The position numbers and the translations under genes are program-made. Below the pieces are notes generated by a model. The model saw nothing but the letters and a program-made list of their open reading frames with translations. It was not told the DNA's origin and did not search any database. DNA of 64,000 nucleotides from a virus (Duplodnaviria; Caudoviricetes), in IMG/VR virus record IMGVR_UViG_3300032053_000067, positions 1,085-65,084 of that record, one strand, 5' to 3'. The first letter of the stretch is position 1; each line of letters begins with the position of its first letter. This document shows, in pieces, positions 1 to 64,000 of this stretch.

Positions 1-765
1 GGCGATAGCGGCGGTGACGTGAATGTGGCCGGCCTTGAGGTCGACGTCATGGGCCCAGAGTTGGCGGAGTTCGCAAGACCGGATGCCGGCAAAGGCGGCG
101 ATGGCAATAGCGGGGATGAGCTCCGGGTCAGTCTTGGCGACCGTAGCGAGCAGGTTACGTGTCTGGTCGACGGTCAAGATGGGCGGGGGCTTGCGTTCGA
201 CGATCCCGTGCGTAACGCCGACCGTGGGAACGGCGCTGGACAGGTATCCGCGGGCGGTCGCCCAACGAAACAGGTTCGTGAACGCCCGGAGCAGGTTGTT
301 CCGGGTGGTCGGGGTGTATGGGGCGACAACATGGGCGATGGCTTGCGGCGTCCATGTGGCGACCGGGGCGTCCTGGTCGAGCTTCCTTAAGGCACAACGG
401 AGACCGGCGAGGTGTGTCTTCCGCCGGCCAGCCGCCGCCTTTTCGGCGAGAAATTCGGCTACTGCCTCGCGGGTAGCGATGTTGGGCACGGCGGGTGCCG
501 GGGGTTTCTTCACGTAAGTGCGGGCAGCGTCGAGCACGGTCACGCCCGCGGGCAGTATAGCGGCGGCCCGCTGGGCGTCGTAATACTCGGCGGGGGAAAG
601 TGGGCGGGCGCTCCGTTTGGCGTTGACGGCGACCGCATCGATCCATGCCCTTGCTTGGTCTTGCTTTTTGAAAGTCCGGCTCTGCTGGGGCAGACCCCGG
701 ACCCGGACCCGGGCTTTCCACGTCCGGTTGCCGGTGGGGTAGATGTGGCCAATGGAGTATTTCAT
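1..765 (-). CDS. int: Tyrosine recombinase/integrase (N-terminal 255 codons; continues past window start)
   Basis: Manual translation from ATG at 765: MKYSIGHIYPTGNRTWKARVRVRG...SRTFKK (arm-binding-like), a SAM-like core (RNNLLRAFTNLFRWATARGY), then PPILTVDQ...AIAAFAGIRSCELRQLWAHDVDL (catalytic Arg box I). Open to base 1. Confidence 0.9.
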   Translation of the reverse strand, partial: MKYSIGHIYPTGNRTWKARVRVRGLPQQSRTFKKQDQARAWIDAVAVNAKRSARPLSPAEYYDAQRAAAILPAGVTVLDAARTYVKKPPAPAVPNIATREAVAEFLAEKAAAGRRKTHLAGLRCALRKLDQDAPVATWTPQAIAHVVAPYTPTTRNNLLRAFTNLFRWATARGYLSSAVPTVGVTHGIVERKPPPILTVDQTRNLLATVAKTDPELIPAIAIAAFAGIRSCELRQLWAHDVDLKAGHIHVTAAIA

Positions 766-784
766 GAAGTGGGATTAAACGCAT

Positions 785-1015
785 TCATTCTTTTGCTGGT
801 TCGGTGTCCGAATCTGTAAGCCACTTCATAATCCCGTATCCTGCGGCCAATCCGCCAAGGGCAACAAGTATGCTCAAAAGGCTTACAAACAGAACCGCCG
901 TTTGACCGCGCACATCTGGAACGAACCGGCCAAATGCCCAAGTCGCAATCATAAACCCGACTACACCGCCAAACACTTTGAGAAATCCAGACAGCACCTT
1001 CATTTTATAGCCCAT
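785..1015 (-). CDS. Small membrane protein (two TM segments)
   Basis: 76 aa, two hydrophobic stretches, AT-richer than neighbours, co-oriented with repressor and integrase. Confidence 0.65.
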   Translation of the reverse strand: MGYKMKVLSGFLKVFGGVVGFMIATWAFGRFVPDVRGQTAVLFVSLLSILVALGGLAAGYGIMKWLTDSDTEPAKE

Positions 1016-1041
1016 CCTTAGTTATACAATCACTTTAGCCT

Positions 1042-1329
1042 CTATGATTCGGTGCGGCCTCTAACCCAAACAAGAAGGCCCTGAAGGCCGTACACGATGC
1101 CATAGGCCAAAAGGAACACTGACCAGAAAATTACCTTCCGTAGTGATCCCAATACCGAAATAACGAAAGAATAACTAACGGCAAAGACGATCCAGAACAT
1201 GTTCGCTTTGAAAAGGGCCGCAAATTTCCAACAAATAAACAGCCCCAGCCCAATAGATGCAATGTACAAAATTATGCCAAAGCCCCATGCCAACATTACT
1301 GCAACGCCTTCCAGTCCGTCTTCTTTCAT
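1042..1329 (-). CDS. Small membrane protein (about three TM segments)
   Basis: 95 aa, almost entirely hydrophobic; directly downstream of repressor. Confidence 0.65.
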   Translation of the reverse strand: MKEDGLEGVAVMLAWGFGIILYIASIGLGLFICWKFAALFKANMFWIVFAVSYSFVISVLGSLRKVIFWSVFLLAYGIVYGLQGLLVWVRGRTES

Positions 1330-1342
1330 GGGTTCTCTTTTC

Positions 1343-1669
1343 TCATACGAGCGGTTTCCCGCAGTGTAGGCAAAACTTCGCGTTCTCCCCGCGCAAACTG
1401 TACACCGTCAGTTTGAAACACGCCGGACAGGTTATCTCCCGTAACCGCTCCACTTTCTGACCGGACGCGCATTTGTCTTTTTCGCCAGATATCGTAGCGA
1501 GAAGGCGAGCCCGATTGTTTCGATTCATGTTACTTTCCCCTCGCTCAAACTTTGCATACGTTCCCGGCGCCAACTCCAATAACGTGCTTACTTGTTCCTG
1601 AGCCATTCCTTTCCCCGTGCGCCATGTCTTTGAGCGCCGCCGCAATTCCGTGATTTCTTTCTCTAACAT
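1343..1669 (-). CDS. XRE-family HTH repressor with C-terminal zinc ribbon
   Basis: Start reassigned to ATG 1669 (GGAGGT SD at 1675-1680). HTH ...GMAQEQVSTLLELAPGTYAKFERG; CPAC...CLHCG at C-terminus; divergent from the Cro-like gene. Confidence 0.8.
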   Translation of the reverse strand: MLEKEITELRRRSKTWRTGKGMAQEQVSTLLELAPGTYAKFERGESNMNRNNRARLLATISGEKDKCASGQKVERLREITCPACFKLTVYSLRGENAKFCLHCGKPLV

Positions 1670-1720
1670 TTGTGACCTCCAATCACCACCTATTGCAACA
1701 AGGTGTACTTCCTTGCACCA

Positions 1721-1750
1721 ATAGTACACGCCGAAGTGGTGGTATGTCAA
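1721..1750 (-). promoter_or_regulatory. Sigma70-like promoter for repressor/integrase operon
   Basis: Minus strand TTGACA (1750-1745), 18 nt, TACTAT (1726-1721). Confidence 0.6.
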
Positions 1751-1786
1751 GTCTTATGTAATATATCTTTATCGGCATAAAAAAGG

Positions 1787-1815
1787 TTGACGGAAATACT
1801 CTTTTGGTGTATTGT
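1787..1815 (+). promoter_or_regulatory. Sigma70-like early lytic promoter
   Basis: TTGACG (1787-1792), 17 nt, TATTGT (1810-1815), upstream of the Cro-like gene in an AT-rich intergenic region. Confidence 0.65.
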
Positions 1816-1851
1816 TTTGCCCGGTAAGCAATTACAACGGGAGACGAGACA

Positions 1852-2070
1852 ATGACGCGACCCCCAAAAGCCTTATCAGCAAAGGTAAAACTCCTCATCA
1901 AGTGGCGACACTCGAAACACTGGACCCAGGCAAAACTTGCAGAAAGAGCCGGTGTCTCCATTGATCTCGTGAAGCACATCGAGACGGGACGTCACTACAT
2001 CACGTACAGAAGCGCAAAACTCTTCGCTGCGGCGCTCGGCAAGGGCCGCAACTCTTTAGTCGAGGAATAG
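1852..2070 (+). CDS. Cro-like XRE HTH regulator
   Basis: WTQAKLAERAGVSIDLVKHIETG is a classic HTH_3 signature. Confidence 0.88.
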   Translation: MTRPPKALSAKVKLLIKWRHSKHWTQAKLAERAGVSIDLVKHIETGRHYITYRSAKLFAAALGKGRNSLVEE

Positions 2071-2073
2071 CCC

Positions 2074-2313
2074 ATGCCTGACGAATCAACGGTACACAAA
2101 TCCAGCCCGGCAGCGGTCCCCGACTACATTACGCCGGGAGATCTGGCAAAGAAACTCGGGGTATCAATAAAGACCGTACGCCGCATGATCGATGGGGGTG
2201 CCTTCCCCGTACTGGGTCTGACAGGCCGAACGACTCGGATTCCAATCTCGGCGGTGGAACAGTTTCTAGCCGAACGGACGATCCCGGCGGTAACAGACGA
2301 GAAGAGTCCTTAA
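2074..2313 (+). CDS. Excisionase-like (HTH_17) DNA-binding protein
   Basis: YITPGDLAKKLGVSIKTVRRMIDGG...RIPISAVEQFL. Confidence 0.82.
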   Translation: MPDESTVHKSSPAAVPDYITPGDLAKKLGVSIKTVRRMIDGGAFPVLGLTGRTTRIPISAVEQFLAERTIPAVTDEKSP

Positions 2314-2331
2314 AAAAAGGAGACCCGGCAG

Positions 2332-2805
2332 ATGGCGTTGAAGACTTGCCCACAATGCAAGAAGGAGAAATGGCATACCTCGTTTTACACAGGAAGCAAC
2401 GTCTGCCGGTCCTGTCAGAGCGAGCCGAGACCGAAGATCAACGATGGGCGTGCACCGACCCTGGCAGAAGCGGAACCGAAGGAGCGGCCAGCGCCGCGTC
2501 CGACCGCCCCCGTTTCTACACCAGTGACCCCGCCAACAGAATTGCCCGAGTTGGAACCGGCGCCGTCGTTCGAATCACAGTTTTTGAAGGAGACGGAAGA
2601 GGCAGAAATAGACGGGGGCCGGCTGATCATGAAAGCCGAGACTTCGGTTGAACTGCTTGTGGCCGTCCTGATTGCCGTCTTGGATGTGTGCCCGGACGCC
2701 CGGGCCAAGTTTGAATATGGAGACCTGATAATCAAAGCAGGGAAACAACGGAACGGACTCGAACTGGCGCGACAAGGTACGGATGAAGAAGTCCAACCCA
2801 CGTGA
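2332..2805 (+). CDS. Hypothetical protein with N-terminal zinc finger
   Basis: CPQC...CRSC, Pro-rich linker; AAGGAG SD. Confidence 0.7.
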   Translation: MALKTCPQCKKEKWHTSFYTGSNVCRSCQSEPRPKINDGRAPTLAEAEPKERPAPRPTAPVSTPVTPPTELPELEPAPSFESQFLKETEEAEIDGGRLIMKAETSVELLVAVLIAVLDVCPDARAKFEYGDLIIKAGKQRNGLELARQGTDEEVQPT

Positions 2806-2901
2806 CATTTGAATATCCGAGCGAAGTGGAAATCTTCACGGAGCTACTCGACGGCGCGACCGTAGAGAGCCACGAGCCGGCGATATAGAAAGGGGACAAC
2901 A

Positions 2902-3111
2902 ATGCGATTCGGATTTATCCGGGCAATTGACGAGCGTCCTTATGACGCGGCGGCTGCGCAGTTCCAACGTGAGCAAAAACGCGCCGAACATCTGATGCGA
3001 AAGTATGGAACCGTCGATCCCGCAGAAATCGCAGACATGCGAGCGGCGCTGAATCATGGCGATAGGAATACGTTTGCCCTCTATAGGGCGGTCATAGGAG
3101 GCAAAGCATGA
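2902..3111 (+). CDS. Hypothetical protein
   Basis: SD-like AGGGGA; ATGA overlap with next gene. Confidence 0.65.
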   Translation: MRFGFIRAIDERPYDAAAAQFQREQKRAEHLMRKYGTVDPAEIADMRAALNHGDRNTFALYRAVIGGKA

Positions 3112-3527
3112 ACGGACGCCCGGTCTTCGCCACGATGCTCCTACCGGACCCGCCTGCCCGCGCCCGCGACGATAACCCCGACTATGTTTACCATTTCCGC
3201 TGTTTGCGGTACGGGAAACAGCCGGAGCAGTGGACGCTGTGCATAAAACGCCGCGCACCCCGCATCGAGCCATTTGTTGAAATCGGCGAGGCGATCAATC
3301 TGTGCGAACGGCTCAGATCGAGCGCACGTATCCGGGATGTTGAGTCGTCTGCGCTGAACGCGGTGCTCGATAAAGTACACGAATTGGCCCGCGCATTGGG
3401 CCATGAACAACTGGCGCGGCAACGGGCAGATCAAGAAGTTAACCGGCTCGGGCTATGCGTGGTGGAACGCGACGCGGAGATCGCCGAACTGAAACGCACC
3501 GCGCTGTGCGAACACAACCATGACTGA
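3108..3527 (+). CDS. Hypothetical protein with C-terminal coiled coil
   Basis: GGAGG SD; coupled to neighbours. Confidence 0.65.
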   Translation: MNGRPVFATMLLPDPPARARDDNPDYVYHFRCLRYGKQPEQWTLCIKRRAPRIEPFVEIGEAINLCERLRSSARIRDVESSALNAVLDKVHELARALGHEQLARQRADQEVNRLGLCVVERDAEIAELKRTALCEHNHD

Positions 3528-3672
3528 CCGCCCGTGGTACTCGAAACTGCTCGGGCGCGAGTGGGCCGAGTTGGTGGCATGGATTATGGAACAGGAACAA
3601 CGGAAAGCCGCCAGCGCGGACAAGCGCCGACGGCTCAAAACTGAAACTAACAAAGGGAGTATGACACGATGA
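3520..3672 (+). CDS. Small hypothetical protein (50 aa)
   Basis: Manual translation MTDRPWYSKLLGREWAELVAW...; fills the gap and overlaps both neighbours. Confidence 0.5.
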   Translation: MTDRPWYSKLLGREWAELVAWIMEQEQRKAASADKRRRLKTETNKGSMTR

Positions 3673-4646
3673 TCATCGATTTTCAACTCGCAGTACGCGA
3701 GGGACTCTTTGCCCGGATCGGGCTGACAGGACCAGCGAAGAGCGGCAAGAGCCTGACCGCCCTCAAAATCATGCGGGGACTGGTAGGCGAAGCCGGCCGC
3801 ATTTGCGCTATAGACACAGAGCGGCGGTCACTGAACAAGCATCTCGGAAAACCGGGAGTCGGCGCTCCGTTTAACGCCATTTACCCCCAAGACTTCAACC
3901 CGCAGATCGTGATTGACTCTATTGCAAAAGCCGAAAGTCAGGAATTTGACGGGATCATCATTGACTCCCTGAGTCATTTCTGGACTGGTACGGGTGGCGC
4001 ACTCGAAATAAAAGACAACGCATCCCGCCGATCTGGCGAGAACGATTTCACGGCTTGGCGGGATGTGACACCACTACACAACAAGATGATCGATGCCATG
4101 CTTAACGCACAAATGCACCTGATCGTCACTATGCGCGTGAAAACCGAATACATCATGGAAGATTACATCGACCGGAATGGCCAGACCCGAAAAAAGCCAG
4201 TCAAAGTCGGGCTCCAACCCATTCAGCGGGCCGGAATGGAATACGAGTTCGATATCGTCGGCGACTTGGATGTCCAACATAACATGATGGTGAGCGGTTC
4301 TCGATGTGACGAGCTTGACGGCAAAGTAATTCACCATGCGGGCGCCGATGTAGCGCAGATCGTCTTGGCTTGGCTGGCCGGCGCGGTAGCTACACCTTCC
4401 TCTCTCCTACCGCCGCCGCCCGCCAATGGCCGGGCGGAAGCAAACGCCGCGCTCAAACAAATCATGGCGGACGTTGGTGCGACGAAAGAAGATCTCGCCG
4501 CATGGACTGTTGAGAAGTTTGGCAAACCCGCGGCGAGCATGACAACCGACGAGTTGCGCGCGCTCCACGTCCGCATCAGCGCCGAGTACCCCCGGAAACC
4601 GCAGCCCGCTGGAACCCCGGAATCCGACACCGCCGTCAACTACTAA
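3669..4646 (+). CDS. sak4: Sak4-like AAA_24 ATPase (single-strand annealing recombinase)
   Basis: GPAKSGKS Walker A, IDTE, IIIDSLSHFW, HLIVTMRVKTEY and PIQRAGMEYEFD motifs. Confidence 0.85.
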   Translation: MIIDFQLAVREGLFARIGLTGPAKSGKSLTALKIMRGLVGEAGRICAIDTERRSLNKHLGKPGVGAPFNAIYPQDFNPQIVIDSIAKAESQEFDGIIIDSLSHFWTGTGGALEIKDNASRRSGENDFTAWRDVTPLHNKMIDAMLNAQMHLIVTMRVKTEYIMEDYIDRNGQTRKKPVKVGLQPIQRAGMEYEFDIVGDLDVQHNMMVSGSRCDELDGKVIHHAGADVAQIVLAWLAGAVATPSSLLPPPPANGRAEANAALKQIMADVGATKEDLAAWTVEKFGKPAASMTTDELRALHVRISAEYPRKPQPAGTPESDTAVNY

Positions 4647-4656
4647 GGATCGACAT

Positions 4657-6480
4657 ATGAAAATCACGCGAATCGAGATTGTCAATTTCCGCAGTATTGA
4701 ACACATCATTTTCGACGCGATCAGCGGCGGGCTCATGTTGCTCGGGCCAAACGGCTCCGGGAAATCGTCTGTTATCGAAGCCGTCCGCTACGCCCTCTGG
4801 GGACACGCCACATGGACCACGGCGGATGGCCGCGGCGGCGGCGCCGTTGTCCGTACCGGCGAGAAAGAAGCCACCGTGCTCGTAGACACCGACTTGGGCC
4901 GGATCGTGTTCAGTGTCACGTCAGCGGGTAAGCGCTCATGGACGCTGGTCGACGCGGACGGCCAGGTTCTTGCCGACGAGCCATCGGCGTTTTGGAAACT
5001 AGCCGGGGTAGACGCTCGGCACGCGGAGATCTCCGCAAACCTCGGACACAGCATCGAGAGCGGCGATTTTGCTGACGTGCTTGGCGTATATCTCGCCGGC
5101 ACGATCACAACCGGCGCGGTGCTTGCTGCATCCGGCGATCATGCCACATGGCTCTCAGAATTCACAAAAAAATACGTGCAACCGCGAACCGTCCAGGAGT
5201 GGCGGGATGTCGGCGAGACCGCCCACAAGGCGCGGACAGGACTCAACGGCGAACTCAAACAGGTCAGGGCGGATATCGAAGCCTACGGGTTTCTGGCGCT
5301 CCCACAGGACCGGCAGAAACGCGATATTCCCGTCAGCCGACTCGGCGAAGTCCAAAAACGGCAAGCCACTTTGGCGGCGAAACGAGACACGCTCAACCGC
5401 GAACTTGGCGCGGCTTCGGCAACACCGCCAGCGATTGACGTACAGCGTGTTCAGGGCCAGATCGATGTCATGGATGTTGAGCAACAGGCGGCGGCAACCA
5501 AGGCTACAGAAACCCGAGAAAAAGCCGAGGGCGTCGCGGTCGAAGTGGCAGCTGCGCAGTTGCGTATTGCTGAGATGCTCGGGCAGGTCGCGGGCTTGCG
5601 GGAGGACATCAAACGGCTCGAATCCAACTGGGACACCGCACGCGGCGGCATCTGTCCGTTCTGCAACCAGGCGATCCCGCCGACGTTGGTCGCCGCGGCC
5701 GAAACCGATATCACTGAGGCAAAGGCCCGGATCGCTACCATCGAAGCTGAGCGCAAGAATCTCAGTACGGCAACCGGCGATCTCCGGAGCCGGGCAAACG
5801 AATACACCGCGACGTATAGGACACAGGCAGCGGTTGCAGACCGGCTTGCTCGCGAAATCGCGGGACTGCGTGCCAAGCTCGACATCCCGTTGGCACCCGC
5901 GAGTCGGCCAACTGATGAGATACAAGCAGATCTGGATACCGTCACGGCAAGCCTGACGCGAGGGGAAGAGATTACGGCGGCGCTTACCAAGATTCAGGAC
6001 CGCGACGGCCAGAAACAGCGGCAGGCGGAGCTCGAGGCGTTGGTCGCCCACCACACTTGGGCGGTCGAAGCGTTCCGCGACGGGGTGTTGCTCAACACGT
6101 TGGTGAGCAATAACAAACGAGGCGAACTCGTTGACCGGTGCAACGCGCAGTTGGCTGGCACTCACGCCATGGACATCGTGTTGAACGGCAAGACCGTGGA
6201 CATCCTGTTCGACAAACGGAAGCTGGCGTTCTGTTCGACGGGCGAGCAGCGGATCGCGCAGTGGGCCTTCGTCAATGCCTACGCGGCAGACGCACAACCC
6301 GTCATCCTAGACGATATCAATGACCTCGATGACACTCACAAAAACCTTGTGCGGCGACGGCTGCAATCGGGCGGCGGCGGGATCTACGCGGCCACCAAAG
6401 ACGCGCCGCCGAACGAAGCGGCGGTAGAAAAAATACAAGAGGCGTTTGAGCCGGCGCGCGTCGTGTGGATGGGGAAATGA
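4657..6480 (+). CDS. Rad50/SbcC-like ABC ATPase with coiled coil and zinc hook
   Basis: MKITRIEIVNFRS, GPNGSGKSS Walker A, central CPFC hook, CSTGE signature, VILDD Walker B. Confidence 0.85.
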   Translation: MKITRIEIVNFRSIEHIIFDAISGGLMLLGPNGSGKSSVIEAVRYALWGHATWTTADGRGGGAVVRTGEKEATVLVDTDLGRIVFSVTSAGKRSWTLVDADGQVLADEPSAFWKLAGVDARHAEISANLGHSIESGDFADVLGVYLAGTITTGAVLAASGDHATWLSEFTKKYVQPRTVQEWRDVGETAHKARTGLNGELKQVRADIEAYGFLALPQDRQKRDIPVSRLGEVQKRQATLAAKRDTLNRELGAASATPPAIDVQRVQGQIDVMDVEQQAAATKATETREKAEGVAVEVAAAQLRIAEMLGQVAGLREDIKRLESNWDTARGGICPFCNQAIPPTLVAAAETDITEAKARIATIEAERKNLSTATGDLRSRANEYTATYRTQAAVADRLAREIAGLRAKLDIPLAPASRPTDEIQADLDTVTASLTRGEEITAALTKIQDRDGQKQRQAELEALVAHHTWAVEAFRDGVLLNTLVSNNKRGELVDRCNAQLAGTHAMDIVLNGKTVDILFDKRKLAFCSTGEQRIAQWAFVNAYAADAQPVILDDINDLDDTHKNLVRRRLQSGGGGIYAATKDAPPNEAAVEKIQEAFEPARVVWMGK

Positions 6481-6860
6481 CGAAGCGTAGTCCAGAAGGA
6501 AAGTTACGGCGGCAACTCGCTAACTGCGAGCGCAAACGGCGCGTTTATGCGGCCCGCATTGCGTTTGCTAGATGGGTGCTCGGCGGCAAATGTCTCCAGT
6601 GCGGCTCAGAACAGTACCTACAGTTTGACCACATTAACCCATCCACAAAAAGCCTTGAACTCGGCAGAGCCGCCGTAGTATCCCTCGAAAGGTTCCTGGC
6701 CGAGATACCCAAATGCCAACTGCTCTGCCACTGCTGTCACGTCAAGAAATCCAAAATTGACGGTACACAACCAGGCGGGCAGCGAAAGATCGGTGAAGTG
6801 GTAAACATGCTGGATTATGAATATGACGACGATGACGATTTGATACCTGCGATGGTCTAA
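6477..6860 (+). CDS. HNH endonuclease
   Basis: CLQCG...LQFDHINP...CQLLCHCCHVKKS. Confidence 0.85.
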   Translation: MTKRSPEGKLRRQLANCERKRRVYAARIAFARWVLGGKCLQCGSEQYLQFDHINPSTKSLELGRAAVVSLERFLAEIPKCQLLCHCCHVKKSKIDGTQPGGQRKIGEVVNMLDYEYDDDDDLIPAMV

Positions 6861-6881
6861 CCCAAAAAAAGGAGAGTCGCC

Positions 6882-7364
6882 ATGGGAAACATAGGATACA
6901 ACGGCGAATGCGGCGATGGCGAGCCGCTTATCGGGATACCGGAAGGGGAACATTATTTCCGGGTACGTAATGTCACAAAAGGGTTTGACGAAAAACATCA
7001 ATGCGATGCGGCTACCGTCACGCTTGAAGTCAGGGCGGGCGAAACCACGGCTACGATACAAGACAAGCTCCCGTGCCACACCGCGTTCGAGTGGAAACTT
7101 GGCGCTTTCTTTAAATCGCTCGGCCTCCGCAAGTCGGGCGAGAAGCTCCGCATGAACTGGGACGCCGCGGTAGGCCAGTGGGGCCGGTGCAAAATCGTCA
7201 TTAAAAAGGGCCGCGAACGGGATTTTCATAACATCGGTTCGTATCTCGACCGCAACGGCAAACAGCCGCCGGCGTGGTGTGTCGAGCCGCTCGGTGCGGC
7301 CGCGGCCCCTGCGCCACAGCGGCAGGCGCCAGAACCAACCGAAGACGACGGTGCCCCGTTTTGA
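6882..7364 (+). CDS. Putative single-stranded DNA-binding protein (DUF669-like)
   Basis: IPEGEHYFRV, WKLGAFFKSLG, acidic/aromatic tail EDDGAPF; Sak4 context. Confidence 0.7.
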   Translation: MGNIGYNGECGDGEPLIGIPEGEHYFRVRNVTKGFDEKHQCDAATVTLEVRAGETTATIQDKLPCHTAFEWKLGAFFKSLGLRKSGEKLRMNWDAAVGQWGRCKIVIKKGRERDFHNIGSYLDRNGKQPPAWCVEPLGAAAAPAPQRQAPEPTEDDGAPF

Positions 7365-7425
7365 CGGGAATGAATCACAACCGGCAGACGCGCGGCGTGT
7401 TCGCGTGGGGCGGGTGGGCGTGGTG

Positions 7426-8538
7426 ATGACGTACTACAACGATAATGATGGCAAGGCGTGCGCGTGGTTGTGCGAGTTACAAGCGGCGGGGTTGATTACG
7501 GCCGGCCTGATTGATGATAGGAGCATTTGTGATGTGCGAGGAAACGACCTTGCGGGATTCGAGCGGTGCCACCTCTTCGCCGGGATCGGCGGATGGGATT
7601 GCGCATTACGACTCGCCAAGTGGCCGGCAGGTGTTTCCGTTTGGACAGGTTCCCCGCCCTGCCAGCCGTTCAGTTGCGCCGGCAAAGGGGCGGGCGAAAA
7701 AGATCCCCGCCACCTGTGGCCCGAGTTTCGACGCCTCATCGCCGAGTGCCGTCCTCCAAGCGTCTTTGGAGAGCAGGTTGCGTCAAAGGCTGGACGTCAA
7801 TGGCTCGCTGGAGTATTCACTGACATGGAAGCACTGGGATATGCCTGCGCGGGTGCCGATCTGTGCGCTGCGGGCATCGCGGCGCCGCATATCCGGCAAC
7901 GCCTGTACTGGGTGGCCGTCGCCGAATCTATGCGAGCGGGGAGCGGAGTTGAAAGAGTCGAAAGACAAGCGCGGATCAGGCGGGGTGGATTTGCAGACGG
8001 CGGCCACGCTCGCGGGGTGGCGATCTCCGGCGGTGCAGAATTCTCAGGGCGGGCCTCTCTCACCGGAGAAAACAAATGCGCGGTCGAGGTTGACGCTTCA
8101 GTCCCAGGCGGTCCTTGCGGGCTACCCGACGCCACAATCGTACAGCTTTCAAGAGAGCCACGCGCCTGGGCAAGTGAAACTGGACTTGTGTGCGAAACTG
8201 GCGGGCTTTGCAACCCCGCGGGCGGAGGAGCGGTCTCAACGGAACAGCCGGGACAATTACGAGGCACTATCGAAACAGGTTTCTGGAGCGATTACGACGT
8301 CATCCCGTTCCGCGACGGGAAATCGCGGCGTACTCAACCCCGCTCTGCCCCGTTGGTTATTGGGCTACCCCGAGGCGTGGTGCCTTGCGGCGATCCGCGC
8401 ATCGAGGACGTTAACCAAAGCGCGGAGGCGCGGGTGATGCGATTGAAAGGTTACGGGAATTCGATTTGCGCGCCACTTGCGGCGGTGTTCATCAAGGCAG
8501 TAATGGACTGGCTAGAAACAGTGGAGGCGACAGCATGA
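7426..8538 (+). CDS. DNA cytosine-C5 methyltransferase, large subunit (motifs I-VIII and X)
   Basis: HLFAGIGG (I), GSPPCQPFS (IV), FGEQV (VI), PHIRQRLYWV (VIII), RLKGYGNSI (X); motif IX not in this frame. Confidence 0.9.
   Translation: MTYYNDNDGKACAWLCELQAAGLITAGLIDDRSICDVRGNDLAGFERCHLFAGIGGWDCALRLAKWPAGVSVWTGSPPCQPFSCAGKGAGEKDPRHLWPEFRRLIAECRPPSVFGEQVASKAGRQWLAGVFTDMEALGYACAGADLCAAGIAAPHIRQRLYWVAVAESMRAGSGVERVERQARIRRGGFADGGHARGVAISGGAEFSGRASLTGENKCAVEVDASVPGGPCGLPDATIVQLSREPRAWASETGLVCETGGLCNPAGGGAVSTEQPGQLRGTIETGFWSDYDVIPFRDGKSRRTQPRSAPLVIGLPRGVVPCGDPRIEDVNQSAEARVMRLKGYGNSICAPLAAVFIKAVMDWLETVEATA
7511..8437 (+). CDS. Overprinted small subunit of the C5 methyltransferase (TRD-like repeats and motif IX); true start uncertain
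   Basis: 308-codon alternative frame inside the MTase, with repeats GWPSP/LAGWRSP/LAGYPTP/LAGFATP and LNPALPRWLLGYPEAW. Confidence 0.7.
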   Translation: MMIGAFVMCEETTLRDSSGATSSPGSADGIAHYDSPSGRQVFPFGQVPRPASRSVAPAKGRAKKIPATCGPSFDASSPSAVLQASLESRLRQRLDVNGSLEYSLTWKHWDMPARVPICALRASRRRISGNACTGWPSPNLCERGAELKESKDKRGSGGVDLQTAATLAGWRSPAVQNSQGGPLSPEKTNARSRLTLQSQAVLAGYPTPQSYSFQESHAPGQVKLDLCAKLAGFATPRAEERSQRNSRDNYEALSKQVSGAITTSSRSATGNRGVLNPALPRWLLGYPEAWCLAAIRASRTLTKARRRG

Positions 8539-9533
8539 CGCCCGCCACCCTAAAAGCGCCTATGCCTTTTTTCGGCGGTAAGTCAAAGGTCGCGGATCTA
8601 ATTTGGTCTAAATTTGGCGACGTGCCGAATTTCGTAGAACCCTTCTGCGGATCGTGCGCAGTGCTGTTGGCCCGGCCATCGGAACCACGGATCGAAACCG
8701 TGAATGACGTTGACGGGCTGATTTGCAACATGTGGCGGGCGCTGAAAGCGGACCCGGAAGCCGTGGCTAGTTATGCCGACTGGCCAGTCCTAGAAAATTG
8801 CCTCCATGCTCGGCACGCTTGGCTTGTCGGGCAAAAGGACGGTTTACAATCCCGGCTTGAAGGCGATCCCGACTACTACGACGCCAAGATCGCGGGGTAC
8901 TGGCTCTGGGGTATGGCGTGCTGGATTGGTAGCGGGTTTTGTAGCGGCAACGGCCCGTGGCATGTGGTAGATGGCAAACTGGTTGACACGGGCGACGCGG
9001 GCCAGGGTGTGCAACGGCAACTGGTCCACCTTGGCGACGCGGGCCAGGGCGTGCAACGGAAACGGCAGATATTGAGCGGGGCATATTCGTCGGCAAAAGG
9101 CGCGGCAAACAAAACCGGCGAGGCGCTGTTGGAATGGTTCGCTGCGCTGTCAGATCGGTTACGCCGAGTGCGTGTCTGTTGCGGCGACTGGTCGCGGGTG
9201 TGTGGGCCGAGCGTGACGTTCAAAAATGGGCTTACGGGAATTTTTATGGACCCGCCATATGCTGCCGGACGCGATGACAACCTGTACCGGGTTGATAGCA
9301 CTGATGTAACCCATGATGTTGCCGCGTGGTGCATCGAGAATGGCGATAACCCGTTACTGCGGATCGCGCTGTGCGGGTACGACGGCACCATGGACATGCC
9401 CGCATCGTGGGAATGTGTGCCATGGAAAACGCGCGGCGGGTACGGATCGCAGGGGGGTGGGCGCGGGAAAGCGAACGCGGGCCGGGAGCGGATTTGGTTC
9501 AGTCCCGCATGTTTACAAACGGAGTTGTTCTAA
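8535..9533 (+). CDS. DNA adenine methyltransferase (Dam/D12-like)
   Basis: PFFGGKS, FVEPFCGS, ETVND, IFMDPPY. Confidence 0.9.
   Translation: MTPATLKAPMPFFGGKSKVADLIWSKFGDVPNFVEPFCGSCAVLLARPSEPRIETVNDVDGLICNMWRALKADPEAVASYADWPVLENCLHARHAWLVGQKDGLQSRLEGDPDYYDAKIAGYWLWGMACWIGSGFCSGNGPWHVVDGKLVDTGDAGQGVQRQLVHLGDAGQGVQRKRQILSGAYSSAKGAANKTGEALLEWFAALSDRLRRVRVCCGDWSRVCGPSVTFKNGLTGIFMDPPYAAGRDDNLYRVDSTDVTHDVAAWCIENGDNPLLRIALCGYDGTMDMPASWECVPWKTRGGYGSQGGGRGKANAGRERIWFSPACLQTELF
8991..9059 (+). repeat. In-frame 42-bp tandem repeat (about 1.6 copies) in adenine MTase
   Basis: GGCGACGCGGGCCAGGGYGTGCAACGG at 8991 and 9033, encoding GDAGQGVQR twice. Confidence 0.85.
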
Positions 9534-9576
9534 TGACGCCCACCTACCAGAACGCCGAGCGCGGGGAAGGGACGCA

Positions 9577-12159
9577 ATGAACCTCCGCCCGTACCAGACA
9601 GCCGCCGTGGAAGCCGTCGAACGCGGCTGGGGCGAGTTCCAGCGGCAGCTTGTAGTGATGCCCACCGGTGTTGGCAAGACGATCTGCTTTGCTCATCTCG
9701 CGGCACGCGAGGCGGCGCGCGGCGGTAACACGATGATCCTGGCGCATCGTGACGAACTGCTCCAGCAGGCCCAAGACAAGATCCGCGTCGCGGTCGGTAT
9801 GGATAGCGCACTCGAAAAAGCCGATAGCATCGCCTATGACGGGCTGTTCCGGAAACCGATCACGGTGGCCAGCGTCCAGACGCTGCACGCCAAACGCCTT
9901 GAGAAATGGGCACCCGACGCCGTGGACTTGCTCGTTGTAGACGAGGCCCATCACGCACTGTCTGACAGCTATAGAGCAATCATTAACCATTTCAGTAACG
10001 CCCGCGTGTTGGGTGTGACGGCTACACCTGATCGCGGCGACAAACGCGACATGGGCGAGGTGTTTGAAGGCATTGCCTACGAGTATTCGATCCGCGACGC
10101 TATCGCGGACGGCTACCTATCCCCGATTGCAGCCGAACTTATCCCCATCAAGATCGACTTGTCGAAAGTGCGGACCATGGCGGGCGATTACAACGTGGCG
10201 GACCTCGACGAGTCGCTGCTTCCTTATCTTGATACCGTCGCCCGCGAAGTGGCCAGCCACGTGGTTGCGCGGAAGACGTTGATTTTTCTGCCGTTGGTGC
10301 GCACGTCTCAGGCGTTTGCTAAACTGCTCCGCGACTATGGGATCTCGGCGGAACACATCGACGGCGCCAGTCCTGACCGAGCAGATATCCTAAAGCGATA
10401 CGCGGCCAGCGAGTTTCAGGCGCTTTGTAATTCGGCGCTGCTGTTCGAAGGATACGACCAGCCGGACATCTCGTGCGTCGTGCCACTGAGGCCAACGCAG
10501 TCGCGGCCGCTCTATTGCCTTGATTCACAAACAGAACTGCTGACGCCATCAGGGTGGAAGTTAAACGTAGAGGTTGGCGATGACGTTGCGGCATGGAACA
10601 AAGAGACAGGCGAGATTAGGTTTACACCAGCGATTGCGCAAACAAGACGTTTCCTATATCCAGATGAACATTTCATTTCGCTAGTAAGTCAGTCGGTGGA
10701 TATCCGAGTCAGTAATAAACATCGGATGATTTACGACAATAGAAGGCGGAACGGATGGAAATTTACCGAAGTATCGAGGCTTGCTTCTTTACGCGACACG
10801 TCTTATATACCAGTGGCGGGGTGCGCCTCAACGCCCGGGGTTCCTCTTTCTAATGATGAATTACGTTTTATAGGATGGGTAATGACGGATGGTTCTATCA
10901 ACAAACACAATGGCGGTATTGCTATTACCCAGGGCGAACACCAACCATGGCTTGAAGACATCCAAAAGTGCATTGATGGGTGCGGGTTTAAATATAACAG
11001 GTTTGTAAGAGTAAGGTGTGGTGCTTTCAAGGCTAATAGCGATTGTGTGACATGGACAATATCTAAAGGGGTGCCGCGTGGCAGGGATAAACATTTGCGC
11101 GGATGGGGAGCACTTGAGCCGTGGCTGTCTAAAGACTTCGCGCCGGCATTAATGGCTGTTAATAATAAACAATTTGATGTTTTACTTAAGGCTATCCATC
11201 TCGGTGATGGCCTTAAACAGAAGTCGTTAAATTGGACACAGCGGTCTTACCATATTTCTAAAGGAAATAAGGCTTTTATTGAACGCCTTCAAATTTGCGC
11301 GTTGATGCATGGATATCGTGCAAACATTTCTGCTGTTAAGGTATTACCAGGAAGACAACCCCTCTATTACCTTCATCTCAAAAAACAAGAATGGTCAAGA
11401 GTTGGTGGGCAACGCGGAGATCGGCCATCATGGAAAATTGAACCGCATTCAAAAGAAGAATGCTGGTGCGTAGAAAACGAATTTGGAACACTCGTAACCC
11501 GCCACAACGGGAAAGTGGCTATTGTTAGTAATTGCCAAATGGTCGGACGCGGCACCCGGATTTTTCCCGGCAAAGAAAATCTGTTGGTGCTTGACTTCCT
11601 GTGGCAGACCACGAAACACAAACTCTGCCAGCCCGCTTCGCTGTTTGCCCATTCGGTCGAGGAAGCCGACAGCATCATGGCGCAAGTAATCCCCGGCGGC
11701 GGGCAGATAGACCTGCTCGAAGCCGAGGCCGACGCCAAAAAACAGCGGGAAGAATCTCTGCGGAAGAAGCTGCAAGAGACCCAGAAAAAACAGCGGCGTT
11801 CGATTGATCCGGTTTCGTTTGCGCTTTCTATCGATTGCATGGATCTAGCCGAATGGGAACCCGAAGCGGCATGGCATGAGAAAACCGTCACGGACGGCCA
11901 GCGAAAGGCATTGTCGAATTTTGGCATTGACCTCGCTACTGTGACGTGCCGCGGCCATGCGTCCGCGATTCTCGACGTGATTTTTGCGCGCCGACAAGCG
12001 GGACTCTGTACGCCGAAACAAGCGGCCGTGCTCAACAAATATGGGTATTCGTCTAATACCAGTTTCGAGGAAGCGAAGGGACTTATTGACACCATCGCCG
12101 CAAACGGGTGGCAACGGCCAATACTCGTAGTTGCAGCACCATTACCACTAGATTATTAA
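9577..12159 (+). CDS. SF2 DEAH-box helicase interrupted by an intein
   Basis: LRPYQ, PTGVGKT, VVDEAHH, TATP, EGYDQP; motif VI SRPLY/CQMVGRGTR is split by a 339-aa insert. Confidence 0.92.
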   Translation: MNLRPYQTAAVEAVERGWGEFQRQLVVMPTGVGKTICFAHLAAREAARGGNTMILAHRDELLQQAQDKIRVAVGMDSALEKADSIAYDGLFRKPITVASVQTLHAKRLEKWAPDAVDLLVVDEAHHALSDSYRAIINHFSNARVLGVTATPDRGDKRDMGEVFEGIAYEYSIRDAIADGYLSPIAAELIPIKIDLSKVRTMAGDYNVADLDESLLPYLDTVAREVASHVVARKTLIFLPLVRTSQAFAKLLRDYGISAEHIDGASPDRADILKRYAASEFQALCNSALLFEGYDQPDISCVVPLRPTQSRPLYCLDSQTELLTPSGWKLNVEVGDDVAAWNKETGEIRFTPAIAQTRRFLYPDEHFISLVSQSVDIRVSNKHRMIYDNRRRNGWKFTEVSRLASLRDTSYIPVAGCASTPGVPLSNDELRFIGWVMTDGSINKHNGGIAITQGEHQPWLEDIQKCIDGCGFKYNRFVRVRCGAFKANSDCVTWTISKGVPRGRDKHLRGWGALEPWLSKDFAPALMAVNNKQFDVLLKAIHLGDGLKQKSLNWTQRSYHISKGNKAFIERLQICALMHGYRANISAVKVLPGRQPLYYLHLKKQEWSRVGGQRGDRPSWKIEPHSKEECWCVENEFGTLVTRHNGKVAIVSNCQMVGRGTRIFPGKENLLVLDFLWQTTKHKLCQPASLFAHSVEEADSIMAQVIPGGGQIDLLEAEADAKKQREESLRKKLQETQKKQRRSIDPVSFALSIDCMDLAEWEPEAAWHEKTVTDGQRKALSNFGIDLATVTCRGHASAILDVIFARRQAGLCTPKQAAVLNKYGYSSNTSFEEAKGLIDTIAANGWQRPILVVAAPLPLDY
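10516..11532 (+). mobile_element. Intein with LAGLIDADG homing endonuclease
   Basis: Starts CLDSQTELLTPSGW; block B IRVSNKHRM; LRFIGWVMTDGS and LLKAIHLGDG; ends TLVTRHNGKVAIVSN followed by C. Visibly AT-richer than the exteins. Confidence 0.92.
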
Positions 12160-12191
12160 CAACAGCGGCGCAGGCCGCGAGGAGGCATGAC

Positions 12192-12479
12192 ATGAAGCTA
12201 GATATTTGCGGCAACGACAAGACGCTGTATAGCGCCCATGGTGAATACGAACCCGGTGACCAAGCCCTTGAACCGTGTCCGTTTTGCGGTGGCATGGATA
12301 TAGAAGTAGACAATACACACACCCCACATTATACGGCTATTTGCCAAACCTGCGGAGCGGAAAAACCAGCGGCAGATTCCAGGAGTAGCGGAAACCATTC
12401 CAAAACAAAGGCGGCTTGCAGGCGCGCCCATAGACGTAGCTTTCAGTCTGCAATTGATGAATGGAACAAAAGAGCATAG
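12192..12479 (+). CDS. Lar-like restriction alleviation family zinc-ribbon protein
   Basis: LEPCPFCGG...CQTCGA...AIDEWNKRA; GGAGG SD before ATG 12192. Confidence 0.75.
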   Translation: MKLDICGNDKTLYSAHGEYEPGDQALEPCPFCGGMDIEVDNTHTPHYTAICQTCGAEKPAADSRSSGNHSKTKAACRRAHRRSFQSAIDEWNKRA

Positions 12480-12555
12480 CGGCGTGTGCCGCAAGAAAGC
12501 ATAATAGAAACGGTACCGCGGGCCGAAGAAACGCAACGGGAAAAAGGAGCATGAC

Positions 12556-12948
12556 GTGGAAAAGGGAAAACCCATACTGATTGACTCGAAAGTGCTGGGT
12601 GAGATTATGAGGACACATTCGCCGGCCTGCCTTATGGCAGCTGCCGAGATCCTCGCCGCGGCTGGCTGCGACGAGAAGGGCGAGGTCGTGCCGCTGACGG
12701 CGAACGGTAAGCGAGCGCGAATACACCCAACGGCCAGTGACGGGTTTATTATTTTGGCTTGTTTACCAGGGGAGCGGATCTCGGATGCAGACCTTATTAA
12801 GGCGGGGGGGAATCCAAACGAAGGTCCACGTTTACTCGCGGCGCTTGGCGTGCCGGAGCCGACGCGGACGTGCGCGACGTGTGATATGCGCGATGTCTGT
12901 AGAGTGACACCAGATAGGTGTTCTAATTGGGAGCCGCGCCATGACTGA
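12556..12948 (+). CDS. Hypothetical protein, Cys-rich C-terminus
   Basis: AAGGAG SD; TCATC...C...CSNWEPR. Confidence 0.6.
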   Translation: MEKGKPILIDSKVLGEIMRTHSPACLMAAAEILAAAGCDEKGEVVPLTANGKRARIHPTASDGFIILACLPGERISDADLIKAGGNPNEGPRLLAALGVPEPTRTCATCDMRDVCRVTPDRCSNWEPRHD

Positions 12949-13078
12949 CACGGCCATTGCATCGACGCCTGTACTGTACACGCAACCGATAATAATCAGC
13001 AGCACACCGAAACCCTATATGTGGGTAGAGTTTAACTATGGTGTGCAACTAGCACGAGCGATGAAAAGGACACCATGA
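12941..13078 (+). CDS. Small hypothetical protein (45 aa)
   Basis: Manual translation MTDTAIASTPVLY...; overlaps both neighbours. Confidence 0.45.
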   Translation: MTDTAIASTPVLYTQPIIISSTPKPYMWVEFNYGVQLARAMKRTP

Positions 13079-13446
13079 CTGACACAGCCGACAATATAAT
13101 CAAAGGTATAACCGAGGCCGTGTATCAGATATATAATCATGGTCTAAATCGCTCACGGCCCTACAACGGCCAGCCACATACGAGCGAAGGGGAACGTGGG
13201 AAAACTATTGTGTCCGGTCTCACATACCGGGATATCGCTGACTGTTTTGTAAAGGGATGGCTAGTCGCGGCTGGGCACTCAGGCATATTAGAAAGTCCCG
13301 ATTGTACATATAACGATATCTACAAGTTTGGTGGTGAATGCGATGTAGATCCGCTTGCTGTGAAACAAAACATGTCATGCGAAATGGAAAAGTTGATGGG
13401 CATTTACCCCAATGTTCCAAAGCTAGAAGAGAACGCCGATGACTAA
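13075..13446 (+). CDS. Hypothetical protein
   Basis: Coupled ORF in accessory array. Confidence 0.65.
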   Translation: MTDTADNIIKGITEAVYQIYNHGLNRSRPYNGQPHTSEGERGKTIVSGLTYRDIADCFVKGWLVAAGHSGILESPDCTYNDIYKFGGECDVDPLAVKQNMSCEMEKLMGIYPNVPKLEENADD

Positions 13447-13774
13447 CACCATGATCCAAGAACGCGCCCAGGCACTGTACGAGAAGATACCCCATGACAT
13501 AGTTGTTGCTGCAAATACAATGGCAAGCACACTACTATGCGAACATGATCTTGTTCTCTTCCACGCTGCCCTGCTCGCGGCCCGTGCGCAGGGGGCGAAG
13601 GAGGAAGGGGAACGATGCGCTGACTTGCTAGACCCGTTTATCGCCTATGCAATCTCGAAAGACGACCCCGTACTGATGGGCTTGGTGCAAACCATACGGC
13701 AATACATTGACAGCGGCGACACCATCGATGCCATCCGCAACCCGCCCGCTGAGCCAGGGAAGGAGCACACATAA
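13439..13774 (+). CDS. Hypothetical protein
   Basis: Coupled ORF in accessory array. Confidence 0.65.
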   Translation: MTNTMIQERAQALYEKIPHDIVVAANTMASTLLCEHDLVLFHAALLAARAQGAKEEGERCADLLDPFIAYAISKDDPVLMGLVQTIRQYIDSGDTIDAIRNPPAEPGKEHT

Positions 13775-13776
13775 GT

Positions 13777-13956
13777 ATGTGGTATCACATTCCACTCCCT
13801 CGTAAACTAGGCGGGTCGTATCCGCCCGCGGTAGAAATCCGCGCCCCAAGGAATGCTGTAATTATTGTGCGTGAATATTGCGGAGGAGCTACTTTCGAGT
13901 GCTGTAACGGACAGATTACACGCATAGACCCGCCCGCTGAAACAGGGAAGGAGTAA
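13777..13956 (+). CDS. Small hypothetical protein (59 aa)
   Basis: MWYHIPLPRKLGG...RIDPPAETGKE; bounded by a 26-bp direct repeat. Confidence 0.5.
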   Translation: MWYHIPLPRKLGGSYPPAVEIRAPRNAVIIVREYCGGATFECCNGQITRIDPPAETGKE

Positions 13957-13960
13957 AGCG

Positions 13961-14101
13961 ATGAATACAACTGACTGGTTAAACATTTTAGGGCTCGTTG
14001 GGTGTGTAGTGCTCGTTGTCGAAATACAACTGCACGTCCTCTACAAAGGGTTTTTGGATCTTATGGCGGCTCTAACAGGAGATAAACCCAATGCCAAATG
14101 A
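13961..14101 (+). CDS. Small membrane protein (46 aa)
   Basis: AAGGAG SD; MNTTDWLNILGLVGCVVLVVEI... Confidence 0.5.
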   Translation: MNTTDWLNILGLVGCVVLVVEIQLHVLYKGFLDLMAALTGDKPNAK

Positions 14102-14342
14102 ACCGATGACCCCGGAGCGCCGGGCGGAAATCAAGGCAGTCGTGGACGAAATAAAAGCCCACCATCCCGCACATTGTAACTGCTTATACTGCTTATATAT
14201 TTTACCGCTCGTGGCCGAAGTCGAGCGGTTACAGGCGCGGGTGGCGGAGTTGGTAGTGCGTCTTTCGTTGCCAGAACCCGATTGTGATGCGGCAGATGAC
14301 GAAATCTTCGATGACACGGATGATTCTGCTTTTGAAGGTTAA
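14091..14342 (+). CDS. Hypothetical protein
   Basis: AGGAG SD; LVAEVERLQARVAEL coiled coil. Confidence 0.65.
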   Translation: MPNEPMTPERRAEIKAVVDEIKAHHPAHCNCLYCLYILPLVAEVERLQARVAELVVRLSLPEPDCDAADDEIFDDTDDSAFEG

Positions 14343-14353
14343 GGAGACCCCCG

Positions 14354-14578
14354 ATGCCTGACCCGAACGTGACGCCGATGACGCCAGAGGAAGTGGCGGC
14401 GTACAGAGCAAGGCGCCTAGCGTTTGACGCCGGTGTATCTGACGATAAGCATCATCAAATATATGCGCTTATAGAACAGATAGACCCACTGCCACTGATT
14501 GCTAATAGGCCTAATGTAGATAAACTATTCGCCGCCGCGCGAGCAGAAACCCCGGACGCGGGCCGAGAGGAGGAGTGA
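14354..14578 (+). CDS. Hypothetical protein
   Basis: TAAGGAG SD. Confidence 0.65.
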   Translation: MPDPNVTPMTPEEVAAYRARRLAFDAGVSDDKHHQIYALIEQIDPLPLIANRPNVDKLFAAARAETPDAGREEE

Positions 14579-14826
14579 TGGTACATAGGATTCAACTACC
14601 CGAGGGCGAGGAGGCCGTGCTGTATACCGACTACGCCGCGCTCGAAACCCGCTGCCAGCAGGCGGAGGACGCACTGCGGGAGTTGGGCGAGGCGGTCGCG
14701 GGGCTAATGAAGAAGGCGAGAACCGTTCAGGATATAGTAACCCTATGTGCCACTGATAACTACAAGGGTCTGGCCTACGAGATGGCGCTTGCCGTCATCG
14801 CGGCGGCGGAAAAGGCCCAGCCGTGA
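14575..14826 (+). CDS. Hypothetical protein
   Basis: GGAGGAG SD; VLYTDYAALE motif common in phage early genes. Confidence 0.6.
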   Translation: MMVHRIQLPEGEEAVLYTDYAALETRCQQAEDALRELGEAVAGLMKKARTVQDIVTLCATDNYKGLAYEMALAVIAAAEKAQP

Positions 14827-14998
14827 CGTGCCAATGCCAAGCCCGACAGCGCCTAAAAGGGCTATCCAAACATGCCCGAAAGGTTTACCGGGTTAGAAAA
14901 AGACGATTCGTGGGCTGGAGAACAACAGCGCAGTTATACGCAGACGCGCTTGGTGAACTTGTAGAGGCCGTCCATGCGGCGGCGAGAGGAGAGGGAAC

Positions 14999-15700
14999 GT
15001 GAAAACAATACTGTATGAAGACGGTCTGTGTATTATTCAGTATCATCCCGAAGGGTTTTTTGTGGCACATGACACAAAGCCCGATGAGCCAATACAACGG
15101 GCGGTGGGCGAGGCCATTAAGCGCCTTGTCTATGAATGTGCCGCCGCCCGCGCTGAACTCGCCACCGTGAAACAGGAACGGGAGGCCGATCTAATCACCG
15201 TTCGGGACGTTCAGGATATGGCAACACGTGCTGTCGCGGCTGTACGCACCAATGTCGCTGCCGAACTCGCCGCGCTCCAGCAGTGGCGGGACTACGTATT
15301 AAGTGCACTACGGGGATTGAAACGATGGAAAATAGACTGGAAAGGACAGCGTGTATTAGCGGACGAACGTGGTATGTGGACTGGTTACGCCGCTCTCCAA
15401 ACCCTGCTCGCGCCGCCTGCGCCGAAACAGGAGGCGCGACAGCCCGCCGAGGTGTTCCCGCCGAGTGAGTATATCCGCGAGGAAATGGAAAAGCGCGGGT
15501 GGGACCGCCTTGCGTTACTAGATGCAACAGGGACAGACCGCGTACTAGATGAACTGGTGATGAACGTAGTCGATCACAATGCCTGTGTCACCCCTGACAT
15601 CGCCGCCGCGCTTGACCGCGCATTTGGTACCGGCCCGGACGTGTGGCTGAACCTCGACCGCGTGTGGCGGGAACGGCAACAGGAGACACAAAATGGATAG
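14999..15700 (+). CDS. Coiled-coil protein with C-terminal HigA-like HTH domain
   Basis: PAEVFPPSEYIREEMEKRGW...VTPDIAAALDRAFGTGPDVWLNL. Confidence 0.72.
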   Translation: MKTILYEDGLCIIQYHPEGFFVAHDTKPDEPIQRAVGEAIKRLVYECAAARAELATVKQEREADLITVRDVQDMATRAVAAVRTNVAAELAALQQWRDYVLSALRGLKRWKIDWKGQRVLADERGMWTGYAALQTLLAPPAPKQEARQPAEVFPPSEYIREEMEKRGWDRLALLDATGTDRVLDELVMNVVDHNACVTPDIAAALDRAFGTGPDVWLNLDRVWRERQQETQNG

Positions 15701-16100
15701 GTGTAGCGAGTGTGGGAATACGAGGCGAAGTTTGTACGTGATTGCCGAAAGCCCAGGCGTCGCGGTCTGTTCACGTTGTTTCTACCCGCTGGCCCGCGAA
15801 TGTATTAAGCGGCGCAGGGCAGATCCTGAATTGAAAGCGGCATACGATAAGGTTTTCTCATTACTAACACCTGCGGAATTGGAGAGGATCAACGTAAGCG
15901 AACGGACAAAAGTTACTGAGCCGAAACGGGACGCGCCCGCCGACAACCGAGAGGAAGAGGAAAAGGCCAAAGCTCTATATGAGGGAGAGTCGTGTAGCAA
16001 CTGCGGTGAACATGATTGCGTGGTGAGGATCGCCGTTCCCGCTACAACACATTGCCCGGACTGGAATCAGGCCGCGCCCAGAACCCGCCCTCGCCATTGA
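15693..16100 (+). CDS. Hypothetical Cys-rich protein
   Basis: CSEC...CSRC and CSNC...C...C motifs. Confidence 0.6.
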   Translation: MDRCSECGNTRRSLYVIAESPGVAVCSRCFYPLARECIKRRRADPELKAAYDKVFSLLTPAELERINVSERTKVTEPKRDAPADNREEEEKAKALYEGESCSNCGEHDCVVRIAVPATTHCPDWNQAAPRTRPRH

Positions 16101-16234
16101 AGTCAAATCGTGTGTTGGTTGCTTACGTGCATCGTGCCCGTTTCTGATTGTCACGGCACCGACATCAAACTGCACGTGCCGGCAATGGCTGAAGTGTGAA
16201 CCGGATGCGCCCGCGTAGGCGGAAGGAGAGGCCA

Positions 16235-16546
16235 ATGGGTAAATTAATTGACGGCGCACCTTGGGCAACGTTCCTGATGAACAAAGGGGACGTGACCGGG
16301 AAGTGTGCGAAATGCGGCGGGGTAGTCGCTGAATGGTTGGTCGTCTTGGATGACTGCTATGGCGTTTATCGTGGTCAGTGTCCGGCTTGTGGCGCAATCA
16401 ATCTGCTTGGTGGAGAAGGGCGCGGGTACCATAGTGGAGGAATGACGCTAGTACTTCCGTGTAAGCATGAAATCGAAATGAACAAATGGCCCGACAGTCC
16501 CGTCCGTGAGTGCCAGTGCGCGCAGGCGGAAGGAGAAACGCCGTGA
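16235..16546 (+). CDS. Hypothetical zinc-binding protein
   Basis: AAGGAG SD; CAKC...CPAC. Confidence 0.6.
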   Translation: MGKLIDGAPWATFLMNKGDVTGKCAKCGGVVAEWLVVLDDCYGVYRGQCPACGAINLLGGEGRGYHSGGMTLVLPCKHEIEMNKWPDSPVRECQCAQAEGETP

Positions 16547-16863
16547 ACATGAATGAACTTGCACACCAGATCCACCAATACGCTAATGAGCATGGGTGGT
16601 GGGATACGGAACGAAACGTCGGCGCAATACTGGCGCTTGTCCACTCTGATGTGTATGACGCGCTAGAAGATTGGCGCACAGACCACATGGAATCGTACCT
16701 CGATGGCACTAAGCCCTGTGGTTTCCCATCCGAAATGGCCGACATCATTATTCGCGTGCTGGACATCTGCGCGGCGTTCGACATCGACATAGATGGAGAA
16801 GTGTTGGCCAAGATGCAATACAACCAGACGCGGCCCTACCGCCACGGAGGGAAGCGCGCATGA
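16543..16863 (+). CDS. MazG-like nucleotide pyrophosphohydrolase
   Basis: ALVHSDVYDALED...GFPSEMADIIIRVLD...KMQYNQTRPYRHGGK. Confidence 0.85.
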   Translation: MNMNELAHQIHQYANEHGWWDTERNVGAILALVHSDVYDALEDWRTDHMESYLDGTKPCGFPSEMADIIIRVLDICAAFDIDIDGEVLAKMQYNQTRPYRHGGKRA

Positions 16864-17133
16864 GAACCATCGGTATCATCCAATCCGCCGCGGACGTGTG
16901 CGACCTACTGGCCGACGAGACCGCGCTGACTATCGGCGTGAAGCCGCGGGACGGGGTGTGGGGGTGGAGGATAGGGACGTGAATTTTCCATTGTCCTGTG
17001 AGTTCTGTTGCCGGTTTGATAGTTCATGGACATGGGCGGCGTTGATGAAACATCGTAAGCATTGTATGAAACGGTTTACGGCAAAACAGCGGCGGCGTAG
17101 GCGTTAGGCTATCGCCGGGAAAGGCGGGATGGT

Positions 17134-17907
17134 ATGAAACTAATAAAACCAAAAGGCGAAACCCGTTGGCCCAACACGCTTAACGGGCCACGAAAAGCGG
17201 GTGCGATTCTGATCGGCGGCGAATTAATGTACACCTTTCTGCGCCAAACGGAACGTGAGGCGAAAAGCAATGCAGCCGACGCATTCGGGACAACATGGAG
17301 GAAAATGCAACATGCTGGCTACCGCTGTCACCGCGTACTGGTCATCGACCCTGAGCAAATCGAGGAAGCGATCCGGCTATTCAATGACGGTGAGTGGCAG
17401 GCGGGCATGGAAAAACTGCTTGCGCTGACGGGGCGCAAATCGCCGTTGCTCGATATCCTCAAACGGGGAAAGCCGGTGTCATCCGTAGAAGTTGCCGCAA
17501 GGCCAGAGTGCGATTTTACAATAACACCGTGCAAACCAAAGAACTCTTGGCATAACCCAAGGCAAACCAGAAGGAGCACGAACGTGAGGAGAATCATACA
17601 GGTTCAGTACGAACTCCCCTGCAACAAGTGGATGTGCGGGCGGTGTGGCGAAATATCCGTTGTGGAGACCTGCACCATGTTTGGCGGTGCTGTACGCAAG
17701 AAAGACGGTAAGGGCCGTTTCTTGCGCCTGCCCGCCTGCATCGCCGCAGACACCGACCTGGAGCCGTGCGAGGCAGGTTGCCGGCGCGAGGCCACGTACA
17801 CCGACGGCAAGGGCAGCGATCTCTGTACGCCGTGCTGGAACGCGCTGATAAAAGAGGCGAAGGCCGAACATGACGCCAAGGCCGCGATGGACGCGGCGAA
17901 GGAGTAG
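17134..17907 (+). CDS. Hypothetical protein (possibly two fused genes)
   Basis: Long ORF with an internal AAGGAG SD and in-frame GTG near 17584. Confidence 0.6.
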   Translation: MKLIKPKGETRWPNTLNGPRKAGAILIGGELMYTFLRQTEREAKSNAADAFGTTWRKMQHAGYRCHRVLVIDPEQIEEAIRLFNDGEWQAGMEKLLALTGRKSPLLDILKRGKPVSSVEVAARPECDFTITPCKPKNSWHNPRQTRRSTNVRRIIQVQYELPCNKWMCGRCGEISVVETCTMFGGAVRKKDGKGRFLRLPACIAADTDLEPCEAGCRREATYTDGKGSDLCTPCWNALIKEAKAEHDAKAAMDAAKE

Positions 17908-17909
17908 GT

Positions 17910-19019
17910 ATGAGCGGGAAAACGAAAATCAGTTGGGCGGATGCAACATGGTCGCCGACCCTCGGCTGTGCCAAGTGCTCGCCGGGCTGTCTCAATTGCT
18001 ACGCCGAGCGTATGGCCGTACGCCAAGCCGCGATGGGGACGCGCGGGTATGCCGACGTGGTGACGGACAGCCACTGGAACGGCAAGACCCGGTTCATTGA
18101 ATCCGAACTAGACAAACCGCTGCACTGGCGGAAGCCGCGCACGATTTTTGTGGATTCTATGAGCGATCTGTTTCACCCGGATGTGTCCGATAAAGACATT
18201 ATAAGGGTATACCAGATAATGAGCCGGTGCCCGCAACACCATTTTATGGTGTTGACAAAACGAGAAAAGCGGATGTTCAATTTTCTCCAGTTGGCTGCTC
18301 GATGCAAACTTATTGGCCCATTCGACTGCCCCCCATACATGTGTCCTGAAAAGTGTTGCAAAAGCAACATGGTAGATATGCCCCTCGCCAACGTCGCGCA
18401 CGGCGTCACGGTCTGCAACCAAGAGGAGACGCCCAAGCTCGACCTGCTGTGCCAGATCCCCGGTAAGCTGTGGGTGAGCTACGAACCCGCTCTCGGCGAG
18501 GTGGATTTTAGGCCGTGGTTGCCTGCCGACTATTGGTGTACTTGCGGTTATTCAGGCAATCATGCAGAGAGTATCTGCCGGAACTGCGGCGAAGCGTTTC
18601 CGCCGCCCGGTCCTGATGGCGATGACGTACCGTGCGAATGCGGTTGTGCCTTCTATGAGGATCATTGTCCGGAATGCGATCTTGGGGTTTATTCATGGAG
18701 CAACACGAGAGGCCCAGACAGCGAGAACGCGGCGAGCGAGAAGGCATTGGCAATGCGGGCAAATCGCCTCTCACTCGTAGTCGCCAGCGGCGAGACTGGC
18801 CCCGGCGCGCGGCCAGCACATCCGCAGTGGTTCCAGGACGTGAGGGATCAATGCGTAAAGGCGGGGGTGCCGTTCCACTTCAAAAGTTGGGGTAGTGGAT
18901 GGCGTACCCGCGACTGGATGGCGCGATTAGACGCCGCAAGCGCAGGATGGGATTACAACGAGCGCAACGGTGGCCGCATGCTGGACGGGCAGGTATACGA
19001 TGAGGGGATCGCGTGGTGA
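17910..19019 (+). CDS. DUF5131 (phage Gp37/Gp68) radical-SAM-like protein with Cys-rich insertion
   Basis: TKISWADATWSPTLGCAKCSPGCLNCYAE, FVDSMSDLFH, LTKR, SYEPALG, GETGPGARP, FHFKSWG. Confidence 0.88.
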   Translation: MSGKTKISWADATWSPTLGCAKCSPGCLNCYAERMAVRQAAMGTRGYADVVTDSHWNGKTRFIESELDKPLHWRKPRTIFVDSMSDLFHPDVSDKDIIRVYQIMSRCPQHHFMVLTKREKRMFNFLQLAARCKLIGPFDCPPYMCPEKCCKSNMVDMPLANVAHGVTVCNQEETPKLDLLCQIPGKLWVSYEPALGEVDFRPWLPADYWCTCGYSGNHAESICRNCGEAFPPPGPDGDDVPCECGCAFYEDHCPECDLGVYSWSNTRGPDSENAASEKALAMRANRLSLVVASGETGPGARPAHPQWFQDVRDQCVKAGVPFHFKSWGSGWRTRDWMARLDAASAGWDYNERNGGRMLDGQVYDEGIAW

Positions 19020-21082
19020 ACCCGCTTGACCGTTGCTTGGCCTATGTGGACAAAATGGAGCCCGCGGTGTCTGGCGCAGGCGGCCATAACGCCACGTTCG
19101 CGGTCGCCTGTGAGACGGTCCGGTTTGGCCTTGACGACGTCGACGCGCTCAGCGTGCTCAACTGGTACAACTCGAGCCGGTGTACGCCACCGTGGTCGTC
19201 CCGCGAGCTCGCCCATAAACTCACGTCGGCCCGCCAGGAATGCGGCCCCGAAGCCGGTATCCGGTTGCGCGACGACCAACCCGCTAGTAGCGGCAATGGC
19301 CACGGGCGCGCGATCCCGTGGGACGGGTTCATTGGCGGCGAACCTGCAGCGCCCGTACTCGGGCGGCGGCCGGAATGGGAAACCGCCGATATGCCCGAGT
19401 TCCTGCAGTCGTTGTTCCGCCCCGGCGAGCTTATATCCTACAATGTCGATGCCAAGCTGGACGCCGATGGTCGCTGGAAGCCAGACGGGTATGGTATCCG
19501 GGGCCGGCTGCTCGAGACGTTTCTTACAGGCGAATCGGCGGCCTCTATTGTCAGCCCCCACACTGAAGCCGGCGCCTGGGTCCGCCTCAATCCCATGGAC
19601 GGGAAGGGGATTGCCGACAAAAACGTCAAAGACTACCGGCACGCACTCGTCGAGTCTGATTCGATGCCCGTCGAGGCCCAGCTTGCGCTTATCAACAAGC
19701 TCCGCCTGCCATGCGCCGCAATCGTCCATTCGGGCGGCAAATCTATCCATGCGGTCGTCAAAATCGAGGCTGGCGGCGACCTCGATCTATACCGGGCCCG
19801 CGTGAAACGCCTCTATGGCGTGCTCGCCGCACACGGGATGGCGGTCGATGGCCACAATGGAAACCCGTCCCGGCTGTCCAGGTTGCCCGGTGTCAAGCGC
19901 GGCGAGTCCCCACAGTATTTGATAGCCACCCTCCTCGGCGCCGCGTCATGGGGCGACTGGGACGCAGCCATGGCCGCTGAACCAGCCCCGGGCGAGTTTG
20001 CAGACCTGACCAACTGGTTGACTATGGCCGATCAGCCGGTTCCTTGGATTTTTGAGTCTGCTATACCCGATCTCACCGTGACGGTGGTTGGCGCCCAGGG
20101 CGGGCTCGGGAAAAGCATGTTTATCACCGGCCTGGCGCTGTCGGCCGTGCTCGGCCGGACGTTGTTCCCATCGTTTCAGGTATCGGCGCCGATCCCCGTC
20201 TTGTTCTTGGCTGGCGAAGACTCCCTTCCTATTATATGTCGCCGTATCCGGGCCTACGTCTCAGCCAATGAAATATCTCCTGACGAGGTAACGGCCGCTT
20301 TGACATCCCGCCTGTTCCTGCAGTCCATGCAAGCCCATCCAATGCTCGAGCTGGCATCGACCCGGACTCTCAAACCCACCGCGTTTTTCGATTCCATCAA
20401 AGCGGCCGCCCGGGCGCGCGCAGCCAAGCTCGTCATCATCGACACGTCCCGGAAGTTTGGCGGCATCGTCAACGAGATCGATAACGCCCAGGTTGGCGCA
20501 TTCATGGAAGTTTGCGCTCAGCTTGCCAAAGACTGCCACTGCGCCGTCGTCGTGCTCCATCATTCGTCCAAAATCGCCGCGGACGAGAAAGAGGCGAAAC
20601 AAACCGACCTACGCGGCGGATCCGCGTTCGGCGACGAGGCCCGATGTGTATGGGTGTTGAAACGACGCAAGGACAAGCGGATCGAAGCCAGCAACCAGAA
20701 GATGTCCTACGGCACCGCGCGTCGGCCCGTGGTGCTCGAGTTCCTCGAGGACGGGGCGCTGGTCGAGTCGAACCGCCGCTCAGATGACAAGTCTCGGCTC
20801 GCCGAAGAAGACGCACAATTAGCAGTTCTAGCTGTCCGCGAGTGGGTGATTGCCAATCCAAATATCCCCGTATCGGCAACTCGTGTATGTCACAGGCAAC
20901 AGACAGAAGAGGCAAAAGCACTCTTCGAAGCCATGGGGAAACGGTTTATCTGGATGACCTGGACTCGGCTTGCCGAGGTCGTTGGGATAGGGTTGAGAGC
21001 GGGGATTCTAGATGACGTAAAGGTCAAAATCGGTCGCGCGTACAAGGCCGCCATCATCCCTGGGAAGGTCGAAAAATGGTAG
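19013..21082 (+). CDS. Primase-helicase (N-terminal PriCT-like, primase core, AAA_25 helicase)
   Basis: CTPPWSSRELAHKL; VHSGGKSIHAVV and NPSRLSRLPG; GAQGGLGKS Walker A, VIIDT, VLHHSSK, LRGGSAF. Confidence 0.88.
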   Translation: MVNPLDRCLAYVDKMEPAVSGAGGHNATFAVACETVRFGLDDVDALSVLNWYNSSRCTPPWSSRELAHKLTSARQECGPEAGIRLRDDQPASSGNGHGRAIPWDGFIGGEPAAPVLGRRPEWETADMPEFLQSLFRPGELISYNVDAKLDADGRWKPDGYGIRGRLLETFLTGESAASIVSPHTEAGAWVRLNPMDGKGIADKNVKDYRHALVESDSMPVEAQLALINKLRLPCAAIVHSGGKSIHAVVKIEAGGDLDLYRARVKRLYGVLAAHGMAVDGHNGNPSRLSRLPGVKRGESPQYLIATLLGAASWGDWDAAMAAEPAPGEFADLTNWLTMADQPVPWIFESAIPDLTVTVVGAQGGLGKSMFITGLALSAVLGRTLFPSFQVSAPIPVLFLAGEDSLPIICRRIRAYVSANEISPDEVTAALTSRLFLQSMQAHPMLELASTRTLKPTAFFDSIKAAARARAAKLVIIDTSRKFGGIVNEIDNAQVGAFMEVCAQLAKDCHCAVVVLHHSSKIAADEKEAKQTDLRGGSAFGDEARCVWVLKRRKDKRIEASNQKMSYGTARRPVVLEFLEDGALVESNRRSDDKSRLAEEDAQLAVLAVREWVIANPNIPVSATRVCHRQQTEEAKALFEAMGKRFIWMTWTRLAEVVGIGLRAGILDDVKVKIGRAYKAAIIPGKVEKW

Positions 21083-21090
21083 TGAATCTC

Positions 21091-21317
21091 ACGGTGTCGC
21101 ACGGTGTAGCACGGTGTCGCACTTTTCTAATCTGCTACACCGTCACGGTGTCGCACTCACGGTGTAGCACGGTGTCGCACTCGATGCGTTGCTACACCTT
21201 TAAGTCTAGTCATACCAAGAACTTCGACGGTGTAGCAAATAAAGTGCTACACCGTGGTTTTTGCAGTTTCTGTAAGCCACATAATGTCAAGGGGTTACGC
21301 GAATCTGACGGTGTAGC
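21091..21317. repeat. Iteron-like 10-bp repeat array; putative replication origin
   Basis: About 8 direct copies of ACGGTGT(C/A)GC and 3 inverted copies (GCTACACC) immediately after the primase-helicase. Confidence 0.8.
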
Positions 21318-21425
21318 ATTTTACCCTATCTCCTACGGAGATATATACGCCGCTCTTGTGCGAGCGGCTAATATCCCGCTTCACGGGAGATACGCGCGCA
21401 CGATTGCGCACCCCGGATGTGGCTT

Positions 21426-21761
21426 ATGAAATACCCACGGTGGCGCACGCACAAGTTCAACGCCAGACGATGCACCGTCAACGGCATCAAGTTTCCATCG
21501 AAGCTCGAAGGCCGAGTCTACATACGGCTACTGGCTGACCAAGAGGATGGACGGATTCGCGATCTTAAACTTCAAGTCGCGTATGTACTTCAGGAGTCTC
21601 CAAAGATTACATACAGAATCGACTTTGCCTATATTGACTGTGTCACCGATGAGTTGGTGCTCATCGAAGCCAAAGGGAAGGAGACCGACGTGTTCAGACT
21701 CAAATTGAAACTCTTTGCAACCCGATACCCTGACCTCGACCTGCGCGTGGTGACGTCATGA
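21426..21761 (+). CDS. DUF1064-family PD-(D/E)XK nuclease (putative resolvase)
   Basis: KFNARRCTVNGIKFPSKLE...LQVAY...YRIDFAY...IEAKGKETDVFRLKLKLF. Confidence 0.85.
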   Translation: MKYPRWRTHKFNARRCTVNGIKFPSKLEGRVYIRLLADQEDGRIRDLKLQVAYVLQESPKITYRIDFAYIDCVTDELVLIEAKGKETDVFRLKLKLFATRYPDLDLRVVTS

Positions 21762-22966
21762 CTTTGGACTGTTTCGCCCGTCGCGTCCATTTCGTCGACC
21801 ACCTCGCGCCTGTCTGGCGAGCGTTGCCGCTGGAAGCCCGTGGGACGTTCTGGGTGCCGGAAGCCCTGGTGGATTATGCGCGTATCCGTGGTGTTGACGC
21901 GACGGGGGTGGCGCCGGTGCGCCGGCAGTTGCCGCCACTCGAGGTGTGGCCGCAGCCAGGCCGGGGTCCGGTGCTCTGCTGCGCGTATGGCGATATCGAG
22001 CAGGTCTGGAAAGCTGACCGGCGGCGCCCGTTGATTCTCATGGAACACGGGGTCGGGCTGACGCCGGGAAACTCGGTGGACGGCAGAGAGGTGTTGTCCC
22101 CAGGGTATGCAGGCGGCGGGGACTTGCGTAAACGGGTGGTGCTCTTCCTGGCAACAAACGAGTTTATCGCGGCCAAGACGCGGCGGGCCATCCCTAGGGC
22201 GTGTCAGGTGGTCGTTGGGACGCCGAAGATGGACCGGTGGGCGAATCCGGTTGGTGAAGTGGTGATGTCTCAGAAAATCATCGCGGCTGCGGCGGCGTAC
22301 CCGGAACCATATGCGGGTCCGTTTGGACGGGCGGCGTTGGCATGGTCCCATAAAGTATCCCAAAACTATGTGCCTGCGACGGCAACTGAAATAAGGATGT
22401 TGATGACACAAAGACCACGGCCCGTCGTTGCAATCTCCTGGCACTGGGACGGCCACCGTGTTTGCCCCGAAGCCGGCAACGCCTGGAAATATTTCAAACG
22501 CGGCATCCCGGCGCTGTGTGGGCGGTATCACGTCCTGGGGCACGGCCACCCGAAGATCATGGATTTCTTGGCTAAGGAGTATGAGGCGTTGGGTTGCGGG
22601 ATTGAGATCGTGCGAGACTTCGAGGAAGTTCTCGAACGCGCCGACGTGTACGTGAACGATGCGTCGAGCACGTTGTACGAGTTTTCGTGTACGGGAAAAC
22701 CCGTGGTGGTTTGCAACGCGCCATGGTTCCGGCGCAATGTGGATTATGGTATCCGGTTCTGGCGCTGGTCGGACGTCGGCGTGGAGTGCAACGAGCCCGG
22801 GGAGTTGTTGGACGCGGTGGCGCTGGCGCTGGAAGACCGGCCGGAACAACAGGCAAAACGGCGGAAGGCCGTGGCCGACTTGTATCCTTATCTCGGGCGG
22901 AGTGCGGAAGTGGCCGCGGCGGCGCTGGTGGAATTTTTGAAACAACACGAGAAGGAGACGCCATGA
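21758..22966 (+). CDS. GT-B fold glycosyl/glycerophosphotransferase-like (TagB/TagF-like) protein
   Basis: LMEHG, VVGTPKMD, GHGHPK, ADVYVNDASSTLYEF...GKPVV. Confidence 0.72.
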   Translation: MTLDCFARRVHFVDHLAPVWRALPLEARGTFWVPEALVDYARIRGVDATGVAPVRRQLPPLEVWPQPGRGPVLCCAYGDIEQVWKADRRRPLILMEHGVGLTPGNSVDGREVLSPGYAGGGDLRKRVVLFLATNEFIAAKTRRAIPRACQVVVGTPKMDRWANPVGEVVMSQKIIAAAAAYPEPYAGPFGRAALAWSHKVSQNYVPATATEIRMLMTQRPRPVVAISWHWDGHRVCPEAGNAWKYFKRGIPALCGRYHVLGHGHPKIMDFLAKEYEALGCGIEIVRDFEEVLERADVYVNDASSTLYEFSCTGKPVVVCNAPWFRRNVDYGIRFWRWSDVGVECNEPGELLDAVALALEDRPEQQAKRRKAVADLYPYLGRSAEVAAAALVEFLKQHEKETP

Positions 22967-23649
22967 TGGCACCACAAATAGAAAACCTGCGGGATCACAG
23001 GTTACTGATACTGCCGGAGTTTGACCGGCTTCGCTCCCTGTTTTTTATGGCCCCAGGCATGGAACAGTTGAAGGACGCGGAAGTCGCACACCTCTGTTGG
23101 CTGGGAGCTCAAGCGCCGGCGGCGGGTCGGATTGTGGAGATCGGGAGTTACAAGGGCAAGTCGGCGCTTTGCTTGGCCTCGGGCGCACGCAGCGTTGGAA
23201 GCGGGGCAATGGTCCTTGCTGTAGACTTATGGCTGTTGGGCGCAGGCTCGACGGCGGAGCGGTACAATTCGGAGCAGACGTGGCAGACGTTCCAGAAGCG
23301 TGTCAGAGATTGGGGGTTTGATGGGCAAATTGTGCCGTTCATGCGAGCGAGCGTGGATGCGGCCGAGGAGTGGGGAAAACGGCAAGCAGTATTCAACCCG
23401 TCTGTCGCGCCGAAGATCAACGTCCTATTCCTCGATGGTGGCCATACCTATGCCGACGTACACGCCGATTTTTGCGCTTGGAGTCCGTTTGTGGCTCCGG
23501 GGGGGCACGTGGCGTTCCACGACTACGGGACGAAATACACGGACGGCGTGGACCGAGTCGTGGCAGAGGAAGTGATGGGGAAACTGGCGGCGTGGGGAGA
23601 GTTTGGCGTGGAAGGCCGGATTTTTACGGCGAGGCGGTTGAACGGATGA
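22963..23649 (+). CDS. Class I SAM-dependent methyltransferase (Methyltransf_24-like)
   Basis: IVEIGSYKGKS, AVDLW, LFLDGGHTYADV, GGHVAFHDY. Confidence 0.88.
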   Translation: MMAPQIENLRDHRLLILPEFDRLRSLFFMAPGMEQLKDAEVAHLCWLGAQAPAAGRIVEIGSYKGKSALCLASGARSVGSGAMVLAVDLWLLGAGSTAERYNSEQTWQTFQKRVRDWGFDGQIVPFMRASVDAAEEWGKRQAVFNPSVAPKINVLFLDGGHTYADVHADFCAWSPFVAPGGHVAFHDYGTKYTDGVDRVVAEEVMGKLAAWGEFGVEGRIFTARRLNG

Positions 23650-24248
23650 TCGAACCCAAGATCGACATACGGATTCCTTGGGAACCTGGTGGCGCCTTGG
23701 GTGAAGATTACAATCGTATTATGCGGGAAACGTGCCAAGAGTGGGTGTTGCTGCTGGATGCGGACGTGATGGTTTTACACCCGTCGTTTTATGTAGTTTG
23801 TCAGGCGGGCATCCGCCAATATCCCGCTGCTGGCATGTTTACGTGTTGGGCATCGAGTACCGGGTGCGTGCATTCAAAGGCGAAAGCTCGGCCTCCCGCA
23901 GATGCCTCTCTGCTGGCGCATAGGGCGTTCGCCCGTGCGCTTTGGGATAAGTACGGGTATCAGTGTACAGAGATCGTTACTGGCCCGGAGTCCCCGCATG
24001 GATGGACGCCTAAGTGGCTGGCGGGGTTTTTTATGTTGGTGCGGAAACAGGCGTGGGCGGATGTTGGGGAGTTTTGTGACGGGATCGCCGTAGATCATGT
24101 ATTTCACCAGGGTCTAGTTAAACACGGATTTAAGGTGTACCGGCTCGATGGCTTGTATGCTCTGCACCTGCGGGACAGGTCGGGGGAACGTTGGATTGAG
24201 GATGTGCCGGTGAGTACGGACTATTGGCATGGACGGAGGGTAACGTGA
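23646..24248 (+). CDS. GT-A/GT2-like glycosyltransferase
   Basis: LGEDYN, WVLLLDADV (DxD), GFFMLVRKQAWADVGEF. Confidence 0.78.
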   Translation: MIEPKIDIRIPWEPGGALGEDYNRIMRETCQEWVLLLDADVMVLHPSFYVVCQAGIRQYPAAGMFTCWASSTGCVHSKAKARPPADASLLAHRAFARALWDKYGYQCTEIVTGPESPHGWTPKWLAGFFMLVRKQAWADVGEFCDGIAVDHVFHQGLVKHGFKVYRLDGLYALHLRDRSGERWIEDVPVSTDYWHGRRVT

Positions 24249-24736
24249 TGGGTAAACGCAACGTTCGGAAACTGCTGACGGCCATGGAAACCGAGTTTGT
24301 CATCCACTACGAGGCGCAGGGGTTTCGCCACCAGGAAGAGGCCGCGCGGCTGGCCGGGTACAAGCACGCGAACCCGGCTGCTGTTGTGATTGTTAAACGA
24401 CCGGCGGTTAAGGCGGCGATACAAAAACGCCGAGAAGCGGCTCTGGCGGTAGCAAATGAACTTGGGGTGATGGACCGGGACAAACTGTTGAAGCTCTGGA
24501 CCACGATAGCCATGTCCGGAACTACCCAGGACAAAGACAAAATTGCAGCTTCAAAACTGCTGGCGGAATACCTCGGGATGTTCGAAAAAGACACCCAGGA
24601 CAATGTGCCGCGGTCGTTGCTCCAGATATTGCAATGCGTCGAGGGGCGGTGCCCCCGGTGTGGCGAGATTGTCCGGGTGCAGCCGGTCGAGGTGCTTGTC
24701 GAACAGCCGGCTCGTCGGAGAAGGATAGACGCATGA
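24248..24736 (+). CDS. terS: Terminase small subunit
   Basis: EFVIHY...EAARLAGYK...RPAVKAAIQ...DKIAASKLLAEYLGMF. Confidence 0.8.
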   Translation: MGKRNVRKLLTAMETEFVIHYEAQGFRHQEEAARLAGYKHANPAAVVIVKRPAVKAAIQKRREAALAVANELGVMDRDKLLKLWTTIAMSGTTQDKDKIAASKLLAEYLGMFEKDTQDNVPRSLLQILQCVEGRCPRCGEIVRVQPVEVLVEQPARRRRIDA

Positions 24737-24762
24737 TTTGCTCCATGGCGGCGGTTTTCTTT

Positions 24763-25314
24763 CTAAAAAGATACAACAGTCACCTGCAATTGCAGGTCTA
24801 TCCTATATTGGGGGGTATCTTCCGGCAGGTAGCTTACGCCCATATGTTCTGTGCTCAGCGTGATCGTATAAACTGCATCTTCTGCCGCCGGAAAAATAGG
24901 TATAGGCACCGCATAAACAACAACGCCGGGGCGACGTGGTTCACCTGATAGCGGGATATCCATGTGCTCGACGCCATTCGTTAAACGGGCCGTCACGCCG
25001 GCAGGTACGGGCATATCGTTCCGGCAGATAACGGCCACGTTGAGTAGGCCGCCGAAACCCGCTTTGACCCACACGTCCCGCCACATTGTGGATGTGGTCA
25101 TCGTATCGCGGGTCTGTATTGTGTTTCGGAACACCATTATCTTGCCAACGCCAAGCTCCGTCAGGTTGCCGCCTGTATACCATTCGGCACGGGTGGTGCG
25201 GACACAACCATGTGTCCAATCGTAAAATCGGATCGTGTACTCGCTTTTTGCTGACCGTACAACGATTGGGTTAAATGCCGATAGAAGCATGAGAACTGCG
25301 CAAACGTATCGCAT
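24763..25314 (-). CDS. Putative exported beta-rich protein
   Basis: Signal-peptide-like N-terminus MRYVCAVLMLLSAF; GAGGA SD. Confidence 0.6.
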   Translation of the reverse strand: MRYVCAVLMLLSAFNPIVVRSAKSEYTIRFYDWTHGCVRTTRAEWYTGGNLTELGVGKIMVFRNTIQTRDTMTTSTMWRDVWVKAGFGGLLNVAVICRNDMPVPAGVTARLTNGVEHMDIPLSGEPRRPGVVVYAVPIPIFPAAEDAVYTITLSTEHMGVSYLPEDTPQYRIDLQLQVTVVSF

Positions 25315-25394
25315 TGTCGTGTCCTCTGCGCACTGCCCTAGTTAAACTGCGGCCCGTTGCCGCCCCTCATAATACTCTCAAGGTGCCGGTACTG

Positions 25395-25571
25395 TCATCC
25401 TGGTAGGTCTTTCATGTGCGCCTTCATGTACTCAATGGCTTTCCTGAGCCCCGCACTCAGGTTGCCATTGAGCGCGCCTGGCTCCCGGCCGAGTTCGCTG
25501 AGGAACTTCGCTTGTTCCTGCGTCAGGTATGCCTTCCTACCGACCAGTTCATTCTTCTTGGTGTTCTTCAT
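25395..25571 (-). CDS. Ribbon-helix-helix-like small DNA-binding protein
   Basis: RKAYLTQEQAKFLSELG...GNLSAGLRKAIE. Confidence 0.6.
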   Translation of the reverse strand: MKNTKKNELVGRKAYLTQEQAKFLSELGREPGALNGNLSAGLRKAIEYMKAHMKDLPG

Positions 25572-25606
25572 GCTTCGCCTTTCTGCGCCGTGGCGCGTTG
25601 TTGTTT

Positions 25607-25828
25607 TTACCAATCCCCACCGTCATTGGGGATGTTAATTGCGTCAACCGTATAACGATGATCTACGGTCCCATCCGGAGTTACGACATGTTCGCCATTG
25701 ATGCCTGTACGCATGACGATTAGGCTGCCACTAGCCGAAAACAACCATAACGTCGGTGGCCAAGCACGGGCGGCCCGTTTTAGCAGCCGAATCGCCTTGA
25801 CTTCCGCAGCACTTAACAGTTCATTCAT
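25607..25828 (-). CDS. Hypothetical protein
   Basis: GGAGG SD; WPPTLWLFSASGSL...IPNDGGDW resembles a recurring small phage protein. Confidence 0.7.
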   Translation of the reverse strand: MNELLSAAEVKAIRLLKRAARAWPPTLWLFSASGSLIVMRTGINGEHVVTPDGTVDHRYTVDAINIPNDGGDW

Positions 25829-25925
25829 GTGGCCTCCGTGGCGCTTCTATCCCTTACCCCGCCCGCGATCGCCCCACCTGGGGCAACGTGCGCGGCGGGA
25901 TTGGGGTTATTCCTCGCCCTCGTCC

Positions 25926-26198
25926 TCAATCAGCGCGCGAAACCATGTCCCGAAACATCGCCATGAGGTCACGCACGTAATTCTCGGAGTCAGGCAATCC
26001 CTGTTCGACCGCGGCACACGCGGCTGGCCAATCGTCACATATGCTGTTATATGCGACATACTCGTACGGATTACCGGATGGTACGCACTGCGCTAATGCG
26101 ACATCAGCCCATCCCCACCCATTGGTTTCGCCAACACCAACCTGTATATCATCACGATTGAGCTCGAAGATTTTCACTAAATCATCCAGCGTTTTCAT
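25926..26198 (-). CDS. Hypothetical protein
   Basis: Start reassigned to ATG 26198 (GAGGAG SD). Confidence 0.65.
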   Translation of the reverse strand: MKTLDDLVKIFELNRDDIQVGVGETNGWGWADVALAQCVPSGNPYEYVAYNSICDDWPAACAAVEQGLPDSENYVRDLMAMFRDMVSRAD

Positions 26199-26284
26199 TC
26201 CGTTCTCCTCGCCCTCGCGGGCTGTTGGGCCGGGCTTGCCACCGGCGTGTGCATTACGGGCGGCCCGGAGGCCGCCTGGCTCTG

Positions 26285-26659
26285 CTAATCCTTGATCCAC
26301 GCCCAATAGGCGTAGCCGCCCGCCGACATCTGCCGGTAGGTGTAGCCGGGCACGGCCACCGCATACTGCATGCCCTGCCAGCATTGCTTGGATCTCCGCC
26401 CGCTATCGGTCCACAGCGTGCGCGACAGATATGGGTGCCCATTGTGCGGAGCCGTCAGGCGCCACTCACAGGGCTTCATGAGCCCCATACCGCCGTAGAG
26501 CATTTCGTCCGGCAGCTTTTCTTTGCGCCGCGCCGCCGCGATCACGATGTGATCGGGGATGTAGATCGGGAGCGTGTAGCAGGCGATGTCGCCCGCCTGA
26601 TTGATGTCGTCCTGGGCTGGTGCTAGCTCTGTGGTAGCGATTACGTTGATCGTGATCAT
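26285..26659 (-). CDS. Hypothetical protein, first gene of inverted cassette
   Basis: GGAGGA SD; follows a strong promoter. Confidence 0.7.
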   Translation of the reverse strand: MITINVIATTELAPAQDDINQAGDIACYTLPIYIPDHIVIAAARRKEKLPDEMLYGGMGLMKPCEWRLTAPHNGHPYLSRTLWTDSGRRSKQCWQGMQYAVAVPGYTYRQMSAGGYAYWAWIKD

Positions 26660-26715
26660 TTCCGTCCTCCCTGCCCTCGCGGGCCGTTGTGCCAGGCTTT
26701 AAGTCCTATGTCTCT

Positions 26716-26744
26716 ATAGTACCACGTCGCCAAGTGTCTGTCAA
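26716..26744 (-). promoter_or_regulatory. Near-consensus sigma70 promoter driving the inverted cassette
   Basis: Minus strand TTGACA (26744-26739), 17 nt, TACTAT (26721-26716), with extended -10 TG. Confidence 0.78.
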
Positions 26745-26840
26745 GCATTATTTTTACCATGTTTTTTTGTTATTTTTTTTGACATTATTTCCAATTTTCA
26801 TAGTAGTTTAGATTAGTAGCCCTTAAAAAACTAATACGCG

Positions 26841-26900
26841 AGTGTCCACTCTTGTCTACTCTTGTCTACTCCTGTCCACTCTTGTCCAATAACGTCCATA
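26841..26900. repeat. 10-bp period tandem repeat upstream of portal
   Basis: agtgtccact cttgtctact cttgtctact cctgtccact cttgtccaat aacgtccata. Confidence 0.8.
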
Positions 26901-26976
26901 TGTACGTATTTACCTACGAAAGTCATTGACATTCGGCGCTTTGTATGGTAAACGTCGGGATAGACAGGGGTATTAT

Positions 26977-29217
26977 ATGGGATTTCTACCCGATGATGAC
27001 CGGCTGTTAAGACCACGCGCTGACGCGATGTCTGCGCCGCTGGCGCCTCCTCTGCCCACCCAGCAGCAATCCCCGATGCCTGTAGCGATATCCGCTACGC
27101 CCACGGGCATACAGGCGCCGATAGCGCTTCCACCCGGCCCGCCTGAGCCCCCTACCGGCGACGAGCAGCGGTTCCAGGACCTGCTCAGTACGCATATCCA
27201 ATCTTGTTTTGCCGTGGCCAAGGCCCACAAAGATTCCTACATCACCCCGATTTTGCAGGATTGTCTACGCCGGCGCAAGGGCGAATACGACCCCGCGATT
27301 CTCGCCCAGATACAAGAGGCCGGCGGGACGCAGACTTATCACAATCTTACCGAGACCAAATGCGATGCACTCGAGGCGTGGGTCCAAGATGTGTTCCTCG
27401 AAACCAACGACCGGCCGTGGACGTTGACGCCATCGCCGATCCCCACGTTGCCGCCTCAAGTCCTGCAGGGCATCCAGGAGGCCGTCGTTGACCAGTTCCT
27501 TGAGCCATACCGCGTCATGGAGGAGCAGGCGGCTCTACTGCCACTGGCTGAGGCCGACAATCTCCGCCGGCAACTCGCCAAACAGGTCCAGCAGGCCGCC
27601 GTCCAGATGGCCGACCAAGTCCGCAAAGCCGTGGACGAAGAGGCTAAAAAACGGTGTGACGAATTAACTGAGGCAATCGCCGATCTCCTCGCTGAGGGCG
27701 GGTGGAAACAGGCCATGCGCGGCGTGATCCACAACCTCGCCACCTTCCCGATGGCTATTATCAAAGGCCCGATTCTTCAGGGCCGACGCCGGCAGCATTG
27801 GGAAGACGGGGGCACTGCCAGCGTCGTCGACGAGCCGATCCTAACATTCTCATGTCCAAGCCCGTTTGATATCTACCCAAGCCCGAGCGCCGAGTTTTTA
27901 GGCGACGACTGGCTGATTCAGCGGGTGCGCTTCAATGTGGGGGATTTGGAGACCGAGTCTAAAGCCTCTGGTTGGATCTGGCCGCGCGTCAAACAGGTCA
28001 TCGACGAGTTCATTAAGACCAATGCGCCGCCGGCTCCTCCCGCCGATACCCAGGACAGCACCCAGGCAACCCTCGAGCGGCGCCCGATGAGCCCACAGGG
28101 ATTCACCAACAAAGTAGAGGCGCTCGAATGGTGGGGGCCCGTTCCTGGCAAGATGCTTCTCGATTGGGCGGCGTCTAACAAACGTACACTCGAGCAGTTT
28201 GGTTTTAAAAACATTCGCGAGGATCGCTGGTATCCGATCACCGCGGTTTACATGGGATCTTGGGTCGTCAAAACGGGACCCGTGCTCGACCCGCAAGGCG
28301 AACTGCCGTTCAACGGCGCATCGTTCTCGCTGATCCCCGGCTCACTCTGGGGTAAATCGCCCGCCGAGAAGCTTAAGGACGTCCAGGACTCATACAATTC
28401 CGCTAACCGCGCCATCGACAACAACGCTGCTTATGCCTCTCGCCCAATGATTGCCTACGATGTCAGCGGTGGGACGCCGCCTCAGCGTGTCGTCCCGGGC
28501 ATGGTGCTCCACTACGACGGCGCCTTGACTGGCGGCCGCAACCCGGTCACGTTTTTCCACCCCGCCGCCAACGTCGAAGCGTTTCTAGTTATCTCCACAA
28601 AACGCTCGGAAGAGGCCGACGACCGTGTTGGTATCCCCAAATACACCTATGGCAACGAGCAAGTCGGCGGCGCCGGCGAGACCGCGTCCGGGCTTGCCAT
28701 GCTCATGGGGCAGGGGTCAAAGCAAATCAAGCGCGTCATCGCCGGCATCGATGAGGATATCCAGTGTCCGGCCTTGTCGAGGCTCATCCGTTTCTCCAAC
28801 GCCTACAGTGCCGATCCCAAACTCAAGGGGGATGTGCAGGTACAAGCTCACGGGGCGCTCAAGACCCTGACCAAAGACACTGCTGGGATGCGGCAGACCG
28901 AGTATCTCGGGCTCGCGGCATCTCCCGTGTTTGGTCGCTTTTTCACCGACGCGGGTATCGCTTTCACCTTGAGGCTGTTGGCGACGCGCAACGACTTGCC
29001 TGGCGACAAACTCGTCAAGTCTGACGAGCAGATTCAGGCCGAGGCCCAGGCACAGATGTTGGCCATGGCGGAACAGCAGGCTGTGGAAACTACTCAAGCC
29101 CAGGCAGGTGGCAAACCTGCATCGAAACCCAAGCCCGCGTCTCAACCCAATCCCAAAGAAGGTCCGACGAAACCGCAACTGGCGCAACCCGCCAACCAGA
29201 TAAGGCCCGTGGAATGA
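26977..29217 (+). CDS. Portal protein
   Basis: About 745 aa; CLRRRKGEYDP, SPFDIYPSP, VEALEWWG, PGSLWGKS, GAGETASGLAMLM, KGDVQVQAHG; first gene of the head module. Exact start uncertain. Confidence 0.85.
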   Translation: MGFLPDDDRLLRPRADAMSAPLAPPLPTQQQSPMPVAISATPTGIQAPIALPPGPPEPPTGDEQRFQDLLSTHIQSCFAVAKAHKDSYITPILQDCLRRRKGEYDPAILAQIQEAGGTQTYHNLTETKCDALEAWVQDVFLETNDRPWTLTPSPIPTLPPQVLQGIQEAVVDQFLEPYRVMEEQAALLPLAEADNLRRQLAKQVQQAAVQMADQVRKAVDEEAKKRCDELTEAIADLLAEGGWKQAMRGVIHNLATFPMAIIKGPILQGRRRQHWEDGGTASVVDEPILTFSCPSPFDIYPSPSAEFLGDDWLIQRVRFNVGDLETESKASGWIWPRVKQVIDEFIKTNAPPAPPADTQDSTQATLERRPMSPQGFTNKVEALEWWGPVPGKMLLDWAASNKRTLEQFGFKNIREDRWYPITAVYMGSWVVKTGPVLDPQGELPFNGASFSLIPGSLWGKSPAEKLKDVQDSYNSANRAIDNNAAYASRPMIAYDVSGGTPPQRVVPGMVLHYDGALTGGRNPVTFFHPAANVEAFLVISTKRSEEADDRVGIPKYTYGNEQVGGAGETASGLAMLMGQGSKQIKRVIAGIDEDIQCPALSRLIRFSNAYSADPKLKGDVQVQAHGALKTLTKDTAGMRQTEYLGLAASPVFGRFFTDAGIAFTLRLLATRNDLPGDKLVKSDEQIQAEAQAQMLAMAEQQAVETTQAQAGGKPASKPKPASQPNPKEGPTKPQLAQPANQIRPVE

Positions 29218-29462
29218 TGAAAACTTTTGACAAAGCCCAACTCGATCACGTGCTCAACCGACTCAAGCACGATGACGGGCTACGCATCTTCTACGACTGG
29301 CTCCAAGCGCGGCGCGACCGGTATCACGCGATATGGGACGCAAACAACGATTGTGCCCCGCAACTCCAAGGGCAGGCGCACGAGCTAACCGAAATCTTCA
29401 ATGAGATTGACGCGGCGGTAGCAAGACGTTATCTGCCGCCTACTGCCGAAAATGACGGCTAA
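29214..29462 (+). CDS. Small conserved head-module protein
   Basis: LQGQAHELTEI motif; typical position between portal and scaffold. Confidence 0.7.
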   Translation: MMKTFDKAQLDHVLNRLKHDDGLRIFYDWLQARRDRYHAIWDANNDCAPQLQGQAHELTEIFNEIDAAVARRYLPPTAENDG

Positions 29463-29530
29463 ATCCGCGGGGGTTCTCGCGGTAGCAAATAGATTGCGCG
29501 GGGGTTCTGCGCAGAACCAGGAGAACGAAC

Positions 29531-30253
29531 ATGGTGAACAGCATGACAAACGACGCCGCTTCGGGGGTTCCGAGCGAGCGACTCGAAGACCAGGTGGCGC
29601 ACTTGACTGCTCAGGTCAAGCAACTCGCGGCGCAACGAGAGGCGGAAGCGCAGCCAGACGCGCTTACAGCCGAAGAACTCGCCGCAAAGTACCACCTCCT
29701 ACCCGAACATCTCGAAGCGGGAGCGCCCGCAATCAATGCGGCGGCGCATGTTGCCGCCCAGAAAGCGCGGGAAGCGATTCGCACAGAGGTCACGGGGCTT
29801 CGACAGGAGTTTGAGCAAAAGACCGAGACCGCCCTCGAGGACGTGTTTCAGGCAGATATGGCCCGGTTAGCCCCGGGTTGGCCGGCCATCAATGCGACAC
29901 CGGAGTTTAACGATTGGCTGAAAGCCACGGGCAAATATGCTGAACTACGCGAGGCGCGTGACGCCTACAGCGCGGCAGGCTGCGCCCAGGTTTTCAAAGA
30001 CTACGTGGCGGCAAAAGCCAAACTTGACGGACAGCGGCACGCCGATTGGGACGTGCCGGGAGGCGCGCAAAACTCAATGTTGCCACGCCAAGTCCCCGAT
30101 CAGCCCACAGGAGACATCCCGGGTCCGGTTTACTCGACTGACCAGGTCTTGCTGTTCCTCGACGAGTATGCAAAGGGTCTCCACCCGACCGTGGAAGACG
30201 CCAAAACATTCAGGGAAATCAACAAAGCAGTTCAAGAAGGACGCGTGAAGTAG
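29531..30253 (+). CDS. Putative capsid scaffolding protein
   Basis: Helical, PGWPAINATPEFNDWL, ends EINKAVQEGRVK; directly upstream of capsid. Confidence 0.75.
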   Translation: MVNSMTNDAASGVPSERLEDQVAHLTAQVKQLAAQREAEAQPDALTAEELAAKYHLLPEHLEAGAPAINAAAHVAAQKAREAIRTEVTGLRQEFEQKTETALEDVFQADMARLAPGWPAINATPEFNDWLKATGKYAELREARDAYSAAGCAQVFKDYVAAKAKLDGQRHADWDVPGGAQNSMLPRQVPDQPTGDIPGPVYSTDQVLLFLDEYAKGLHPTVEDAKTFREINKAVQEGRVK

Positions 30254-30287
30254 TGCTTCGCGTCTGGTGCGCGTCGGGAGAACCGAC

Positions 30288-31250
30288 ATGGCATTTCCAA
30301 CATTGGGTAGTTTCCCGGTAGCCGCGGGCTGGCCGGATCGACATGGGCTACAGATCGCGACGATCTGGTCCAAGCAGGTCGCGGCGTTGTTCCGCGAGAA
30401 AACCATTCTCAGTTCGATCTCGACATCGAAGTATGAAGGTGAGATCAAAAACAAGGGCGACAATCTCATCATCCCGAAAGAGATGGATGTGACGATTCGC
30501 GAGTACGTCGAGGGACAACCCCTCGTGTACGAAAACCCGGAAGGCGAGACCATCACGCTCACCGTGGACAAGGCGGACTACTGGGGTGTGAAACGCGGCA
30601 TCGTCGAGAAGTCCATGATGTACATGGACTGGATGCCGAAATGGGCGGTAACGGCCGCGGACAAGCTCAAGATCCGTGTCGACCGCCGTGTGCTGGCGTG
30701 GTTGCCGGCGCAGGTGTCCGCGTTGAACCAAGGAATCGTGGCCGGCAAAGATTCGGCCAGCGTCAACCTGGGCGCAATCGGCGCTACGGTCGGCATCACC
30801 AAACTGAACGCGGTAGACGTGATCGCGGTGTGTGAACAGGTGTTAGATGAGCAGAACGCTCTGGACGTGGGCCGGTACATCGTCATCCCGCCCCCGTTCA
30901 ACACGCGGTTGGTCACGTCCGAACTCAAGAATGTCTACGTCACCGGCGATTCGCAATCTCCGCTGCGGAACGGCCGGCTCGGCGACATCCTCAAGTTCCA
31001 GGTTCTCAAGTCGAACCTGATGAGTCACGCCCCTGACGGCAGCGGCGTGGAAGCGTGGAACGTACTGTTTGGGTGGTCCGAAGCCCTGGCGTTCGCGCAA
31101 ACCATCACCGAGACCAACGTCATCGAGAACGCCGAATCGTTTTTCGGCTCCCTGATGCGCGGGCTCCAAGTGTACGGCTACAAAGTCACGAACCCCGAGT
31201 TGATCGGCAACCTCTACTGCAACTTCGAAGGTGCGGTAGTCGGGTCGTAG
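30288..31250 (+). CDS. Major capsid protein
   Basis: IWSKQV...YEGEIKNKGD, LTVDKADY, LDEQN...GRYIVIPP, LMRGLQVYGYKV. Confidence 0.9.
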   Translation: MAFPTLGSFPVAAGWPDRHGLQIATIWSKQVAALFREKTILSSISTSKYEGEIKNKGDNLIIPKEMDVTIREYVEGQPLVYENPEGETITLTVDKADYWGVKRGIVEKSMMYMDWMPKWAVTAADKLKIRVDRRVLAWLPAQVSALNQGIVAGKDSASVNLGAIGATVGITKLNAVDVIAVCEQVLDEQNALDVGRYIVIPPPFNTRLVTSELKNVYVTGDSQSPLRNGRLGDILKFQVLKSNLMSHAPDGSGVEAWNVLFGWSEALAFAQTITETNVIENAESFFGSLMRGLQVYGYKVTNPELIGNLYCNFEGAVVGS

Positions 31251-31261
31251 GCAAAAACCAC

Positions 31262-31291
31262 GGGTCCGGCGGGCATGGTCTCGCCGGACCC
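31262..31291 (+). terminator. Strong hairpin after capsid gene (attenuator or mRNA stabiliser)
   Basis: GGGTCCGGCGGG...TCGCCGGACCC; no U-tract. Confidence 0.45.
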
Positions 31292-31310
31292 TGATGAAGG
31301 AGATCGAGTT

Positions 31311-31763
31311 ATGGCGGTTATTGATTTGACAAAACTCGTCGGCGCGATGGTTCAGACGCACAGTTCCTTCGGCGTGCTCACAAAGCGCGTGGACCTGTCC
31401 GTCTACCCGTTGGCGGCAGGCGACGTGCTCCGGTTGTTCGACCGGCCACTAGGATCGTTCCCTATGGCGATCAGCGCGAAAGTGCGGACAGCCGACAGCG
31501 TTGCTGCAGCCACCGTGGATATTGGCTTGTACGACGCGGACGACGACGTTGACGACGCGGACGCCTTCCTCAATGAGCTCACGATTGGCGTCGCGGACTC
31601 GGAGGGACACCGTAGACCTATCCTGGCAATGGGGCCGCAAACGCACCCGCAGTATATCGGCATGTCCCAAGGCGCTGGCGGCGGCGGCGTCGAGTTCAAC
31701 GACGCGGTTATCGACATTTCGGTAGCCGTAATCGACCTGACAATGTACGACAGCGTCGAGTAA
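31311..31763 (+). CDS. Putative capsid decoration/minor head protein
   Basis: AAGGAG SD; beta-rich, LAAGDVLRL...TVDIG; follows the capsid gene. Confidence 0.7.
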   Translation: MAVIDLTKLVGAMVQTHSSFGVLTKRVDLSVYPLAAGDVLRLFDRPLGSFPMAISAKVRTADSVAAATVDIGLYDADDDVDDADAFLNELTIGVADSEGHRRPILAMGPQTHPQYIGMSQGAGGGGVEFNDAVIDISVAVIDLTMYDSVE

Positions 31764-31781
31764 CCCTGACTAACTGAATCG

Positions 31782-31811
31782 GGGCGGCCTGGTCGAATGG
31801 CTGGGCCGCCC
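31782..31811 (+). terminator. Hairpin after head genes
   Basis: GGGCGGCCTGGTC-GAAT-GGCTGGGCCGCCC; weak U-tract. Confidence 0.5.
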
Positions 31812-31825
31812 ATAACCCGAAAGGC

Positions 31826-33406
31826 GTGACCGTGGGTACGGCGATAGATACCGACGTGCGCGACATCGAGGAGGGGTTTATCCTCCGCGATCTTGCGTTC
31901 GGTGGGATCACCATACCCAGAGTCAGGCCGACTCAGTACGTGCCAGACCCCGTTCTCGCTGACTTTCAAGCCGACAACGACTCGTTTGTCCGCATGATCA
32001 TGGGGCCGATAGGTTCGGGTAAAAGCGCCTGTTGCGCGGTCGAGGTTTTGAAACGGGCGAGCCAACAGCGAGTCAACCGCGACGGCGTGCGACGCAGCAA
32101 GTGGGCGATCATTCGGCAGACGGCCCCGATGCTGAAAAGCACGACAATCCCCACGTGGTTGCAATGGTGCGACTCTATCGTGATTTACGACTCGCCGATC
32201 CGCACGTTCTACCAAGCGTTGTTGCCCGACGGCACACGTATGGAACTTCAAATCTACTTTTTGGCTATGCAACATTCGGCGGATGTCGAGCGCGTGATGA
32301 GCCTCGAACTTACGGGCGCATGGATGAACGAGGTCCGCGAGATCCCGAAACCTATCGTGGACGGGGTGTGCGGCCGTGTTGGCCGGTTTCCCAGCAAGCG
32401 GGAAGGCGGGTTCAACTGGTCTGGCGTGATTGCCGACACCAATCCCCCGCCAGCGGAGCATTGGTATCACCGGCTGGCCGAAGAGAAGCAGCCGACGGGT
32501 TGGCGGTTTTTCCGGCAGCCGGGTGCGTTGCTCAAAGTCGTTCGCGGGAAACACGTCCGCTATATCGACAACCCCGCCGCGGAATGCGTCAAACACCAGG
32601 TACTGGCATACGAATATTGGCGCCGACAACTGGCGGGCAAAGACCCAGACTGGATTCAGGTCTACGTCCTCGGCGAGTACGGGTCAGTGTTTACCGGTAT
32701 GCCCGTGTACGGCGAATGGTGGAGTTCCACTTTCCACGTCTCCGCAAAACCGTTGGAAGTCTACCGCGGCCTGCCCCTGTATTTTGGGTGGGACTTTGGG
32801 TTGACGCCGGCCACAATCGTCTTCCAGGTTACGCCGCGCGGTCAAGTGCGGGCGTTACGCGAGTTTTGTTGCCCGGACGGGGGATTAAAACAGTTTTGCC
32901 AGCAGGTCGTGTTACCGGCGATTGCCCGCGATTTCGGGTCAATGCCCCGGCGCAGTTGGGCTGATCCGGCGGGCGCGGATCGTAGTCAAGCCGACGAAAA
33001 GACGTGCATTGGCATCCTTGGTTATCCAGGGGTCAACCCCGATGGCACTCAAAAAGGTCTCGGGTTCAACTGCCTGCCTGCGCCGGTACCCGGCAACCGG
33101 TTTGAGTTACGGCGCGACGCTGTGATCGGCGCGTTGAGCCGGGTTGTCGACGGCGAGCCGGGCCTACTAGTAGACCCGAGTTGCACGATGCTAATCCGTG
33201 GGTTTGCGGGCGGCTACCAGTTTGCCCGAGTGCGTATCGAAGAAGGGGAAGAGATATTCCGGTACGTCCCCAACAAAAACCCGTTCAGCCATCCTCACGA
33301 CGCATTGCAGTACGGCATTTTAGGGGCGTGTTCGCCTGAAGCCGTTGTGACTACTCGAGCGAAATCCAAAGTTGCCCAGCCTCCGGAAGCGTGGGGCGGG
33401 ATTTAA
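31826..33406 (+). CDS. terL: Terminase large subunit
   Basis: MGPIGSGKS Walker A, SLELTGAWMNE Walker B, DTNPP, nuclease GWDFGLTPA, ADPAG and SHPHDALQY. Confidence 0.93.
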   Translation: MTVGTAIDTDVRDIEEGFILRDLAFGGITIPRVRPTQYVPDPVLADFQADNDSFVRMIMGPIGSGKSACCAVEVLKRASQQRVNRDGVRRSKWAIIRQTAPMLKSTTIPTWLQWCDSIVIYDSPIRTFYQALLPDGTRMELQIYFLAMQHSADVERVMSLELTGAWMNEVREIPKPIVDGVCGRVGRFPSKREGGFNWSGVIADTNPPPAEHWYHRLAEEKQPTGWRFFRQPGALLKVVRGKHVRYIDNPAAECVKHQVLAYEYWRRQLAGKDPDWIQVYVLGEYGSVFTGMPVYGEWWSSTFHVSAKPLEVYRGLPLYFGWDFGLTPATIVFQVTPRGQVRALREFCCPDGGLKQFCQQVVLPAIARDFGSMPRRSWADPAGADRSQADEKTCIGILGYPGVNPDGTQKGLGFNCLPAPVPGNRFELRRDAVIGALSRVVDGEPGLLVDPSCTMLIRGFAGGYQFARVRIEEGEEIFRYVPNKNPFSHPHDALQYGILGACSPEAVVTTRAKSKVAQPPEAWGGI

Positions 33407-33424
33407 CCGAGAAAGGGCAAGACG

Positions 33425-33886
33425 ATGAAGACGATGACAAGATGGATGAAACGGACCAAAGACGGCGTGTGTTTCCAACTTGACCCCGACACGATAAAGG
33501 GTGGCGGGTTTACCGAGGTCAGCCAAGAGGAAGCGGAAGTTACGAGTAAGCGCGGGCGAGTCCCGCCACCGGACCCCCCCAGCGCCATCACCCTGCCACC
33601 GATGGGCGCCATGGCTCCTCCAGAGGAACGGATTCACCTCGATATTCTCAATCCCAGCGAATTTACCGAACCCGTGATCGACCTTGAAAACATCAAAGAA
33701 CCCGCCTACGTCGAGCCGCCAGAAGCCATGCCGGCTGGCGAAAAAGGTTTTGCCGATATGAGCAAAGCCGAACTCGTCGCGTTTGCCAAGAGCACGTATG
33801 GCGTCCAGTTCACTGCCGCCGAGACGAAAGTGAACATGGTCAAGGTGCTCGAAAAACTTAGCACGGATCTCAAACAAGGGGGATGA
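33425..33886 (+). CDS. Hypothetical protein with C-terminal HeH/Rho-N-like motif
   Basis: MSKAELVAFAKSTYGVQF...TKVNMV. Confidence 0.65.
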   Translation: MKTMTRWMKRTKDGVCFQLDPDTIKGGGFTEVSQEEAEVTSKRGRVPPPDPPSAITLPPMGAMAPPEERIHLDILNPSEFTEPVIDLENIKEPAYVEPPEAMPAGEKGFADMSKAELVAFAKSTYGVQFTAAETKVNMVKVLEKLSTDLKQGG

Positions 33887-34137
33887 CCACCATGCCGACA
33901 CGAAATGGGACTAACGGCGGGCCTTCCTGGAAATGGATCGTCGGCGGGTTGATCGCCGTCTTGTTCGCCTTTTCTGGCGCATACATAAAAAACAATGCCG
34001 CCACCGTCGCAGAGATCCAGGTTCGCACCGTCGCTCTTGAAGTATCGATGTCCGCGGTCAAAACAGATCTCAACTACCTAAAAACCGGCGTCGATGACAT
34101 CAAAGCGCTATTACGGACCCAGAAGGGCACGCCATGA
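33883..34137 (+). CDS. Putative holin/membrane protein (one TM plus coiled coil)
   Basis: WKWIVGGLIAVLFAFSGAYI; immediately before the endolysin. Confidence 0.6.
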   Translation: MTTMPTRNGTNGGPSWKWIVGGLIAVLFAFSGAYIKNNAATVAEIQVRTVALEVSMSAVKTDLNYLKTGVDDIKALLRTQKGTP

Positions 34138-34670
34138 CAACCGACAAGTTTGACCGATGTTTTCAGAAACTCCTCATCAATGAGGGAGGGTACGCCCAAT
34201 TGGCCGGCGACCGTGGTGGCCGGACTTGGTACGGGGTCAGCGAACGGCATCAGCCTGAGTATTTTGCCCGCATCTTCGAGGCGCCTACGCCGGAAGCGCG
34301 GGTGGCGATAGCCAAAGACTGCTACCTCAAAGAGTACTGGACGCCGATGTTGTGCGAGCAGTTTCCCGAGCAGTTGGCGTTCCGGCTGTTCGACGCGGCG
34401 GTAGTCGCCGGCAAACACGTGGCGGCACGGTGTCTGCAACAAGCGTGCCTCCTGGCTGGGGCGACCTTGGACGTCGACGGCGTGATGGGACCGCAGACGC
34501 TGGCGGTGGCGCGAAACCTGTATGAGCGGTACGAGCGGAACGTGCTCGGCTGGATGACGTGGTATCTCGGCACACATTTCCAGAACGTAGCGGAACACCC
34601 GGAACAACAAAAGTTTTTGTGGGGTTGGGGTGCTCGACTGATCGAACCTGGCTTGCCACAACGAGGATAG
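34134..34670 (+). CDS. Endolysin, glycoside hydrolase family 108
   Basis: NEGGY...DRGGRTWYGVS, LFDAAV, VDGVMGPQT, KFLWGWGAR. Confidence 0.9.
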   Translation: MTTDKFDRCFQKLLINEGGYAQLAGDRGGRTWYGVSERHQPEYFARIFEAPTPEARVAIAKDCYLKEYWTPMLCEQFPEQLAFRLFDAAVVAGKHVAARCLQQACLLAGATLDVDGVMGPQTLAVARNLYERYERNVLGWMTWYLGTHFQNVAEHPEQQKFLWGWGARLIEPGLPQRG

Positions 34671-34674
34671 AGAC

Positions 34675-34812
34675 GTGCCATTGAAAAAAGGTAGTAGTAA
34701 GAAAGCAATCTCGGACAACATCCGCGAACTGATGCACCACGGCCACCCGCAGAAACAGGCTATTGCTATTGCGATGGACAAAGCCGGCAAAGTGCGCGGC
34801 AAAAAGAAATAA
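34675..34812 (+). CDS. Small basic phage protein (45 aa)
   Basis: Manual translation MPLKKGSSKKAISDNIRELMHHGHPQKQAIAIAMDKAGK; a widespread phage motif. Confidence 0.75.
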   Translation: MPLKKGSSKKAISDNIRELMHHGHPQKQAIAIAMDKAGKVRGKKK

Positions 34813-34827
34813 CCAAGGAGAACAGTC

Positions 34828-35634
34828 ATGAAAGACCTGATTGCGGAGTACGGGCCGGTCCTGTTGGCGGCCATAGTCACGGGGTTACTCACAGCGGTTG
34901 TCACCTGGGCCAAGACGCGCAACGGTTGGTTTGCGAAACTGATCGGCGGCATGGCCGAGATCGCCGTCAACAAACAAGAGACGTTGACCGTTGCGCCGTT
35001 TAAAGCACTGAACAGGGTGGCGAAACTGCCGAAACAACAACAGATTCTCGCTAAAGCGAACGCGATCTCGGATGTGGTAGACGCGCTGACACCATTATTG
35101 GGACCCGTTGCCGCAGAGATAGCGCCTGCGGTCGGCCGCGCCGTTGAAGCAGTGATCGACCGTGTCCACCAGCGGCTGCCAGAAGCCACCAAAGACCGGT
35201 TCAACAAGTTTGGCGTTCTCGTCCTGGTTTTCGCACTCGCCGGCCTTATCGGCGGCGTGTCTTGTGCGACCCTGCCGAAAGGCTGGAACGACAGCAACGC
35301 CCACCAGATGGACCAAGTTGCGGTCGCTTGTGCGGATATCGTCTATGGCCCCGATGGCATCGTAAGCGAAGACCCGGCGATCCATGCGTTGCGTTCGATT
35401 GGGACAATGGGCGCGGGAACGTTCCGTACCGCAGTGAAGGTCGGAAAAAACCGGGAGATGCAACTTCAAGTGGCAGCTTCCGCCATGGACCTCTATGCGC
35501 GAAACAATTACGTCGAGATGTTCCGGGAAACCACGCTGGGCGCGGTGATCCGGGGTAAGACGGGTGTGGCGGCAAACGACGCAGACCAAGTGCTGGGTCT
35601 GCTTTGGGCCGCTTTAAATGACGGTCTTCGCTAA
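34828..35634 (+). CDS. Membrane protein of lysis region with internal lipobox-like motif
   Basis: N-terminal TM; second hydrophobic segment ending GGVSC; AAGGAG SD. Confidence 0.65.
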   Translation: MKDLIAEYGPVLLAAIVTGLLTAVVTWAKTRNGWFAKLIGGMAEIAVNKQETLTVAPFKALNRVAKLPKQQQILAKANAISDVVDALTPLLGPVAAEIAPAVGRAVEAVIDRVHQRLPEATKDRFNKFGVLVLVFALAGLIGGVSCATLPKGWNDSNAHQMDQVAVACADIVYGPDGIVSEDPAIHALRSIGTMGAGTFRTAVKVGKNREMQLQVAASAMDLYARNNYVEMFRETTLGAVIRGKTGVAANDADQVLGLLWAALNDGLR

Positions 35635-35662
35635 AACAGCGAACCAACAAGGAGATACGACA

Positions 35663-36082
35663 ATGAAGACGAAACTCGCATTACTGGTAGTAGTAGCTCT
35701 CGTGGCCCTGGCTGTGTCCGTACCGCTCGGAGACGTGCTCGCAGCGTCCCCGGTCGACCTTGCCAAAGACTTTGCAGTCCGTCAAACAGTGGACGCAACC
35801 GCAGCGGCGCTCGGTGTGTACGGGGAGCCGTGCCGCAACGTCGTGGCGGCAGGTTCTGACTGGAAAGACCCCGGTGTAACGGCGTGGGATTTGGCGGACG
35901 GCGATATCACGGACAAGGTCGTAGTGGATTATGGCGATCTCGATCTACGAAAACCCGGCGTTTACGAAATCACCTACAACGTTATGGATTCCGAGGGCAA
36001 CCCGGCAGTTCAATTCGTGCGGGAGGTAAAGGTCGTTGACCTGGACCCTCCGATCATCATCCCCAAGGGTTGCGACGAATAA
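35663..36082 (+). CDS. Exported DUF5011 (HYR/Ig-like) domain protein
   Basis: Signal peptide; WKDPGVTAWDLADGDITDKV...PGVYEITYNVMDSEGNPA...REVKVVD. Confidence 0.82.
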   Translation: MKTKLALLVVVALVALAVSVPLGDVLAASPVDLAKDFAVRQTVDATAAALGVYGEPCRNVVAAGSDWKDPGVTAWDLADGDITDKVVVDYGDLDLRKPGVYEITYNVMDSEGNPAVQFVREVKVVDLDPPIIIPKGCDE

Positions 36083-36196
36083 TCCTGGTCATCGCGCTCA
36101 GCGTTGTGGGGTTTGTGTGTGTGATTATCGAATGGCTTCTGGTTTTGCGCGGGCGACGGCAATAACCGCGGCCTTGCAAACGTGGAGGGAGACGGA

Positions 36197-36577
36197 ATGG
36201 CAGTGACACTCACGGATACTGGCAAGAAAGCGATCCTCGATGCGTTATGCACATTGCTTGACGCGGGTTCGCTGGTTTTTACCACGGCGGCAGCGGCGGT
36301 AGTAGCGACCATTGCCTTGAATGCGGATGCTTTTGCTGCGGCAACAGGTACGGGGACAGTGACGGCAAACGCCAATGTTAGCCCAATCCTGTTCTGCGCC
36401 GACGCGACTGGCAACGCCAGCCCTATCACGCTCTGCCTGCTCAAAACAGCAGGGGCCGTCGAGTTACTGCGCATGGCCGTGGCGACTTCGGCGGCGGAAG
36501 TGATTTTGTCTTCTACAACGCTTGCGGCGCACGCGACCCTGCTCATCACGGCGATGGAACTTCACTACAACGCATAA
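36197..36577 (+). CDS. Putative virion structural protein (paralog of 36828-37187)
   Basis: Ala/Thr-rich; shares I.DA...L...GS..F...A..V.A......AFAAA. Confidence 0.7.
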   Translation: MAVTLTDTGKKAILDALCTLLDAGSLVFTTAAAAVVATIALNADAFAAATGTGTVTANANVSPILFCADATGNASPITLCLLKTAGAVELLRMAVATSAAEVILSSTTLAAHATLLITAMELHYNA

Positions 36578-36622
36578 TCCGACGCCTCTGCGGAAGGGAC
36601 GTAACACAAAAGGAGCAGCACA

Positions 36623-36826
36623 ATGGGAGCAGCAAAAATTGAGTTGCCGCCGATCCACATGCGGCTGCGCGGGATAGTGATCCACGCCCAGGTACCCGCG
36701 AAATGCGAATGCGGTGGCGGCCTTGAGGTTGTGGAAGGCGCCCAAAACCCGGATATCCCGTTGCCGCACAAGATCTATGCCTGCGTGGACTGCGGCGCGT
36801 GGCAGTACGTGAAACCGGAGGTCTGA
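36623..36826 (+). CDS. Small zinc-ribbon protein
   Basis: AAGGAG SD; CECG...CVDCG. Confidence 0.65.
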   Translation: MGAAKIELPPIHMRLRGIVIHAQVPAKCECGGGLEVVEGAQNPDIPLPHKIYACVDCGAWQYVKPEV

Positions 36827-36827
36827 C

Positions 36828-37187
36828 ATGGCGACATGGACTACCCAGAAGATCGTGGACGCGATCGCGGCGTTGTGCAACGGCGGGTCGGTCAAGTTTC
36901 ACGATGCGGCGCATGTGGTACTGGCAAGTTGTGCGTTTGCGGCGACAGCGTTCGCCGCAGCGACCGAGGCAGGCGTAGCCCAAGCCTACGCGATTGCGAT
37001 CAGCGGGGCGGCCACTGCCGGAACCATTAATCACGCCCACATCTATAAGAGCGATGGAACCACGTCACTCGCTATCCTGACTTGCGACGACGAGGCTGGT
37101 ACGGACCTCGTGCTCAGCCCCAGTCTCGTTCTTAACGCGGGCGATACCGTGTTTATTCAAGCGTTTAATCTTTCAGAACCGGAATAA
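36828..37187 (+). CDS. Putative virion structural protein (paralog of 36197-36577)
   Basis: GGAGG SD; Ala/Thr-rich beta protein. Confidence 0.7.
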   Translation: MATWTTQKIVDAIAALCNGGSVKFHDAAHVVLASCAFAATAFAAATEAGVAQAYAIAISGAATAGTINHAHIYKSDGTTSLAILTCDDEAGTDLVLSPSLVLNAGDTVFIQAFNLSEPE

Positions 37188-37199
37188 GCGGATGCCAAC

Positions 37200-38990
37200 A
37201 TGGCGCTACTAACGGCACTCGGCAAAGGGATCACGCCTACTGAACTCGTCACAAACGGCGATATGGAGTTGAATGCAAATTGGGACAGCACCGGCACGCC
37301 GACAACGTGCGAACGGAGTAACGAGCAGAAACATGGGGGAACTTATAGTTGGAAAGTAGTTACCGATGCCTCGTCGGAAGGTATCCGGCAGCAACCCCTT
37401 CCTGGAACGTATGCAGTAGGTGCCAGGTTTGCACTTACATTTTGGTACTACGGGCCAAATGACGGCATAGGACTTGTTTGTGCGATAGAAAAGTATGGTG
37501 GGGACTGGAGTACTTATTGCTCGACAGTAGTTTATCCGACCACGACCTGGCAGACCGCCACAATATACGGTTCCGCAACGCAGACCCTCCAGATTAGGGT
37601 GGTGTTTGTATCGGTGGCTGCAAAGACCTTTTACCTCGATGATGTCTCGGTAATACATTTTGCAGGCGATGGCGTACCAATCCCGGCGCTTGCGGTAGAG
37701 GGCGCAGGATCGCTGGGGGCGGCCGGGACGATTGCAGCGGCTATGCTCACGCCGCTTGCTGGAGCGGCGGCCCAACAAGGCACGGGCGGAGTGATCTCGG
37801 CGGCATTGCCCACGCCGGTGGCGGCTGCGGCGGCGACGAAGGGTGAAGGCGGGTTCATATCGGCGGCTCTGCCGGTCCCGGCGGCATCAGGCACAACGTC
37901 TGTGGGCGGAACGATCAGCGCGGCGTTGCCGGTCCCCGGCGCGTCCGCAACAGGTACGGCGAGCCTGTCGCCGGGTTTAGCGTATTTGATAACTAAGGAG
38001 GACGATTCCATGCACTCTATAGTTGGTGGCGCAACATCGGTGATCTTGACCGTCGAGATACGCGGCACGGACGGCTTGCCCAAGACCGGACTCGCGTTCG
38101 GGTCCGTGACGGCTTCATACCTGCGTGAAGGCGCGGGAACCGCGGCTACCGTTGTGTCATTGAGCGCGGGCGCGGCAGGCGTCTGGTCCAGCGGCGGGTG
38201 GGTCGAGATGGACCCGACCAACTTCCCCGGTGTCTACCAGTTTGGCGTGCCCAACGCGGCTCTTGCGGCGGCTGTCCGCAGTGTGGCGTTCCGGTTCTCG
38301 GCAGCGGCCTGTTTCCCCAAGACAGTCCAGGTCCGCATCTTGGCGGTAAACCCGGACGACGCGGTGCGCGGGGGTATGACCGGGTTGCCCAACGTGGCGG
38401 CAGGAGCCAGTGGCGGCGTGCCGGTGCTGAGCGCAGGGTTGGAGGTGGCGGCGACAGTGGCGCTGGGAGCAACAGCAGCGAACCTTGCAGACCTCCACAC
38501 GGACGTAGGAACGGCGCTGGCCAACGTGAGCGACGTGCATACCGACGTGGGCACGGTGCTGGCCAATGTGGCGAACCTCGACGGGGACGTGGGCGACCTT
38601 CACACCGACGTGGGCACAGTGTTGACCAACGTAGGCGATCTACATACGGACCTGGGCACGGCGTTGGCGAATCTCGCCAACTTGGACGGTGACGTGGTGA
38701 CGCTGGCGGCTGCCGTGGATGTGATAGACGGCTTGGTGGACGCGCTGTCGGTGGCGGTGGCCGCGTTGGAAGACGCAAGCCCTGCGGACGTAACCGCGGC
38801 TGTGCTCGCCGGGGTGGTCGACGGGGCAAAGACCTTGCAACAGGTATTGCGCCGGGTGAACGCCTACGTGGGCGGGACCGTTGCGATAGTAAACGACGTT
38901 GGCCACTCGCACCTGACGTATAAACGCGAAGACGGGACAACAACCGAAATGGCAGCCACAGTGGCCACTGATGGCCGCACGGTAGCGTGA
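37200..38990 (+). CDS. Putative fibre/receptor-binding protein: carbohydrate-binding-like domain, repeats, coiled coil
   Basis: ELVTNGDME...FYLDDVS (CBM4/9-like), GG.ISAALP.P repeats, DLHTDVGT heptad repeats. Confidence 0.72.
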   Translation: MALLTALGKGITPTELVTNGDMELNANWDSTGTPTTCERSNEQKHGGTYSWKVVTDASSEGIRQQPLPGTYAVGARFALTFWYYGPNDGIGLVCAIEKYGGDWSTYCSTVVYPTTTWQTATIYGSATQTLQIRVVFVSVAAKTFYLDDVSVIHFAGDGVPIPALAVEGAGSLGAAGTIAAAMLTPLAGAAAQQGTGGVISAALPTPVAAAAATKGEGGFISAALPVPAASGTTSVGGTISAALPVPGASATGTASLSPGLAYLITKEDDSMHSIVGGATSVILTVEIRGTDGLPKTGLAFGSVTASYLREGAGTAATVVSLSAGAAGVWSSGGWVEMDPTNFPGVYQFGVPNAALAAAVRSVAFRFSAAACFPKTVQVRILAVNPDDAVRGGMTGLPNVAAGASGGVPVLSAGLEVAATVALGATAANLADLHTDVGTALANVSDVHTDVGTVLANVANLDGDVGDLHTDVGTVLTNVGDLHTDLGTALANLANLDGDVVTLAAAVDVIDGLVDALSVAVAALEDASPADVTAAVLAGVVDGAKTLQQVLRRVNAYVGGTVAIVNDVGHSHLTYKREDGTTTEMAATVATDGRTVA

Positions 38991-39000
38991 GGAGACGGAC

Positions 39001-39111
39001 ATGGCTTTTGACGTACTGGCAATACTGACCGGCGGGCTGGTCGATGAGTTGACCACGGAGGGCGAAGGCGCCGTGAGTGTGACCGTAAGTTATACCAACA
39101 TTGAGACGTGA
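39001..39111 (+). CDS. Small hypothetical protein (36 aa)
   Basis: GAGGAG SD; MAFDVLAILTGGLVDE... Confidence 0.5.
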   Translation: MAFDVLAILTGGLVDELTTEGEGAVSVTVSYTNIET

Positions 39112-39118
39112 GGTGACT

Positions 39119-39358
39119 ATGCCGACTTGTGAATGTGGGGCCGAAATGGTTCCGTGCAGGGTGCAGATCCCCAGCCAGCCAGTGTGGCGGCGTGCTTATA
39201 TCTGCCTGAAATGCGAATCCCCGGAGGCTGTCTTGCCCGCGCAACCTATTGCCGGCTACCAGGCGATGCCCAGTCGCGCCTACAAGTCAAAGTTCGTGGC
39301 AGACGAAGCCGGAGCCGACCCCGGCGAGACGCCAAAATCGGAAGGAGTAGACGGATGA
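39119..39358 (+). CDS. Small zinc-ribbon protein
   Basis: GAGGTG SD; CECG...CLKC. Confidence 0.6.
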   Translation: MPTCECGAEMVPCRVQIPSQPVWRRAYICLKCESPEAVLPAQPIAGYQAMPSRAYKSKFVADEAGADPGETPKSEGVDG

Positions 39359-40200
39359 GTTTTACTACTATACAGGCGGAATGTCGGGTCGCCGGCGTGC
39401 TGGTAGATGCGGCCGCCGTCACGTTGTCCGACTCGACCGCCGCATACGGGGTTCGCCGGACCGATACGTTGGCGGCGGTTGTCGCGGCAGGGACGGCCAT
39501 GACGCGGGTCTCGACCGGCATCTATACCTACCAGCTTGAAGATCCGGCGGCAAGTTTGGTCTACGAGTACGTGGTGAAAGCCACGTTTGGCGCGATATCT
39601 ACGTACCAGAGCGGTACGGCGCACGGCGGCGGGACTTCTGAATCGGCGTTAACCACTTTGGATTCCCGGATCACTCCGTATGCGCCTGGCGTCCAACCCG
39701 CGATGGTGCATCAACTCGAACGGGAAACCTTTCTGGAGTTCTGCCAGGAGTCGGAGATCTGGCGGGTCAAGGTGAAGACCGTGACGCTTGCCCTCCAGGC
39801 CGCCTACACCCTGACGTTGCCTTACCGAACCTCACTCATGAAAGTGCTGACGTTCAGTATTGCCGACGTTCCTGTCGACGTGGAACCGCTGACGCCGGGC
39901 GCCACGGCGATCACGCTGGCAACCGCGCCGACCACGGGAGGCGAGGAGATCGTGGCGTGGGTTGTCGTAATCCCGGACGATATCCGGACCACGGCGCCTG
40001 GCTGGTTCCTGAAACGGTTTGGCCGGGGGATTGCCGCCGGGGTGTTGTCGAAACTGAAGCGTATGGAAAATCAGCGGTGGTCAGCCCCACAAGAGGCCCG
40101 CGAACATGCGGAAACGTACCGGCGGGCGGTAGTTGCGGTGCGGATCGAAGGCGCTAAGTGGCGCGGCGACGAGCATCTCATGGCGGTGCCGTTCTATTAG
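39355..40200 (+). CDS. Putative head-tail adaptor with N-terminal Ig-like domain
   Basis: ITPYAPGV...EFCQESEIWR...IAAGVLSKL...WSAP; start at ATG 39355. Confidence 0.68.
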   Translation: MSFTTIQAECRVAGVLVDAAAVTLSDSTAAYGVRRTDTLAAVVAAGTAMTRVSTGIYTYQLEDPAASLVYEYVVKATFGAISTYQSGTAHGGGTSESALTTLDSRITPYAPGVQPAMVHQLERETFLEFCQESEIWRVKVKTVTLALQAAYTLTLPYRTSLMKVLTFSIADVPVDVEPLTPGATAITLATAPTTGGEEIVAWVVVIPDDIRTTAPGWFLKRFGRGIAAGVLSKLKRMENQRWSAPQEAREHAETYRRAVVAVRIEGAKWRGDEHLMAVPFY

Positions 40201-40214
40201 GCTGGAGGTAGACG

Positions 40215-40544
40215 ATGACAGCAACACAAGTTTTGGACCGGGTACGCGAACATCTGTCTGATGTCGGCGCAGTGCGGTGGACGGACGCGGCCTTGCTAGA
40301 CTTCCTGGCGCAGGCTATCCGGCTGGTGTGCGACCGGCGGCCGGACCTCCTGCTGGGTGAATCCAACGCCCTGGCTACAGTGACTGTGCCAACAGCGGTG
40401 GGCAACACGATAGTTTTGCCGGAGTCGTTCAAAGAGGCGCTGGAATGGATGGTGGCGGGCCGGGCCCTGACCCAGGATTCGCATGACCAGACCAACATGG
40501 ACCGCGGCGCGGCGTATATGCAGCGCGGCGAGGGACTCATTTAA
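40215..40544 (+). CDS. Putative adaptor protein (DUF6682-like)
   Basis: VLDRVREHLSD..AVRWTDAALLDFL...RPD. Confidence 0.68.
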   Translation: MTATQVLDRVREHLSDVGAVRWTDAALLDFLAQAIRLVCDRRPDLLLGESNALATVTVPTAVGNTIVLPESFKEALEWMVAGRALTQDSHDQTNMDRGAAYMQRGEGLI

Positions 40545-40565
40545 CCACAAAGGAGAAAAAAGACC

Positions 40566-40892
40566 ATGAGTAAGGAAAATGTACTTGCACGCGTAACGGT
40601 TTACGGTGCGAGCGAGATGAAGAAGGCGTTGTGCAACCAGATAAGCGCTTGGCTTTGGAGCCAAGCACGCGATCTGATGCATGACGCGCGAACGTACCCG
40701 AAACGTTACTCGCTGACTCGGTTTCGCCGGGAAGATCAACCATTGGTGCGGTTCACCGTTTATGGGGCGGCGGAGATGAGCCGACAGATGCGGCACCAGA
40801 TCGCGGCGTGGCTGCGAAGACATTCCAAAGATGTCATCGTGAGCGGGGAAAAGTATTCGCCCCGCTTCATTGCGCGGTTTTACGCCGGGTAA
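40566..40892 (+). CDS. Hypothetical protein made of two tandem ~52-aa domains
   Basis: RVTVYGASEM...QISAWL versus RFTVYGAAEM...QIAAWL. Confidence 0.72.
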   Translation: MSKENVLARVTVYGASEMKKALCNQISAWLWSQARDLMHDARTYPKRYSLTRFRREDQPLVRFTVYGAAEMSRQMRHQIAAWLRRHSKDVIVSGEKYSPRFIARFYAG

Positions 40893-40903
40893 GGAGCGCA
40901 ACA

Positions 40904-41209
40904 ATGATACATGATGTTGTCACAGAGATGAGGCGTCGGTATTCATTCTATGAAACAACAGGACTTGTGCAAGCGCCGCTCCGTATGGATTACCCAGCGA
41001 ACCCCGCTCACATAGAAGGTTATGCCGGCACTATTACTGGACATACGGGCTGGTGTGATCGTTGTGGCGTTTTGATAGAGGGCAAGGCGGTTTGGCGCGA
41101 ACAGTTTAAGCAGCAGATTTGCGATAAATGCGCAAAGGACCTGAACATTCCTGACATCGAGGTCAACGCGATGGCTGTCCCCGTACCAGCACTTAGGGAG
41201 CGGTTCTAA
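40904..41209 (+). CDS. Hypothetical zinc-binding protein
   Basis: TAAGGAG SD; CDRC...CDKC. Confidence 0.6.
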   Translation: MIHDVVTEMRRRYSFYETTGLVQAPLRMDYPANPAHIEGYAGTITGHTGWCDRCGVLIEGKAVWREQFKQQICDKCAKDLNIPDIEVNAMAVPVPALRERF

Positions 41210-41370
41210 TGTATCGCCTACTCGTTGAAGTCGATGGCCGCCAAATTCACATTCTAGACCTTGCCAGCCGTGCGGACACTGAAGGCACAAACGCGGCGGA
41301 GTTTGAGGATTCGGTCCTGGCTTCGGTCGAGATCGAGTCGCGGATCGAAGACGCGATGGAGGACGGATGA
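41209..41370 (+). CDS. Small acidic hypothetical protein (53 aa)
   Basis: Manual translation MYRLLVEVDGRQIHILDL...; overlaps both neighbours. Confidence 0.5.
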   Translation: MYRLLVEVDGRQIHILDLASRADTEGTNAAEFEDSVLASVEIESRIEDAMEDG

Positions 41371-41753
41371 AGAAAAACGCATTAAACAACCTTCCACAAG
41401 CCCCGACGAGTATTCGGATAGGGCCATACGATTTTGAGATCCGCTGGTGGGGGCGTAACGAGGAAGAGGGCAAGGCACGGTTCGGGGAAACTGACCTAAA
41501 TAATCAGGTGATTTGTCTACCAAAGACTCGAAAACGACAAAAACTGGCGAACACCTTCATCCATGAGGTCTTGCACGCCTGCCAGTTGGTTTACGGTCGG
41601 GATCTCGACAAGGAGGGAAAGGTTCCAGAAGAAGACGCCATAGTAGCAAATTCAATAGGATTGTGCGCGTTTTTCCGGGAAAACAGGGAGGCAGCGGAGT
41701 GGTGGCAAGACCTGATGTACCGACATCCACAGACGGTTTTTGAGGGTTCCTAA
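41367..41753 (+). CDS. Small HExxH zinc metallopeptidase-like protein
   Basis: NTFIHEVLHAC...EEDAIV. Confidence 0.75.
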   Translation: MKKNALNNLPQAPTSIRIGPYDFEIRWWGRNEEEGKARFGETDLNNQVICLPKTRKRQKLANTFIHEVLHACQLVYGRDLDKEGKVPEEDAIVANSIGLCAFFRENREAAEWWQDLMYRHPQTVFEGS

Positions 41754-44700
41754 ATGCCGATACGGATAGACAAGTTTCTCGGGATGATCCCGAAACTGCA
41801 TCCAGCCCAGTTGCCGGACGGCGCCAGCGTCGTCTGCCACAACTTTGTGCCATCGAGCGGTGCCCTGGTCCCGTTCAGCGCCACCGGGCCGTTCACCGTC
41901 CTCCATGACGAAGCCGGCCTGTTGTTGCCCGGCATCCCGGCCACCGAAGTTGTGACAATAGCGAAACCGGTTGCGCCCACCTTGAAATCTAAGGCGTGGC
42001 AGTGCCGTCCCGGTCCCGGAAACTGGCTGAATATCACGCTGGCGACATTTCTGAGCGTGGTTGACGCGGCCGGTGGCCGGGCAACTTATGTCTGGCACGC
42101 GCTGCCGATGGTTTATCGGTATCACTACACCGAACGCGGCATGAACCTGTTTTGCTACGCGGGCGTCCCCGGCCCCCTGATTATGCCACTGGGCGGCCCC
42201 TACTACTTCCGTGGCCCCCGGTTCATGTTCAGTTTTGGGGCAAAACCCGGCGTGTATGGCGGGCCGGCGACTGCGGAAGACGTGCCGGGGTACGTTTTGC
42301 CGGGCAGCCCGGTGTATAGCCGTAATGCGATCCCGCTGATCAATGCCGCCCAGAACGTTTACGGCGAATTTCAGGTTGTGGACTATTCCGGTCCTGTCTG
42401 GGACGAGGATTTCATGGTCTCCGATTATGAAACTTATACATACTGGTTTGCCCCGTTCTATTGCAGTTTCCGGATCGACCTGAATTACGCGGAACCACGG
42501 CGCACCCACAACTATTACGTCACAGCGGAAGTAGATGACCAAGACCGGGAAGGCCCGCCCAGCGAGATATCCCCGCTGATCGTCGTCCGGCCCGGCGAAA
42601 TACCGACTGTCCACACGCCGCATACGGCGCGCCGGGTGCGGTTATACCGGAGCGAGACGGGGCGGGACGTGGATTTCCGGCTCATCGAGGAAGGCACGTT
42701 TGTCGAGTACGAAGACCCGCCAACCCCCGCTCAGGACGACGAGATCCCGCCGTTTGGCGACTGGGCGGCTACGGGCGCACCCAGCGTAGTAGAATTGCTC
42801 CGGGGGAGCGTGGCCCATCCCGCGGGGTTCTTGGCGTGTTTTTATGGCGATACGGTGTGGTTGTCGGACCTGCTTCGCCTGCACGTGTTGCCGGAAGAGA
42901 ATACACATAAGTTTCAGGAACCCGTTTTGGCACTGGCGATGGCCGGCGACACGATTTTGGTGTTTACGGAAACAACGGAAACGGACGGGATAACGCAGCA
43001 AGGCGGGGTTTACGCAATATCCGGTAACGACCCGAGCCAGATGGCCTGCTACAAGATCAGCGGGTCAACGCCGCTCCTGAACGTGGTGGGATTGGCCCAG
43101 GTGGGCAACATGGTCTACTGGCCGACATACGACGGCTTGGCGGTCAGTAATGGGTCGACGGTCGAGATCCCGACCTCGAACTACTGGTTGCGCAAAGACT
43201 GGATAGCGTTGCAGCCCGAGTTGATGATGCTCGAATCCGAGCACGACTGCTTGTACCTGAACGCCTCGTTTACGCCCGCAGCGTTGCCGCCAAGCGGCCC
43301 CGGCTACCACGGAATCCACATAAAATGGGAAACCCTGATGCTCCCGACTTTCCTTGGCGCCGAGGCGCCCGGAAGCGGCCTGAGACTTCGCATTGATCTA
43401 AAGGACGAACTGGCGGCCGTCACGACGTTCTCGGGGTACGATGGCGGCGGGGGCATCTGGCGGAGCCGACTGTTCGAGTTCCCTGTCGAGACCGCGTTCG
43501 ATTTCATCCGGGTAGGCAGTTCGAGCGTGGTGACGGTTGTGGCTACCATCGACGGCGTCGACCAGGCGGGGGTGGATGTGCCTGACGATGACAAGGTCGC
43601 GGTCACGTGGCCGCACGGGCGCTATTACCAGTTCACGTTCAGGGGGACAGGGACAATAACGAGTTTTGAAGCCGAAGACCGGGTGATTGCGGCGGGCCAG
43701 GACGTTCTGGTGTTCACACCCGAGACCGTATCCAGTTTCAGGAACGTCCGGTTCCGGTATTCCGAGCCGCAGACCATTGCGGCTATCGCCCTGACGTGCC
43801 AGTCGGCGGCCGCCGTGACCTTGTCGATGTACGAAGGGGCCGAAGTTGACCCGTTTTACACTCTGACCGGCATATTTGACCGGATCGTCCCCATACCATT
43901 GGCCAGCCGGGTTCGTGCGACTGATTTCAGGATCGAGGTGGATACCGAAGTCAGGATCGAGCAGTTGGTCGTGGCGCGCGAGGTGTCGATGCCGGCCGGT
44001 GAGGTAATCCAAGAGGCAAACGCGGGGTTGGTGTCGTCGTGGTTGACCAAAGTGTACACTTTTGTACAAGGCGCGCAGACCCGGAGCGTCCGGGTGTCTG
44101 CCACTGAGCCGGTGACGATGCGCCTGTATTACGACGACGCGACAACGCCGAGCGAAGAACTGGAGATTGGGGACGCCTGGGAACATCGCGTGGTCAGCGC
44201 GAGTTTCACGCGGTTGCGCTACTGCTTTGTGGACGACGACGACCTGCCTGCGGACCATTTGGCGGGATCGGTGGTGGTAGCCACGTCCGTGCCGACGGAA
44301 GCGCCGGCTGAGGGCGTTCACCTGCTGGGGGCACCGGCCTACCGCGGGCAAGTCTACCGGTTCCATGAGCGAGGCCGGTACAGCGCAATCCAAGTCACGG
44401 CAGACGCCTACCCGTTGTGGTTGGACATCTACGAGTGGGCTGACCGGGAAGATCCAGCTTACACGGTCGTGATAAGCGACGATAAGACTGTCGCCCTGCC
44501 ATGGGACGTAAGCGAGACCCCGACGTTGTGGGAGTTCGACCTTCGAAGCACCAAAACGGGGCTGGAAACCCGCGTACACGGGATGCACCTGTATCCGAAG
44601 ACGGGGGTGCAGTCGGCGGACGACATCCATGTCGGCAATAGCGGCGGCGGTGCGCCGTGGTTGTGGGCGCGCTACGAGTTCGAACGAGCGACGCGGTTCT

Positions 44701-47333
44701 GCTCGAGGCGCATAGAGACAGTTGACGGCCAGTCGGTGTGGGTACAACTGTACATAGACGAAGCCGCGTATGGTGAGCCGCTCGAATGGAGGTCAGGGTA
44801 TGAAAAATACTTCGCAGACTGGCCTGGTGTACTTGAGGGGCGTCAAATTGAGTTCCGGTTCTTCGAGTCCGAAACCGGCAAAATCCCGGCAGATTATCGG
44901 GTGTTGGCGGTACATCTATACATACTCAAACCGGAGGCGGTATCCGATGTGGCGATTATCGGCGACTATCCTTATTTATGGAGGGAATTCACGTTTGCGC
45001 ACTCGGGCCGGTTCACAGCCGCCCAGGTGGTCCTGCGCGACGGCTACGAAGACTTGGATCTCATTCCTCGACTCCGGCTCCGGTGTGGTGCCGAAGAACA
45101 AGCGGTAACGCTTACCGGCGCTACCGCGTTTGCCTTGCCGTCGATGGCTGAAGGCGCTCAGTGGGACGTGTGTGTCGAGAACCCAGTGGGCGTCAAACAG
45201 GTGGTTTTATACGCCGAACAGACGGTTCCCGCGGGCGCGGGCATCGAAACCCATGCTAAACCGGGTGCTCCGGACTGGCTCAGAAGTCGGTACGAGTTCA
45301 AAGAGGCGACCGTACTGGCAGGCGTGCGCGTGGAGGCTTCTAGCTACCCGGTGACGTTAGAGGCGGAAACCGACGCCGGTACATTGTCCGTGGTGGTTAC
45401 GGCGGAAGCCTGGCAACCAACGGGGTGGACGGCGGCGATCAACCGCGCGGTGTTCCGGTTCAAAGACGGCGCCGGCGCGGCTGCGGATGGTTTTGTGCGA
45501 TGTTTGCGGCTGGTACCGCAGCAGGAAGTGCTGGTAGGCGCGGACGGGCTTGTCCACCTGACCGGCCTGCCGTTTTACTGGGGAATCCGGCTCCGGTTTG
45601 CCAACCCCGGAGCCTGGGCGGGCGTCAGCGTCGATGCAGAAGCCGAGGCCGACTTGAGCCTCGAAGTCTTGAGCGGGGCCGCCTACACCGCCGTGGCCAC
45701 CATCAGCGCCAATTCGCCGGACCTCGAGCGCGTGAAATCCGCTGGCGAAAGCCTCCAACACGCTTTGACGGACCCGACCTACTCGAGTCTGTGGATGCTG
45801 GACATCGAGTGCGCGGGGATCGTGCATGACGTGATCCTTGTGGCATGGCAACCGCAGGACACGGGGCCGGTTGTCGAGGTAAGTACGAGCCCTGGCATCC
45901 CGGCGTGGTACCGGACCCGGTACCGCCTGGACAAAGAGCGGGTGCCGCGGTCGGTTTGGGTTCGTGGGGAAGCGGATCTTGACCTGTATTGCGGAACGTC
46001 GAAAGAGACGATCTCGGCGGGCGAGACCGAACGCCGGATCTCGACGCGGCACGAATGCTCCGAACTAATCTTTGATTTTGAGACCATTGTGGAGTCGGCG
46101 GGGGCAATGGTGAGTTGCGAAGAACACGTGGTGGTGTCCGGGTCAGGCGAAGTGGCGTTGATGGCGGGCGAAGTCCGGGCGTGGCGAAACAAGGTTCTGC
46201 GGTTTGCCAACTCGGGCGCGTGGGCCGGTATCAGCGTCGATGCGGACGAATCAGTCACTGTGACGTTGGAAAAGGTCGATGGGACATATACGGCGAGAGC
46301 GAGCATTGCCGCGGAAGATTCGGTGTTTCACCGGCTCAAAAGCAACAGCGAGACTCTCGCCCACGCTTTGACCGACCCGACAAACGGAGACCTCTGGTAT
46401 CTCGATCTAATTTGCACCGGAACTATCCATAGCGTGATCTTCGTTGCGTGGCAGTCGCAAGACGTTGGCGAGGTGGTGCAGGTGTCCAACAGCCCCGGTA
46501 TCCCCGACTGGTACCGGACCCGGTATCGTTTCCAGAAGCTGAACGTGCCGCGGTCCATCATCGTGTCCGGCAGTAGCGATCTGGATCTCTATATGGATAC
46601 CGTCAAAGACACCGTGCCGCACGACGACGATGAACAGCGGTTTGACACACGCCGGCAATGTTCTGTGCTTGTCTTCGACTTCGAGGACCCTGTGGACACG
46701 GACGGGGCTACGGTGTTTTGCGAAGAACACGTGCCGGTGAAATCCACGGGTCTGGTCTTGCGGCAGGCGGACGGCGTCCCGGCCTGGCGGAACAAGGTAT
46801 TCAGTTTCAACGAGCCCGGCGCGTTTTCCGTGGTGCGCGCGCGCCACTGCGCGACGGTGCGGTTCCGGCCGTTCGGGGGTTCGGCCTGGACGTCGGTAGC
46901 GATAGACACCACGGATTACACGGTGGTCTTGCCTATATTGACGGCGGCGCGAGAATGGGAAGTGGACTTTATCGCGGTCAGCGGTGAACGGGTATCCGAA
47001 GTTTTGCTGTTCACGCGGGCCGAAACGGTGCTCGAAGACGGGGTAGCCCGGTGGACGCGGGAAGGCGACGTCTACACGTGGTTGGACAAACGGGTGATCG
47101 TCCCGCGGGGCGTGGGGTTGACCTGCGCCCGCGTGGTAGCTACCGGCACCGTGACCATATGGATGCGGGATAAAGAGCGGAATTCGCTTTACACGACGAC
47201 CGTACTGGCGGGGACAAACGGCTTCCGCCTGCCCCGGCTGGACTGGCAGAGAGAGTTCGTGTTTGACTTGGCGGCGGCGGAATCGGTCGAGATCGAGGCG
47301 TTCAGCGTAGCGACAGGATTTGCAAGATTATGA
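41754..47333 (+). CDS. Large tail protein (tail tubular/stabilisation-like N-terminus plus repeated C-terminal modules), 1859 aa
   Basis: IDKFLGMIPKLHPAQLP...N...SGALVP N-terminus typical of podovirus tail hub proteins; repeated ~200-aa beta modules. Confidence 0.75.
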   Translation: MPIRIDKFLGMIPKLHPAQLPDGASVVCHNFVPSSGALVPFSATGPFTVLHDEAGLLLPGIPATEVVTIAKPVAPTLKSKAWQCRPGPGNWLNITLATFLSVVDAAGGRATYVWHALPMVYRYHYTERGMNLFCYAGVPGPLIMPLGGPYYFRGPRFMFSFGAKPGVYGGPATAEDVPGYVLPGSPVYSRNAIPLINAAQNVYGEFQVVDYSGPVWDEDFMVSDYETYTYWFAPFYCSFRIDLNYAEPRRTHNYYVTAEVDDQDREGPPSEISPLIVVRPGEIPTVHTPHTARRVRLYRSETGRDVDFRLIEEGTFVEYEDPPTPAQDDEIPPFGDWAATGAPSVVELLRGSVAHPAGFLACFYGDTVWLSDLLRLHVLPEENTHKFQEPVLALAMAGDTILVFTETTETDGITQQGGVYAISGNDPSQMACYKISGSTPLLNVVGLAQVGNMVYWPTYDGLAVSNGSTVEIPTSNYWLRKDWIALQPELMMLESEHDCLYLNASFTPAALPPSGPGYHGIHIKWETLMLPTFLGAEAPGSGLRLRIDLKDELAAVTTFSGYDGGGGIWRSRLFEFPVETAFDFIRVGSSSVVTVVATIDGVDQAGVDVPDDDKVAVTWPHGRYYQFTFRGTGTITSFEAEDRVIAAGQDVLVFTPETVSSFRNVRFRYSEPQTIAAIALTCQSAAAVTLSMYEGAEVDPFYTLTGIFDRIVPIPLASRVRATDFRIEVDTEVRIEQLVVAREVSMPAGEVIQEANAGLVSSWLTKVYTFVQGAQTRSVRVSATEPVTMRLYYDDATTPSEELEIGDAWEHRVVSASFTRLRYCFVDDDDLPADHLAGSVVVATSVPTEAPAEGVHLLGAPAYRGQVYRFHERGRYSAIQVTADAYPLWLDIYEWADREDPAYTVVISDDKTVALPWDVSETPTLWEFDLRSTKTGLETRVHGMHLYPKTGVQSADDIHVGNSGGGAPWLWARYEFERATRFCSRRIETVDGQSVWVQLYIDEAAYGEPLEWRSGYEKYFADWPGVLEGRQIEFRFFESETGKIPADYRVLAVHLYILKPEAVSDVAIIGDYPYLWREFTFAHSGRFTAAQVVLRDGYEDLDLIPRLRLRCGAEEQAVTLTGATAFALPSMAEGAQWDVCVENPVGVKQVVLYAEQTVPAGAGIETHAKPGAPDWLRSRYEFKEATVLAGVRVEASSYPVTLEAETDAGTLSVVVTAEAWQPTGWTAAINRAVFRFKDGAGAAADGFVRCLRLVPQQEVLVGADGLVHLTGLPFYWGIRLRFANPGAWAGVSVDAEAEADLSLEVLSGAAYTAVATISANSPDLERVKSAGESLQHALTDPTYSSLWMLDIECAGIVHDVILVAWQPQDTGPVVEVSTSPGIPAWYRTRYRLDKERVPRSVWVRGEADLDLYCGTSKETISAGETERRISTRHECSELIFDFETIVESAGAMVSCEEHVVVSGSGEVALMAGEVRAWRNKVLRFANSGAWAGISVDADESVTVTLEKVDGTYTARASIAAEDSVFHRLKSNSETLAHALTDPTNGDLWYLDLICTGTIHSVIFVAWQSQDVGEVVQVSNSPGIPDWYRTRYRFQKLNVPRSIIVSGSSDLDLYMDTVKDTVPHDDDEQRFDTRRQCSVLVFDFEDPVDTDGATVFCEEHVPVKSTGLVLRQADGVPAWRNKVFSFNEPGAFSVVRARHCATVRFRPFGGSAWTSVAIDTTDYTVVLPILTAAREWEVDFIAVSGERVSEVLLFTRAETVLEDGVARWTREGDVYTWLDKRVIVPRGVGLTCARVVATGTVTIWMRDKERNSLYTTTVLAGTNGFRLPRLDWQREFVFDLAAAESVEIEAFSVATGFARL

Positions 47334-48064
47334 AACCGCGAAAACGGAAACCGTTGCGTGCGCCCGCGGTCGGGATGCGGGGGGCGCAGTCTGTGGAAGA
47401 CCCGGCTTTGCGAGCTATGCTCGGCCAGATCCAAGCGAACCTCTACGCCGTAACCGGGCGGCTGGAGGCGGTCGAGGCAGACGTGACGGAGGGGCAAGCG
47501 CAGATCGAACAGGTAGACACCGACGTACAGGGACCCCTTGAAACCGCGGCGGCGGCAGAGACCGGCGGGGCTGGCACGTTTGGGACCGACATACAAAGCG
47601 TGTCGGATGAAAACTTACCGGGCGACTCGGGACTGGCGTGCCAGTCAAACCATGAGCATCGGGGAGTTCCTATTTTCACGGCAACAACCGAAGAAGGACT
47701 TGAGTCAGAGGATGTTCCCGCCACATCCATTGGGCGCGTCATTGGAAGTGGCGACGACAACGGCAATGTCTACATACGAAATCCCGAGAATGACGGGTGG
47801 GTGCAACTACCCTTGTCCTTTTCGTTTGGCGATGACATTGAATCGGTGTCGAACGTGAATGACGCCGGCGATTCTGGCTTATTGTGTTATTCAAACCATA
47901 TTCACCAGGCGATTTATACGGCAACCACGTGGGGAGGGTTGTCGAACACGGATATACCGGCGACGGCGTTCGCTCGGGTAGTTGGCGGGGGCTCGGACAA
48001 CGGGCGGATGTACGTGCGAAACGCCGCAAACACGGCCTGGGAAAGTTTCAACTATTTAGCGTAA
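47330..48064 (+). CDS. Putative tail fibre protein with duplicated domain
   Basis: Coiled coil, then two ~78-aa repeats FG.DI.SVS..N..GDSGL.C.SNH.H. Confidence 0.65.
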   Translation: MKPRKRKPLRAPAVGMRGAQSVEDPALRAMLGQIQANLYAVTGRLEAVEADVTEGQAQIEQVDTDVQGPLETAAAAETGGAGTFGTDIQSVSDENLPGDSGLACQSNHEHRGVPIFTATTEEGLESEDVPATSIGRVIGSGDDNGNVYIRNPENDGWVQLPLSFSFGDDIESVSNVNDAGDSGLLCYSNHIHQAIYTATTWGGLSNTDIPATAFARVVGGGSDNGRMYVRNAANTAWESFNYLA

Positions 48065-48073
48065 GGAAACGAG

Positions 48074-48976
48074 ATGGGTTGGTCTAATTATGGAAATGGT
48101 GCAGGAAACTGCAAGAGTGATGCGAGCGGGACGGTATTTTTTCAGGATCTCGCGGCTATCTTACACGAACTGACGGGGGCCGCAAGTGAGCGGATGGACC
48201 TGCTCAGTGATGCCTCCACGCCATTCACTACAGCGGCTGGGGGATCTGTTGCCGCGTTGAGCCTTGCTAACATCGAAGGCATGAGCAGGGCGCAAATAAA
48301 GACGAACATGACGGCATTGAAAACGATGATTACAAGCTTGATCAATACGGCGCGTATGTTTTCATCTCCCTACTGTCATTTTGTCGGGCCCGACTTGGCA
48401 TTAAGTGGCATATCGGGACTGCTCGGACAAGGCAGTTATGGAACAAACTGGCTCGCTTCTGCAAATATTATATTATCGGGGGACGCATGGAATCAGATTC
48501 GGGAATGCTTTGACAATCTGACCAAAATAAGGTGGAAAGCTACAGTATCGTTTGGTGAATGGACCTCATTATCTAGCTTTTATTGGGAGGAACTTGACGA
48601 AACCCCCTATGGGCTTGACTTGTCTGGCGCAACCTATATGCTTAATGTCTCGCGCACCGCTCCGGTCGAGCCATATTGGCATCAATATTGGTGGAACGCA
48701 CGAGATGTTATAGCGTCACCGGACTCGTACCAAGGAACACCTATCAAGATGACTTCGACGGTGTTGGTGGAATACGTAAACTACATTGAGAATACCGTAG
48801 TATTAAGCATTGGCGCGGTTGGTTTAGTCAGTGAAATGACGGGTGATGCCTTGACCATTTCAACTTCGCCCGGCAGTGATCCTTTTGTGACTTGGGGTGC
48901 TTTTCTAGAAGTCACGCCGTTGCTTTCGGTGCTTTACTCGGATGTTTCGGGGCTCCTTACATATAAGGGCGACTAA
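48074..48976 (+). CDS. Hypothetical tail-associated protein
   Basis: 300 aa, AT-richer, TAAGGA SD. Confidence 0.65.
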   Translation: MGWSNYGNGAGNCKSDASGTVFFQDLAAILHELTGAASERMDLLSDASTPFTTAAGGSVAALSLANIEGMSRAQIKTNMTALKTMITSLINTARMFSSPYCHFVGPDLALSGISGLLGQGSYGTNWLASANIILSGDAWNQIRECFDNLTKIRWKATVSFGEWTSLSSFYWEELDETPYGLDLSGATYMLNVSRTAPVEPYWHQYWWNARDVIASPDSYQGTPIKMTSTVLVEYVNYIENTVVLSIGAVGLVSEMTGDALTISTSPGSDPFVTWGAFLEVTPLLSVLYSDVSGLLTYKGD

Positions 48977-49023
48977 GATGATTGCGCAGCCACGAGTTAG
49001 GGCGTTTTAGGAGGGATTGACCA

Positions 49024-50700
49024 ATGGCAGACTTGATGTATGGACGTAGGAACCGGGGGTTACGCCGCCGCGAGGAGTATGAGGAAGCGGGCCAGCAGGC
49101 GACCGGGCTGAACGCGATGGCGGGCGTGACGCGCGAGCGAGCGCCAGCCGAGCAGTTGGGGTCTGTCATGGACACGCGGCAGATGTTGCAGAACCTCGAA
49201 GCGGACACGTTCGACGCGCGGGCTGTGGAAGCCGAGCGGGCGATGAAGAACATCCGGGATATGGGTGGCCGGATGGCTGCTCAAGCCGTCATGGGTGGCG
49301 GCGGGGACACCGGCGGCAACCTTGCGGACATCGCTGCGTTCCAGACGCAAAACACCCGGGCGATTGGCATGGGGGCGATGCAGCAGTTTCGGCCGCAGAC
49401 CATGGCGAACTTCCGGCGCCGGTCGGCGTTAGGCAACATAATGGACGCGGCGGATATCAGGAACGCCGACCAGATCCGGGAGTGGGCGGGTATGGCGTTG
49501 AACATGGAACGGGAGGATCGCGCCGTCCAGCGGGACGCTATGAAATGGGATTACGAGATGGGCCGGGACGCCCGGCGCGACGCCATGGACGAGCGGAAGT
49601 TTGGGTTGGACGTAATGAACACCAAAGGGGCCATGCAAGACCGTACCGACCGGCTGGGGCTGTCGGAGCGGCAACTGGCGGGCCGGGAAGAGTATCAAGA
49701 CGCAATGGCCAAGTCGAAACGGAAGGCGGGCAAACTGGCGCTGAAGGGTAAGCAGGCCGATCTTGAGCAAAAGAAGAACGCGGAGATCGTCAAGGCATAT
49801 CCCGGCGCGAGTCCGGAAGCGCGAGCCCGCGCCATGCAGGGCGATTACAGCTTGTTGCAGAAGGAGTATGACGAAGGCGAGGGAGACGCCATGGCCCCGC
49901 GGCCACGCATTACGCAACGCCAGACGGCAGCGACGACCAAGGCGGCGAAAGAGTTAAAGTCGTCCCAGGTGGCGTTCCACATGAAACGTGAGGGGTTCGA
50001 TACCTTCGATATGGACCCCAACGTACAAGCCGAGTTGACTACGGCGTACAACGAGCTTTTGAAAGAGAACAAGGGCAACCACGCGGCGGCTGCGCGTGCC
50101 GCCATGCAGTTTGTGGCTCCGGAGAAGGTGTTCGACGCAGACGCAAGCAGGCTGGGAGCAAACCCCAAGGTGTTCAACCACCTCCGGGACACGCAGCAAT
50201 GGCAACAGATCCGCCAAGCCCACATGGTCGGCATGGAGGTGTTGTCGCAGGAAGTGACCGGAGGGGTGTTGACCCAGGACGAGGCGGTAGCGATCTCGAT
50301 GCAGAAAGCAACATCGCAGTACGGGCCGGGCCTCTTTGGATCGACGTTCCAGCAAGGGCCGGATTTGGTGAAGCAGGGGATGGCGAAGTTGGCGGCGGCG
50401 GATGCGGCCGAGACGAACACCGGGGGGGCAATGGCTGCTTCCAGCGAGCGCGAAGAGGCTCTACGGTCCCGCCGTGGTAAGCGCGGCGGGAAGAAGGCCA
50501 AACGCCAGCAACGGGAAGCCCCGGCCCCGGCGGAACCCAAGAGCGCAGTTATGGCCGACTGGTTCAACGGCGGGCGTCCGCAACGTCGGCCACGCGGCAA
50601 CTACGCGCCTGACGGAACCAGACGCCCGGATGTTCCGCGGCGTATGCCAGGCGTGTATGTAGACGGCGTGAGGTGGGAACCTCGCTGGTCGCGGCAGTAG
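49024..50700 (+). CDS. Putative internal virion (ejection) protein
   Basis: Helical, rich in M/Q/A/R/G; precedes the giant internal protein as in podoviruses. Confidence 0.68.
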   Translation: MADLMYGRRNRGLRRREEYEEAGQQATGLNAMAGVTRERAPAEQLGSVMDTRQMLQNLEADTFDARAVEAERAMKNIRDMGGRMAAQAVMGGGGDTGGNLADIAAFQTQNTRAIGMGAMQQFRPQTMANFRRRSALGNIMDAADIRNADQIREWAGMALNMEREDRAVQRDAMKWDYEMGRDARRDAMDERKFGLDVMNTKGAMQDRTDRLGLSERQLAGREEYQDAMAKSKRKAGKLALKGKQADLEQKKNAEIVKAYPGASPEARARAMQGDYSLLQKEYDEGEGDAMAPRPRITQRQTAATTKAAKELKSSQVAFHMKREGFDTFDMDPNVQAELTTAYNELLKENKGNHAAAARAAMQFVAPEKVFDADASRLGANPKVFNHLRDTQQWQQIRQAHMVGMEVLSQEVTGGVLTQDEAVAISMQKATSQYGPGLFGSTFQQGPDLVKQGMAKLAAADAAETNTGGAMAASSEREEALRSRRGKRGGKKAKRQQREAPAPAEPKSAVMADWFNGGRPQRRPRGNYAPDGTRRPDVPRRMPGVYVDGVRWEPRWSRQ

Positions 50701-50710
50701 AAAGGCACTG

Positions 50711-53700
50711 ATGGGACGATATCGGGATTTGATTGACCAGTTTGCGCCGGGTGGTGCGGCTACCGGATTGCCTGAAGGCGAGCCGGAAGACGTCATGGCC
50801 CCCCCCGCCCGCAGCCGGAGCGCCGCCTTGCTGGAAGTTTTCGACCCTGATAAGGCAACTGAGACGCTGACAGTGGCCATACCAGAACCGTCCGCCATGA
50901 CGGCACCGGTCCACAAACGGGCGGACTGGCGGGAAGGCTTCCACGGGGATCTGATGCGCAAAGGCGTACTGTCCGAAGAACAGGCAAAAAAAGGCGCTGA
51001 ACGGTACGAGGCGTGGACACGGCAACCCGAGGAGATCGGATATGCAGCCAGCCCCGGGGAGGGCGGCTTGGTAACGGCAGCCCGCTGGCTAAAGACGTAT
51101 CCTGGCAAGTTCCTTGGAAAAATCCAGTTGGACCGCGCCCGGAACATGACATTTGAGACGGTCCCCCAGTTGGACGTGATGGGCGACCGCGAAGTTGAAG
51201 ACAACCTGACCCGCATGATGGGTGTCGCGCCAGACCAAGAGTGGGAAAAAGAGATTACGTCAAAACTGCCAGAGTCTTGGGACTGGAAGAAAAAGCATAT
51301 GTTCGCCCAAGCAAATTGGATGACAAAAACGGCAGACGAGTACGCACAGTGGCGAGCCGGTCCGGAAGGTCCGAGTACAGCTACAAAAGCGCTTATTGGC
51401 GTTGCTCAGAATGCGCCGTTGATGCTGGAGATCGCCGCAGGCGGATTAGCGAAAAAAGCGGTGACCGGGACGGGTAAGTTGGTCGGGAAAGGTTTAGCAA
51501 AACGCGCGACGCGCGGCCTTATCCACGGCTCGGTATATTCGGCAATCGAAGGCCCGCGCCAGTTTGCGGACGTGCGGGCAAACAAGACAGAACTGGGGCC
51601 GGACGGGATAACGCGGATGGTGGAGCCGGGCGCGGGTGTCGGTGAGTCGCTACTCAAAGCAGGCATTTATGGCGTGTTGGAACCAGCTGTCGAGATCGCG
51701 GGCGGCGAGATGTTTGTCAAAAACGCCCTAAAACCGCTAGGAAAATATGCAGCGGTCAAAGGCCCCGGCTGGTTGGTAAACAAGGTGGCGCCGAGTCTTG
51801 CGCAGAGGGGCAAAGAGGCATTGGCAGGAATCGGCCTTGCGGTCTCAGATAAAGCGGGCTGGATGGCCCCGGCTGTACGCCAGTTCAACGAGATTACCGG
51901 GTTTCAAGGGATGGGGGTAGAAATCACGGAAGAGGCGTTGCAGGCGTTTTACGACGCGGTAGGCAACATCTCGAACAGTTACGACAAAGCCGGGTTGCAG
52001 AACGTCCCCGAGGCGGCGCAGGCGTTCAAAGACCAGTTTATCGAGATGGCGGGCACCTTGGCGCTGATGCGCGGGGGCGAGTACGGGATCAGCGCACCCG
52101 CCTACCTGAAGACGCGAGCCACTGTGGCGAAAAGCCTCGAGGGGTTCCGCGACATGGGGTACGACGTGCCGGACGCGGGTGTCGTGAAACGGTTGCCAAT
52201 GGACGACAAGATCGACATGCTCAACAACTTCCGGGACATCCACGGACTCCGATACTTCGGCAAAGAGGGGATTGGCTGGCACGACATACCGGCGGAAGAG
52301 ATGGCGGAGATGGACCCGCAGGAACGGGAATTGAAGTTGATGGAGATGAAAGCCGAGTGGTACAAAGGCCGGCTGCAACAGTTGGGGATGCAGCCAGATG
52401 AGGTCGAACAAGCGTTCCAGACCAAGACGGAACCTGAGTTGCAGGCGATGGTGACGGAACGCACGGTGGATGACCAGGTACGCCAGCTGGGTGTCGACCC
52501 GACCGGGTTTAAGCCGCGCGAGAAACGGGAGATGGTTGAGGCGGCATGGCGTCAGCAACTCGATGCCACCTTGGCGCCGTATGTGGACGAAACCGCGTTG
52601 CAGACAATGACGGAAGAGGAGAAGATGAACGCGGTGGCCGGCTCGATGGGCGCAGTTGCCAGCATCGGGCCGAAGCCGCAGGGCGAGTTCGAGGCGCCGT
52701 GGGCGGGCGGGGAAGACGCGATGGCGCCACCGGCAAGGCCGGGTGGAGTTGTAGGGCAAACTATACCGACAGAACAGCAAACGGTTGTGCCAATCGAGCG
52801 GGCCAATGCCCCCGTACAGCCTGTGGTTACGCCTACTGCGCCCACCGTTTTTGAACAGGGGACAGTCGCCCCTACAGCCGCACCTGTTGCGGGCGGGTTC
52901 AGCGATGAGGTGTCAGACACGTTGCGGGCGATCCCCCAAGGCGACCCGATCCATATGTCGGAGTTGGGGAAAGGCGCGAAACCCGCCGTCGAGGAATTGG
53001 AACGTCTGGGGTTGGTGGCCCGTGAAGCCACGGCCAAGGGGCGCCCGAAAGCTTTTGTCCGGCTGACGGAAGCCGGCGTGGCGGCGCAGGCAGAGGAAGT
53101 TGCGAGGAAGAAAGCCGGCCGCGTTGCACCCGTCGCACCGCCTACGCTGCCCCAGGAGACGCCAGCGGTTCCAGCGGGCAAAACCCCGACCCGGCCCGAG
53201 ATCGTTCAGCCCGCGCCAGCGGCGGCAGCACCTGCCCCCACAGCGCAGGCCAAGCCAAGAGTAACGCTCGCAAATGGAAACGTCGTAGACGTTCAGGCAG
53301 ACGACCCCGTTGTCAAGGCGGGCGTATTTGATTGGTATGCTGACGATTCGCCGCCGCACCTAGGGGGTGGCATTGCGCTTCCAAAAGGACACCCCGTACC
53401 TGAATTTAAATCTTACGATGATGCACAGTCGGCCATTGACGATTACACTGACATTCTGTCAAACAAGTACGGCGAAGACGCGGCAGTGCAGGCTCCGGTG
53501 TCCGTCGGAACGGGCGGATTTGCCGATCTGCCAGCGACACCTACGCCATTATCGTTGCCTGAAATAAGCAAACTCCGAAGCCTTTATGTTGCCAGAGACG
53601 CCATTGACGCCAGAGAAACAAAGGCGACGTTCCACAGTGTGTTATCTGATGTTGGCAGTTTTGAACCTCTTTCAGAAAAAGAGGTTAGAAAGGAACTGGC

Positions 53701-56700
53701 GAAACTCCAAGATGAAGGTAGGCTGGATCTCGCAATGGGCACAGAACCGAGATCACCAGACAGTCTTGTTGCCAAGATATACGAGTCACTGCACTGGAAA
53801 ACGGATGATACGTGGAACTCAAAAACCGACCCCGATCTAGACCTAACGTTTTACGAGGAGGCGTTGCGAGCCGAACAATACGGAGGATACGAACACGACC
53901 CCACACCAGAATTAAACCTTGCTCGCAGAATAGCGGCGGCTGCTACAGGGAATGTTCGTAGAAAAAGACTTCCAGGACCGCAACGCAGACTGACTCTTCA
54001 ACCCCAACCAACGGAGGTAACACCCAATGCCGTGCCACGGAAAGAAGCGCAAAAAGCCCCGCAAGTAGAACCGTTAGCCCCTTGGCTTAGAGAAGAAATG
54101 ATCCGCCAAGGGAAAAATCCTAACCGGCTTATGAACGACATCGACGTTGAGCAAAGCCGAGATCTGATCGCGCAAGACCCGATAGTGCAGTTCATCCAAC
54201 AAGCCCATCCAGAACTGGCAGAGAGGGCGTTGCGTGGCGATTTGAGCGTAGAGGAATATCGTAAGTATCAGCAAGAATCAGCGATACCCCTAACGGCCCC
54301 CCGGAAGGAGCCGACCACCCCCGCGGCGGAAGTAGAGACGAAAACTCGCAAAAAAGAGCCATGGGAGATGACGTCCAAAGAGTGGTCAGACCAAGTTGAT
54401 CGCATAGACGCACGTATCGAGCAAGCAAAGATCGCAGGCCAAATACCCTACCTGGAAGTTGCACGGAAACAGCCACAAGGACGAGTTGTGTATGAGGCGC
54501 ATGGTCTCGATGGAAAGTTGCTGGCTTCTGGTACGGCAAAGAGTTTGGGCGAAAAGCTTTACCGCAGAAAAGATAGGTACTGGAATGTCAGTGGTGGTTT
54601 TCTTCAATATGAGCAAAATGAGCCGTTTAGCGTCGAAGGTTATCGTGCGAAGTTGCGTGAAATAAACAAGAAACAGCACGGGGAATTTGTTGAACACGAC
54701 ATCAGAGAGGGGAAAACGCCCCCGCCCGAAGTACTGGCAGAGTACCCCGATCTAAAGCCGCAACCCGCAAAAGCAGAACCGGAAGCGAAACCAACCTCCG
54801 CCGCCAAACCCGCGCCCACCAAGTCCGTCACCGACACCATCTTCGACGTGATGACCAAGACGTTCGGCGGCAAGGCACAGTATCGGGCCGTCGCAACCAA
54901 AGACAAGTTGCCCGCCAAGGTGAAGGAGGCGGCCCGGGCGGAGTTGGAGAAACAAGGACTCAAGTGGGAAGACCAGCGGCTCCATGCGTTTTACCTGAAC
55001 GGGTCGGTGTGGTTCATCAAAGACCAGTTGGAAGCGGGTGCGGAAGCCGCCGGGATGACGCTGGAAGCGTTTGTGACGGCCAAGGCCATGCACGAGTACG
55101 GGTTGCACCTCGGCCTGCGCAAGATGATGGGCGAACTGTTCGGCCCCACGGCGCGCACCGAGATGGACCGGCTCTGCCGAAGCGTGACTGATAGTGTTGG
55201 GCGCGACAAGGTGTTGGCGGCGTTGCCGTCGACGTATGCCGGCTTTGACGACACCGCGTTGGGCCAAGAGTATCTGGCGAAACTGGCGGAGAAACTGGAC
55301 GCCGGGACGCTGACAGCCGAGGAAAAGACCGTGTGGGACCGGCTGGTCGAGTTTATCAAAAGCGTGCTGAAGAAAGCGCGGGGCACGTTGACGGATACGG
55401 ATATCGACCAGATCGTCCGCATGGCCGTGTCGCGGGCCAAGGCGAAGGGCGCAGTGGTCGAGGAAGAAGCGGTCGCGCAGACGCAGCCGGAAGTCACGCC
55501 CGCGCGAACGGCGCTGATCGATCGGTTGGTCGCGACGATGGAGGCGCGGCAACCGAAACACAAGATCGTGCCAAAATACGAATTGAAGGGTTCTGACGGA
55601 AAGTGGTATGGCGGGGATATGCCCGCGAAAGTAGATTACAGCGGTGAACGCCGCATTTCCGGGTATGTGTTTCAAGACAAAGACGGGACAAGGTTTGCTG
55701 CAAAGCATTATGCCACAGAGGCAGAAGCCCAAGCTGCAGTTGATCGGCGGCAGGAACGCGATGCCGAAGACTTCCGCAAGGCGATGGCGGAAAAGGACGA
55801 CGAGGGCCTTCAAGAGTCAGCGGATTACTGGCTTGGGAAAAAGGAAGCGACCGCGAAAACGCCGACCGTAGCGCCCACAAAGCCCCCAAAAGCGGCCACA
55901 ATGACGGGGAACGCAGAAGACGATGCGCGGCTGTTGCGTCTTCAGGAGAGGGCCAAGACGGGGCGGAGTATGACGGCAAGCGACGAGAAGTCGCTGAAAC
56001 TACTCGAGGATAAAGCCAAAGCTGATCCGGGGAAATGGACTTCGGGCGACGGCGTTGGCTATCGGGTTGACCGCCAGATTAACCGAGGATTCCAAGTCGT
56101 CCAGGTAGATACGGCAACAAAACTAGCGCTAATCCGGCAAGTGGCGGATACGGGGCTGACGAGCACTGGTGGCGACACGGACAGGATCAAGCCGGAGTGG
56201 ATTCACGTTGCGGATTTGGTACGGGACAAGAAATACGATGAGCCACCGGCTTCTCCCGCAGAAGTGACGTCGACGGCTACGAAAACGCCTGGAGGTGCGG
56301 TTCGCCTTGCGGAGATGGTATATGAGCGACTGAAGGCGGGCGAGTCGATTGGGGACGCCTATTTCTTCAAGATAGCCGATGAGGCGTATGGCGGGACGCG
56401 AGCGCAGGGGACATATGGCCCGAGCGATGCGTATGATGCAATGGAAGCGGGCTTAAACCGCTATTTGGCAGGGTACGGTATGGACCTGTCGCCCACGGGC
56501 GACTTAGAGAAGGTGAAAGAAGACATTGAGCGGATTCGTGGCGCGGTGCGAGCGGTACCCCGCCAGAAAAACCGGAGCGGGGAACGGAACGCATATCAGC
56601 AATTCAGCACACCCCCGGATTATTCGTACGCGGTGGCGTGGTTGGCGAACATCGGGCCAGGCGACGTGGTCTTGGAGCCAAGTGCGGGGACGGGGAACAT

Positions 56701-59700
56701 AGCCGTTCATGTTGCGGCAGCGGGCCCAGAGTCGGTTATTGCCAACGAATTGAGCGAACGGCGGGCAGAACTGCTTCGGGGCATTCCTGGCGTGACGGAG
56801 GTTTTGACAGAAGACGCCGAGCAGTTACACAACCTATTGCCGGAAGCCAGGCGCCCAACTGTAGTTGTGATGAACCCGCCGTTTAGCCGTGCGCCAACCC
56901 GCATGGGCGAGAAGAAAGTAATCGGGACCGACCTCAAGCATATAGGCGTGGCGTTAAAGATTTTACAGGATGGCGGCAGACTCGTGGCCGTGATTGGCGC
57001 GCCGTTGACCGTGGACGAAACAAAGACATTCCAGACATGGTATAATACTGTTAGCAAAAGATTTAACGTTCGCGCCGTGCAACGGGTAAGCCGGGACGTT
57101 TATACGTCACAGGGAACAAACTTCCCGACGCGAGTTGTCATAATAGACAAGACGGGTCCGACGCCGGCAGGCGGGACGATTGAGTCGAAGGAACTTGTAC
57201 TGCTGGCGCAGTTGGTAGAACGGTTGGAGGGAATCCGCAATGACCGTGTCCGAGTTGAACGACTTCGAACTGAGCAAGTTGTGCCTGGAGAAGTTGAAGG
57301 AGGTCGGGGAGAACCCGTCGCCGCACTGCCTGTACGCGCTCCAATTGCTAGCGTGGCTACTGGAGGAGCGGGCGGAGTTGGTGCAGTTGCCAGCGGCGAA
57401 GTTTCTGCCGGAACTCGAGGGGTTCGTGCAGAGCCACCTGGACGACGCGGGGACGTTTCCGCTGTTGCTGAGCAGCCAAGAGGAGGACCAGAGTCTGGAG
57501 GAGAAGGCGGAGGTCGAGGTGCAAGACCTAAAGGATCTGCCGGCGGAGTCGGTGGCGGAGCGGTTACTGGAGAACCTTCACGAAAACCTGTCGAAATTCA
57601 CCCCGAGTCTGCGGGAGTAGCTCGCACAGGTGCCCCTGAACAACTAACCGAAAGCGTGTTTGTTCCCTACAAACCATCGGTTAAGTTTCCCAAGAGCAAA
57701 CCCCACCCCGGCGAAGTCCGCGAATCAGCTACGATGTCTGCGGTGCATCCGCCCCCTCTAACCTACTCTCCGTTGCTTCCCGCAGAGGTTGTAGAAAAAG
57801 GGCTGTTGTCAGACGTCCAGTTAGAGCCAGTAGCTCGGGCTGGCGCTGCACACGAGAAAATGTTGCCTGCGCTGGAAAACAAGAGGGCGCAACGTCGTGG
57901 TTTTCTGCTTGGGGATGGCACCGGCGTTGGGAAGGGCCGGATCGTGGCCGGGGTGATTCTCGATAACTTCATGCGTGGACGGAAGAAGGCCGTCTGGCTC
58001 TCGATGTCGCAGAGGTTGTTTGAAGACGCGCAACGGGACTGGGCCGGGATAGGCCAAAACAAACGCAAACTTTTCAACCAAGGCAAGATCAATCTGGCTT
58101 CGGCAATCGCAGCCAACGATGGTATCCTGTTTACGACGTATGCGGTCTTACGATCTAAAGCGAAAGCAAAACAGACCGAAAAAGCCCGGACACGGCTGGA
58201 TCAGATAATCGACTGGCTTGGCGATGATTTTGACGGGGTTATCGTGTTTGATGAGGCACACGCGATGGCCAACGCCATGCCGTCCAAAGGGGACCGGGGC
58301 GTAAAGAATGCTTCTGGCCGCGCTTTGGCTGGCTTGGCGTTACAGAACCGGTTGCCTAACGCGCGGGTGATGTATGTCTCAGCAACAGCCGCGACGGAAG
58401 CGGAGAACTTGGCGTACATGGAACGGTTGGGTCTGTGGGGGCCCGGGATGCCATCTCCCAACAAACAGCATTTCTTGAACAAAGTGGGGAGCGGCGGTCT
58501 TGCCGCAATGGAGGTAGTCGCGCGCGATTTGAAAGCACAGGGATTGTCTATGGCGCGGAACCTCTCATATGATGATGTTGATTTCGACCGGATAGAACAC
58601 CCATTGACCCCGGATCAGCGGACCACTTACGACGCGCTGGCTCGTGCATGGCAAAAGGTGCTGCAGGACGTTAATGCCGCATTAGGAACAACCGACGCGG
58701 ACAAGAACGCTAAGGGCCGCGCCTTGGGCCAGTTTTGGGGCGCCCACCAACGGTTCTTCAACCAGATCATCACGGCAATGCAGGTGCCGTCCGTATTCAC
58801 TCGGATCGAGGCAGACATCCAAGCGGGACGGTCGGTGGTGGTGCAGTTGACAAATACGCACGAAGCAGCGCAAGAACGAGAGTTGGCGAAGCGGACGGAA
58901 GACGACGACTTAGAAGATTTTGACCTGACGCCGCGCGATATGTTGTTGCAGTACCTCGACAACTCTTTCCCGACACAGCAGTACGAGGAATACCTGGATG
59001 AAAACGGCGTCACGCAAACGCGGCCGGTACTCGATTCGCACGGGAACGCGCTGGAGAACCAAGAGGCGGTGAAGGCGAAAGAACGCCTCTTGCTCGAACT
59101 GGGATCAATCCAGGTGCCGCAAAGCCCGCTCGATATGCTCATTGACCATTTTGGGCGGCGCGCGGTTTCCGAAGTAACCGGCCGGAAACGGCGGGTGGTA
59201 AAGGACGAAGCGGGGAAGATGACGATCGAGGCCCGCGGCACCGGGGCGAACCACGCTGAAATAGCATCCTTTATGGCGGGCAAGAAGCGGATACTGATCT
59301 TCAGCGAGGCGGGCGGCATAGGCGCGAGCTATCACGCGGACCGGGCGAGTGCGAATCAGCAGCAACGCGCCCATTATGTCCTGCAGGCGGGATGGCGTGC
59401 GGACCGCGCAGTACAGGGCATGGGACGGAGCCACAGAAGCAACCAGGCGGCAGCGCCTATCTTTACGCTCGTAACGACCGATTTGAAGGGCCAGAAACGA
59501 TTTATCAGCACCATCGCGCGGCGACTGGAGCAGTTGGGCGCCCTGTCGAAAGGCCAGCGGCAAGCAGGGGCGACCGGTTTGTTTGGGCCAGAAGACAATC
59601 TGGAAAGCACAGAAGCGAAGGAAGCCCTTCTCACGTTCTATCGGGACTTATATGTGCAACGCATTCCTGAAATACAAATTGCTGACTTCGAGCAGGAAAT

Positions 59701-62700
59701 TGGAAAACGGTTGCGCGATAAAGACGGACGCTTACTGCAGACCCTGCCGCCGATTCGCCAGTTTCTAAACCGCCTCCTGTCTATGACGGTAGACCGCCAG
59801 AACCAAGTCTTTGACGAATTCGATACCCGGCTGAAAGAGCGAGTTCAGATTGCCTTGGCGGAAGGCACGCTCGACCAGGGGCTTGAAACGTATCGGGCGC
59901 ACAGCATCAAGAAGGCCGAGGAGCGAGTCGTCCACACGCAAGAAGAAACCCAGGCGCAGACAAAGTATGTGCGCGTAGCGGTGCAGCAACCAATTAAGCG
60001 GATGAGTTTCGCGACGGCGCAAAAGTTGGTGAAATCGAAAAAGGGCGGTTATTTCCGCAACAACGAATCAGGACGGCTCTATGCAGTGGTGCCCGGCCCC
60101 GACAAGACAACGGAAACCGGCAAGATTGAAAAACAGTACCGGCTTCACTCGCCCCGCGGAACCATCAGGACGATCCCCAATTACCAATTGCAAGGCCACA
60201 ATTGGGAGAGGGTCGGCACCGATTTTGACACTTACGAGTCGGAACCGGCGTGGACGGAAGAGTACAACAAAGCCCCGAAGTTTGACGAGTTCGAGGAACA
60301 CTTGATAACGGGCGTGGTCCTACCGATTTGGGATCGCATTACCGGGAACACGCGCATTGTCCGGATGTTGACGGACGACGGTGAGCAACTCCTGGGGCTT
60401 CTGCTCCCACCCGAAACGTACAAGGAGACGTTGAGGAACCTCCAAGTAGAAGTCGCCGGTCCGCAACTGACGCCAGTAGCGGCACTCGAGGGGATTGTCG
60501 AGGGAACGTTTAAGGTGGTGCTTGCTAACGGTTGGCAGGTAAAACGATCTTTTGTGGACAAGGAAGCGCGGGTAGAAGTGACAGGTGCAGACTGGGCTCA
60601 AAAACAGATGCTTGAGAACTTAGGTGCGTTTGTGGAGCAAATTGATTGGAAGACACGCTTATTCCTGCCTACGGGAGAGAAAGGGCGGGAACTCTTGGAG
60701 CGTGTCCTGGAAACGAGTCCAGTGGCCGATGTGGTGAAGTTTGGTCGAGGCAATGAATTTCAACCTTCCCTCGGTGCCCCCGGCCCGGAGTTCGCGCCGT
60801 CGCTGGGCGAGGCGTATGACAAGGCGAAAGAGTTTGCGTGGAAAATGGCGGAGAAGGCGGAGAAGAAGCTGACGAAAGAATCCGAGGCAAAGACGGTTGG
60901 CGCGGTGCGGTCGGAACTGGCGAAACGCGACAAAAACGCCAAGCCCGACATATCCCCGTGGCGGGTAGCGCTGGGGACGCCGTTGCGGAACCTTCGGAAG
61001 ACTTACGCCGGGAAAAAAATATGGGATGCGGCGTTCGGGCAGCCACAGGAACGTTATGAGATTCAGGATGCCTTCTTCGATCTGGATTATGAGACGGGGC
61101 AGAGTGCCGTCAAAAGGATGGTGAATTACACGCGGAAACACAAAAGGGAATATGCCGACCAGTGGGTGCCGCGATACTTGCAGCGAGATATGGATGCGCT
61201 GGGTTACAAGGCCAGGCAGGGGAAGACGGGGTGGGAAGTAATCGATCCTATGGGCAAGGTGGTGGAAACCTTTGCGCCGGGTGTTGACGAGGACGCGGCT
61301 TGGACGAATGCGTATTTGCGGACCCGGCAAGACGTGATCGAAGGCCGGAACTTTGTACTAACAGATGATGGCAAGATCCGCCAAGTGACAGTACCAAAGA
61401 TGTCGGAAGCAGCGGGCGATGCGCTACTGGACATGCGGTTGATTTTTCATCGGACCTGGGCACACCTGTCAGATGAAGCGAACATAGCGGAGAAGGTGTT
61501 GAAAGACGCCGGGGCCGAGATCCAGACCGTCAACTACGATGGCGAAGAGATCTCGGTGTTCGAGGCCATGCGGCAACTTGGCGATTTGCGCGGGTATTAC
61601 ATGCCGCGGTTGCGGGGTGTCGGGCGAAACGAATTACGCGCCAGGAAAGAAGGCGAAAACCCGTTTTACAAAAAGTACAACACCAGGACGGGCCGAAAAA
61701 TCGCTGGCTTCATGAAGGCAAGGTCCGGGTGGGACACCGAATACAGCCGGTCTTCGGAGTCCAGCGAAGAGGCGTTTGGCGATATCAGCCTGGTCGCCAT
61801 GAACGATGTCATGAAAAAGGCCCTTGAAGACACCGCCAAACACCAGAAAGAGGTGTCGCCGAAAAGCTTTGAAGCGCTCGGGCTTGAGACGGATACCATA
61901 CAGTACACGCGAAAAACGGACGGGGTGGTCGAGGATCATTTCGTTATCAAGGCCGACGACGGCAACAAGCGGTACAACGAACTGTGGAAATCGTTTCAGG
62001 GCGGACGGTGGAAAGACGGGTTTTGGCATTTCATAGCTTCGGAGAAGAACCCCGTCAGCGCCATCAAGCGGACGTTGCAACGCGCCGCAGTCAGCCAGAA
62101 TATGCAGCAGGTCGGCGCGGCGGACTTGTTTGGCCGCGCCCTTGCACAACAACTGGCGGTGATGATGCACGCACGAGGCAGCCGGGCGCGTAAGATCGGG
62201 CGTAACGAGGCAAAAGGCAAAGACGTATACGTCGGTTATGACCCGGATCCGGTGAGGGCCATGGTGGCGACCGCCAGTGCAATAGCCGGCGGCACGGCAA
62301 AGCGGCACATGGCACAAAAGATGTTGAACGCCGTGATGGGCGTCGAAATGCCGTGGAAAGACTTCCTGGCGAAGAACCTACCGGCCGACTTTGACAAGTT
62401 GTCCCACTCGGAACAGGTAGCCAAGCGGCATGAGATTTGGGAGCAGTACGAGGCGGGCAACAAAGAACGGCGGCTTGATTCTGGCCTACAAACCGAAGCT
62501 TACGATGACGCCGTATCGTATATCCGGGACCAGTTGCGGAACGACACGGCCATGGAACGGGTGTTCGGATGGATTCGCGGCTTGGCCTCGCAGTACTTTT
62601 TGACGGGCGTGGCGCCTGCCGTTATAAACCACACCACGATGGTGACGACAGTCCCCGCGATATTTCACCAGGAAGGCAAGATCCCGTTTGCCCGGACGTT

Positions 62701-64000
62701 CGCGCTCCTCGGCAAGATGGAACCGATCTACATCAAACACCGGATAGCCCAGCGGCGCGGCACCCCCGAATCTCTCGGCCCGGAAATGAAATGGTTGCTC
62801 ACCGAGATCTCGCGGCGGCGGTGGGACGACGCCCAGATGAACATCGAAGCGATGGAGGTCATGCTTTCGCAGTTCCGCGGGAAAGCCCGTCGCGTAATGG
62901 AAGTCAATATGATGCTGTTCGCCGTGGTTGAACAGGTCAACCGGGCCACGACGATCCTGATGGGATACCACGGGTTGAAAGAGCAGATCAAAGGCGATCT
63001 GACTGAGGAACAGCGGGAAGAATTACTGATGAAAGCCAAAGACCTGACAGACTTGGCGCACGCCAGTTATGGCAAAACCAATCTGCCATCCATTATGCGC
63101 GGCAGCAACCTCATTCCGCAGATCCTCCGAAACGCCTATCTTTACACGACATACAACCACAACCTCGTCCAAATGGCTATCAGCATGGGGTTTGGAAAGA
63201 ACCACGACCGAAAGGCGCTGACGTACCTGCTGGCGTCACACGCAATATTGGCCGGCCCTAAGGCGCTTGTCGGACTCGGACCCTTGTTGGTCTTGGCAAA
63301 GGGGATCATAGCGCTGGCGGGCGGAAACCCGCCGGAAGACCCCGAGGAGGCCTATTACAAGTGGGTCGAGGAGACGTTCGGCGAGTATGCGGAAGGCGTC
63401 GCCCGCGGTGGTGTGTTTGGGGCGCTGGGAATCGACGCCAGCGGCTCGATGGCCATGCGTGGGTTTGATATCCCCGTGACGTTCAACGAGATTCTGGGCG
63501 ACCCGATGGGCGCAAAACAGCGGATCTGGGCGTGGGCGGGTGAAACTGCGTTCGGCGGCCCCACTGGCGAACTGGTGTTGGGTAAAGCCGTTGGCGGTGC
63601 GGCGGACTTGGCACAGGGACGGTTTTCCCAGGCGGCGGAGAAACTGACGCCGCGTATGATATCCGCGCCGATCCGGGCGATCCGGGAATATAGGCATGGC
63701 GTCGAGACGGCCTACGGGACGCCGGTGTTTTACGGGAAAGAGCGGTTACGCCCGAGTTTCATGGCGGCCGTGTTACGCGGACTCACCTTCAATCCCATCG
63801 AGGTGTCCGGCAAACGTGCCGAACAGTGGAGCGACACGGAAACGCGCCGAAAGTATGAGGGCCAGCGGTCGGCCATCTATGACCAGATCGACCGGTGGGC
63901 GTCGGACAGCGGGCGGTACGCGGCGGATTGGGTAAACATCTTGGCCGAAGTGGACCACTACAACAACTATGTCAAGTCCAAGATGTTGCGGGTGCCACAG
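50711..64000 (+). CDS. Giant DarB-like polyvalent virion protein (>4,400 aa): metallopeptidase-like, N6-adenine MTase, Strawberry-notch-type SF2 helicase, large C-terminal domain; continues past window end
   Basis: Same frame from ATG 50711 at every point checked, and no closed ORF in this frame in the track. AMHEYGLH (~55085); QQFSTPP, VLEPSAGTG, VMNPPFS (56595-56890); FLLGDGTGVGKGR (57902); VFDEAH (~58245); QGMGRSHRSNQ (~59415). Confidence 0.88.
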   Translation, partial: MGRYRDLIDQFAPGGAATGLPEGEPEDVMAPPARSRSAALLEVFDPDKATETLTVAIPEPSAMTAPVHKRADWREGFHGDLMRKGVLSEEQAKKGAERYEAWTRQPEEIGYAASPGEGGLVTAARWLKTYPGKFLGKIQLDRARNMTFETVPQLDVMGDREVEDNLTRMMGVAPDQEWEKEITSKLPESWDWKKKHMFAQANWMTKTADEYAQWRAGPEGPSTATKALIGVAQNAPLMLEIAAGGLAKKAVTGTGKLVGKGLAKRATRGLIHGSVYSAIEGPRQFADVRANKTELGPDGITRMVEPGAGVGESLLKAGIYGVLEPAVEIAGGEMFVKNALKPLGKYAAVKGPGWLVNKVAPSLAQRGKEALAGIGLAVSDKAGWMAPAVRQFNEITGFQGMGVEITEEALQAFYDAVGNISNSYDKAGLQNVPEAAQAFKDQFIEMAGTLALMRGGEYGISAPAYLKTRATVAKSLEGFRDMGYDVPDAGVVKRLPMDDKIDMLNNFRDIHGLRYFGKEGIGWHDIPAEEMAEMDPQERELKLMEMKAEWYKGRLQQLGMQPDEVEQAFQTKTEPELQAMVTERTVDDQVRQLGVDPTGFKPREKREMVEAAWRQQLDATLAPYVDETALQTMTEEEKMNAVAGSMGAVASIGPKPQGEFEAPWAGGEDAMAPPARPGGVVGQTIPTEQQTVVPIERANAPVQPVVTPTAPTVFEQGTVAPTAAPVAGGFSDEVSDTLRAIPQGDPIHMSELGKGAKPAVEELERLGLVAREATAKGRPKAFVRLTEAGVAAQAEEVARKKAGRVAPVAPPTLPQETPAVPAGKTPTRPEIVQPAPAAAAPAPTAQAKPRVTLANGNVVDVQADDPVVKAGVFDWYADDSPPHLGGGIALPKGHPVPEFKSYDDAQSAIDDYTDILSNKYGEDAAVQAPVSVGTGGFADLPATPTPLSLPEISKLRSLYVARDAIDARETKATFHSVLSDVGSFEPLSEKEVRKELAKLQDEGRLDLAMGTEPRSPDSLVAKIYESLHWKTDDTWNSKTDPDLDLTFYEEALRAEQYGGYEHDPTPELNLARRIAAAATGNVRRKRLPGPQRRLTLQPQPTEVTPNAVPRKEAQKAPQVEPLAPWLREEMIRQGKNPNRLMNDIDVEQSRDLIAQDPIVQFIQQAHPELAERALRGDLSVEEYRKYQQESAIPLTAPRKEPTTPAAEVETKTRKKEPWEMTSKEWSDQVDRIDARIEQAKIAGQIPYLEVARKQPQGRVVYEAHGLDGKLLASGTAKSLGEKLYRRKDRYWNVSGGFLQYEQNEPFSVEGYRAKLREINKKQHGEFVEHDIREGKTPPPEVLAEYPDLKPQPAKAEPEAKPTSAAKPAPTKSVTDTIFDVMTKTFGGKAQYRAVATKDKLPAKVKEAARAELEKQGLKWEDQRLHAFYLNGSVWFIKDQLEAGAEAAGMTLEAFVTAKAMHEYGLHLGLRKMMGELFGPTARTEMDRLCRSVTDSVGRDKVLAALPSTYAGFDDTALGQEYLAKLAEKLDAGTLTAEEKTVWDRLVEFIKSVLKKARGTLTDTDIDQIVRMAVSRAKAKGAVVEEEAVAQTQPEVTPARTALIDRLVATMEARQPKHKIVPKYELKGSDGKWYGGDMPAKVDYSGERRISGYVFQDKDGTRFAAKHYATEAEAQAAVDRRQERDAEDFRKAMAEKDDEGLQESADYWLGKKEATAKTPTVAPTKPPKAATMTGNAEDDARLLRLQERAKTGRSMTASDEKSLKLLEDKAKADPGKWTSGDGVGYRVDRQINRGFQVVQVDTATKLALIRQVADTGLTSTGGDTDRIKPEWIHVADLVRDKKYDEPPASPAEVTSTATKTPGGAVRLAEMVYERLKAGESIGDAYFFKIADEAYGGTRAQGTYGPSDAYDAMEAGLNRYLAGYGMDLSPTGDLEKVKEDIERIRGAVRAVPRQKNRSGERNAYQQFSTPPDYSYAVAWLANIGPGDVVLEPSAGTGNIAVHVAAAGPESVIANELSERRAELLRGIPGVTEVLTEDAEQLHNLLPEARRPTVVVMNPPFSRAPTRMGEKKVIGTDLKHIGVALKILQDGGRLVAVIGAPLTVDETKTFQTWYNTVSKRFNVRAVQRVSRDVYTSQGTNFPTRVVIIDKTGPTPAGGTIESKELVLLAQLVERLEGIRNDRVRVERLRTEQVVPGEVEGGRGEPVAALPVRAPIASVATGGAGGVGAVASGEVSAGTRGVRAEPPGRRGDVSAVAEQPRGGPESGGEGGGRGARPKGSAGGVGGGAVTGEPSRKPVEIHPESAGVARTGAPEQLTESVFVPYKPSVKFPKSKPHPGEVRESATMSAVHPPPLTYSPLLPAEVVEKGLLSDVQLEPVARAGAAHEKMLPALENKRAQRRGFLLGDGTGVGKGRIVAGVILDNFMRGRKKAVWLSMSQRLFEDAQRDWAGIGQNKRKLFNQGKINLASAIAANDGILFTTYAVLRSKAKAKQTEKARTRLDQIIDWLGDDFDGVIVFDEAHAMANAMPSKGDRGVKNASGRALAGLALQNRLPNARVMYVSATAATEAENLAYMERLGLWGPGMPSPNKQHFLNKVGSGGLAAMEVVARDLKAQGLSMARNLSYDDVDFDRIEHPLTPDQRTTYDALARAWQKVLQDVNAALGTTDADKNAKGRALGQFWGAHQRFFNQIITAMQVPSVFTRIEADIQAGRSVVVQLTNTHEAAQERELAKRTEDDDLEDFDLTPRDMLLQYLDNSFPTQQYEEYLDENGVTQTRPVLDSHGNALENQEAVKAKERLLLELGSIQVPQSPLDMLIDHFGRRAVSEVTGRKRRVVKDEAGKMTIEARGTGANHAEIASFMAGKKRILIFSEAGGIGASYHADRASANQQQRAHYVLQAGWRADRAVQGMGRSHRSNQAAAPIFTLVTTDLKGQKRFISTIARRLEQLGALSKGQRQAGATGLFGPEDNLESTEAKEALLTFYRDLYVQRIPEIQIADFEQEIGKRLRDKDGRLLQTLPPIRQFLNRLLSMTVDRQNQVFDEFDTRLKERVQIALAEGTLDQGLETYRAHSIKKAEERVVHTQEETQAQTKYVRVAVQQPIKRMSFATAQKLVKSKKGGYFRNNESGRLYAVVPGPDKTTETGKIEKQYRLHSPRGTIRTIPNYQLQGHNWERVGTDFDTYESEPAWTEEYNKAPKFDEFEEHLITGVVLPIWDRITGNTRIVRMLTDDGEQLLGLLLPPETYKETLRNLQVEVAGPQLTPVAALEGIVEGTFKVVLANGWQVKRSFVDKEARVEVTGADWAQKQMLENLGAFVEQIDWKTRLFLPTGEKGRELLERVLETSPVADVVKFGRGNEFQPSLGAPGPEFAPSLGEAYDKAKEFAWKMAEKAEKKLTKESEAKTVGAVRSELAKRDKNAKPDISPWRVALGTPLRNLRKTYAGKKIWDAAFGQPQERYEIQDAFFDLDYETGQSAVKRMVNYTRKHKREYADQWVPRYLQRDMDALGYKARQGKTGWEVIDPMGKVVETFAPGVDEDAAWTNAYLRTRQDVIEGRNFVLTDDGKIRQVTVPKMSEAAGDALLDMRLIFHRTWAHLSDEANIAEKVLKDAGAEIQTVNYDGEEISVFEAMRQLGDLRGYYMPRLRGVGRNELRARKEGENPFYKKYNTRTGRKIAGFMKARSGWDTEYSRSSESSEEAFGDISLVAMNDVMKKALEDTAKHQKEVSPKSFEALGLETDTIQYTRKTDGVVEDHFVIKADDGNKRYNELWKSFQGGRWKDGFWHFIASEKNPVSAIKRTLQRAAVSQNMQQVGAADLFGRALAQQLAVMMHARGSRARKIGRNEAKGKDVYVGYDPDPVRAMVATASAIAGGTAKRHMAQKMLNAVMGVEMPWKDFLAKNLPADFDKLSHSEQVAKRHEIWEQYEAGNKERRLDSGLQTEAYDDAVSYIRDQLRNDTAMERVFGWIRGLASQYFLTGVAPAVINHTTMVTTVPAIFHQEGKIPFARTFALLGKMEPIYIKHRIAQRRGTPESLGPEMKWLLTEISRRRWDDAQMNIEAMEVMLSQFRGKARRVMEVNMMLFAVVEQVNRATTILMGYHGLKEQIKGDLTEEQREELLMKAKDLTDLAHASYGKTNLPSIMRGSNLIPQILRNAYLYTTYNHNLVQMAISMGFGKNHDRKALTYLLASHAILAGPKALVGLGPLLVLAKGIIALAGGNPPEDPEEAYYKWVEETFGEYAEGVARGGVFGALGIDASGSMAMRGFDIPVTFNEILGDPMGAKQRIWAWAGETAFGGPTGELVLGKAVGGAADLAQGRFSQAAEKLTPRMISAPIRAIREYRHGVETAYGTPVFYGKERLRPSFMAAVLRGLTFNPIEVSGKRAEQWSDTETRRKYEGQRSAIYDQIDRWASDSGRYAADWVNILAEVDHYNNYVKSKMLRVPQ
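57240..57620 (+). CDS. Nested out-of-frame gene (126 aa, acidic helical) inside the giant protein gene
   Basis: GGAGG at 57226-57230 before ATG; protein-like Leu/Glu periodicity with CTG/GAG codons, while the host frame becomes a G/R/A/P-rich linker over the same interval. Confidence 0.65.
   Translation: MTVSELNDFELSKLCLEKLKEVGENPSPHCLYALQLLAWLLEERAELVQLPAAKFLPELEGFVQSHLDDAGTFPLLLSSQEEDQSLEEKAEVEVQDLKDLPAESVAERLLENLHENLSKFTPSLRE

Follow-up and report, generated by a model that had tools for sequence, protein, structure and literature searches.

A probable second gene overprinted in the methyltransferase-helicase linker of a giant phage polyvalent protein

Results

An open reading frame nested between two domains of a giant gene

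Judging from sequence comparison and structure prediction, nucleotides 57240-57620 of the window (the whole 64,000-nt stretch of phage DNA analysed here) are very probably a genuine second gene, real and translated, that is overprinted in the methyltransferase (MTase)-helicase linker of a giant host gene. The initial annotation had proposed such a gene at this site, and homology, conserved nesting, the phase of selection and the predicted fold all speak for it. The features concerned are the following:

50711..64000, + strand: giant polyvalent-protein ORF, open at its 3' end and running past the end of the window and of the contig
56504..57154, + strand: N6-adenine DNA methyltransferase domain (residues ~1932-2148; PHROG methyltransferase families)
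57224..57247, + strand: host motif L-E-G-I-R-N-D-R, whose codons also give the nested Shine-Dalgarno (SD) sequence and start
57226..57230, + strand: GGAGG SD sequence of the candidate nested gene, 9 nt 5' of its ATG
57239..57640, + strand: host-frame linker (residues ~2177-2310), G/R/P/A-rich, no predicted structure
57240..57620, + strand: candidate nested +1-frame gene of 126 aa (P0001), ATG to TAG (stop at 57618-57620)
57701..58636, + strand: helicase N-terminal lobe, Pfam AAA_34 (residues 2331-2642)
59126..59890, + strand: helicase C-terminal lobe, Pfam Helicase_C_4, strawberry-notch type (residues 2806-3060)

By its domain content, the giant protein is a strawberry-notch-type MTase-helicase dyad of the polyvalent proteins: an N6-adenine MTase is followed in one polypeptide by AAA_34 (E = 2.6e-112) and Helicase_C_4 (E = 1.5e-87), and the NPPF motif is invariant in the MTase alignments (A3, A5). 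Within the window, 4429 aa of the ORF can be read; a near-identical database protein, P0003, has 4481 aa. We found 1029 homologues of the host protein at E <= 0.001, and the nearest homologue of the window's host protein shares 49-50% identity with it.

The ORF of 126 codons with a well-spaced GGAGG that had first been noticed in this region was recovered as described, in the +1 frame relative to the giant ORF. Its SD sequence is formed by the host codons GAG GGA and its ATG by the host codons AAT GAC, and the +1 frame is closed by a stop (TAG, 57216-57218) 7 codons before this ATG. The ORF spans host residues ~2177-2303, so that its proposed placement, from the end of the MTase to just before the helicase, also stood: MTase matches end at ~2148, AAA_34 begins at 2331, and the nested ORF ends 27 codons short of this Pfam domain. 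GC content at the three host codon positions is 0.85/0.66/0.30 in the ORF region, compared with 0.64/0.44/0.66 over the whole giant gene; because of this, the nested frame has a GC3 of 0.85 and a GC2 of 0.30, in agreement with the GC3-type codons reported initially.

The length of the ORF alone is unremarkable, as another plus-strand alternative-frame ORF in the giant gene encodes 120 aa. No Pfam match, TnpV included, was obtained for the seven other plus-strand alternative-frame ORFs of the giant gene (82-120 aa).

The nested protein has full-length homologues

A search with P0001 against 1.84 billion representative proteins returned 16 homologues of 117-146 aa that align end-to-end, with a best E-value of 3.5e-13. 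Two of the 18 database matches (P0136 and P0137) are long proteins matching over a short stretch and were excluded from the alignments. An HMM built from the 16 database proteins, with P0001 left out, gives the window ORF 114.4 bits.

A metagenome scan with the homologue P0130 as query recovered three loci for it, all nested in the +1 frame of the same MTase-helicase linker with the host frame open. Two of them (L004 and L005) carry the giant ORF and have identical displayed sequences, and the third (L003) is a 1.2-kb contig, which makes two distinct loci. A tblastn comparison with phage and metagenome DNA had been put forward as a check: by tblastn, P0001 had no match in 50,697 phage records, and the metagenome scan with P0130 supplied these three nested loci. 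A blastn search of the same phage records with the nested region likewise gave no match. Scanning viral contigs with the small-family alignment A2 produced 73 pattern matches, of which none was confirmed, and none was confirmed in a metagenome scan with the homologue P0123.

Known families do not cover the nested protein. Pfam searches with 83 family members hit ten families, each through a single member and at E = 7e-4 or weaker; one member matched PHROGs (E = 0.004), and no PHROG family covers the protein. The best match of the A4 profile among PDB sequences had an E-value of 0.21, and our literature search found no description of the nested gene. All four plasmid records that carry a nested homologue lack a separate annotation for it, which bears out the expectation that gene callers would miss it. 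Plasmid MEALZ_p of the culturable Methylotuvimicrobium alcaliphilum 20Z has its nested homologue on the minus strand, at NC_016108.1 105156-105497.

According to the titles of their records, carriers of the family include Gammaproteobacteria, Clostridia, Verrucomicrobiae, Bacteroidetes and others, and the family is present in phage and plasmid versions of the dyad. The 76 family-HMM matches in the 168 loci surveyed below all lie in the MTase-helicase linker, and none stands alone. Acidity varies among the 83 members: the median net charge is -8, 55 have a pI below 5 and 4 have a pI above 7.

Predicted fold of the nested product

The nested frame is predicted with a mean pLDDT of 94.9 and a pTM of 0.89 as a protein of seven helices, and the window product has a pI of 4.37 and a net charge of -17. 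The predicted product is a compact, acidic, all-helical protein, as the initial annotation had anticipated from the letters. The host-frame reading of the same DNA, which is rich in G/R/P/A/V, reaches a pLDDT of 64.0 and a pTM of 0.15 without any secondary structure. Loci L006-L009 were excluded from every alignment given to the fold tools.

Structural searches with the nested fold gave a best E-value of 0.48 for Foldseek against the PDB and of 0.36 against BFVD, and a best Z of 4.2 for VIA-align against 48,161 chains, with no chain at Z >= 5. DNA mimics of known structure were absent from the Foldseek and VIA-align matches, where a missing match does not exclude a fold. Matches in the ESM Atlas were not taken as a lead: they consisted of HEAT-like helical fragments only, and the recognition value of 1597 lay below the mark of 2300.

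Survey of relatives selected by their host flanks

We collected 168 loci, with 1.5-kb flanks, by the host-protein sequence on either side of the linker, and thus independently of the nested ORF. Excluding 53 loci that lacked one or both anchors and three of the remaining 115 whose anchors lay in different frames left 112 loci with both anchors in one frame; 86 of these have a linker of at least 100 aa and 26 a short linker. The long-linker loci are phylogenetically related and include near-duplicates (79 distinct open pieces among the 86), so their counts are not independent.

In 80 of the 86 long-linker loci, an ATG lies no more than 3 codons from the junction, compared with 36.1 expected from flank codon usage; six have no junction ATG. 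This ATG is built by host AAT (60 loci), GAT (16) or CAT (4) and a codon starting with G, in the motif R-N-D-R, and an SD-like motif is found in 65 of the 80. The ORFs that start there have a median length of 120.5 codons and contain no stop in any of the 80 loci. An open frame with an SD sequence in homologous linkers, which had been named as a check on the proposal, is therefore present in most of them. At E below 1e-3, the independent HMM recognises 57 of the 86 products; jackhmmer joins 74 and leaves 12 unjoined. A linker of 100-170 aa is found in 79 loci: 56 of these have a single stop in the +1 frame, 19 have two and 4 have three, and the median number of stops in the +2 frame is 9. These surveys show, at the level of sequence, that the nested family occupies the linker site in most long-linker relatives, which come from phages, from plasmids and from the genomes of bacteria of many phyla. 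The same arrangement in independent assemblies rules out an assembly error or compensating indels. In the 26 short-linker relatives, the nested gene is absent altogether; the dyad can therefore work alone, or else with a partner whose gene lies beyond the 1.5 kb of flanking DNA.

The +1 frame might also be entered from the host frame. Programmed frameshifting (+1 or -2) close to the MTase end would fuse a truncated MTase to the helical domain and give an isoform without the helicase, and the +1 frame does start exactly at the domain boundary. In 9 of the 80 loci, this frame also stays open over more than 25 codons on the 5' side of the ATG. Shorter isoforms from one gene are known among transferred plasmid proteins, the in-frame TraC1/TraC2 of RP4 being an example. 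TraC1 and TraC2 appear in a table of PMC7314908. In 71 of the 80 loci, however, the ATG is preceded at a distance of 1-22 codons by a +1 stop, in 20 of them at exactly one codon, leaving little or no room to shift; the +1 frame therefore appears hardly enterable except by initiation. The ATG and the SD-like motif are, moreover, conserved beyond the expectation from codon usage. We consider a frameshift highly unlikely.

Selection acts on the nested frame

Mismatches were counted by host codon position in 121 pairs from 29 loci. In the flanks, they peak at position 3, with fractions at positions 1/2/3 of 0.184/0.103/0.534 in the upstream MTase and 0.141/0.077/0.524 in the downstream helicase. 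In the nested segment, the fractions are 0.435/0.261/0.188, and the peak moves to host position 1, which is the nested third position. Position 1 exceeds position 3 there in 15 of 15 locus-disjoint pairs (p = 6e-5), and the pattern is seen among close pairs at 65-93% nucleotide identity. The phase test was performed on other family members; the window itself, which has no close relative, is supported by homology, fold and composition. HMMs that read one set of nucleotides, from 72 other loci, in each of the frames scored the window at 47.1 bits for the nested frame, at 12.1 bits (bias 31.6) for the host frame and at 1.6 bits for the +2 frame.

The linker is free of host-frame stops in 112 of 112 loci; under the null, a locus would remain open with a probability of ~0.30, and the window with one of 0.12. 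For the stop-free +1 frame of the 80 ORFs, the per-locus null is 0.14-0.31. Taken together, the comparison of relatives shows that both frames are kept open and that purifying selection in the overlap acts on the nested frame. A check for such selection had been called for when the gene was first proposed, and the shift in mismatch phase provides it through the relatives. Conversely, it is strongly supported by the alignments that the host reading of the linker is kept open but not conserved as protein. The passive G/R/P linker recognized in the initial annotation fits its composition, low pLDDT and weak host-frame profile score.

At any one locus, the absence of stops from the +1 frame is no more than mildly improbable. 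When codons were permuted synonymously, so that the host protein stayed the same, 4% of the permutations left the +1 frame of the window open, as did 1.3% of the resamplings that drew on the codon usage of the flanks. A chance open frame would mean that a G/R/P/A-rich linker with few T at codon position 2 yields a stop-poor +1 reading that looks acidic and helical and makes no protein. Averaged over shuffles that fix the host protein, 14-31% leave the +1 frame stop-free, and up to 50% do so at some loci. The high GC3 of the +1 frame comes in part from host codons starting with G or C, and the other alternative-frame ORF of 120 aa belongs on the same side. Chance nevertheless has to contend with full-length homologues at the E-value given above, 114 bits against an HMM built without the window protein, and a pLDDT far above that of the host-frame reading. 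It also has to contend with variability that is lowest at the nested frame's own second codon position in all 15 disjoint pairs, and with an ATG whose place is kept in 80 of 86 loci where 36 are expected. Homology, selection phase and predicted fold together carry the nested ORF well beyond chance, which we regard as extremely unlikely.

The ORF could also be a relic of an ancestral MTase, small gene and helicase that were fused by read-through, with the small frame now decaying and unexpressed. Its position exactly between two domains that were possibly once separate genes would agree with this history, as would the short-linker relatives, which manage without the nested gene. Selection on the nested frame is ongoing in the close pairs, however, the frame is intact in every ATG-bearing locus, and the start signals are maintained. 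No split arrangement was found among the 112 loci, whose host frame is open throughout. A decaying relic is thus very unlikely.

Discussion

Possible functions of the nested protein

We infer that ribosomes start internally on the giant mRNA, at the SD sequence and ATG inside the conserved host motif L-E-G-(I/V)-R-N-D-R. An internal start on this mRNA means that the small protein would be produced together with the giant protein. In the producing cell, it may work with the MTase-helicase dyad of its own host gene as a chaperone, stabiliser or inhibitor. By analogy with known nested genes, we tentatively propose that the nested protein is such a cis-encoded partner of the dyad, a possibility that we hold with less than even confidence. 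What we counted for it is that all 76 HMM matches lie in the linker with none alone, that phage and plasmid versions of the dyad both carry the family, the precedent of TraH, and the nested products of Synechocystis that bind their host proteins. A three-chain complex prediction with MTase residues 1900-2176, the helicase N-lobe (2311-2660) and the nested protein scored 0.00 against a mark of 0.32 in a run without controls and was not weighed either way.

A farther-reading version, which we put forward more doubtfully, is that the linker largely exists to encode a second subunit. The enzyme that is injected or transferred would then have an obligate regulatory partner encoded in cis, namely the nested protein, which would be either a chaperone or an auto-inhibitor released on delivery. 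If true, the widespread antirestriction dyad found in phage polyvalent proteins and in conjugative elements would work as a machine of two proteins, one of which annotation has always missed.

The nested gene might instead be real and its product act on the host cell, for example by countering defence as an acidic effector that mimics DNA or inhibits a restriction or other defence enzyme and simply shares an early or late mRNA with the giant gene. Small acidic helical antirestriction proteins exist, Ocr among them, and the strong acidity of the window protein and the 55 of 83 members with a pI below 5 would suit such a role. The host gene class has also been linked with antirestriction in the text of PMC5512222. 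Acidity is not universal in the family, however, given its median charge and the four members with a pI above 7, and an effector would be expected to occur in stand-alone copies as well, yet the 168 loci contain 76 HMM matches, every one of them nested in the MTase-helicase linker. We therefore rate the effector as unlikely, though a serious contender.

Implications

To our knowledge, few genes that are embedded in another on the same strand have strong evolutionary evidence behind them in bacteria and phages, and annotation pipelines forbid such genes. The present candidate is conserved over distant lineages, and it lies in a class of host proteins thought to be injected or transferred with the DNA to defeat restriction. 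In practical terms, expressing a giant dyad gene for biochemistry or structure determination would co-express an unnoticed 14-kDa protein, and recoding the giant gene would silently delete the nested one. The arrangement also offers a clean genetic handle, as a host-synonymous change can remove the nested start. More generally, behind a linker that looks neutral and of low complexity there can be another gene, which matters for the interpretation of disorder and of dN/dS.

Comparison with known systems

The MTase-helicase dyad of polyvalent proteins, with P1 DarB as archetype, was described by Iyer et al. (2017, PMC5512222). As in that description, the host protein here has an N6-adenine MTase N-terminal to an SF2 helicase within a giant multidomain phage protein. 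The words 'overlapping', 'linker' and 'frameshift' do not occur in the main text of PMC5512222, and the nested gene is undescribed there. The initial label 'DarB-like' held for the architecture and failed for the sequence. BLASTP of host residues 1881-3100 against P1 DarB found no similarity (best E = 0.51), a tblastn search of the 50,697 phage records with the host core did not return P1, and the helicase of P1 DarB consists of SNF2-rel_dom and Helicase_C, unlike the AAA_34 and Helicase_C_4 found here. No member of the nested family is present in P1 darB. Its alternative-frame ORFs of 177 and 128 codons were considered as analogues and rejected, being R/S/T/C/W-rich, non-protein-like and without a family match. 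The earlier appeal to small accessory proteins of P1 is accordingly weak, with neither similarity to P1 DarB nor a nested-family member there to lean on.

A formal parallel is Rz1 of phage lambda, which is embedded in the +1 frame of Rz with both genes functional, as stated in bioRxiv 10.64898/2025.12.20.695498. In both cases, a same-strand gene lies wholly inside the +1 frame of a phage gene. The lambda function, however, is outer-membrane disruption at lysis, and Rz1 is a lipoprotein rich in proline. Here, by contrast, the nested product is predicted to be folded, helical and cytoplasmic-looking, and the unstructured reading belongs to the host.

The same preprint describes the out-of-frame internal translons slr0489S, slr1079S and slr1082S of Synechocystis 6803, in which both readings are translated and the products interact. 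They resemble the present case as long out-of-frame internal genes and are a precedent for binding between a nested product and the product of its host gene. They belong to a different gene family, the words 'methyltransferase' and 'helicase' having no occurrence in the main text of the preprint, and they were proven by experiment, whereas the gene here is predicted from sequence.

A possible functional parallel is TraH of the IncP plasmid RP4. This acidic protein, whose gene lies inside the relaxase gene traI but in a different frame, stabilises the TraI-TraJ complex at oriT, according to PMC7314908, which cites Pansegrau et al. (1990) for TraH. The nested protein is not known to be related to TraH in sequence or fold. 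The host here is an MTase-helicase and not a relaxase, the overlap falls in a disordered inter-domain linker, and partner binding is putative. As far as the account in PMC7314908 goes, the two arrangements nevertheless share a small acidic protein that is encoded out of frame inside the gene for a large DNA-processing enzyme of a mobile element.

An alternative reading frame in the MTase-helicase linker

The initial annotation placed an overprinted gene with a GGAGG Shine-Dalgarno (SD) sequence and GC3-type codons in a passive G/R/P linker between the methyltransferase (MTase) and helicase domains of a giant protein. An ORF of this description is present in the window, which covers bases 1085-65084 of the 65,084-base IMG/VR virus record. 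ORF listing and translation gave the ORF boundaries, and domains were assigned by Pfam or PHROG:

50711 to past the window end, + strand: giant (host) ORF
Host residues about 1932-2148: methyltransferase (PHROG methyltransferase families)
57226-57230, + strand: Shine-Dalgarno GGAGG, 9 nt 5' of the nested ATG
57240-57620, + strand: nested ORF in the giant ORF's +1 frame, 126 aa
Host residues 2331-2642: AAA_34 (Pfam)
Host residues 2806-3060: Helicase_C_4 (strawberry-notch; Pfam)
52546-52854, 52785-53066, 53586-53840, 55333-55596, 56638-56886, 59392-59670 and 62569-62931, + strand: seven further alternative-frame ORFs in the giant gene (82-120 aa; 0/7 with a Pfam match, TnpV included)

The nested ORF overlaps host residues about 2177-2303, the gap separating MTase from helicase, where the host reading is rich in G, R, P, A and V; a +1-frame TAG stands 7 codons 5' of its ATG. 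GC at host codon positions 1/2/3 is 0.85/0.66/0.30 within the nested ORF versus 0.64/0.44/0.66 over the giant gene as a whole, so that the typical pattern across codon positions is displaced into the nested frame, with its peak at host position 1, the nested third position. The product, P0001, has a net charge of -17 and a pI of 4.37. P0003, a 4481-aa database protein listed as the window's own, derives from a 65,014-base contig: it shares an identical N-terminus with the giant protein, departs from it at a few residues near the C-terminus and is 52 aa longer, the giant protein being cut short by the contig end (window 63800-64000). This phage has therefore been assembled a second time in nearly identical form.

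When the host protein was kept unchanged, 4% of synonymous permutations inside the linker and 1.3% of resamplings based on codon usage in the flanks left the +1 frame free of stops in the window, and a 120-aa alternative-frame ORF is also present elsewhere in the giant gene. By itself, the nested ORF in the window exceeds chance only modestly; the decisive evidence for the putative gene is supplied by its relatives.

Homologues of the nested and host proteins

An exhaustive phmmer search with P0001 against 1.84 billion representative proteins returned 18 matches at E ≤ 0.001 (best E 3.5e-13), of which 16 are 117-146 aa long and align with P0001 end to end; the other two, long proteins with short matching stretches, were left out. 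The 16 small homologues, all metagenomic and either unnamed or called 'hypothetical protein', are not low-complexity and share motifs including LNxNPLNQ and LYSLQLAxWxLE. An HMM built from them without P0001 scored the window's ORF at 114.4 bits. For the homologue P0130, one metagenome scan recovered three loci (L003, L004 and L005). In L004, the host is an ORF of 3159 aa, open at its 3' end, with MTS, AAA_34 and Helicase_C_4 domains; the homologue occupies its +1 frame, starting at the MTase end and stopping ahead of the helicase. The arrangement is the same in L005, whose displayed sequence is identical to that of L004, and in L003, a 1.2-kb contig.

The giant protein itself had 1029 homologues at E ≤ 0.001 among the candidates scored, the closest being 49-50% identical. 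Both anchors, the host segments flanking the linker, were present in all 119 homologues retrieved, and in 60/60 of these inspected for it the MTase and helicase are joined by a low-complexity linker of 120-272 aa. Usually 5' of the linker lies the motif L-E-G-(I/V)-R-N-D-R, the best-conserved stretch at the MTase end (window 57224-57247; 119-homologue alignment). Its DNA doubles as signals: GAG GGN provides the SD sequence, and AAT GAY, or GAT/CAT followed by a G-starting codon, provides an ATG in the +1 frame. Variants of N-D (N-A, D-A, Y-A, H-D) are chemically odd for a protein and all keep xAT-G, which suggests that part of this 'protein motif' may be a nucleotide signal.

DNA survey of related loci

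Loci were fetched by alignment of host-protein flanks, a selection blind to the nested ORF, from 80 viral contigs and 80 bacterial-genome contigs, with four named plasmids added. Both anchors were found in 115/168 loci, and in one frame in 112. Linkers of at least 100 aa occurred in 86 of these 112. Short linkers (51-86 aa) with another junction motif occurred in 26, mostly alphaproteobacterial plasmids and genomes, and nested-family matches were absent from 26/26 short-linker loci, including 1.5-kb flanks. In this short-linker class (L008, L009, L125-L150 and others) the junction motif resembles LLxWIxxxVPPR.

Where the linker measures 100-170 aa (79 loci), stops in the +1 frame number one in 56 loci, two in 19 and three in 4, versus 2-26 stops (median 9) in the +2 frame. 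An ATG lies within 3 codons of the junction in 80/86 long-linker loci (none in the other 6), versus 36.1 expected from the Asn/Asp/His codon usage of the flanks. It derives from host AAT in 60, GAT in 16 and CAT in 4 loci, always with a G-starting codon, and an SD-like motif is found in 65 of the 80. The ORFs from this ATG span 87-155 codons (median 120.5) and end 2-31 codons 5' of the helicase anchor. Even with linkers of 226-395 aa (7 loci), the +1 ORF keeps its usual length (109-123 codons), and the extra host sequence lies 3' of it. This extra segment (L041, L042, L049, L050, L055, L118 and L120; likewise proteins P0021, P0052 and P0053) is in-frame and folded-looking, with many +1 stops.

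A jackhmmer run started from the window's protein was joined by 74/86 long-linker products and not by 12, and 57/86 matched the independent HMM of the 16 small homologues at E < 1e-3. The family occurs in phage and conjugative-plasmid versions of the MTase-helicase dyad. In line with the suspicion that gene callers overlook such genes, the four plasmid records with a nested homologue give it no separate annotation: the homologue is covered either by the annotation of the giant gene or by no annotation. For Thioflavicoccus mobilis pTHIMO01 (L006; NC_019941.1 16581-21479), the PLSDB gene table has no gene under the MTase-helicase match. Yet both anchors fall in a single open frame and the locus has a nested-family ORF; the table may omit the giant gene, or the gene may carry a pseudogene label.

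Selection and dual coding

Pairwise blastn alignments (121 pairs, 29 loci) were used to count nucleotide mismatches per host codon position, host position 3 being the nested second position.

Mismatch fraction at host codon positions 1/2/3
Upstream MTase: 0.184/0.103/0.534
Nested segment: 0.435/0.261/0.188
Downstream helicase: 0.141/0.077/0.524

Within the overlap the mismatches peak at host position 1, and the signature of purifying selection therefore shifts into the nested frame. Position 1 was more variable than position 3 in 15/15 locus-disjoint pairs (binomial p = 6e-5). At constrained positions, the nested protein's rate is roughly twice that of the flanking domains. Scored against HMMs of the corresponding nucleotides in 72 further loci, the window reached 47.1 bits in the nested frame, 1.6 bits in the +2 frame and 12.1 bits (bias 31.6) in the host frame.

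Host-frame stops in the linker numbered 0 in 112/112 loci, above the expectation from synonymous permutations of the nested ORF, which leave the host frame open in about 30% of cases per locus (12% for the window). This argues that the giant protein is read through and that the overlap, as judged from these comparisons, is true dual coding.

Predicted fold and expression

AlphaFold2 predicted seven helices for the nested protein (83-row alignment; mean pLDDT 94.9, pTM 0.89). Read in the host frame, this DNA encodes a stretch for which AlphaFold2, given 55 aligned rows from the same loci, predicted no secondary structure (pLDDT 64.0, pTM 0.15), which fits the passive linker proposed initially. 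Homologues, nested-frame selection and predicted fold point with high confidence to a real overprinted gene at 57240-57620.

Entry into the +1 frame by frameshifting is unlikely, given a +1 stop 1-22 codons 5' of the ATG in 71/80 loci (exactly one codon in 20). The simplest reading is internal initiation, in which ribosomes would start on the mRNA of the giant gene, using the conserved SD and ATG.

Putative function and relation to known systems

Searches of Pfam, PHROG and PDB sequences with the nested family found no relative. Structure comparisons gave no significant match in PDB (Foldseek, best E 0.48), by VIA-align (best Z 4.2) or in BFVD (best E 0.36), and ESM Atlas returned only generic helical-repeat fragments under its recognition mark. 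All 76 family HMM matches in the 168 loci lie within the MTase-helicase linker and none stands alone. Because of this strict linkage, we tentatively consider that the nested protein could act together with the MTase-helicase dyad of the protein whose gene contains it, whether as chaperone, stabiliser or inhibitor. By analogy, the acidic protein TraH, whose gene lies out of frame inside RP4 traI, is described as stabilising TraI-TraJ (PMC7314908), and nested out-of-frame products of Synechocystis are reported to interact with their host proteins (bioRxiv 10.64898/2025.12.20.695498). The main functional rival, somewhat less probable, is an independent anti-defence factor such as a DNA mimic. Acidity is frequent in the nested family, yet not universal.

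Within the polyvalent proteins treated in PMC5512222, the host gene belongs to the MTase-helicase dyad of strawberry-notch type. Its designation as 'DarB-like' holds for architecture but not for sequence: P1 DarB, the namesake of the dyad, shows no sequence relation to the host protein (BLASTP best E 0.51), its helicase Pfam families differ, and P1 darB has no nested-family match and alternative frames that look non-coding. The P1 record (L170, AF234172) annotates iddB at 26577-26975, antisense inside ddrB of the dar operon, a different kind of nesting. In the literature on strawberry notch, overprinting and embedded or out-of-frame phage genes, we found no account of the nested gene, and the words 'overlapping', 'linker' and 'frameshift' are all absent from the main text of PMC5512222, the 2017 paper on polyvalent proteins. 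As a same-strand embedded gene, it resembles Rz1 in Rz and traH in traI, and is a new family of this known kind.
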